32,000 nucleotides of DNA from Candidatus Kuenenia stuttgartensis (GTDB lineage Bacteria > Planctomycetota > Brocadiia > Brocadiales > Brocadiaceae), in contig NZ_LT934425.1 in NCBI RefSeq assembly GCF_900232105.1, positions 810,001 through 842,000 of the forward strand, read 5' to 3'. Positions 1 to 32,000 of the stretch are shown piece after piece. The position numbers were made by a program, and so were the translations under genes. Numbering within the stretch: the stretch's first letter is position 1; the number at the start of each line of letters is the position of its first letter. The notes below the pieces were generated by a model that saw nothing but the letters and a program-made list of their open reading frames with translations, was not told where the DNA came from and made no database searches.

Positions 1-244
1 CCAGGGTAGACTTGTTTTCCAGCAGAGAAGATGAATTTACATATTGAAAACGCATGACTGCCTTTTCAATTTCCCATCGTTCAGGAACACTGACCGGGAT
101 TGTGTATTCAGCGCTAATACATTTTAAATCGATGCTTTTAACAAGGGTATTGGTAAATTTATATAAGGGCACTTCTACTACTGCCGCATGCGCCAGATGT
201 GCCAGGCAGAAGATGGTTGCTATACAGAGAAATAATTGTTTCAT
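1..244 (-). CDS. bcsB: BcsB-like cellulose synthase subunit, N-terminal fragment running off the window
   Basis: Missing from the ORF track because it is open at the window edge. The minus-strand ATG at 244-242 overlaps the bcsA stop (ATGA). My translation is MKQLFLCIATIFCLAHLAHAAVVEVPLYKFTNTLVKSIDLKCISAEYTIPVSVPERWEIEKAVMRFQYVNSSSLLENKSTL, with no stop codons. It has a signal peptide, then a BcsB-like N-terminal pattern (A.L.F.Y..S..LL...S.L), and it lies directly downstream of bcsA. Confidence 0.6.
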   Translation of the reverse strand, partial: MKQLFLCIATIFCLAHLAHAAVVEVPLYKFTNTLVKSIDLKCISAEYTIPVSVPERWEIEKAVMRFQYVNSSSLLENKSTL

Positions 245-2532
245 TTTGTATGCAATCCCTCAAGCTTCATCTTTTTCAGCCACAATGACTGCATTTTCCC
301 ATATATTACAAAAAAACTTTTTTTCAGTACGCTATACAATAATTTCGACGAAAGTGTAACGCAGTCCCTGCTCCCCTTTATACCCATACGCACAATAAAA
401 TAGAAGATCCCCCACGGACTTACACGCTTAAACCGCTTCTGCAAAAAATCTTCCCATCTTTGACTGTCGCCATACACATATTTAATCAAACGCAATTGCG
501 CCGCTTTTCCTTTTGCAACAAAATCACATCCGCAGAAAACATACTCTTTCTTTTTTATCTTACGGAATATTCTTGCATCAAATGCATATTTTTCCCCATA
601 AATATCTCTGACGTTTAATACAACATCCTCTTCCGGTTTTATAGGAAACGGCGTTTTCAACTGCACCCCCATCCCTGAATACGAGATATCCTTTATTTCA
701 CCCTGCACAATATACTTCATGCGCGGAAAATACACATTGACCTCGCCCCGCGCCCACATGCGATGATGACGGCGTATCTGCCTTCTCTCTACAAACGCAC
801 CCAGCGACGCCACAGCGATAAAAAGATTAAACATCGTCCATGACAGGGTAATAAGGATAATATCCCGGTATAATGGGAATTGTATCCACTTTACTATCCC
901 CACAGGAACACACACGGCAATTACCAGTACCATGAGAAGGAATGGAATTGCCTGCCTGGTGAGAACCGTTTCGTCCAGACTCTGTCCTTTCGGGGTAACC
1001 TTAAAGGTGGGATGCCGTGGATTTCTGATAACGGAAAATATCACGGGTATAAGGAATATAGACAGCACGCTTTCATATATTTCCGAAAAAAACGGCCATC
1101 TGAATTTGCCGTGGAGAAAGTCCGTCACAACAATACACCCAATAACGTGGGGCAATGCATATGCCACTATCTCTGCAAAAGATGCATGGTATACCTTCAA
1201 TCCGAATAATAAAAATGCCGCAGGGACAATATAAAAAATAAACCTCGAAAACCCAAAAAACCAGAATAGGGAAGCGCTCATATAACAGAGACGCTGATAC
1301 CATTTCATTCCTTTTGCGAATAAGGGATTCTTCAGTATGAAAATTTGTATCATACCCTGCGCCCAGCGGCTCCTTTGTACAAGCATATCATCAAAGTTCT
1401 CAGGCGACAATCCGCATACCATTGGCCTGTCGATATACACGCTATTATAGCCCTTGCTATGTAAAGCAACGGTTGTTTCCGCGTCTTCAGTTATCGTTTC
1501 GCCGGCAATTCCCCCAACCTCCATTAAATATTTTCTACGCAAAAGGGCGGCGGAACCGCAGAAATACGAAGCATTCCAGGAATCAAGGCCATGATGGATA
1601 CCGTGATAAAACATCTCATTCTCGCCGGGGGCTTCGCCAAATATCGCAAGATTTTTTTCAAACGGGTCAGGATTTATGAAAAAATGAGGTGTTTGCACAA
1701 GAAAAAGCATTTCATCTTTCAGAAACCATCCTGCCGTATTCCGTAAAATATCCCTTGTGGGTACATGGTCGCAATCCAATATGAGTACAAGCTCAGCGCT
1801 TGTGTGCTGCAGGGCATGGTTCAGATTCCCCGCCTTGGCATGCACATTTTGCTGCCGCGTAATATAACTGATACCCAGTTCCTTCGCCATCCTCTTCAGG
1901 GAATAATGCCTTTTCCACGCATCCATTCCCTTTTCGGGATGATTCCTTTTGGCGACAGTGCCGCCGTCATCCAGTATATAAACATTAAACTTGTCCTTTG
2001 GGTAGTCAATCTGCGTACACGAAAGGGCAGTAGTTCTTATAACATCTTCAGGTTCATGGTAAGTGGGGATAAAAATATCCACCGTGGGATACAGCCGGGA
2101 GTCGGCAGGCAAGGGCGCTATCTTGTGGTTAAGCGGCCATATATTGACAAATAAACCGAAAAAGTGAATGGCAACCGCATATGCCTCCGCAAGATAAAGC
2201 AAAATGGTTGCCGCATAATCCAATGGCCCCGTGTACACCAAACTCTGGAAAGTACGCCAGAGCAAATACCGCAGGGTAATAAACACAATGATCAGGATGA
2301 AGAGGATTCGCAAGGGCGGGCGTTTAAATACCTCTATTTTACCAGCAACTATTATAAAACCTATAAGACCCCAGAATATCCCAAGCTGGTAGTAAATATC
2401 CAGATAACATCCCGCCATGAAAATAAAAAAAAATGCCCCCACACCCGCAAAAATACACATCAGATAAAAAATGGATTTTTCGGCATCAAACTTTCCGGTT
2501 TTTATTTTTGGCATATTTCCAATAGGAAGCAT
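241..2532 (-). CDS. bcsA: Cellulose-synthase-like family 2 glycosyltransferase with a C-terminal PilZ domain (BcsA-like, probably c-di-GMP regulated)
   Basis: 763-aa ORF with multiple TM segments. GT2 processive motifs are present: ILDDGG, DCDH, QTPHFF, TEDAET, YFCGSAALLRR and QRSRWAQG (QxxRW). PilZ motifs are present: RRQIRRHHR (RxxxR) and DISYSGMG (DxSxxG). The start could instead be the second Met, at 2514. Confidence 0.9.
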   Translation of the reverse strand: MLPIGNMPKIKTGKFDAEKSIFYLMCIFAGVGAFFFIFMAGCYLDIYYQLGIFWGLIGFIIVAGKIEVFKRPPLRILFILIIVFITLRYLLWRTFQSLVYTGPLDYAATILLYLAEAYAVAIHFFGLFVNIWPLNHKIAPLPADSRLYPTVDIFIPTYHEPEDVIRTTALSCTQIDYPKDKFNVYILDDGGTVAKRNHPEKGMDAWKRHYSLKRMAKELGISYITRQQNVHAKAGNLNHALQHTSAELVLILDCDHVPTRDILRNTAGWFLKDEMLFLVQTPHFFINPDPFEKNLAIFGEAPGENEMFYHGIHHGLDSWNASYFCGSAALLRRKYLMEVGGIAGETITEDAETTVALHSKGYNSVYIDRPMVCGLSPENFDDMLVQRSRWAQGMIQIFILKNPLFAKGMKWYQRLCYMSASLFWFFGFSRFIFYIVPAAFLLFGLKVYHASFAEIVAYALPHVIGCIVVTDFLHGKFRWPFFSEIYESVLSIFLIPVIFSVIRNPRHPTFKVTPKGQSLDETVLTRQAIPFLLMVLVIAVCVPVGIVKWIQFPLYRDIILITLSWTMFNLFIAVASLGAFVERRQIRRHHRMWARGEVNVYFPRMKYIVQGEIKDISYSGMGVQLKTPFPIKPEEDVVLNVRDIYGEKYAFDARIFRKIKKKEYVFCGCDFVAKGKAAQLRLIKYVYGDSQRWEDFLQKRFKRVSPWGIFYFIVRMGIKGSRDCVTLSSKLLYSVLKKSFFVIYGKMQSLWLKKMKLEGLHTK

Positions 2533-2581
2533 GGTGTTTATTTACGTTTTACGATTTACGATTTGAGAGAGAGAGAGTAGG

Positions 2582-2599
2582 GACACGCCATGGCGTGTC
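2582..2599. repeat. Perfect 18-bp palindrome GACACGCCATGGCGTGTC, next to a (GA)n run (2565-2577) and ACGATTT tandem units (2541-2563)
   Basis: Read directly from the sequence. It lies between the hicA 3' end and the bcsA start on the minus strand, so it could be a hairpin, terminator or operator. Function is unknown. Confidence 0.5.
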
Positions 2600-2678
2600 T
2601 CAAAAGAAACCACAGATTTCACCGATTAAAAAATCGTAACAGTTCACCCCCCCCTGCTGTGGAAAAAACCTTTTCTGT

Positions 2679-2904
2679 TTATACCTCGTTCTTTATCCAA
2701 TCATTTTTTGTAATCCCTGCTTGCCTGATTATTCCTGTTAACAGATCAATACTTATTTCTTTCCTGTGAGGATTTGGAATTGTTAGTCTTAAACTGCCCT
2801 TTACCATAATAAAGGTGCTTTCCGCCTCCATAAGGACCTTCAAAGCCGAACATTCTTAGTTTCTTCACAAGTTCATTATAAGAAGTGGGAGTAAGTTTAG
2901 GCAT
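2679..2904 (-). pseudogene. hicA: HicA-family (YcfA-like) mRNA interferase toxin, disrupted by a 1-nt frameshift
   Basis: The ATG at 2904-2902 directly follows the hicB stop (TAAATG). Frame 1 gives MPKLTPTSYNELVKKLRMFGFEGPYGGGKH and then runs out of homology, stopping at 2746. The next frame gives FIMVKGSLRLTIPNPHRKEISIDLLTGIIRQAGITKNDWIKNEV*, which is the HicA C-terminal half. The span is 226 nt (3n+1). The shift lies near 2806-2814. Confidence 0.75.
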
Positions 2905-3153
2905 TTATATACTTACTTCCTCTACTTCTTTAATTTCAGTATTACCAAGTTTTGGCATAGAAAGCCCTTTTCTAATACTAATAAGAATCCAACCCTCTAT
3001 AACTTCTTTCAAGTTATTTCTGCATTCTTCAAGTGTTTTGCCCGTAGCCCAGACACCGTTAAGCCCATGCACCTCACCATAGTAAGGTTCTTCGTCTTCT
3101 ATTATCTCATAATGTGCCTTTTTTAATGCCTCGTTTATATATTCAGTAATCAT
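2905..3153 (-). CDS. hicB: HicB-family antitoxin (UPF0150-like)
   Basis: 82 aa. The sequence YYGEVHGLNGVWATGKTLEECRNNLKEVIEGWI is typical of the HicB N-terminal domain. It lies immediately upstream of the hicA remnant. Confidence 0.8.
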   Translation of the reverse strand: MITEYINEALKKAHYEIIEDEEPYYGEVHGLNGVWATGKTLEECRNNLKEVIEGWILISIRKGLSMPKLGNTEIKEVEEVSI

Positions 3154-3269
3154 AAGTATTTATCCCCAAAAAGTTCTTTTTCAATCCACAGAGCGCAGAC
3201 TTCGTAGTGAGCTCAGTCGAACGGTTAACACAGATTTTAACCAAGCTTTTCTCTTCTTTTTAACATTCC

Positions 3270-3425
3270 TAAACACTTTGGTTTTTTGAAAAATTCCAAT
3301 AATATAATAACATTGTTTTGCCGCACGGTGTAGAGGCGAAGCATTTGCAATAACTGGCATATATGCGTTCATGCCCAAACATGCAAATGCATCACCCCTA
3401 CGGTTTCATAAAACTAAATTGTTAC
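3270..3425. repeat. Family-A MITE-like element, degenerate copy A1
   Basis: The outer arms are CTAAACACTTTGGTTTTTTGAAAAATT ... AAAACTAAATTGTTAC. The core palindrome is GTAGAGGCGAAGCATTTGCA ... TGCAAATGCATCACCCCTAC (3328-3401). The architecture matches the copies at 9494 and 20307. Confidence 0.7.
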
Positions 3426-3648
3426 CAAAAAAATGTCCTTAAATAAATTCCATATCTCCTGAATACTTTTTTCCGTTTCTTTGGCGGTCATTTTTTGCCT
3501 CCTTAACAAACTTATTGAAAAATTATGCCGGAAAACTAATGCGTTATAAAAATACTATTGTTAAACATGATTAAATATGTTAACAGATGAGACTTTCAGA
3601 CAGCAATAACTTCATGCAATCATTTCATTCTTATCTATCTGAAACAAA

Positions 3649-4999
3649 ATGGGTTCTATAAAAGATACGTGCGTAGCCATTATACCTACCATACACAATA
3701 TTGCACCATCAAAATCCGTTGAATGTTACCTGCAACAAATGATGCTTGAAGGCTTTGTCATGCCAATGTGCATTGTCGATAATTCCGAAAGCCCTATCTA
3801 TGAAAAGAACCGCATATACCTTGAAGAAGTAAAGAATCGTCTCAAAGGAAAGATTGCGCTGTATCATTTCGGAAAAGAGGAACAAAAGATGTTTTTTTGT
3901 GAACTGGCAAAAAGGGGTATCGACCGTAAATCCATTGAGATATAGTCAAATAAATCTATTTTTCGAAAAACATTACAGGTAGGGGCGAAGCATTTGCCTG
4001 CATATAAGAGAGAGACGTAAAATGCTGTACATACGTCAACCCCGCTACGTTGAAGGAATTATGCTGTACGCATGCAAATGCTTCGCCCCCATTTTCCAAA
4101 AAGCCAAATTACCGCTAAGGTTCTAAAATCAGATTTGTTTGACTATACTAAAAACTGCCTCGGGGTACGGGGCGTCAAGAAATAAATGCTTTCTCCTCGC
4201 AAAGTATTTGGGTGCGGAATCAATATTTTTCTTTGACGACGATACCCGCCCTGATGGCGCCATATTTAAGGCCCACTTTGAAATACTTGGCGGGGAAAAA
4301 GGTTCACGAAAAATATCAATCGTGAGCGGGCCGTACACGGGGGTACGAGGCATAAATTTTACCTTTATAGAAAACCGGGAAGACCAATTAAGATTTTTGG
4401 CGGCATTGGGTCACCACGGCGAAAGCTCTTTACGCTATCTGAAGCATAAGGATACAGCAACAGAAAATGCGATGGACGAAAACGTTGAACACCATCTTGA
4501 AATCGTAAAAAATATACGCGGAGGAAATTTTGTTATTGATAATATTTACGAGGATATCGTTTGCCCAATCATAAAACAAGCGCCAGGCATCGACGATACC
4601 TTTGTCGCCCAAAGGGTTATTGAAAAAGGCCGCCAGGTAGTGAAAAGCCGGAAATCCGTTATTCACGAACATTTTAAATATAAAAGCAACAAACACTCCA
4701 TTCTTGCCTATTTAGAATCATGGGCGCGAACAATTTCATTTGAATCGCTCTACCATGGAATGAATTTTGAAAACACAAAACAACATATTTTACATTACGG
4801 AAACACCCTGCTTACCCTTGAAAATAAATACTGCAAATCTATTGGCAAAAAAATACAGGATGAAGAATATATAACCTCCCTTATTCATGAAATTTCCGGA
4901 AGCATTAACGATTATCAAAGACTCAAAAAGACATGGAAACACATCATCGATATGTGCAGTAGTGCAGAACTTTTACCTATTGAAAAACTGAAAGTATAG
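3649..4999 (+). pseudogene. Putative GT-A-fold glycosyltransferase-like gene, split by a MITE insertion (ORFs 3649-3945 and 4139-4999)
   Basis: The N-terminal piece has VAIIPTIHN and IVDNSE. The C-terminal piece has GYGASRNKCFLLAKYLGAESIFFFDDDTRP, which fits the GT2-like G..aRN...A.Ge.i.F.DdD pattern. Deleting 3943-4147 joins ...KSIEI to LKTASGYG... in frame, giving about 381 aa. The functional family is uncertain. Confidence 0.6.
3943..4145. mobile_element. 203-bp MITE with 15-bp terminal inverted repeats and a TA target duplication
   Basis: The left TIR is TAGTCAAATAAATCT (3943-3957). The reverse complement of the right TIR is TAGTCAAACAAATCT (4131-4145), a 14/15 match. TA flanks both ends (3941-3942 and 4146-4147). 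The interior carries the family-A core palindrome GTAGGGGCGAAGCATTTGC...GCAAATGCTTCGCCCCC. Confidence 0.8.
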
Positions 5000-5009
5000 T
5001 CAAACCAAC

Positions 5010-5315
5010 TGGGGAAATACGAAATACGAAGTACGAAACAAATCCGAATAACAAAGCATAAAATTCAAAACAAACCCAAAACTTCCCTGTCTGCGTGCGA
5101 TCACGCACAGGCAGGCAACAATATGAAGCGCGAAATGCGAGATACAAAAGATGCACTTGTTTAGAATTTCAAATCATTTTGTCATTAGAATTTGTTTCGG
5201 ATTTCGTGTTTCGTGCTTCGGATTTCACAGTTACCGGATTTCACCAGTAAATATTTTGCCAAAAAGCACGCACTGACGAATGGAAGTGTGCAAAGAAATT
5301 ACTGATAAGGTACTA
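5010..5315. repeat. Family-B modular intergenic repeat, copy B1
   Basis: It contains runs of CGAAAT/ACGAAAT-like units in inverted orientation. A 47-nt core at 5153-5199 matches 17868-17914 at 46/47. The modules TAAATATTTTGCCAAAAA (5248-5265) and AAAGAAATTACTGATAAGGTAC (5292-5313) recur at 12049-12066 and 12070-12092. Confidence 0.7.
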
Positions 5316-5318
5316 AAC

Positions 5319-6278
5319 ATGGACATAAAACAATACCGGTTAGTTACAAAGGGCGATTTTGACGGTTTGGGATGTGCGATTCTTTTTAAGTCGCTGGGGA
5401 TAATAGAAGACATCCTCTTCACCCATCCAAAAGAAATCGAAAGTGGAAATATTCAAATCACAAGCAATGATATCATGGCAGGATTACCCTATAGAGAGAA
5501 AGCCTATTTGGTATTTGACAATTATCCCGGTAGCATAAAAAACAGCGTTGGCAAAAAGAACAATTTCATTATCGACACCAATACCCCATCAACTACAAGG
5601 GTGGTATATAATTATTTCGAGGGAGGGAAAAGTTTTTCTGACATCAGTGATGAGTTGTTATCCGCGGTAGATAAAGGATACACCTCCAACTTCACTACGT
5701 ATGAAATTCTTTATCCTGCAGGCTGGAATCTTTTGAATTACATAATCGATCAAAGAACCGGCCTTGAAAAATTCGGAAAGTTCCGGTCTTCGCATTACCA
5801 GTTGTTGCTTACATTAGTTGACTACTGTAAAAATCACACCATATTGGAAATACTCGGTTTGCCTGAAATGGAGGAAAGGATTGAGATCTATTTTTCCGTT
5901 GTCGATCAGTGCAAAGAACAGGTTTTACGACGTGCTTCCATATATCACAATTTAGTGGTAATTGACCTTCGGCATAAAGACGTAATTTATCCCGGCAACA
6001 GGTTTATTGTATATGCGTTATATCCGGAATGCAACGTGTCGCTCCATATCCTGTCTGATACCGCTCGTAACAAAACCATCTTTGTGGCGGGGAAATCCAT
6101 TATCGACAGGTCGTATAAGGCACATATCGGGAAAATAATGTCGTTACATGGCGGAGGTGGCCACGCAAACGCCGGAACATGCCAGGTTTCCAATGAGAAT
6201 GCGGAAGAGGTGCTGGAGGCATTAATCCGAAAATTACAATACGGCGTCCTCAAAAATCTCATTATGGGCTATTTTTAA
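5319..6278 (+). CDS. DHH/DHHA1-superfamily phosphoesterase-like protein with a degenerate DHH motif
   Basis: KGDFDGLGCA resembles DHH motif I (DxD). GGGGHANAG near the C-terminus matches the DHHA1 GGGH motif. The position expected for DHH reads IIDTNTP. The ORF track starts at 5280, but its first 13 codons fall in a repeat module also found at 12070-12092, so Met14 (5319) is preferred. Confidence 0.55.
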   Translation: MDIKQYRLVTKGDFDGLGCAILFKSLGIIEDILFTHPKEIESGNIQITSNDIMAGLPYREKAYLVFDNYPGSIKNSVGKKNNFIIDTNTPSTTRVVYNYFEGGKSFSDISDELLSAVDKGYTSNFTTYEILYPAGWNLLNYIIDQRTGLEKFGKFRSSHYQLLLTLVDYCKNHTILEILGLPEMEERIEIYFSVVDQCKEQVLRRASIYHNLVVIDLRHKDVIYPGNRFIVYALYPECNVSLHILSDTARNKTIFVAGKSIIDRSYKAHIGKIMSLHGGGGHANAGTCQVSNENAEEVLEALIRKLQYGVLKNLIMGYF

Positions 6279-6394
6279 TAACCGGAACCTGTATAAAAAT
6301 ACTGACTTCCCATTTATAACATATTCATTTATACTATTCGGGGAACTTGTTGTGAGTTTGCAACCTGAACCTCTAATTTAACCTGCGGGAAGAA

Positions 6395-6862
6395 ATGGGT
6401 TTTTCTGTAAAAAAAGGAATTTATTGCCTTATAATTAAACTTTCTCAGGAACGGGAAATACCCATAGGCAAATTAGGCACGTTTCATTTTCCGGCGGGTT
6501 TTTACGTCTACGTTGGGAGCGCACAAAACAGCCTGCGCCTAAGAATTGAACGGCATTTGCGTCAAACAAAAAACAACCGCTGGCACATTGACTACCTGCT
6601 GGATTACGGACAAATCATAACAGTGTATTCTTACGCGAAGGATAAAAGTCTTGAATGTGTACTGGGGCATAAGATTGCCTCTTTACCAAAGGCAATTTTT
6701 CCCATAAAAGGTTTTGGTTCATCAGACTGTTCATGCATCACACACCTTTATTTTTTCCCGGATAATCCCTCTGGCGCATTGGCTTCTTTCAAAGGCAAAT
6801 TTGCCTTGCTGGAATGCAGGCACTATAATACAAATGGAGAAGATGAGAGGTATAGCAAATGA
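6395..6862 (+). CDS. GIY-YIG superfamily nuclease-like protein, DUF123 type
   Basis: The motifs KGIYCLII...GFYVYVGSA...RIERHL...NRWHIDYL are the DUF123/Uri-type signature. The stop overlaps the mutS start by 4 nt (ATGA). Confidence 0.7.
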   Translation: MGFSVKKGIYCLIIKLSQEREIPIGKLGTFHFPAGFYVYVGSAQNSLRLRIERHLRQTKNNRWHIDYLLDYGQIITVYSYAKDKSLECVLGHKIASLPKAIFPIKGFGSSDCSCITHLYFFPDNPSGALASFKGKFALLECRHYNTNGEDERYSK

Positions 6863-9471
6863 TCACTGAAACCCCTATGATACGCCAATATAATGAGATC
6901 AAAAAAGATCACAAAGATGCGCTGCTTTTCTTCCGCATGGGCGATTTTTATGAATTATTTTTTGAAGACGCAAAAATTGCCTCAAAGATATTAGGGATTA
7001 CCCTTACTTCCCGTTCCAAGGGTGAAAATGCGGTTCCTATGGCAGGCATTCCTCATCACGCCTCAGAATCCTATACCCGAAAACTAATCAAAGCAGGTCA
7101 TAAAGTGGCGATCTGCGAACAACTGCAAGACCCCGGCGAGGCGAAAGGAATTGTTGACCGCGGGGTTATCAGAATCATTACCCCGGGCACGGTTACAGAA
7201 GATGCGCTCCTTGATGGTAAAAACAATAATTATTTATTGGCACTGTGGAAGGATAAGGAAATTTTTGGCTTGTCATGGATAGACCTGTCAACCGGAAAAT
7301 TTGAAATTGAAGATATTCGGGAAGAACGCCTTTTTGACGAATTAGCCCGGTTAAACCCCTCCGAAATAGTGCTGCCCGACGATATTACGGAAAGCAACGC
7401 CACCTTCACACAAAGGATAAGAACCGAATGCAATGCCATGATTACACCGCTGCCCGCCTGGGAATTCTCGGAAAGCACCGGCTATCAGGCATTATTGGAA
7501 CACTTCGGCACACATTCCCTGGAAGGATTCGGATGCCAGGACGCAGGAGTTGCCCTGGGCGCCGCAGGCGCAATATTGCATTACCTGAAAGAGACACAAA
7601 AGACGTCGCTCAAACACATCGCCAAAATACAAAAGTACGAAACAAACAACCGGGTGATTATGGACAGGGCGACGCAACAAAGCCTGGAACTAACACAAAC
7701 TATCCGAAACAAAAACCGCGAGGGATCGCTTCTTGGAGCGCTTGATCAGACAAAAACACCTATGGGCGCAAGATTGCTTAAGGATTGGGTCATAAGCCCG
7801 CTGAAAAATCACGATGAGATCAAATATCGCCAGCTTGGGGTAAGAGAATTCACCGAAAAACCGGAGTTGCGAAGAGAAATCATCGCCATCTTACACGATA
7901 TTTATGATATTGAAAGGATTGCGGCAAAGGTAAGCTGCGGACGTGCAAACGCACGCGACCTCATATCGCTGCAGCAATCTCTCTCAAAATTGCCGGAACT
8001 CAAGGAAAAACTGGATTTTTTTATCACCGCTATTATTTCAGACAGAGAAAAGGAGATCGACCCCCTTGATGAATTAAGAACGCTGATAGGCATGGCAATA
8101 TCACTTGATTCGCCGCATTCTCTCAAAGAAGGCGGTATTATTAAAGAAGGGTATGATGCAGCGCTTGATGAACTACGCTACATATCCAAAAATGGAAAAC
8201 AATGGATTGCACATTTTCAGGCGGAAGAAATTGCCAGGACAAATATTAATTCCCTTAAGGTAGGATACAACAAGGTTTTTGGGTATTATATTGAAATTAC
8301 CAACACTCACCGGGAAAATATCCCCCCTGCCTATATCAGAAAACAAACCTTAAAGAATGCCGAGCGGTATATCACGCCGGAGTTAAAAGAGTATGAAACA
8401 AAAGTGCTCACCGCGGAAGAACGCGCAAAAGACCTGGAATATGATCTTTTTATTCAATTACGGGACAAGGCGGGCACTTTTACGAAACAGCTCCAGGGCA
8501 TTTCAGAGGCAATTGCCCAAATTGACGTCCTGTCAACATTGGCTAAGATTGCAGTAGAAAACAGATATGCCATGCCTGAAATTACAGACAGTTTGGAACT
8601 CAATATAAACGACGGCTGCCATCCTGTGCTTACTATGGAACTTGATAGAGAAAGGTTTGTGCCTAACGATATAAATTTAGACGGCGTCCAGGATAAGACG
8701 ATGGTCATAACTGGTCCCAACATGGCTGGAAAAAGCACCTATATCCGCCAAACGGCGCTTCTCGTAATTATGGCGCAAATGGGCAGTTTTATCCCGGCAA
8801 AAAATGCGACTATCGGCACTGTAGACCGTATTTTTGCGCGCGTCGGCGCATCCGACGAGCTATCAAAAGGGCAAAGCACCTTCATGGTGGAAATGAATGA
8901 AACCGCAAACATCCTGAATAATGCCACAGAACGTAGTCTGATTATCTTAGATGAAGTAGGAAGAGGGACAAGCACTTTTGACGGTATCAGCATTGCATGG
9001 GCAATTACAGAATATATTTACCAAAATATCGGGGCACGAACGTTATTTGCCACACATTATCACGAATTAACGGAATTATCGCTGCTCTTCGCCGGCATTA
9101 AGAATTTCAATGTCGCGGTGAAGGAATGGGGAGAAGAGATAATCTTCCTGCGAAAAATTGTTGCAGGCGGAACAGATAAAAGCTACGGAATACATGTTGC
9201 GCGGCTTGCAGGAATACCGAAGCAGATTATTCAGCGTGCGCGCTCTATTTTGAACAACCTGGAAGCGGCGACCTTAGACATAAACGGCAAACCGAAGTTT
9301 GCCCCTTTAAAAACAGACCATGTAAAAAAGCCCCGTCAACGAAAACTCTTTGCCTCAAAGGAAGATTTGGTAATCGATGAAATAAAAAAACTTTCTCTCG
9401 ATGAAATAGCGCCGGCTGACGCCCTAAATAAACTTGCCGAATTAAAGAAAAGGCTTTATGAAGATGAGTAA
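6859..9471 (+). CDS. mutS: DNA mismatch repair protein MutS
   Basis: 870 aa. The N-terminus has TPMIRQYNEIKKDHKDALLFFRMGDFYELFFEDA, which contains the mismatch-binding GDFYE motif. Walker A is TGPNMAGKST. STFMVEMNE, DEVGRGTST and FATHYHEL are also present. Confidence 0.97.
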   Translation: MITETPMIRQYNEIKKDHKDALLFFRMGDFYELFFEDAKIASKILGITLTSRSKGENAVPMAGIPHHASESYTRKLIKAGHKVAICEQLQDPGEAKGIVDRGVIRIITPGTVTEDALLDGKNNNYLLALWKDKEIFGLSWIDLSTGKFEIEDIREERLFDELARLNPSEIVLPDDITESNATFTQRIRTECNAMITPLPAWEFSESTGYQALLEHFGTHSLEGFGCQDAGVALGAAGAILHYLKETQKTSLKHIAKIQKYETNNRVIMDRATQQSLELTQTIRNKNREGSLLGALDQTKTPMGARLLKDWVISPLKNHDEIKYRQLGVREFTEKPELRREIIAILHDIYDIERIAAKVSCGRANARDLISLQQSLSKLPELKEKLDFFITAIISDREKEIDPLDELRTLIGMAISLDSPHSLKEGGIIKEGYDAALDELRYISKNGKQWIAHFQAEEIARTNINSLKVGYNKVFGYYIEITNTHRENIPPAYIRKQTLKNAERYITPELKEYETKVLTAEERAKDLEYDLFIQLRDKAGTFTKQLQGISEAIAQIDVLSTLAKIAVENRYAMPEITDSLELNINDGCHPVLTMELDRERFVPNDINLDGVQDKTMVITGPNMAGKSTYIRQTALLVIMAQMGSFIPAKNATIGTVDRIFARVGASDELSKGQSTFMVEMNETANILNNATERSLIILDEVGRGTSTFDGISIAWAITEYIYQNIGARTLFATHYHELTELSLLFAGIKNFNVAVKEWGEEIIFLRKIVAGGTDKSYGIHVARLAGIPKQIIQRARSILNNLEAATLDINGKPKFAPLKTDHVKKPRQRKLFASKEDLVIDEIKKLSLDEIAPADALNKLAELKKRLYEDE

Positions 9472-9493
9472 TGAACAAAAAACGGATAATGAA

Positions 9494-9643
9494 GTAACAA
9501 TTTAGCTTTTTGAAAAAGTAGGGGCGAAGCATTTCCCAGTTTGGGTATGTACGCCTTTATGACAATTTACAGCAAGTGCTTCGCCCCTACACTATGCGGC
9601 AAACATCGCTATTATTAGATTTTTCGAAAAGCTAAATTGTTGC
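9494..9643. repeat. Family-A MITE, copy A3
   Basis: The left arm is GTAACAATTTAGCTTTTTGAAAAA. The core palindrome is GTAGGGGCGAAGCATTTCC...GTGCTTCGCCCCTAC (9518-9590). The right arm is ...CGCTATTATTAGATTTTTCGAAAAGCTAAATTGTTGC. The arms match the IS66-like IR at 21/24. Confidence 0.75.
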
Positions 9644-9758
9644 TAAATAAAAGACATCTCTTGCTTTTTCTCCTTTTTTTAGTACAAATATATGCAATAA
9701 AAAGCAACCGTTTTGGCTCTTCGAAAGAAATCCCCGGCGGGTTATAGAAAGATCATCT

Positions 9759-10763
9759 ATGGAAATTCTCAATCCTCACGACAAATTCTTCAAAGAGACG
9801 TTTTCCATACGAGAAAATGCAATCGATTTTCTTAGCGGGAGATTTCCGCCGGAAATTTTAAAAAAGCTGGATTTATCCACTTTAACACAGGATAATAGCT
9901 CATATATCGACGAGGAACTCAGAGAACATTTTTCAGACATTGTATATACCTGTTTCTGTAAAGAAAAAGAGATCAGGATAACCCTTTTATTTGAGCATAA
10001 GAGTTATGCCTTGGCATGTCCATATCTGCAGTTGATGAAATACCTTTTAAAGATATGGGAAGCAAACAGCAAGCAGGCACAAAGGCTCATACCGGTAATT
10101 CCGGTGATATTGTATCATGGTAAAGAGGCGTGGAAAGTCAGGAGGTTCAGAGAATATTTTGAAGGGATAGACGAAGTATTCTACAGGTTTATACCGGAGT
10201 TTGAATATCTGCTGACGGATATAAGTTGCTATAGTAATGAGGAAATAAAAGACAGGGTCTTCAGAAGGGTATCCCTTCAAATAACCATGTTATTAATGAG
10301 GAACATATTTGATGAGAAGTATTTGGAAGATAAGCTAAAGGGTTTCTTCGAAATAGGGATACAATATTTTGAAGAGGATGAAGGGTTAAAGTTTCTGGAA
10401 AGTGCAATCAGGTATTTGTACTATGCGTCGGATATAGCGGAAAAACGGGTAATAGATACCCTAAAGGAGATATCGGAAGAAGGAGGTAAATTAAGTATGA
10501 CAATAGCAGCTAAATTAATAGAAAAAGGCAAAATAGCTGGTAGAGTGGAAGGTAGAGCGGAAGGTGCAATAGAGGGCGAGAGGAAAGGCAGGATAGAAGG
10601 CCTAAAAGAAGCGATAGAGATTGGTTTGGAGCTAAAGTATGGCGTTAAAGGTTTAAAGCTTCTGGAACGTATCAGGAAAATAGTAGTGATAGAGAAGCTG
10701 GAGGCAATAAAGGAAGCGGTGAAAATAGCGAAGAATATGGAAGAAATTGAAAAACTGCTCTAA
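9759..10763 (+). CDS. Rpn-family recombination-promoting nuclease / putative transposase (PD-(D/E)XK, YhgA-like)
   Basis: The N-terminus reads NPHDKFFKETF...A.DFL....P.EI...LDLSTL......YIDEELREHFSDIVY......EIRITLLFEHKS, which is characteristic of this family. The C-terminus has GRVEGRAEGAIEGERKGRIEG repeats. Confidence 0.85.
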   Translation: MEILNPHDKFFKETFSIRENAIDFLSGRFPPEILKKLDLSTLTQDNSSYIDEELREHFSDIVYTCFCKEKEIRITLLFEHKSYALACPYLQLMKYLLKIWEANSKQAQRLIPVIPVILYHGKEAWKVRRFREYFEGIDEVFYRFIPEFEYLLTDISCYSNEEIKDRVFRRVSLQITMLLMRNIFDEKYLEDKLKGFFEIGIQYFEEDEGLKFLESAIRYLYYASDIAEKRVIDTLKEISEEGGKLSMTIAAKLIEKGKIAGRVEGRAEGAIEGERKGRIEGLKEAIEIGLELKYGVKGLKLLERIRKIVVIEKLEAIKEAVKIAKNMEEIEKLL

Positions 10764-10890
10764 AGGGGTTTTTTGAAATAGGGAGGCAGTATTTTGAAGA
10801 GGATGAAGGGTTAAAGTTTCTGGAAAGTGTAACAGACTGTTCCTACGTAGCTTATCGGTAATACGTTTTTCAAAAAACTAACGTGTTGCC
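10760..10890. repeat. Relic of a second rpn-type gene (73-nt copy of rpn 10335-10407), followed by a half family-A MITE arm
   Basis: 10760-10832 matches 10335-10407 at about 66/73 and still reads LKGFFEIGRQYFEEDEGLKFLESV in the homologous frame. 10842-10890 (CCTACGTAGC...TTTTTCAAAAAACTAACGTGTTGC) resembles the right half of a family-A MITE. Confidence 0.7.
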
Positions 10891-10929
10891 CGAATTATTT
10901 GTTTAAAAAATTTCATACAAGGGAAAACT

Positions 10930-11946
10930 ATGCAATATTCGCCACTCCTTCTTCTTCCAGTAGCAATTTCATTGTCGCTCTATTTATTGCTCTTTTTGTT
11001 TATTTTCGCCATTTTATTCATTTTTTTAACGTACGGCAGGCTTTATATAAATGCCATTTCTTCCGGAGCCGCTATCTCCTTTTCGAAAATAATTGGCATG
11101 GCCATGAAACGCATCGATGTTAAATCGATGGTAAAATATTGTATTATGGCAAAAAAAGCGGGGATAGATATCGCACCTTCGTCCCTGGAAGCACATTACC
11201 TTGCTGGAGGAAATGTTGATCAGGCAGTACACGCCATTATTGCAGCAAGCAAAGCAAATATAGAGCTTAGCTTCGATAATGCCTGTGCTATAGACCTTGC
11301 AGGAAGAAATATTTTCGACATAGTCAAGGCCGGTATTTATCCAAGGGAATTTGCCTGTCCGGATCCGGCAAAGGGTTCTTCAACGCTCGACGCAATAACA
11401 AAAGATGGTATTCAAATAAAAGTAAAGGTACGCATTACCCTGCGTACCAATATTGAAAAACTGGTGGGGAGCGCTGCGGAAGAAACCATCACTGCAAGGG
11501 TGGGGGAAAGCATCATTACCGCTATCGGGTCATCGGACTGTTATCGAAAAGTCCTTGAAAGACCGGATCTCATTTCACTATATGTAATGGAAAAGAAGCT
11601 GGACGCCGATACAGCCTTTACCATACTTTCAATTAACATTATCGATATCACTGTTGGTGAAAACATAGGGGCAAAATTGCAATCTGCGCAAACGGAAGTA
11701 GATAGAAAAGTAGCGCTTGTGGAAGCGGAAAAAAGGGAAAAGGCCGCCATTGCACGCCAGCAGGAAGCAAAAGCGCTTGCGGAAGAGAGCAGGGTAAAAA
11801 TACTCACGGCAGAGGCCGAAGTGCCAAAAGCAATTGTGCAGGCATTTCGCGAAGGGAATATGGGCATAATGGATTATTGTCATATAAAAAATATTGAAGC
11901 CGATACTGAAATGAAATCAGCGCTTTCAAAACAAGGCACACCCTAA
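10930..11946 (+). CDS. floA: Flotillin-like protein FloA (YqfA/UPF0365)
   Basis: The sequence IGMAMKRIDVKSMV...MAKKAGIDI...LEAHYLAGGNVDQAVHAIIAASKANIELSFDNACAIDLAGRNIFDIVK has a hydrophobic N-terminal anchor and a C-terminal EA-rich coiled coil. Confidence 0.9.
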   Translation: MQYSPLLLLPVAISLSLYLLLFLFIFAILFIFLTYGRLYINAISSGAAISFSKIIGMAMKRIDVKSMVKYCIMAKKAGIDIAPSSLEAHYLAGGNVDQAVHAIIAASKANIELSFDNACAIDLAGRNIFDIVKAGIYPREFACPDPAKGSSTLDAITKDGIQIKVKVRITLRTNIEKLVGSAAEETITARVGESIITAIGSSDCYRKVLERPDLISLYVMEKKLDADTAFTILSINIIDITVGENIGAKLQSAQTEVDRKVALVEAEKREKAAIARQQEAKALAEESRVKILTAEAEVPKAIVQAFREGNMGIMDYCHIKNIEADTEMKSALSKQGTP

Positions 11947-12092
11947 GCTGGCAAAGCCAGAACCAAACAAGCACGAAAACAGTCCTCAGCCTGCAATCTG
12001 CAATCTGCCGATTGTAGATTGCAGATTGCCTACTGCAGAAGGGACAATTAAATATTTTGCCAAAAATGTAAAGAAATTACTGTTAAAGTAAC
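11945..12092. repeat. Family-B repeat, short copy, containing a 14-bp-stem hairpin (11993-12029)
   Basis: 11944-11976 (TAAGCTGGCAAAGCCAGAACCAAACAAGCACGA) matches the reverse complement of 17947-17979 at 29/33. The hairpin is GCAATCTGCAATCT-GCCGATTGT-AGATTGCAGATTGC. The TAAATATTTTGCCAAAAA and AAAGAAATTACTGTTAAAGTAAC modules are shared with 5248-5313. Confidence 0.7.
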
Positions 12093-12131
12093 ACGCATCC
12101 AAGAAACGTCATGCGGCATACGTGTTTGTCC

Positions 12132-12160
12132 TTGATAATGAAAAAAGTTTATGCTAAATT
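12132..12160 (+). promoter_or_regulatory. Candidate sigma70-type promoter upstream of the mla operon
   Basis: TTGATA, a 17-nt spacer, then TAAATT, about 120 nt upstream of the mlaE start. This is a pattern match only. Confidence 0.25.
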
Positions 12161-12280
12161 ACTCCTCTTATGTAAATATTACTTATTTGAAATTCTTTCA
12201 TTTTTCGATCTTAAAGTCTCACAAGGACAATGTTAACATTAATTAATTGCTTACACCATAAATGATATTTTCAATCACAG

Positions 12281-13063
12281 ATGAATCAAATCTTTTTCCC
12301 CTTTAAAATTATAGGAAACTCCCTCCATAAATTCATCAGAGAATTGGGAAAAATGGGGTGTTTTTTTGCGAACGCCTTGTTTTATATGTTATTCCCCCCT
12401 TATCTGTTCAGGCGGATTATCAAACAAATCAATTTCATCGGGGTAAAGACGGTCCTTGTCATCGTCTTAACCGGCACATTTACCGGAATGGTGCTAGCCT
12501 TACAGATGTATTACGTATTAATAAAGTTTGGGGCAGAAGCAAGGCTTGGGCCTGCGGTAGCCATGTCATTGATCAAAGAGTTAGGGCCGGTTATTTGCGC
12601 ATTAATGGTTACCGGACGAGCAGGCTCTGCAATAACAGCGGAAATTGGAATTATGAGGATATCAGAACAAGTAGATGCGCTTGACGCTATGGCTTTAAAC
12701 CCATACAAATATCTTATCATACCCAATATTATAGCCGGAGTAATATCACTCCCACTCCTGAATGCGATCTTTGTAGTCCTTGGAGTTTTTGGTGGCTATG
12801 CGGTCGGCGTAGGGCTTATGGGCGTATCGAGCGGCACCTACTTTGGCGGCATCAACGATTTTGTCGCGGCAAGGGACGTTTTTGAAGGATTTTATAAATC
12901 GCTGAGTTTTGGCGTTTTAATAACATGGATATCCTGCTATAAAGGATTTTATACAGGATATGGGGCAGAGGGGGTAAGCAAAGCCACAACGCAGTCCGTG
13001 GTAATTTCCTCCGTTGTGATACTTATATGGGATTATTTTATGACATCTTTACTGGTTGCATAG
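12281..13063 (+). CDS. mlaE: Phospholipid ABC transporter permease MlaE
   Basis: 260 aa. The sequence ELGPVICALMVTGRAGSAITAEIGIMRISEQVDALDAMALNP is the conserved MlaE core. Confidence 0.92.
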   Translation: MNQIFFPFKIIGNSLHKFIRELGKMGCFFANALFYMLFPPYLFRRIIKQINFIGVKTVLVIVLTGTFTGMVLALQMYYVLIKFGAEARLGPAVAMSLIKELGPVICALMVTGRAGSAITAEIGIMRISEQVDALDAMALNPYKYLIIPNIIAGVISLPLLNAIFVVLGVFGGYAVGVGLMGVSSGTYFGGINDFVAARDVFEGFYKSLSFGVLITWISCYKGFYTGYGAEGVSKATTQSVVISSVVILIWDYFMTSLLVA

Positions 13064-13076
13064 CTTTAAACAAAAA

Positions 13077-13823
13077 ATGATAGAGATCGTCGATTTACAC
13101 AAAAGCTTTAATGAACACAAAATACTACGTGGAGTCAATTTAAAGATAGAAGACGATCAAATGTTGGCATTGATTGGTGGTAGCGGGACGGGAAAGTCGG
13201 TGCTGTTAAAGCACATAATCGGGCTTGCAAAACCTGATAAAGGCAAAGTATTGGTGGATAATCAGGATATTAGCAAATTGAGGAGAAAGGCATTAAAACG
13301 TCTGAAAGAGCGATTTGGCGTCGTTTTTCAGGGCGGAGCACTTTTCGACTCTCTTACCGTCTTTGAAAACGTAGCATTTCCCCTCAGAGAAAAGACGAGG
13401 ATGAAGGCATTGGAGATAAGGGAAACGGTATTCAGGGAACTTGCCAATGTGGGACTTTCCGGTGCTGAAAATAAATACCCGGCAGAAATCAGCGGCGGGA
13501 TGAAAAAACGTGTTGCCCTTGCGCGGTGCCTGGTAATGCAACCGGAAATAATTTTATTTGATGAACCTACGACAGGACTCGATCCTTTGATCGCAAAAGC
13601 AATTCACAATTTGATACGGTCATTACAAAAGAATTTACACTTCACGGCAATTATGGTGACACATGAAATTCCCGAAGTATTTTCTTTCGTTGACCGTGTT
13701 GCAATGTTATATAACGGAAAAATCATTGCGGAAGGCACTCCGCAGGAAATACAAGATTCAAAAAACCCTATCGTACACCAGTTTATTCACGGGGAACTGG
13801 AAGGCCCTATTTCTATAAAATAA
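13077..13823 (+). CDS. mlaF: Phospholipid ABC transporter ATP-binding protein MlaF
   Basis: Walker A is GGSGTGKS, the signature is ISGGMKKRVALAR, and Walker B is ILFDEPTTGLDP. I prefer the ATG at 13077 (MIEIVDLHKSF). The track ORF opens at a TTG at 13056. Confidence 0.92.
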   Translation: MIEIVDLHKSFNEHKILRGVNLKIEDDQMLALIGGSGTGKSVLLKHIIGLAKPDKGKVLVDNQDISKLRRKALKRLKERFGVVFQGGALFDSLTVFENVAFPLREKTRMKALEIRETVFRELANVGLSGAENKYPAEISGGMKKRVALARCLVMQPEIILFDEPTTGLDPLIAKAIHNLIRSLQKNLHFTAIMVTHEIPEVFSFVDRVAMLYNGKIIAEGTPQEIQDSKNPIVHQFIHGELEGPISIK

Positions 13824-14034
13824 TTGTAATGGTTCGTCACAGAGGCACAAAGTGCGCAAAAGTTATTATTTTTAGAAGCTAAAGGTTGCGAATTCTGAAA
13901 AACTTTATGATTTTATTGCAGAAGATATCCCTTTTTTGAAATTTTCTATCGTTTTTTCCTTGCGTCCTTTGCGATGGACTGCTGAACTGTCACAAATAAT
14001 TTATTTATGCCTCTTGTTAACAAAGGTGAAATTT

Positions 14035-14481
14035 ATGAAAAAATTTGATGTCGAAATTGCCGTAGGTATATTTATCTTCTGTGGTATACTTTGCATGGGT
14101 TATATCTCGGTAAAGCTTGGCAAGATCAATTTTTTAAGCGATAATTATTATCAGGTGAATGCCATTTTTAGCACGGTAAAAGGACTCAAAAAAAATACTG
14201 CCGTGGAAATAGCCGGTGTTGAAGTAGGCAAGGTCGATAACATAGTGCTCGAAAATTACGAAGTAGTGGTATCTATGAAAATCAGAAAAGACATAAAACT
14301 ACAGGAAGATGCCATTGCCTCTATCCGCACGAAAGGACTTTTAGGCGAAAAATACGTTGAAATTACACCGGGCGGTTCAGACCACATAATAGAACATGGC
14401 GGCACCTTGATAGAAACAGAGCCGCCCCTTGATTTAGAAAAGCTTATTGGAAATTTTGTTTTTGGAAAAGTTGGAGATTAA
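14035..14481 (+). CDS. mlaD: MCE-domain protein MlaD
   Basis: An N-terminal TM anchor is followed by an MCE fold (YQVNAIFSTVKGLKKNTAVEIAGVEVGKVDNI...). The ATG at 14035 is preceded by AAGGTGA. The track ORF extends upstream to 13936 with no homology. Confidence 0.88.
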   Translation: MKKFDVEIAVGIFIFCGILCMGYISVKLGKINFLSDNYYQVNAIFSTVKGLKKNTAVEIAGVEVGKVDNIVLENYEVVVSMKIRKDIKLQEDAIASIRTKGLLGEKYVEITPGGSDHIIEHGGTLIETEPPLDLEKLIGNFVFGKVGD

Positions 14482-14485
14482 TTAC

Positions 14486-15088
14486 ATGAAAAATCAAAGA
14501 ATTGCATTAAATCTGCTTGTTTTCGCATTACTTCTGGCGCCCGTTTCTTCTTTATTGGCAGGCGAAACAGGCGCACTGGTCATGAAATATATCGAAAGTG
14601 GGATGGCAATATTAGAAGATGAAACCCTTAAAGGAGAAGATAAAAAAGAGGAACGTAAAGAAAAGTTATGGGCTGAGCTTACCAATATTTTTAATTTTAC
14701 TGAAATGTCGCAAAGGGCACTCGGGCAATACTGGCAAAAAATCAGCCCCGAAGAAAAAGCAGAATTCATAGGATTGTTTACTAGTATTCTCAAAAATACC
14801 TACCTGGGAGAAACAGGCACTTATTCGGCAAAGAAAATTGTTCTGGTCGGGGAAAAGGAAAGAGGGAAATACGCCACAATACAAACAAATTTCATTCTAA
14901 ATACCGGCAAAGAAGCCGCTGTGGATTTTCGTATGATGAGTAACGACGGTAAATGGAAGATATATGATGTGATTATTGAAGGGGTGAGCCTGGTAAATAA
15001 TTACCGCAGCCAGTTTAGCAGCATCCTTGTGAAATCACCCTATGCAGAATTAATAAAACGGCTGAAGAAAAAAATCACCGAAGAGTAG
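14486..15088 (+). CDS. mlaC: Periplasmic phospholipid-binding protein MlaC (Ttg2D family)
   Basis: Signal peptide MKNQRIALNLLVFALLLAPVSSLLAG. The sequence KWKIYDVIIEGVSLVNNYRSQF is typical of MlaC. The ATG at 14486 is preceded by GGAGA. Confidence 0.85.
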   Translation: MKNQRIALNLLVFALLLAPVSSLLAGETGALVMKYIESGMAILEDETLKGEDKKEERKEKLWAELTNIFNFTEMSQRALGQYWQKISPEEKAEFIGLFTSILKNTYLGETGTYSAKKIVLVGEKERGKYATIQTNFILNTGKEAAVDFRMMSNDGKWKIYDVIIEGVSLVNNYRSQFSSILVKSPYAELIKRLKKKITEE

Positions 15089-15159
15089 ACCCCCCTTGTG
15101 GCACTAACAGGCAGACTAAACAATTATTTCCCATCAACCTTAACTTCAGGAGCATACAA

Positions 15160-16176
15160 GTGAAATTCCCCGTTTTATTGTCGTTTATTTTTATACTCAC
15201 TCTCCCGTTTTTAACTATTTCTTTGAGGATGAAAACCACAATGGCATCTGAAGAATATGCCGCGAAAATTGCACCTAACGATGAATCAAAGACCGAAGGT
15301 GACTCTGTTAAAGAGAATACAGATATGCACAAACATGGGGAAGCAGTCGGAGTTGAAATGGAAGTTGTTTTTGCAAAAGAGGCAAACAACACTTCTGAGG
15401 AAATTTCATCCGTAGAAAATAATGACGCACCAAAAGAAATCACATTGGAAGCTTTGGATGTTGCTGAAACCGAAGTGCCAGAGGAAACAACAGAAGCAAC
15501 TGACGCAGAAGAAGAGATTGAATATGAAGACGACTTCGGGGAAGACGAAGAATACCTTCAGATAAAAGATTCAATCGAACCATTTAACCGCGCTATGTTT
15601 GTCTTGAATGACAAATTCTATTATTATCTTTTTAAACCCGTATATAAAGGATACAGCTTTGTCGTACCTGAACCTGCAAGAAAGAGTGTGAGAAATTTTT
15701 ACACTAATTTACAAATGCCGGGGCGCTTTTTCAATTGTCTGTTCCAGGGTAAGGGGAAAGGCGCAGGCACAGAATTGTTGCGTTTTACCATTAACAGCAC
15801 ACTGGGGCTTGCAGGTTTTTTTGATGTGGCAAAGGCCGGATTTGATTTAAAGGAATATGACGAAGACGTTGGGCAGACTCTTGCCAAAGCTAATATGGGA
15901 GAAGGCACATACATAGTACTGCCATTTTTCGGGCCATCCAATGTGCGGGATACCGTAGGACTTGCGGGAGATACCCTTCTTAACCCGATAACGTGGGTCA
16001 CTTACTTCTTTCTTGCGCCCATAGAGGGATTCGGAATTAATGCGTATGATGTCACAAACACCGGTTCTCTGGAAGCGGAAGACGCGTATGAAAAAATAAC
16101 AAAACCTGCCATCGACCCCTACATTGCACTCCAGGATGCTTATACAAAAAACCGAATCAAAAAGATCAAGGAATAA
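15160..16176 (+). CDS. mlaA: MlaA/VacJ-family protein with an acidic N-terminal extension
   Basis: The core PFNRAMFVLNDKFYYYLFKPVYKGYSFVVPEPARKSVRNFYTNLQMPGRFFNCLFQGK...INSTLGLAGFFDVA is the VacJ signature. The GTG start at 15160 is preceded by AGGAG. Confidence 0.88.
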   Translation: MKFPVLLSFIFILTLPFLTISLRMKTTMASEEYAAKIAPNDESKTEGDSVKENTDMHKHGEAVGVEMEVVFAKEANNTSEEISSVENNDAPKEITLEALDVAETEVPEETTEATDAEEEIEYEDDFGEDEEYLQIKDSIEPFNRAMFVLNDKFYYYLFKPVYKGYSFVVPEPARKSVRNFYTNLQMPGRFFNCLFQGKGKGAGTELLRFTINSTLGLAGFFDVAKAGFDLKEYDEDVGQTLAKANMGEGTYIVLPFFGPSNVRDTVGLAGDTLLNPITWVTYFFLAPIEGFGINAYDVTNTGSLEAEDAYEKITKPAIDPYIALQDAYTKNRIKKIKE

Positions 16177-16198
16177 CAGCGAAAAGGAGAAGAAAAAT

Positions 16199-17776
16199 AT
16201 GGCAAAATTGGAACGGGCGCTTATCAGCGTATCAGATAAAACAGGAATCGTAACGTTTGCAAAAGAATTACAATCGTTAGGCATAGAAATAATTTCCACC
16301 GGAGGTACCTGTAAATTACTGAAGGAAAACGGCATTGCCGTAATTGAAATCTCAGAATATACAGGGTTCCCGGAGATTATGGACGGCCGTGTGAAAACAC
16401 TGCATCCGAAGGTGCATGGAGGACTCCTGGCATTAAGGAATAATGACTCCCACAAAAAACAAATGAAAGAACTGGGGATAAAACCCATCGATATGGTGGT
16501 GGTAAATCTGTATCCTTTTGAAAAAACAATTGCAAAAGAAGGCGTTTCCATGGAAGAAGCCATAGAAAATATTGATATCGGAGGGCCTTCCATGATACGC
16601 TCTGCCTCTAAAAATTACAGGGATGTCATCGTCATTGTCAACCCAAAGCGTTATGAATTTATTATCGGGGAACTACAGGCAGGGCATAACGATATTTCTG
16701 AAAAAATGCGCTTTGAACTGGCCGTTGAAGCATTCAGAACAACAGGACGCTATGACAGAGTCATTGCAAATTACTTCGACAGTCTTGGGGAAGAAAAAGG
16801 CGGGTATCCAACGGCGCTGTCCCTTGATTATATTAAACGTCAGTCATTGCGTTATGGTGAAAACCCGCATCAATCGGCAGCTTTTTATGCAGAAGAAAAT
16901 ATAAACGAACCATGCGTCTCCAATGCGCAGCAATTGTGCGGAAAAGAGCTTTCATACAATAATATAATAGACCTTCACGCAGCATTGGAATTAGTAAGAG
17001 AATTTGAAAAACCGTCCGCCATCGTAATAAAACATACCAATCCCTGCGGCGCAGCTTCAGCAAATACACTGGCGGCAGCATTTACAAAGGCATATAACGG
17101 AGACCCTGTTTCCGCATTCGGATGTATCCTGGGATTAAACAAAAACGTAGATGCGGCAACCGCTGAGGCAATTACCGGACCGGGGCATTTTGTTGAAGCA
17201 ATAATAGCTCCCGATTACGATCCGCAAGCCATTGAAATACTTACAACAAAAAGAAAATGGGGGAACAGTTTAAGGCTTTTAAAGACAGGTCCCCTTTCGG
17301 CAAAGACGAGAGACGCAAGGATTCAGGAAATAAAAGGCGTTGGCGGAGGCGTCCTTTTGCAAAGCAGGGACATCTCCCTCTATGAACCTGAAAATCTTAA
17401 AACAGTTTCGAAAAAGCAGCCTTCCGAACAAGAAATGGCTGATCTTCGTTTCGCGTTTACTATCTGCAAACATGTTAAATCAAACTGCATTGTTTTGGCA
17501 AAAGACGAAGCGGTTGTGGGAGTCGGTGCAGGGCAAATGAGCAGAATTGATTCTACGGAAATTTCCATAAAAAAGGCCGGCGAAAGAACGAAAGGCGCCG
17601 TGATGGCATCCGATGCCTTTTTCCCCTTCAGGGACTGCGTTGATGTTGCTGCAAAGGCAGGAATAACCGCCATCATTCAACCAGGAGGTTCTAACAGGGA
17701 TGATGAATCAATTGCCGCATCTGATGAACACGGAATCTGCATGGTACTTACCGGACAACGGCATTTCAAACATTAG
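16199..17776 (+). CDS. purH: Bifunctional AICAR formyltransferase / IMP cyclohydrolase PurH
   Basis: [24 protein letters not shown]...GGTCKLL...[13 protein letters not shown], with a C-terminus ending [33 protein letters not shown]. The ATG at 16199 is preceded by AGGAGAAG. Confidence 0.97.
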
Positions 17777-17789
17777 AAACCCATACAAA

Positions 17790-17985
17790 AGCCGGCAGTC
17801 CATAATCGACAGTCTGCCATCGGCAGTCAGCAGAATGATGAAATTAGAAGCACGAAATACGAAAGAAGCACTTGTTTAGAATTTCAAATCATTTTGTCAT
17901 TCGAATTTGTTTCGTATCTCGTACTTCGAATTTCGTATTTTTTATCTCGTGCTTGTTTTATTCTGGCTACGCCAGCTTAAGTATC
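17790..17985. repeat. Family-B modular repeat, copy B2
   Basis: The 47-nt core at 17868-17914 matches 5153-5199 at 46/47. It is flanked by inverted ACGAAAT-type runs. The terminal module at 17947-17979 is the inverted copy of 11944-11976. Confidence 0.7.
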
Positions 17986-17998
17986 ATAAGGTGAGTAC

Positions 17999-18607
17999 AT
18001 GAGGATAAAAATCTGTGGGATCACAAACATCAAAGACGCGGAGACTGCAGTGGAATACGGTGCAGATGCACTGGGATTTGTCTTTGCAATAAGCCCCCGT
18101 CAGGTAACAAAGGAACAAGCAAGGGATATTGTTGCAGCATTGCCTCCCTTCGTTTCCCTTGTAGGAGTGTTTGCTGACGAGCAAGCCGATAAGATCAGGG
18201 GGATTTGTAATTTCTGCGGCATACACACCGTGCAGCTTCACGGCAACGAATCCCCCCCCTATTTAAACGATTTAAAGGGATACAAGATTATAAAGGCATT
18301 CCGGGTTAAGGATGAAAATGACTTAAAACAACTGGCTAATTACAAACCTCACGCCTTTTTACTGGATAGCTATATAAAAGGAGTTATGGGAGGCACCGGA
18401 AAAACGTTTAATTGGGAAATTGCCAAACAGGCGTGTAAATACGGAACTATTATTTTATCGGGTGGGTTGACTCCCGATAATGTAAAGGAAGCAATTCGCA
18501 TTGTCTCCCCCTATGCAGTGGACGTGTCTTCCGGGGTAGAATCCTCTCCGGGAACAAAAAACGCATCTCTCATAAAGGAATTTATAACAAATGCGAAGTG
18601 GCAGTAA
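17999..18607 (+). CDS. trpF: Phosphoribosylanthranilate isomerase TrpF
   Basis: MRIKICGITNIKDAETAVEYGADALGFVF...VQLHGNE...LLDS...GGTGKTFNW...LSGGLTPDNV. No other trp genes are in the window. Confidence 0.93.
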   Translation: MRIKICGITNIKDAETAVEYGADALGFVFAISPRQVTKEQARDIVAALPPFVSLVGVFADEQADKIRGICNFCGIHTVQLHGNESPPYLNDLKGYKIIKAFRVKDENDLKQLANYKPHAFLLDSYIKGVMGGTGKTFNWEIAKQACKYGTIILSGGLTPDNVKEAIRIVSPYAVDVSSGVESSPGTKNASLIKEFITNAKWQ

Positions 18608-18617
18608 ACCACCCCTT

Positions 18618-18842
18618 TTATTTCCTGCCCAGCAGCCACATTATGATAGAAAGAACAATGCTGATAATAATACACGTAGTGAGGGGAAAATAAAAACTGA
18701 AATTCTTCTTTTGCACGGCAATATCTCCGGGAAGCCTTCCTAAAAACGGAATTTTGTTTACAAACAAAAACAAGGCGCCGGCAATAATCAGGATAATGCC
18801 TGTTATTATCAGAACCTTTCCAAACGAACCAAATTCGCCCAT
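18618..18842 (-). CDS. DUF2905-family small membrane protein
   Basis: The 74-aa form starts MGEFGSFGKVLIITGIILIIAG... and carries the hallmark GRLPGDI motif. The longer track ORF (to 18923) adds a non-homologous N-terminus. Confidence 0.75.
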   Translation of the reverse strand: MGEFGSFGKVLIITGIILIIAGALFLFVNKIPFLGRLPGDIAVQKKNFSFYFPLTTCIIISIVLSIIMWLLGRK

Positions 18843-19038
18843 AATACCCCCCCCTTCCCAATCCAAAAAAACATTATTAACGATTATATTATAAACCACT
18901 GAGAATGCAACCGCCCGAAGCATCCCGCAAAAACACTCACTATTATAATTATTATTTGCAAACTATTTCTTGCCCGATTGCCGGATACTTTGTACAATGC
19001 GACGGAATAGTATACGAGAAGAGGAATTTTTGACGATT

Positions 19039-19518
19039 ATGAAAGAAACCACCTGCGAAAAATGGATGTGCCTTGCCATAAACAAGGCAAAAGAAGGAAT
19101 CCTTGACGGCCAAACGCCTTTTGGCGCATGCATAATTAAAAACAATCGGCTAATAAGCTGTGTCCATAACCATGTATGGAAGAATACAGACATTACCGCC
19201 CACGCTGAAATTATCGCAATCAGAGAAGCCTGCAAAATATTAAACACGGTAGACTTATCCGGCTGCACAATATATTCCACCTGCGAACCCTGTCCCATGT
19301 GTTTTTCTGCGTGCCACTGGGCAAGGATAGCAAAAATTGTGTACGGCGCCAGCATTAAAGATGCGTTAGCAATTGGATTTAATGAACTTTCAATTTCCAA
19401 CGAAGCCATGAAAAAAAACGGCGGAAGCCCTGTTGAAATAAAAGGGAACGTTCTCCCGAAAGAAAATATTGCGCTTTTCGCCTTGTGGCTTAAACAACAG
19501 AATAGAAGAATTTATTAA
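19039..19518 (+). CDS. guaD: CDA-fold nucleoside/base deaminase, most similar to guanine deaminase GuaD
   Basis: TPFGACIIKNN...D.TAHAEIIAIREACKIL......CTIYSTCEPCPMCFSACHWARI..IVYGA...DA...GF follows my recollection of B. subtilis GuaD closely. The start is taken at Met24 of the track ORF. Confidence 0.7.
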   Translation: MKETTCEKWMCLAINKAKEGILDGQTPFGACIIKNNRLISCVHNHVWKNTDITAHAEIIAIREACKILNTVDLSGCTIYSTCEPCPMCFSACHWARIAKIVYGASIKDALAIGFNELSISNEAMKKNGGSPVEIKGNVLPKENIALFALWLKQQNRRIY

Positions 19519-19570
19519 ACGCAACAATTCGGTTTTTTGAGCATAGTTTCAGGACAGGAGAAAACAGCAT

Positions 19571-20008
19571 ATGGATCGTTTTATGCGCACCGCAATAGAA
19601 GAAGCAAAGCAGGGATTGCTGGAAGGAGGCATACCCATCGGTTCCGTTTTGGTAAAGGACGGGGAAATTATTGGCAGGGGACACAATAAGCGCGTGCAGG
19701 AAAACAACCCTATAGCGCACGCGGAAATTGATTGCCTTGTCAATTCAGGAAGGGTAGGGAAATACAGTGGTACAACACTTTATTCCACCCTCATGCCCTG
19801 CTACCTTTGTGCCGGAGCAATTGTACAATTCCGCATAAAAAAAATCGTTGTAGGAGAATCGGAAACCTTTAGCGGCGCAAAAGAATTTATGGAACTGCAT
19901 GGGGTAGAAATCATTGATTTAAACATTGAAGAGTGTAAACAGTTAATGAAAGATTTTATACAAAACAATCCTGAACTGTGGAATGAAGATATCGGAGAGC
20001 TTCAGTAG
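19571..20008 (+). CDS. Fcy1-type cytosine deaminase (CDA fold)
   Basis: GGIPIGSVLV.DGEIIGRGHN.R.Q......HAEI..L.N.GR......TLYSTLMPCYLCAGAI, with the C-terminus LMKDFIQNNPELWNEDIGE. This parallels my recollection of yeast Fcy1 (...QFIDERPQDWFEDIGE). Confidence 0.7.
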   Translation: MDRFMRTAIEEAKQGLLEGGIPIGSVLVKDGEIIGRGHNKRVQENNPIAHAEIDCLVNSGRVGKYSGTTLYSTLMPCYLCAGAIVQFRIKKIVVGESETFSGAKEFMELHGVEIIDLNIEECKQLMKDFIQNNPELWNEDIGELQ

Positions 20009-20067
20009 AAACAAATAATATAAAACTGCCGGAGAATCAAATTTCCACTAACACGCTAGATATGGGT

Positions 20068-20199
20068 GCATTCCCGATTTTTTGTAACCGTTCATGAGGT
20101 TAGGACGAAACAACCCTGACAGGGATTCAAACCCTGTCAGGGTTAATATTCTGCAATGTTTCACCGAAACCAGCGGAAGTCACAAAAAATCAGGAATGC
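20068..20199. repeat. About 132-nt nested imperfect palindrome (family C)
   Basis: The outer arms are GCATTCCCGATTTTTTGTAAC (20068-20088) and GTCACAAAAAATCAGGAATGC (20179-20199), pairing at 19/21. The inner perfect stem is AACCCTGACAGGG-ATTCAAA-CCCTGTCAGGGTT (20112-20144). Confidence 0.7.
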
Positions 20200-20306
20200 C
20201 CTCTGAGGTATCTATGATATCTATTTGGAGCAAGATTAAGGCGATAGGCTGGTTAATGCTTGCACAATTTCACGTGCTATTTACTTTACTTAAAAAACTC
20301 AATAAT

Positions 20307-20458
20307 CGTAACGCTTTAGTTTTTTTAAAAATTCTAATAATAGCGCTGTTTACCGCATAGTGTAGGGACGAAACATTTGCCCGTTTGGGTATGAATGCAT
20401 TTATGACAATTTGCAGCAAATACTTCGCCTATATTTTTTCAAAAAACTAAAGTGTTAC
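20307..20458. mobile_element. Family-A MITE, copy A4 (152 bp), with a near-perfect 8-bp target duplication
   Basis: The ends are GTAACGCTTTAGTTTTTTTAAAAATT and AAAAAACTAAAGTGTTAC, matching the IS66-like IR at 23/26 and 23/25. The flanks are CAATAATC (20299-20306) and CTATAATC (20459-20466), a 7/8 match. The core palindrome is at 20361-20432. Confidence 0.8.
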
Positions 20459-20606
20459 CTATAATCATTTTTTTAAAGTGGCAAGTTTATTCGGCAACAA
20501 ATTGTTACCGATCATTGCATAAAAACAATTTTTTCGCATGATTTTGTCCTTTACTTTCTATTACTTGCACTTGTAAATTATCGTAACACTTTAGTTCTTT
20601 GAAAAA

Positions 20607-21983
20607 TTAACAAGCGATGTTATAAGTTAAGCCGGAAGTGGTTTTTGTTAAAAGAGCTTTTTTGGCGTATGCCAGAAGGTTTTCCACGGGGTTGTCTCCT
20701 TGCAATTCTGCAGAGCGAAGCAACGTCATAAGGATAGCCTGGGTATTGGCGCCCTGAACAGAACGATTCTGTTGTGATACCTTTCGGGTCAATACTGGCT
20801 TTCGCATCTGTTGCTCGGCATGATTATTATAGGGACTCACACCTTCATGTTCCAGGAACGTAAAGAGTTCCTGTTTATGGCGCTTCAGGCGTTTGGTCAA
20901 TCTTTGTACGTCTTTATCCTGACAAGGCGTTGCCAAAAACTGTTCAAGCCTGCGATACAATCTTTTTTTTAGCCGAAGAAAGCATACCAGGCTTATCTGG
21001 TTCTTTTTCTCTGATAACCGGATGGCATCCTTGAGCAACCGGGAGAGTTTTTTCCGGAAAGCTTTCCATGCGGCAGAATGGTTGTGGGCATCTACTTTCA
21101 CGAGTTCCGTGAACAGATGATAGAAACACCGCTGCTTTGCCAGTGCGCTTATCTTGTTGTAAGCGCCCAGAAAGTCACAGATCAGGATACCACCAAATAG
21201 AATGCCCAAGAGTTTTTTTATGACAGGAGACCCCCGACTTGGTGTTATGAGATAGTAGCAGAGTTTTTGTGTTGTAAAACACCATAGCCAATGGGTTTTT
21301 CCATTCAACCTCCATCCGGTTTCATCTGCATGTAAGACAGCGCTTGCGGAGACTTTTTGGCCAATCTCGTTATACTGTGGCTCCAGGAGTGTTGCAAGGG
21401 ATTTCCATGCCTGGGTTAGACCGCCGGCGCTTATTTGAAGGTTGAAAAATACGGAAAGCATCTTTACGATGTTGTTTACACTGATACCGATTAAGTAGTG
21501 AAGCCATGCGGTAAAGACAACAAGGCGCAATCCTAGTCGGGCGCCATGCAACGCATCTGTGACCTTGGGTTGAACTATCTTTTTGCAACAAGCACACCAG
21601 TAACCATGAACTGTATGTTCCGTCACAACAGGGTCAAGGCGTGGAATATCTTCGATGTATCGCTTATAAGTTCTTACCGGTTTTTGTAATGGCTGGTGGC
21701 AATCAGGGCAACTCTCCATGGAATGCGTTTGATAGGCAGTTACTGTTTCAGGTCGTTTCCGGCAAACTCCCTTATGTCCCTTTTTCCTGCCACAAGGCCG
21801 TTTTCTCTTTTTCTTTGTGGGCTTTAGATAGGGCGGTATCGAACCGGAAGGGGTAGTCGGACCCGGTTTATCGCAAAGCCGGTCATATTTTTCTGCTTTC
21901 TCCGCCAGTATCAGGATGGCTTGAATCGCATCCTCTCTGTCCATCTCCAAAATAGCTATGGCTTCATCCCTGGTCACAGTCAA
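20607..21983 (-). CDS. IS66-family DDE transposase (single-ORF, TnpC-like)
   Basis: The zinc-finger region is CPDCHQPL...WCACC. HADETGWRLNG, HWLWCF, CDFLGAYN and NNHAEQQMRKPVLTRKVS are IS66 Tnp motifs. I prefer the TTG at 21983, 4 nt after GGAGG, giving (M)TVTRDEAIAILE. The alternatives are GTG at 21977, ATG at 22040 and ATG at 22145. The stop codon lies inside the terminal IR. Confidence 0.88.
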   Translation of the reverse strand: MTVTRDEAIAILEMDREDAIQAILILAEKAEKYDRLCDKPGPTTPSGSIPPYLKPTKKKRKRPCGRKKGHKGVCRKRPETVTAYQTHSMESCPDCHQPLQKPVRTYKRYIEDIPRLDPVVTEHTVHGYWCACCKKIVQPKVTDALHGARLGLRLVVFTAWLHYLIGISVNNIVKMLSVFFNLQISAGGLTQAWKSLATLLEPQYNEIGQKVSASAVLHADETGWRLNGKTHWLWCFTTQKLCYYLITPSRGSPVIKKLLGILFGGILICDFLGAYNKISALAKQRCFYHLFTELVKVDAHNHSAAWKAFRKKLSRLLKDAIRLSEKKNQISLVCFLRLKKRLYRRLEQFLATPCQDKDVQRLTKRLKRHKQELFTFLEHEGVSPYNNHAEQQMRKPVLTRKVSQQNRSVQGANTQAILMTLLRSAELQGDNPVENLLAYAKKALLTKTTSGLTYNIAC

Positions 21984-22846
21984 GAAACCTCCGAAAGTTT
22001 TTTTGAAGAGGGTAGAGGTAGAGATCCTTAGGTTGGCCATGATACAGATAGCGATTGCCCCGTTTTGCGCTCCCTTTGGTTTTGCCAGCACGAATCCAAT
22101 TGGCCGCCTGATAGCAGGTACCCTTAAACCGCGCGGTATCAACAAAGGTTTTCGGCTAAATAAACGGGATGGCCGTAAACGGTATTCCAGTCATCTGACA
22201 GACGTCTGAGGGCAAGTGACAATACCTTGGATGCAAGGTGTTTGATCTTAACCCATGGTAGAATGAGAAATCGTACGTTATTTGCAATCAAATGTAAGTG
22301 TGTACGTTTAGTCGTCTCATCCCATTCAATGAAACGATCACGGTCTTTGACTTTCCATGCGGCGCTTGCCCACCCCAGGCAGGCAACAACCTGATTGCCT
22401 ATACGTACGATGTGTCTGAGGTGTTCGCCAACAAGCCGGGGATTGCCGAGGTAGTGATAGTGTTGGAAGAGATACTCCCAGAGATATCTTTCCTGAGGGT
22501 CTTTTACCACATGGATTGTCAGGTTTTCATACTCTGTGATTTTACCTTCTAGTGGTCTCCTGACGAAAAGGGGTGTCTGGACAAAGACCTTGGGTTTCAG
22601 ATTGTTTTTGGCCCGTATACGTGGAGGAAGCGTTATCAATCCCTGTTCTTCTAATCTCAAAAGGAGGTCTCGTGCTGCGTATTCTTTATGTTTGCCATTG
22701 GGCTGCACCCAGTTCCAATGCTTGCATAGTTCGCAGGAAATATAAGTCCGACCTCTGAGAAAATGCTGCTCGATGAGCGCCTTTATAAAGGCGATATCGT
22801 CCGCATGCAGTTTTCGTGAACGGTATTGGAATATGATAGGCTTCAT
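21964..22846 (-). pseudogene. DUF4338-domain (DruA-like) protein gene with a +1 frameshift in an A4 run
   Basis: The track ORF 22139-22846 ends ...DWNTVYGHPVYLAENLC*. Skipping one A of GAAAACC (22149-22152) gives LAETFVDTARFKGTCYQAANWIRAGKTKGSAKRGNRYLYHGQPKDLYLYPLQKNFRRFLDCDQG*, stopping at 21964-21966. The combination HYLG...RFLILPWV...LAS...DW...YG...LETFVD..RF.GTCY.AANW is the DUF4338 pattern as I recall it. The span is 883 nt (3n+1). Confidence 0.65.
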
Positions 22847-22955
22847 AAACTGTTTCCCTTTATCCCATGTTCCGGAAAGAAATTACTAAAGTCAAATTTG
22901 GCAAACACTTATAAACATTGATTCTGCGACTACATGTCTTTTGGAAGTCTTTTAA

Positions 22956-24839
22956 TTACTGGCCGAAAACAACATTGGACATTCCAAGTTTTTCCAATAG
23001 CATTTGTGTGACGGCGGGAAGTTTCACGGCTTTCTTTAAGGTTTCACCGGTATTTTTAGCCTCAAGAGTGGCGATATCTATATCTTTGAACGGCGCATAG
23101 AGTTCCTTTGAGTTTAAAAAATCTTTTTCTCCTATTGCCTTTCGTTGGTTTGATAGATAACGGTTTATAAAATATGCCAGGATGCAGATAGTATAGACGG
23201 CTTTAACATGTGCCTCGGTATTGACAAAGAAGGGCCTGATTTTTAAGAACGATTTTACATTTTTAAAGACATCTTCTATTTTTGTCTTGTCCCGATAGGC
23301 TCTAACTATAGATTGGGGTTTTGCTTTAAACGCACCTCCATCTTCCCGTTCTGTATGGTTAGTGATAAAAACACATACGCCATCCAACAATCTATCTGCG
23401 GCTATAACATCAGTTAACAGCTTGATTTCTATTTTGAAACTTTTGACGGATTTGACCTGCCCGTTTTTCAGTCTATGGGTAACGGTGATGGACGTCAGAA
23501 CAGGGTCTTCGAAATATTTATGAATCTTTAACCTTTTCAGCTCATCTACAATGCGGCTCTTTGTTGCGTCATATTGCCGGTCTCTTTGGGCATTTTTAAG
23601 GTTTTTATTCTCTTCTTTGAGATAATCCTTAAAAAAGGTTATTTTCTCGTCTCTATTATTGCGGTCTTCTATAAATAAAGTGGGATTAAAACCGGTAATA
23701 AAACGCTTGTTTCCTATGACGCCATTGTCATGGTAGTATAATTCATCATCATAGTTTAAAAACCCTTGCGGGATAGGTATATCGGAGGCGTCCTTATCTT
23801 CTATGGATAACCCATTAAGAGACTTTAAACTGACACCGCAAGAGGGTATCTGATTTCTATCCAATGCCGAGATGTATTTGAGTTTGGCTTCTTCTATCAA
23901 ATTGGCATTGTCCTCAGAGATTATGCCTCTGTCAAATACAAGGGTGACGTTTTTATCAGTCAATTTGAATCTGGTTTTACAGGCATTGATATTCTGTTTG
24001 AGGGTTTTTACCTCAGCGGTGTTCCCGGGGAATACATCCCATTTGAAAGGATATCCCTCAGAGTTGATAAGAACACCCAGTAAGACCTGCCGCCTGCCAT
24101 GACACTCTATTTTGCCCTTGCCAAATGCCGATAGATCACAGTTATATCCCACAAAGTAGGAAGTAGTTAGGTCGTAGTTGATAAATTTATAGGATTCCGG
24201 ACGTTTCCAGAAGGTTTGGTTAAAAAGGTGGTTCTCTATAGATATTTTGTTTTTGTGTATTTTATCTAATTCATAATAGATTTTATCGTCATTTAGGCCT
24301 GAAAGATCAATTTTAAGAATGTCCTCCAGCGCGCTCTTTTTCGCCCAATGAGGAATGGAATAATGAGAACACGGATCGGTGCACCTGTTAATAGTCAGTA
24401 TCTTTGCAATCATATTGGTAGGAAGGGCGCCTGCAGTGACATCGTAGTCAAAAGCCTGATCAAGCTGCCACTGGTTCCACAACTCATTAACAACGGCTAT
24501 ATCGAGATATGCCCTGCTTTCCAGGACTGCAACGTCTTTGAGCTGAGTCTGCAATTGATCTGTGTTTTCAACTGTTTTACATATCAGTTTGATTTGCTCG
24601 GCTTGAATATCGGAAAGTTTCCCGATGGGCCAAAGTATTCTTTTTCTGACCTTTTTGCCATCCCTGTAGGATTCGGCAATAGAGTAAGATTTATAGGTTT
24701 TCCCTTTGTATTTAGAATCGCTATAAGTAAGGTGCATAATGTAGTCCCAATATTCTTTGACTACACTATCATTAATAAAATATTTTGTCAAGTCAGTATT
24801 TATAGGGTTATAAAGGATTTGTATTAATAAATAGGCCAT
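22956..24839 (-). CDS. IS1634-family (IS4-like) DDE transposase
   Basis: 627 aa. The N-terminal YKGKTYKSYSIAESYRDGKKVRKRILWPIGKL is typical of IS1634 Tnps. Candidate DDE regions are YDLTTSYFVG and VFDRGIISEDN. The true start may be Met35 (24737). Confidence 0.8.
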   Translation of the reverse strand: MAYLLIQILYNPINTDLTKYFINDSVVKEYWDYIMHLTYSDSKYKGKTYKSYSIAESYRDGKKVRKRILWPIGKLSDIQAEQIKLICKTVENTDQLQTQLKDVAVLESRAYLDIAVVNELWNQWQLDQAFDYDVTAGALPTNMIAKILTINRCTDPCSHYSIPHWAKKSALEDILKIDLSGLNDDKIYYELDKIHKNKISIENHLFNQTFWKRPESYKFINYDLTTSYFVGYNCDLSAFGKGKIECHGRRQVLLGVLINSEGYPFKWDVFPGNTAEVKTLKQNINACKTRFKLTDKNVTLVFDRGIISEDNANLIEEAKLKYISALDRNQIPSCGVSLKSLNGLSIEDKDASDIPIPQGFLNYDDELYYHDNGVIGNKRFITGFNPTLFIEDRNNRDEKITFFKDYLKEENKNLKNAQRDRQYDATKSRIVDELKRLKIHKYFEDPVLTSITVTHRLKNGQVKSVKSFKIEIKLLTDVIAADRLLDGVCVFITNHTEREDGGAFKAKPQSIVRAYRDKTKIEDVFKNVKSFLKIRPFFVNTEAHVKAVYTICILAYFINRYLSNQRKAIGEKDFLNSKELYAPFKDIDIATLEAKNTGETLKKAVKLPAVTQMLLEKLGMSNVVFGQ

Positions 24840-25044
24840 TTATTCTGCGACTACATATTATTTTGAATTTGTGGAAACCCGCTTAAAATAAGGATTTTGT
24901 TGAAATCTTTCCGGAAAGGGGGCTTTATTGAAGCCTTTTATACCACAAAGGAAAAACAGACGCCAGCTTTTTTTACCTTTTTTCGCTATTAATTTTTCAA
25001 AGAACTAAAGTGTTACAAATTATCGCATATTTGAAGGAATAATT

Positions 25045-25908
25045 TTGAATAAACATCTCCTTAATATTCCAATTGTTTATAAGTACGGAACAAAGTGGTC
25101 GGCTTTTCTACCTGCATTACCTTTATATTTATTGGGCAGATACATAGCAGATTTAAGCTATTTGTTTTGCAGGTCGGCAAGAACTAACGTGAAAAAAAAT
25201 CTTCGGCTGGTATTTCCCGATATTTCACAAAAAAAACTCTCCTTCATTGCAAAAAATCTTTTTAGAAACTACAGTAGATATTTGATAGATTATTGTAGAT
25301 TTACAAATCTAAATAAACGCTCCATTCTTGATCAAATCACTTATTATGAAGGAAAGCAAAACCTTGAACTTGCATTGCAGATGAATAAAGGTTTACTATT
25401 GCTTACCGCACACCTTGGTAATTGGGAACTGGGTGGTATTTTCTTTGGCAGTTATGGGATAAAGACAAATGTGTTAACGTTGCCTGACGAAAATCCTGAA
25501 ATCGGAAATATTCGCTCATGGTATAGAGAGATATTTAACGTTAAAACCATAACGATTGATAAATCTCCATTTTCTTCAATAGAAATGGTGAAAGCTCTCA
25601 GTAATAATGAATTAATTGCCATGTTAATTGACCGCTATGATGAGAAAACAGATGGTATAATCGTGGATTTTTTTAAGAAACCAACACAATTCCCGAGAGG
25701 GCCATTAATTTTAAGCAGACTAACAGGCGCTCCAATTGTTGTCGCATTTGTTGTGAAAGAAAAAAACACATATACGGGAGTGATTAAAGGGCCTTTCATT
25801 GTTACACATGAAAAAGAAGAATATGAGACAATGAAAAATATCGTAAATATACTTGAAGAATATATAAATATGTATCCTGACCAGTGGTATAATTTTACCC
25901 AGGTTTAA
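25045..25908 (+). CDS. Lysophospholipid/lipid A acyltransferase family protein (LpxL/HtrB-like)
   Basis: LLLTAHLGNWELGG is the H(x)4(D/E) acyltransferase motif region. NVKKNLRLVFP and the C-terminal YPDQWYNF are typical of the family. The only start in the ORF is the TTG at 25045, 28 nt from the IS end. Confidence 0.75.
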   Translation: MNKHLLNIPIVYKYGTKWSAFLPALPLYLLGRYIADLSYLFCRSARTNVKKNLRLVFPDISQKKLSFIAKNLFRNYSRYLIDYCRFTNLNKRSILDQITYYEGKQNLELALQMNKGLLLLTAHLGNWELGGIFFGSYGIKTNVLTLPDENPEIGNIRSWYREIFNVKTITIDKSPFSSIEMVKALSNNELIAMLIDRYDEKTDGIIVDFFKKPTQFPRGPLILSRLTGAPIVVAFVVKEKNTYTGVIKGPFIVTHEKEEYETMKNIVNILEEYINMYPDQWYNFTQV

Positions 25909-26040
25909 ACGGTTAATTTTTTTGATACTGTTGCTCAGTTTATGGTTGAGAGCAGAACGCTGTCTGGGTTCAGTCCATCCATTTTTCATATTGTAAATCC
26001 ATTTTCGCTACCCTATATTTGGTTATCCTGGAGAAAGAAT

Positions 26041-26775
26041 ATGCTGGTTATAAAAAATATTTCTGTATGCTTTTTTCTTGCAATATTATCTATCGGGTTT
26101 GTTTTTATTATCCCTGGTAATGTATCATGCGAAACTTTACCGAGTGAATCTTCTGAAACCAACCATAACGTATTTGAAAGGTTTTTAGAGCTCACACAGA
26201 ACAATCATTCAATAATTGCCAAGATACATCAAGAGAAGCATCTCTCATTATTGGGGAAAAAAGTACACATTTACGGGACTCTAACCATGAAAAAGCCTAA
26301 TATGCTGCGGTGGGATATAAACAAACCGGACAAATCCATCATTGCCATTGACGGTAAGGATATGATTGTATACCATCCTGAAGCAAAAGAAGCTCAAATA
26401 TATAGCGTCTCTGGTAATTTTACGGCACGCAATACTATGCGTTTTTTTTCGGAAATTCTATCCGGATCGTTGGAAGAAATGGAAAAAAAGTTTACCCTGG
26501 AGATTTCTCGTGAAGAAGATGGGATTTCCTTTCATTTAACGCCAAAATCCAAGATGGCAAGACGATATTTGTCCCATATTGTTATTCATTATGATAAAGA
26601 TTCAAGTATTCCGTCGGGTATTGGAATGTTTACCCCTAAGGGGGACAAGATAATTACAAGATTATCAGAGGTGAAAATTAATCCAGAGATTAGTGCTGAC
26701 ATCTTTACCATAAAATTACCCGCTGATGTTTTGATAACAAACCGAAGAGACACACATGATGGTTTAGTTGAATAA
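26041..26775 (+). CDS. LolA-like outer-membrane lipoprotein carrier / lipid-binding protein
   Basis: Signal peptide MLVIKNISVCFFLAILSIGFVFIIPGNVSC. A LolA-family pattern runs through the protein (GTLTMKKPNMLRWDI....SIIAIDGKDMIVYHP...A.IY; FTLEIS...GISFHLTPK). The ATG at 26041 follows GGAGAAAG. Confidence 0.7.
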   Translation: MLVIKNISVCFFLAILSIGFVFIIPGNVSCETLPSESSETNHNVFERFLELTQNNHSIIAKIHQEKHLSLLGKKVHIYGTLTMKKPNMLRWDINKPDKSIIAIDGKDMIVYHPEAKEAQIYSVSGNFTARNTMRFFSEILSGSLEEMEKKFTLEISREEDGISFHLTPKSKMARRYLSHIVIHYDKDSSIPSGIGMFTPKGDKIITRLSEVKINPEISADIFTIKLPADVLITNRRDTHDGLVE

Positions 26776-27407
26776 TGGTGACAATAATTAAAATTGTATC
26801 TTTTATCGCCTTATCCTTTTTGTGTGCTTATTTGTATCCATATCTCAATCCTACCAATATTGCAGCGTTTATTGAAAAAAACAAGTTGTCGGTCCCTCTG
26901 GTCTTTATTTTGATAACCTCCGTAAGACCAGTTCTTTTTTTTCTTCCGTCAATGGGTTTGACAATAGTAGCGGGTATATTATTCGGGAAGTATTGGGGAA
27001 CGGCCTATGTGGTGCTAGGCGGTGCACTTTCAACAGTGGTGGGTTATTATTTTGCTCAGTGGTTTGGCAGAAACACGGCTAAAAAACTAATTAAGAAAAA
27101 CAGTTATCTTCTGTTCCTAGAAAAAAAATCGACAAACAATGGGAAGAATATGGTGCTTTACATGAGGCTATTTAATCTGCCCTGGGACCTGGTAAGTTAT
27201 TGGGCGGGAGTTTCCGGTATTAATTTTAAGGATTTTTATATAGCAAGCATGATTCCTATTGTACCGATTAGTTTTTTATATACCTATTTTGGGAGTACGG
27301 TCTTTAATCCCACATGCGCCGGGTTCTTCATAGCTTTAACTATCATGTTTGCATTAGGTGCTATTCCGTTTGTAAGGGCAAAACTTAAGGGGAATAGTTA
27401 TGTCTGA
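26775..27407 (+). CDS. DedA/TVP38-TMEM64 family membrane protein
   Basis: VRPVLFFLPSMGLTIVAGILFGKYWGTAYVVLGGALSTVVGYYFAQWFGR is the SNARE-associated/DedA core. It overlaps the LolA-like stop by 1 nt. Confidence 0.75.
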   Translation: MVTIIKIVSFIALSFLCAYLYPYLNPTNIAAFIEKNKLSVPLVFILITSVRPVLFFLPSMGLTIVAGILFGKYWGTAYVVLGGALSTVVGYYFAQWFGRNTAKKLIKKNSYLLFLEKKSTNNGKNMVLYMRLFNLPWDLVSYWAGVSGINFKDFYIASMIPIVPISFLYTYFGSTVFNPTCAGFFIALTIMFALGAIPFVRAKLKGNSYV

Positions 27408-28458
27408 GTATGTAGGAGTAATAAAATTTCCTATTAACAGACTTCATATGGAACTAACAAATGTCTGTGACTTTTCCTGTGAATTTTGTCCTGATTCGAG
27501 GATGAAAAGAAAACGGGGTTTTATGGATGTTAAAATGGCGAAATCAATAATAGATGAAGTAAGTGTCGCAAATATGGTGAAATTATTGGTTTTTCATGTT
27601 ATGGGAGAACCTACCCTGCATCCACGTTTGGTGGAGATAGTTGGATATGCACATCAAAAAAACGTGGTTGTTTGTATTACAACACATGGTGCTAATCTGG
27701 GTGATGATTTGTTGAATGACTTAATAAAAGCAGGTGCAAAAAAGATAATCGTATCGCTTCAAACTCCTGACGAAAAGACCTTTTCAATGAGAGGCGTTAG
27801 CGGGTTGTCTTTTCAGGAGTATGCAGACAAAATAGCATCCATTGCAGGATCTTTTATTGATCAAAGACACGGAACAGAGCTAACTATTGGTTTCCTTTCT
27901 TCTCCTTTAAGGAAATTAATAATACCGATAGCAAAAGATTTATGTATTGCAGATACATCAAAAAAATTAAGAGCTTATTTGAAATTGTGGGCAGAGAAAA
28001 TATTGGTTAATTCTAAGATTGAATATCGTCTGCCTGACGTATTTAGACAGATTTCACGTGCAAAATGTTTTAAAGAAAATACAGTGATTATTAGCGATAA
28101 GATTTCTTTTCAAACTAGAATAGTTGGAGATTGGGCAACCCATTTTAACCAAAAAAATGTAAATGCAAGATTTGGATATTGCCCCGGAATGCAAGATAAC
28201 TTTGGCATACTTTGGAATGGGGATTATACCTTTTGCTGTACAGATTATGACGGTAAGACCTCGATGTATAATTATAACGACACCTCTATTAAAAATTATA
28301 TAAACAGTAAGCCAGTACAAGAAATAGTACGTGGGTTCAAAAGATATAGAGTTTTACATCCCCATTGCAGGCAATGTCTCGGCGATAGAAATATGCTCAA
28401 TTCGTTCGTAAAGCAGATAGGTTCAATTGTTTACTTTAAATGGATTAAAAGGAACTAA
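27400..28458 (+). CDS. Radical SAM protein with a SPASM/twitch-like C-terminal Cys cluster
   Basis: CDFSCEFC is the CxxxCxxC motif. The C-terminus has CPGMQDNFGILWNGDYTFCCTDYDGK...HPHCRQCLG. It overlaps the DedA gene by 8 nt. Confidence 0.8.
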   Translation: MSEYVGVIKFPINRLHMELTNVCDFSCEFCPDSRMKRKRGFMDVKMAKSIIDEVSVANMVKLLVFHVMGEPTLHPRLVEIVGYAHQKNVVVCITTHGANLGDDLLNDLIKAGAKKIIVSLQTPDEKTFSMRGVSGLSFQEYADKIASIAGSFIDQRHGTELTIGFLSSPLRKLIIPIAKDLCIADTSKKLRAYLKLWAEKILVNSKIEYRLPDVFRQISRAKCFKENTVIISDKISFQTRIVGDWATHFNQKNVNARFGYCPGMQDNFGILWNGDYTFCCTDYDGKTSMYNYNDTSIKNYINSKPVQEIVRGFKRYRVLHPHCRQCLGDRNMLNSFVKQIGSIVYFKWIKRN

Positions 28459-28471
28459 AAAGGAGAACGAC

Positions 28472-29353
28472 ATGAAGCCCTTCAAAGTTATGGCCGTACT
28501 TATCTCAATATTTTTTGTTATAAACTTTAAGTTAGCAGTGGCGGAAACCATTACCAACGAGACAATTTTGACAATGGTTGAGGCGGGATTAGGAGAAGAA
28601 CTGATTAACAGTAAGATAAAAACTTCTCAAAATCAATTTGATGTCTCAACAGAAGGTATCTTGAAGTTAAAAAAAGAAGGGGTAAGTGAAAAAATTATTA
28701 AAACAATGATTGAGGTCTCCACAAAGTCGGATACCTTAGAACAGAAGACTATTTCAACCGTTAACCGTGCTGAATCCCCTTATTTGGTAGAAAAAGCGCC
28801 ACCTATTGAAAAAGAACAAAAAGAATTAAGTTCAACCGCTTCAAACACAAACCACAATGAGGACAACATTTATTACGCTCGTTGTAATCTGAAAGTGATA
28901 AAAGGCAATCATATTACCTGGGTTAACTGGCAATCCACTCCAACATTCATTCACGCGGGCACCAGGTTGAAAGTTACCAGAACGGGCAACACTGCATCCG
29001 TTGTAAATATTGAAACAGGCAGCAGCTACACCTTAGATATCGGCGCTGATGGGGAGGTATTCCTTGAAAAATTTGTTACGAAAAAACCGTTAGATATTAA
29101 CCAGTTCTCTGCCGATGTTCTGAACAATATAAAAAATACTGTAGCAAGAATTGGAATGACAAAAGAAGAGGTGTACACAGCGATGGGACCTCCTACCAAT
29201 ATCGGAAATGTCAGGTCTAACACAAAAACGTATGAAGATATCATGAGTGCTGATTTGTGGGTTTATGCAAGACGACGTTTTGGCAAAAACATTGGAGTTG
29301 AATTTGATGCGGGTACAGGAAGAGTAAACAGGACGGAAGGGATCTGGAAATAA
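28472..29353 (+). CDS. Secreted hypothetical protein, possibly with a BamE/SmpA-like C-terminal module
   Basis: The ATG at 28472 follows AAGGAG. The signal peptide is MKPFKVMAVLISIFFVINFKLAVA. The C-terminal RIGMTKEEVYTAMGPPT resembles the BamE/SmpA_OmlA motif. There is no confident family call. Confidence 0.5.
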   Translation: MKPFKVMAVLISIFFVINFKLAVAETITNETILTMVEAGLGEELINSKIKTSQNQFDVSTEGILKLKKEGVSEKIIKTMIEVSTKSDTLEQKTISTVNRAESPYLVEKAPPIEKEQKELSSTASNTNHNEDNIYYARCNLKVIKGNHITWVNWQSTPTFIHAGTRLKVTRTGNTASVVNIETGSSYTLDIGADGEVFLEKFVTKKPLDINQFSADVLNNIKNTVARIGMTKEEVYTAMGPPTNIGNVRSNTKTYEDIMSADLWVYARRRFGKNIGVEFDAGTGRVNRTEGIWK

Positions 29354-29421
29354 GTTTTGTTTATGTTTTTTTGATATTGTGGCTTTTCTGTTAATTTATT
29401 TATTTGGATAGGGAAGATTCA

Positions 29422-29988
29422 ATGAAATTGACTTATAAAAATGTAAGTAAAGGCGGTATTCTTATTTTTGTTTTATTAATTGGTCTATTATTTCAAGGAT
29501 GCGCAAGCTTAAAAGCAAATAGAGATATGGGAGTAAAGATTTCTAAGGCAGAAAATAAAATTATGGTATTCCCCTTTAGGAATCCATATTACAAAGGTGT
29601 GGAATTAGAAGGAATTGGTGATACTTTCGCAATTTCTGTTGTTGGCGAAATCCAGTCTACGGGGAGAACATGTGCGCTTGCTGAGAGTGATGCTTTCAAG
29701 GCAAATAAATCAGTCAAAGTTGATGATGCGTGCGCCTACGCTCACCAAAAAGGGGCAGGTATTGCCGTTATAGGTGTTGTTACCGAATGGCTTGACGGTG
29801 CTACACAATGGTCTGGTACCGTAGATGTGGCATCTGTTACTGTGAATGCTTATAATACAGAAAATTGTAACCTCATATCTTCTGCTTCTGGCAGGCAAAA
29901 CGGACAATGGTTTACCTTCGTAAACGCACCGGCAACAAGATTTATGCGTCCATTATCCCAAGAGATAGTGCAGGCTCTGTTTGAATGA
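29422..29988 (+). CDS. Hypothetical lipoprotein
   Basis: The sequence MKLTYKNVSKGGILIFVLLIGLLFQGC has the lipobox LFQG/C. No family was recognised. Confidence 0.55.
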   Translation: MKLTYKNVSKGGILIFVLLIGLLFQGCASLKANRDMGVKISKAENKIMVFPFRNPYYKGVELEGIGDTFAISVVGEIQSTGRTCALAESDAFKANKSVKVDDACAYAHQKGAGIAVIGVVTEWLDGATQWSGTVDVASVTVNAYNTENCNLISSASGRQNGQWFTFVNAPATRFMRPLSQEIVQALFE

Positions 29989-30212
29989 TTTTTTCGCTGT
30001 GGTTATCAAATTCCATTATTGAAAGTAAGATGGTACATGGTCTAAGACTTATGCAGAAACTCAGGGGGATTCAGGGGAGTTGTTTTAACCAAATAATCCT
30101 TAGCTTAATGACATTGAATTGCAAACTTGAACCCGCCATGAATACAATATTAATCACAATCAAGACGACTTTCATGGAGATTTAAAAAATTAAAGGCCGA
30201 CTTTGTAGAACC

Positions 30213-31556
30213 ATGAAAAAACTTTTATTGGTCTCTCCCCTTGCATCAAAAAGCTTTCTGGGAGGCGATTTTTACTTTCGCCTCCCGTATCTGGGACTTT
30301 TGAAGGTTGCTTCCCTTACTCCGTCCGATTGGGACGTTAGTATTATTGATGAAAAGGTTGAACCGCTCGATTTGACTCAAGATGCCGATCTTGTAGGTAT
30401 TACTGCCATGACGCCTGCCGTTAATCGCGCTTATGAAATAGCAGACAGTTTTCGGTTACGGGGAATAAAGGTCATTATGGGCGGCATGCATGTGTCGAAG
30501 ATGCCTGATGAGGCGTTGCAGCATTGTGACAGTGTGGTTATAGGTGAGGCAGAGCAGCTATGGGACAAAGCACTGGATGATTGTAAAAGGGACGAACTAA
30601 AAAGTATCTATCGGCATGGCAACGAATATCCTTCCCTTGCCAATTTCCCTGCACCAAATTGGAAATTATACGAAGGGAAAAGATACCTCCCTGTGCATTT
30701 CCTTGAAACGACCCGTGGATGTCCACACAACTGCGAATTTTGCTCTGTAACAAATTCATTCGGAGGTAAATTTCGAAACAGACCTGTTGATGAGGTTGAA
30801 AAGGAGATACAAAACCTGAAGCCTTTTGAGGGGATGTTTGTTCTTAAAAATGGGGTCTTTTTCGTAGACGATAACATAATAAGCAACAGGGTGCACGCAA
30901 AAGAGCTTTTAAAACGGATCATACCTTATAACCTCAAGTGGACAGGACAAGCATCTGTCAATATCGCAAAAAACGACGAAATCCTCGAACTCTGCAAAAA
31001 GAGCGGCTGTATGGGACTTATTGTAGGGTTTGAGTCGTTATCTCAGGGTAACCTTGCAAATATGGGAAAGACGTTCAATACACCCGATACGTATATCGAT
31101 GTGGTAAAAAAATTGCATGATTATGGTATAGGGGTCACCGGCGCCTTTGTTTTTGGCTTTGATCACGACGACGAAAGTGTCTTTGACAGAACTATTGAGT
31201 TTGTCATTAAGGCAAAGATTGATGTTTGTTATTTTTCAATTTTAACGCCGTATCCCGGCACGCGGGTTTATTCACAGATGCTGCATGAAGGAAGAATAAT
31301 AGACCGGGACTGGTCTAACTACAATACGAACCATGTCGTTTTTATGCCAAAATTGATGCGACCGGAAAAGCTCCTTGACGGTTTTCATCATGCCTTAAAA
31401 GAGAGTTTCTCTTATACTGCAATTTTTAAAAGACTCTGGGGCAACGGGACATACAAGAATTTCTTCTACCCCATGAACTTTGGTTTCAGGCAGACCGTTA
31501 GAAAAACAATACAAAACAAGCAGGATTTTTCCTATGAACAGGGTTCTGGTTCTTGA
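30213..31556 (+). CDS. B12-binding-domain radical SAM protein (class B)
   Basis: The N-terminal B12-binding-like region has D.VGITAMTP and IKVIMGGMHVS. The radical SAM motif is TTRGCPHNCEFCSV. Confidence 0.85.
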   Translation: MKKLLLVSPLASKSFLGGDFYFRLPYLGLLKVASLTPSDWDVSIIDEKVEPLDLTQDADLVGITAMTPAVNRAYEIADSFRLRGIKVIMGGMHVSKMPDEALQHCDSVVIGEAEQLWDKALDDCKRDELKSIYRHGNEYPSLANFPAPNWKLYEGKRYLPVHFLETTRGCPHNCEFCSVTNSFGGKFRNRPVDEVEKEIQNLKPFEGMFVLKNGVFFVDDNIISNRVHAKELLKRIIPYNLKWTGQASVNIAKNDEILELCKKSGCMGLIVGFESLSQGNLANMGKTFNTPDTYIDVVKKLHDYGIGVTGAFVFGFDHDDESVFDRTIEFVIKAKIDVCYFSILTPYPGTRVYSQMLHEGRIIDRDWSNYNTNHVVFMPKLMRPEKLLDGFHHALKESFSYTAIFKRLWGNGTYKNFFYPMNFGFRQTVRKTIQNKQDFSYEQGSGS

Positions 31557-32000
31557 CGGAATGTGGAATAAGTCCCTTGCTGCCGTAAGGTCTTTTGGCA
31601 GGAAGGGATTTTATGTCACAGCAGGCGAAAGGACACGGCTTGCAACGGCAATTTTTTCTAAATACTGCAGCCGGAGATGGATCTATTCATCTCCGGTACT
31701 ATCCCAGGTTAATTTCCTTACTGACCTTGAAGCGGAACTGAAAGCGGGGAGGTACGATGTTATCTTTCCTATGGAATTTTCTACACAGGTTCTTTTAACT
31801 GAAGTTGCAAACAGGCAGATGATTGAAAAATATACAAGATTGCCTTTTGCCGATGCTGATCTTGCCAAAAAAGGGAATGATAAAGCATTTATTATGCAGT
31901 ATGCAAGAGAACGAGGGATTGGCGTCCCGACAACGTATATGGTAAATGATATTGAGCAGCTTGCGGTGATTGCAAAAGAAACTGCGTACCCTGTTCTTAT
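31534..32000 (+). CDS. ATP-grasp-type ligase, N-terminal part, running off the window
   Basis: Missing from the ORF track because it is open-ended. My translation is MNRVLVLDGMWNKSLAAVRSFGRKGFYVTAGERTRLATAIFSKYCSRRWIYSSP...KYTRLPFADADLAKKGNDKAFIMQYARERGIGVPTTYMVNDIEQLAVIAKETAYPVL. That is a pre-ATP-grasp layout followed by the K.....A...GI.VP pattern. It overlaps the upstream gene by 23 nt. Confidence 0.65.
   Translation, partial: MNRVLVLDGMWNKSLAAVRSFGRKGFYVTAGERTRLATAIFSKYCSRRWIYSSPVLSQVNFLTDLEAELKAGRYDVIFPMEFSTQVLLTEVANRQMIEKYTRLPFADADLAKKGNDKAFIMQYARERGIGVPTTYMVNDIEQLAVIAKETAYPVL

What the first reader, a model, noticed from the sequence alone, without database searches (positions are those of the whole stretch)
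20575..25024. IS66-family element with perfect 28-bp IRs and an 8-bp TSD, carrying DUF4338 instead of tnpA/tnpB
Seen directly: GTAACACTTTAGTTCTTTGAAAAATTAA at 20583-20610 is exactly the reverse complement of 24989-25016, and AAATTATC flanks both ends. GTAA termini with an 8-bp duplication are IS66-family hallmarks. The three genes inside are all on the minus strand. The IS66-type Tnp is not preceded by tnpA/tnpB. It is preceded by a DUF4338 gene whose 3' end overlaps the Tnp start (GGAGG-N4-TTG), which looks like translational coupling. As far as I recall, DUF4338 is the domain of DruA in Druantia anti-phage systems and has no known function. A conserved DUF4338-Tnp unit would give that domain a transposition-linked role, or identify a new IS66 subgroup. 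Removing the 1,921 bp bounded by the 22-nt direct repeat leaves 2,513 bp, a normal IS66 size.
Basis: partly seen in the sequence, partly recalled or inferred. Interest (0 to 1): 0.75.

Follow-up and report, generated by a model that had tools for sequence, protein, structure and literature searches.

The report
IS66 transposon carrying Mom-like DruA gene
This is a real jumping gene of the IS66 family in the anammox bacterium Kuenenia, later hit by a second jumping gene; its transposase is paired with a DruA/DUF4338 protein that resembles the DNA-modifying enzyme Mom, and the same protein accompanies, or is fused to, at least six other kinds of transposase, a link I did not find in the literature.

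Summary
A perfect 28-bp inverted repeat (20583-20610 / 24989-25016) and an 8-bp duplication, AAATTATC, bound a 4,434-bp element. Six related Ca. Kuenenia assemblies carry the empty site with a single AAATTATC. The element is a 2,368-bp two-gene IS66-family insertion sequence: a DruA/DUF4338 gene followed by an IS66 transposase gene that overlaps its end. The window copy is degenerate. It has a 1-nt frameshift in DruA and a nested 2,059-bp IS1634-family element (22864-24922, 6-bp duplication CTTTAT). Intact copies with identical transposase sit in at least 8 other Kuenenia contexts. The DUF4338-transposase unit is widespread. 66 of 80 relatives' loci across many phyla have an adjacent transposase: IS66, ISKra4, IS1182-like or IS701. 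A sister clade pairs with Tn5-like transposases, and in-frame DUF4338-transposase fusions exist. The predicted fold is a helical N-domain plus a GNAT domain closest to phage Mu Mom, a tRNA-dependent DNA adenine modifier, and the residues that align with Mom's catalytic residues are nearly invariant. The most likely role is a catalytic transposition cofactor that works with the transposase; its chemistry is untested. No Druantia partner genes lie nearby, and PADLOC DruA models do not match.

The parts
20575..20582 (.). 8-bp target-site duplication AAATTATC, copy on the transposase-gene side
   Evidence: Read directly. Empty sites in L091-L095 and L097 have one copy between identical flanks.
20583..20610 (.). 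Terminal inverted repeat (28 bp, begins GTAA) at the transposase-gene end; overlaps the transposase stop codon
   Evidence: (I2). The same IR occurs in nine further copies.
20607..21983 (-). IS66-family DDE transposase gene: 458 codons from TTG at 21983, or 456 aa from GTG at 21977 as called in public annotations. The ORF is intact.
   Evidence: PF03050 and zf-IS66. NF033517 at 246 bits against a cutoff of 180. Exactly the same 456-aa protein occurs in at least 9 other contexts.
21964..22846 (-). DruA/DUF4338 (Mom-like GNAT) gene, inactivated by a 1-nt insertion (A3 to A4, about 22152). Its 3' end overlaps the transposase start by 14-20 nt.
   Evidence: PF14236. Frameshift located by alignment with the intact copy L099. 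The repaired product differs at one residue from P0001.
22858..22863 (.). 6-bp target-site duplication CTTTAT of the nested IS1634-family element; the second copy is at 24923-24928
   Evidence: An intact copy (L001) aligns to both sides with a 6-nt overlap. Other copies of the nested element also have 6-bp duplications.
22864..24922 (-). Nested IS1634-family insertion sequence, 2,059 bp, with imperfect terminal IRs (CCCATGTTCCGGAAAGAAATT / CCCCCTTTCCGGAAAGATTTC). Inserted 11 nt upstream of the DruA start codon (22846). Its transposase gene is at 22956-24839.
   Evidence: NF033559 at 235 bits. Boundaries. The identical 2,059-bp element sits in 5 other contexts, each with its own 6-bp duplication.
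24923..25016 (.). Displaced left end of the IS66-type element: about 90 bp of 5' leader plus the 28-bp IR at 24989-25016
   Evidence: 100% match to L001 positions 2-86; IR.
25017..25024 (.). 8-bp target-site duplication AAATTATC, second copy
20308..20458 (.). 151-bp MITE-like element whose termini are related to the IS66-type IRs (GTAACGCTTTAGTT... / ...AACTAAAGTGTTAC), with flanks CAATAATC / CTATAATC. Probably a non-autonomous derivative.
   Evidence: (I1, I3). Present in all Kuenenia assemblies, including those with the empty site.
3270..3425 (.). Second, more degenerate copy of the same MITE-like family

Best explanation
SHOWN. The feature is a composite of two insertion sequences in a Candidatus Kuenenia stuttgartiensis chromosome. 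First, a 2,368-bp IS66-family element transposed into the intergenic region between a deaminase gene and an acyltransferase gene and duplicated AAATTATC. Its parts are 28-bp GTAA... inverted repeats, a leader of about 105 bp, a 293-aa DruA/DUF4338 gene, and a 456/458-aa IS66 DDE transposase gene whose start overlaps the DruA stop. This copy then decayed. A 2,059-bp IS1634-family element inserted 11 nt upstream of the DruA start codon and duplicated CTTTAT, and a 1-nt insertion shifted the DruA reading frame. The transposase ORF and both ends remain intact, so the copy could still be moved in trans by the intact sister copies in the genome. The two-gene unit is a widespread and recently active type of insertion sequence. 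DUF4338 is not specific to IS66. It sits next to IS66, ISKra4, IS1182-like, IS701 and Tn5-like transposase genes, and it is fused in frame to IS701-type (DDE_5), DDE_Tnp_1, ISAs1-type and IS66 transposases. INFERRED. DUF4338 is an accessory subunit of the transposition machinery that is made together with the transposase and acts with it, by translational coupling here and by fusion elsewhere. It consists of a helical, HTH-like N-terminal domain and a GNAT domain of the phage Mu Mom type, and the residues that align with Mom's catalytic residues are nearly invariant. My preferred mechanism (about 35-40%) is that it binds DNA and transfers an acyl or aminoacyl group, from acyl-CoA or charged tRNA, to DNA at or near the transposon ends or the target. 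That mark would license, time or protect transposition, much as Dam methylation gates IS10/IS50. It takes the place that TnpA/TnpB hold in canonical IS66 elements.
For: Mobility: perfect IRs and duplication. Empty sites in six assemblies. Nine further 2,368-bp copies with identical IRs and transposase, four of them with perfect 8-bp duplications TTTTCTGG, AATATTTT, AAATAATT and CTTTTTTT. A relative (P0102) in five contexts with duplications AAATTTTG, CCCTCTTT and AAAAATTC. Nesting: alignment with an intact copy, and the 2,059-bp IS1634 element in 5 other sites with 6-bp duplications. Organism: the locus matches CP049055 and GCA_900232175, CP049055 is Ca. Kuenenia stuttgartiensis CSTR1, and one copy lies next to the hydrazine synthase gene. 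Link to transposases: 66 of 80 genome loci have an adjacent transposase gene, namely 52 IS66 downstream, 5 IS66 upstream, 5 ISKra4, 3 IS1182-like and 1 IS701. Tn5-like partner with a 4-nt overlap. An ISKra4-type unit with a 9-bp duplication in the isolate genome of Desulfobacter curvatus DSM 3379. Fusions DruA-DDE_5 (four separate 50% clusters), DruA-DDE_Tnp_1, DruA-ISAs1-type and IS66-DruA. Most DUF4338-bearing contigs are 2.3-2.8 kb, the size of one element. Fold: AlphaFold2 pLDDT 82.9. The best solved-structure match is Mu Mom 8bv8 (E 8e-6), followed by generic GNATs. Mom is also near the top among viral models. Weak Pfam Mom hits. DUF4338 was called a GNAT in PMC10853773. Active site: H131, R169 and R192 are conserved in 162 of 162 diverse members, S206 in 161, Y245 in 159, N249 in 160 and D/E236 in 151. 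These align with Mom H58/Y59, S124, D149 and Y159, residues reported as essential or important for Mom activity in PMC13219725.
Against: No experiment links DUF4338 to transposition. The profile alignment to Mom is statistically weak (hhalign probability 1.9%, E 0.026). Pfam Mom scores of 15-25 bits are below the 27.1-bit gathering threshold. R192 = Mom R111 and R239 = Mom R151 require small shifts of that alignment. Mom's essential HTH-like insertion is absent. MITE-like derivatives without the gene have evidently moved, so it is not needed in cis. Canonical Pfam naming places the domain in a defence system (Druantia), so a cargo role is conceivable. Many copies in short-read MAG contigs lack matching duplications; I attribute this to chimeric assembly across repeats but did not prove it. 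ISfinder could not be queried, so the element type may already be catalogued.
Confidence: 0.8

Rival explanations
1. DUF4338 is cargo, not a transposition factor. It would be a defence or anti-defence gene that the insertion sequences carry because it benefits the host or the replicon they ride on: either a Mom-like anti-restriction DNA modifier, or a stand-alone relative of Druantia DruA.
For: The Pfam family is named after Druantia DruA. The closest solved fold, Mom, is an anti-restriction enzyme. Some databases name these proteins DruA. MITE-like derivatives move without it.
Against: In-frame fusions to four kinds of transposase, in both orders. Start/stop overlap with the transposase gene is conserved across unrelated transposase families. 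It is the only non-transposase gene in minimal elements of 2.36-2.7 kb. No DruB-E or helicase genes lie near any of more than 20 inspected copies. PADLOC DruA models give no hit at E<1. Cargo genes of insertion sequences are normally sporadic, not family-wide.
Confidence: 0.2
2. DUF4338 is a protein acetyltransferase that regulates transposition by modifying the transposase or a host nucleoid protein, not DNA.
For: Most GNATs acylate proteins or small molecules, and the Foldseek list after Mom is dominated by protein and polyamine acetyltransferases. Fusion to the transposase would suit modification in cis.
Against: The best structural and profile matches are to Mom specifically, and Mom-specific residues (HY, S, D-x-R, Y) are conserved. 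The N-terminal helical domain suggests nucleic-acid binding. A common protein substrate across six divergent transposase families is hard to picture.
Confidence: 0.15
3. DUF4338 is a non-catalytic DNA-binding adaptor that recognises ends or selects targets, and its GNAT fold has been reused as a scaffold.
For: Accessory proteins of many insertion sequences are DNA-binding or ATPase adaptors (established knowledge). The N-terminal domain is predicted with high confidence and has invariant R33, W46, G51 and R59.
Against: Residues at the predicted active site are conserved in 159-162 of 162 members drawn from all partner classes, which argues for retained catalysis.
Confidence: 0.12
4. The IR/duplication pair is two independent MITE arms that sit in inverted orientation by chance, enclosing unrelated genes.
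For: MITE-like elements with related termini do exist 125 bp away and at 3270-3425.
Against: Six assemblies have a precise empty site with one AAATTATC. Nine other copies carry the same two genes between the same IRs at exactly 2,368 bp.
Confidence: 0.01

Closest known systems
Canonical IS66 group (IS66, IS679, ISRm14: tnpA-tnpB-tnpC)
   Same: A homologous DDE transposase (PF03050 with the zf-IS66 zinc finger; NF033517 above its cutoff), termini beginning 5'-GTAA, an 8-bp target duplication, a size of 2-3 kb, and overlapping reading frames upstream of the transposase gene.
   Different: It has no tnpA and no tnpB (PF05717). A single unrelated 293-aa HTH-like + Mom-like GNAT gene takes their place. 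The transposase gave no Pfam hit to the N-terminal leucine-zipper domain (LZ_Tnp_IS66) or the C-terminal DDE_Tnp_IS66_C domain.
ISBst12 group of the IS66 family (transposase gene only; from memory of ISfinder/TnPedia)
   Same: An IS66-type transposase without tnpA/tnpB.
   Different: As I recall them, ISBst12-type elements have one ORF and are 1.35-1.9 kb. This element has two genes and is 2,368 bp. I could not test against ISfinder.
Phage Mu Mom (tRNA-Gly-dependent DNA adenine aminoacyltransferase; PDB 8bv8; PMC13219725)
   Same: Mom is the best solved-structure match to the GNAT domain (E 8e-6), and the residues that align with Mom H58/Y59, S124, D149 and Y159 are conserved. Both are encoded by transposable or invasive DNA; Mu is itself a transposing phage.
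   Different: Sequence identity is only about 18%, and the Pfam Mom score is below threshold. The domain has an extra N-terminal helical domain instead of Mom's internal HTH-like insertion. It is paired with a transposase rather than expressed as a late phage gene. Its substrate, donor and any activity are unknown.
DruA of Druantia type I anti-phage systems (PF14236)
   Same: The same Pfam domain family, with scores well above threshold.
   Different: No druB-druE neighbours. PADLOC DruA models do not match. These proteins are about 292-298 aa and are always embedded in an insertion sequence. They should not be counted as Druantia components.
TnpB/IscB of IS200/IS605 and IS607 (an analogy only, from established knowledge)
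   Same: A conserved accessory gene that is shared by elements with unrelated transposases and whose role is not the strand-transfer chemistry itself.
   Different: A completely different fold (RuvC nuclease versus GNAT). No guide RNA is evident. DUF4338 also occurs fused to the transposase.

Membership tests
IS66 family (insertion sequence) | Transposase homologous to IS66 TnpC (DDE_Tnp_IS66) | tested here: met
   PF03050 E 1.6e-37; zf-IS66 27.8 bits against a cutoff of 27.3; NF033517 246 bits against a cutoff of 180.
IS66 family (insertion sequence) | Terminal inverted repeats beginning 5'-GTAA | tested here: met
   GTAACACTTTAG..., 28 of 28 complementary. Relatives have GTATCA/GTAAGA, GTGTCA, GTAATA and GTAACT.
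IS66 family (insertion sequence) | 8-bp target-site duplication, with evidence of insertion | tested here: met
   AAATTATC on both sides. Empty site in six assemblies. Perfect 8-bp duplications at 4 other Kuenenia copies and 3 copies of a relative.
IS66 family, canonical IS66 group | Accessory genes tnpA and tnpB upstream of the transposase gene | tested here: not met
   The only upstream gene is DUF4338. A canonical tnpB-bearing IS66 seen on a Thiodictyon plasmid looks different.
IS66 family, ISBst12 group | Single-ORF element of about 1.35-1.9 kb (definition from memory) | tested here: not met
   Two genes and 2,368 bp. A comparison with ISfinder entries is not possible with these tools.
Named ISfinder element or subgroup | At least 95% DNA identity to, or a listed relative among, deposited elements | not testable with these tools
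   There is no access to ISfinder. Full-text searches for DUF4338, PF14236 or DruA together with transposase found no description.
Druantia type I (DruA) | PF14236 domain | tested here: met
   135 bits against a cutoff of 27 for the intact protein.
Druantia type I (DruA) | Operon with druB-druE, including the DruE helicase | tested here: not met
   Neighbours of more than 20 copies are a transposase gene and unrelated housekeeping genes.
Druantia type I (DruA) | Match to the PADLOC DruA models | tested here: not met
   No PADLOC family at E<=1.
Mom family (PF25680; tRNA-dependent DNA aminoacyltransferase) | GNAT fold closest to Mom | tested here: met
   The top Foldseek PDB hit is 8bv8_B, Mom (E 8e-6, TM 0.60 on the target). 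A Salmonella phage Mom ranks 4th in BFVD.
Mom family (PF25680; tRNA-dependent DNA aminoacyltransferase) | Sequence-profile membership (Pfam gathering score 27.1) | tested here: not met
   15.3, 24.6 and 20.0 bits for P0001, P0024 and P0102. hhalign gives E 0.026 and probability 1.9%.
Mom family (PF25680; tRNA-dependent DNA aminoacyltransferase) | Catalytic residues H58, Y59, R111, S124, D149, R151, Y159 | tested here: inconclusive
   Aligned equivalents H131/Y132, S206, D236 and Y245 are conserved in 151-162 of 162 members. R192 and R239 match only after small shifts of a weak alignment.
Mom family (PF25680; tRNA-dependent DNA aminoacyltransferase) | Aminoacyl-tRNA-dependent modification of DNA adenine | not testable with these tools
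   This needs biochemistry or nucleoside mass spectrometry.
IS1634 family (the nested element) | IS1634-type DDE transposase, terminal IRs, short target duplication, multiple copies | tested here: met
   NF033559 235 bits against a cutoff of 100. Imperfect 21-bp IRs, and 6-bp duplications at 6 sites including this one. The identical transposase occurs in at least 7 contexts.

The most novel reading that the evidence does not exclude
DUF4338/DruA is a Mom-like nucleic-acid acyl- or aminoacyl-transferase that forms part of the transposition machinery of at least six unrelated DDE transposase families. On this reading, a covalent DNA modification, possibly dependent on charged tRNA, is a previously unrecognised step or checkpoint in bacterial and archaeal transposition, and Druantia's DruA is a domesticated transposon protein (or the transfer went the other way).
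Probability: 0.3. Interest if true: 0.88.

Novelty: new variant of a known kind. Interest (0 to 1): 0.72.

Why it matters
Four reasons.

1. It gives a testable function to a large orphan family. There are about 8,000 clusters at 50% identity, and more than 12,000 clusters at 90% identity in just two subclades. The family has been known only as a component of the mechanistically unresolved Druantia type I system. A protein that is translationally coupled to transposases, or fused to them, in six families almost certainly acts on DNA with them.

2. It links transposition to the newly described Mom chemistry, in which charged tRNA is used to modify DNA adenine. If a similar reaction occurs at transposon ends or targets, that would be a new layer of transposition control.

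3. It defines an IS66 subgroup in which tnpA/tnpB are replaced by a different accessory gene. This could help explain what IS66 accessory proteins do.

4. A practical point: proteins carried on these elements are already being labelled 'Druantia anti-phage system protein DruA' in public annotations. That inflates defence-system counts in genomes and MAGs rich in insertion sequences.

Tried and rejected
- The PADLOC scan of the intact DruA-like protein gave no hit.
- A sequence search of the PDB with the family profile found nothing meaningful.
- The first AlphaFold2 run, on a shallow alignment (63-84% identity), was poor (pLDDT 64). I discarded it and used a second alignment that adds the 36%-identical Tn5-linked clade (pLDDT 82.9).
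- An automated IR/duplication search over 51 loci found clear IRs in only about 20 and a matching duplication in one, L070. The Tn5-type copies also lacked matching duplications. I attribute this to short or divergent IRs and to chimeric short-read contigs, but did not prove it.
- The sigma-70 promoter scan found nothing in the 105-bp left end. This is uninformative for a planctomycete.
- I considered programmed -1 frameshifting at the A AAA AAC run (21998-22004) as a way to make a DruA-transposase fusion. I rejected it because the -1 frame stops after 7 codons and the transposase gene is in the +1 frame (read from the sequence).
The repeat lies inside the IS1634 element, on either side of its transposase ORF.
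- Literature searches for any prior description of a DUF4338/DruA-transposase link found none in the held library.
- The preprint on YprA helicases said nothing about DruA itself.

Full report
**Observation.** GTAACACTTTAGTTCTTTGAAAAATTAA at 20583-20610 is the exact reverse complement of 24989-25016 (pair I2). None of 100 dinucleotide-preserving shuffles produced a match. AAATTATC abuts both ends, at 20575-20582 and 25017-25024. Three minus-strand genes lie inside:
- An IS66-family transposase: PF03050 E 1.6e-37, plus the zf-IS66 zinc finger; NCBIfam NF033517 at 246 bits against a cutoff of 180.
- A DUF4338 gene, which Pfam now calls 'DruA' (PF14236, E 2.3e-29). Its profile match stops halfway because of a frameshift.
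- An IS1634-family transposase: NF033559 at 235 bits against a cutoff of 100.

Joining the two DUF4338 frames gives a 293-aa protein that differs at one residue from a real database protein, P0001.

**Proof of mobility, and the organism.** I looked up the flanking acyltransferase protein in public assemblies. One contig carries the same insertion (L090, 99.8% identical to the window). Six carry the uninterrupted site: identical left flank, one AAATTATC, identical right flank (L091-L095 and L097). [quoted passage not shown] Another copy of the element lies beside the hydrazine synthase gene. The same 456-aa transposase, residue for residue, occurs with an intact 293-aa DUF4338 gene in at least nine other genomic contexts, several within one assembly. 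Each of those copies is exactly 2,368 bp with the same perfect 28-bp IRs. Four have perfect 8-bp duplications: TTTTCTGG, AATATTTT, AAATAATT and CTTTTTTT. The element is thus a recently active, multi-copy insertion sequence with AT-rich targets.

**Correction of the anatomy.** An intact copy (L001) aligns to the window in two blocks. L001 positions 2-86 match 25007-24923, and positions 81-1912 match 22863-21031. The blocks share 6 nt, and the second contains a single indel. The nested element is therefore 22864-24922 (2,059 bp), flanked by a 6-bp duplication CTTTAT, and it has imperfect terminal IRs. The same 2,059-bp IS1634-family element occurs at five other sites, each with its own 6-bp duplication. 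The arithmetic is 4,434 - 2,059 - 6 - 1 = 2,368 bp. The IS1634 element landed 11 nt upstream of the DUF4338 start codon and cut the operon off from its leader. The frameshift is one extra A in an A-run (GCCGAAACC became GCCGAAAACC, about 22152). The window copy is therefore a decayed copy with an intact transposase ORF and intact ends.

**The two-gene unit is conserved.** A relative 64-65% identical to it (P0102) shows the same layout with a 14-nt overlap in five different contexts. Its ends are GTATCATTTTAGCC... / ...GGGCTAAAATCTTAC, and its duplications are AAATTTTG, CCCTCTTT and AAAAATTC. The homology search found 4,369 relatives of about 292 aa. Most sit on contigs of 2.3-2.8 kb, the size of one element, as expected for repeats that break assemblies.

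**The surprise: DUF4338 is not tied to IS66.** They come from Proteobacteria, Desulfobacterota, Acidobacteriota, Planctomycetota, Verrucomicrobiota, Chloroflexota, Bacteroidota and archaea. Of the 80 loci kept, 66 have a transposase gene directly adjacent on the same strand:

| Adjacent transposase | Loci |
|---|---|
| IS66-type, downstream | 52 |
| IS66-type, upstream | 5 |
| ISKra4 | 5 |
| IS1182-like | 3 |
| IS701 | 1 |

Most of the remaining 14 loci run off the end of their contig. One ISKra4-type unit, in the isolate genome of Desulfobacter curvatus DSM 3379, has GGG... IRs and a 9-bp duplication. A sister clade, 36% identical and with at least 7,936 members, is coupled by a 4-nt overlap to a Tn5/IS50-like transposase. 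That element is 2,364 bp and has IS50-like ends, CTGACTATTA.... In the library of 50%-identity representatives the family has 8,090 clusters. These include in-frame fusions: DUF4338-DDE_5 (four separate clusters of 724-747 aa), DUF4338-DDE_Tnp_1, DUF4338-DDE_Tnp_1_assoc-DDE_Tnp_1 (ISAs1 type), and IS66 transposase-DUF4338 (810 and 883 aa). A rough neighbour-joining tree nests the ISKra4-, IS1182- and IS701-linked proteins among the IS66-linked ones, which implies repeated partner switching (no support values). Gene fusion, conserved start/stop overlap and minimal element size together argue that the protein works with the transposase and is not cargo.

**What the protein is.** With an alignment that combines both clades, AlphaFold2 gives a confident model (pLDDT 82.9). 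It shows an N-terminal three-helix domain (residues about 1-75; I infer it is HTH-like) and a C-terminal alpha/beta domain. The best match among solved structures is phage Mu Mom (8bv8, E 8e-6), followed by generic GNAT acyltransferases. Among viral models a Salmonella phage Mom ranks fourth. Pfam's Mom profile gives weak hits below threshold. An earlier comparative study also called DUF4338 a GNAT (PMC10853773). Mom was recently shown to use Gly-tRNA to modify DNA adenine, with H58, Y59, R111, S124, D149, R151 and Y159 in or near the active site (PMC13219725). A statistically weak profile alignment places DUF4338 H131/Y132, S206, D236 and Y245 on Mom H58/Y59, S124, D149 and Y159. R192 and R239 fall within one to a few residues of R111 and R151. 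Across 162 diverse family members from all partner classes and fusions, H131, R169 and R192 are invariant. S206 is conserved in 161, Y245 in 159, N249 in 160, and D/E236 in 151. This points to a conserved catalytic site.

**Mechanism.** Shown: cut-and-paste or copy-type DDE transposition at GTAA ends with 8-bp duplications, co-expression of DUF4338 and the transposase, and nested decay of this copy. Inferred: DUF4338 is a trans-acting catalytic accessory subunit. My preferred reading (about 35-40%) is a Mom-like transfer of an acyl or aminoacyl group to DNA that licenses, times or protects transposition, filling the slot that TnpA/TnpB hold in canonical IS66 elements. The alternatives are acetylation of a protein, a non-catalytic adaptor, or defence/anti-defence cargo; each is weighed in the report sections. 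The MITE-like elements at 20308-20458 and 3270-3425 have related termini but no genes. If DUF4338 is needed, it therefore acts in trans.

**Comparison and novelty.** The element meets the IS66 family criteria for transposase, GTAA ends and 8-bp duplication. It fails the canonical-group criterion (tnpA/tnpB) and, as I remember its definition, the ISBst12 criterion (a single ORF of 1.35-1.9 kb). It carries the Druantia DruA Pfam domain, but it has no DruB-E neighbours and does not match the PADLOC DruA models, so it is not a Druantia system. Full-text searches found no paper that connects DUF4338, PF14236 or DruA with transposases. I could not query ISfinder. I rate it a new variant of a known kind. 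The cross-family partnership with a Mom-like protein is the part a specialist would find surprising, and it makes the function of DUF4338/DruA directly testable.

Noticed in passing
window 20308-20458 and 3270-3425: Two MITE-like elements (151 and about 156 bp) have termini related to the IS66-type IRs and share internal sequence. The first has near-identical 8-bp flanks (CAATAATC / CTATAATC) and is present in all Kuenenia assemblies, including those with the empty site. They are probably non-autonomous derivatives moved by the same transposase.
   Followed up: partly
window 22921-22935 and 24842-24856 (inside the nested IS1634 element): An exact 15-nt direct repeat, ATTCTGCGACTACAT (31 nt at 84%), lies just outside both ends of the IS1634 transposase ORF. 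It is an internal feature of the 2,059-bp element, not its boundary, and its role is unknown.
   Followed up: partly
L096 (GCA_020063645.1 JAIOHI010019777.1): At the same acyltransferase locus, the right IS66-type end plus an IS1634-type transposase gene are joined to unrelated upstream genes (methyltransferases, a sulfotransferase). This is either a rearrangement mediated by the IS1634 element or an assembly chimera.
   Followed up: no
P0078, P0069; contigs of 2.8-3.7 kb: Public annotations name DUF4338 proteins carried on these elements 'Druantia anti-phage system protein DruA' or 'Druantia protein DruA'. This is likely to produce false Druantia calls in genomes rich in insertion sequences.
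   Followed up: partly
L108-L111 (JGI metagenomes); L008/L009 (Ca. Thiodictyon syntrophicum plasmids): A sister DUF4338 clade (at least 7,936 homologues) is coupled by a 4-nt overlap to a Tn5/IS50-like transposase in a 2,364-bp element with ends CTGACTATTAACCACATCTC. On plasmid pTs417 a 444-aa 'ISAs1 family transposase' is a DUF4338-ISAs1 hybrid. L108 1856-3076 is an ORF that hits DruA, DDE_Tnp_1_assoc and IS66 domains together.
   Followed up: partly
window 20607-20609 within IR 20583-20610; window 21998-22004: The transposase stop codon lies inside the terminal inverted repeat. A run of seven A (A AAA AAC in the DruA frame) sits 30 nt before the DruA stop. A -1 slip there would terminate after 7 codons, so it does not create a DruA-transposase fusion.
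   Followed up: yes
L051 1622-3154 (Verrucomicrobiae MAG): One DUF4338 locus has a Mu-type transposase gene (rve + Mu-transpos_C_2) about 850 nt upstream instead of an adjacent IS66-type gene. This may be a further partner class or may be coincidental.
   Followed up: no
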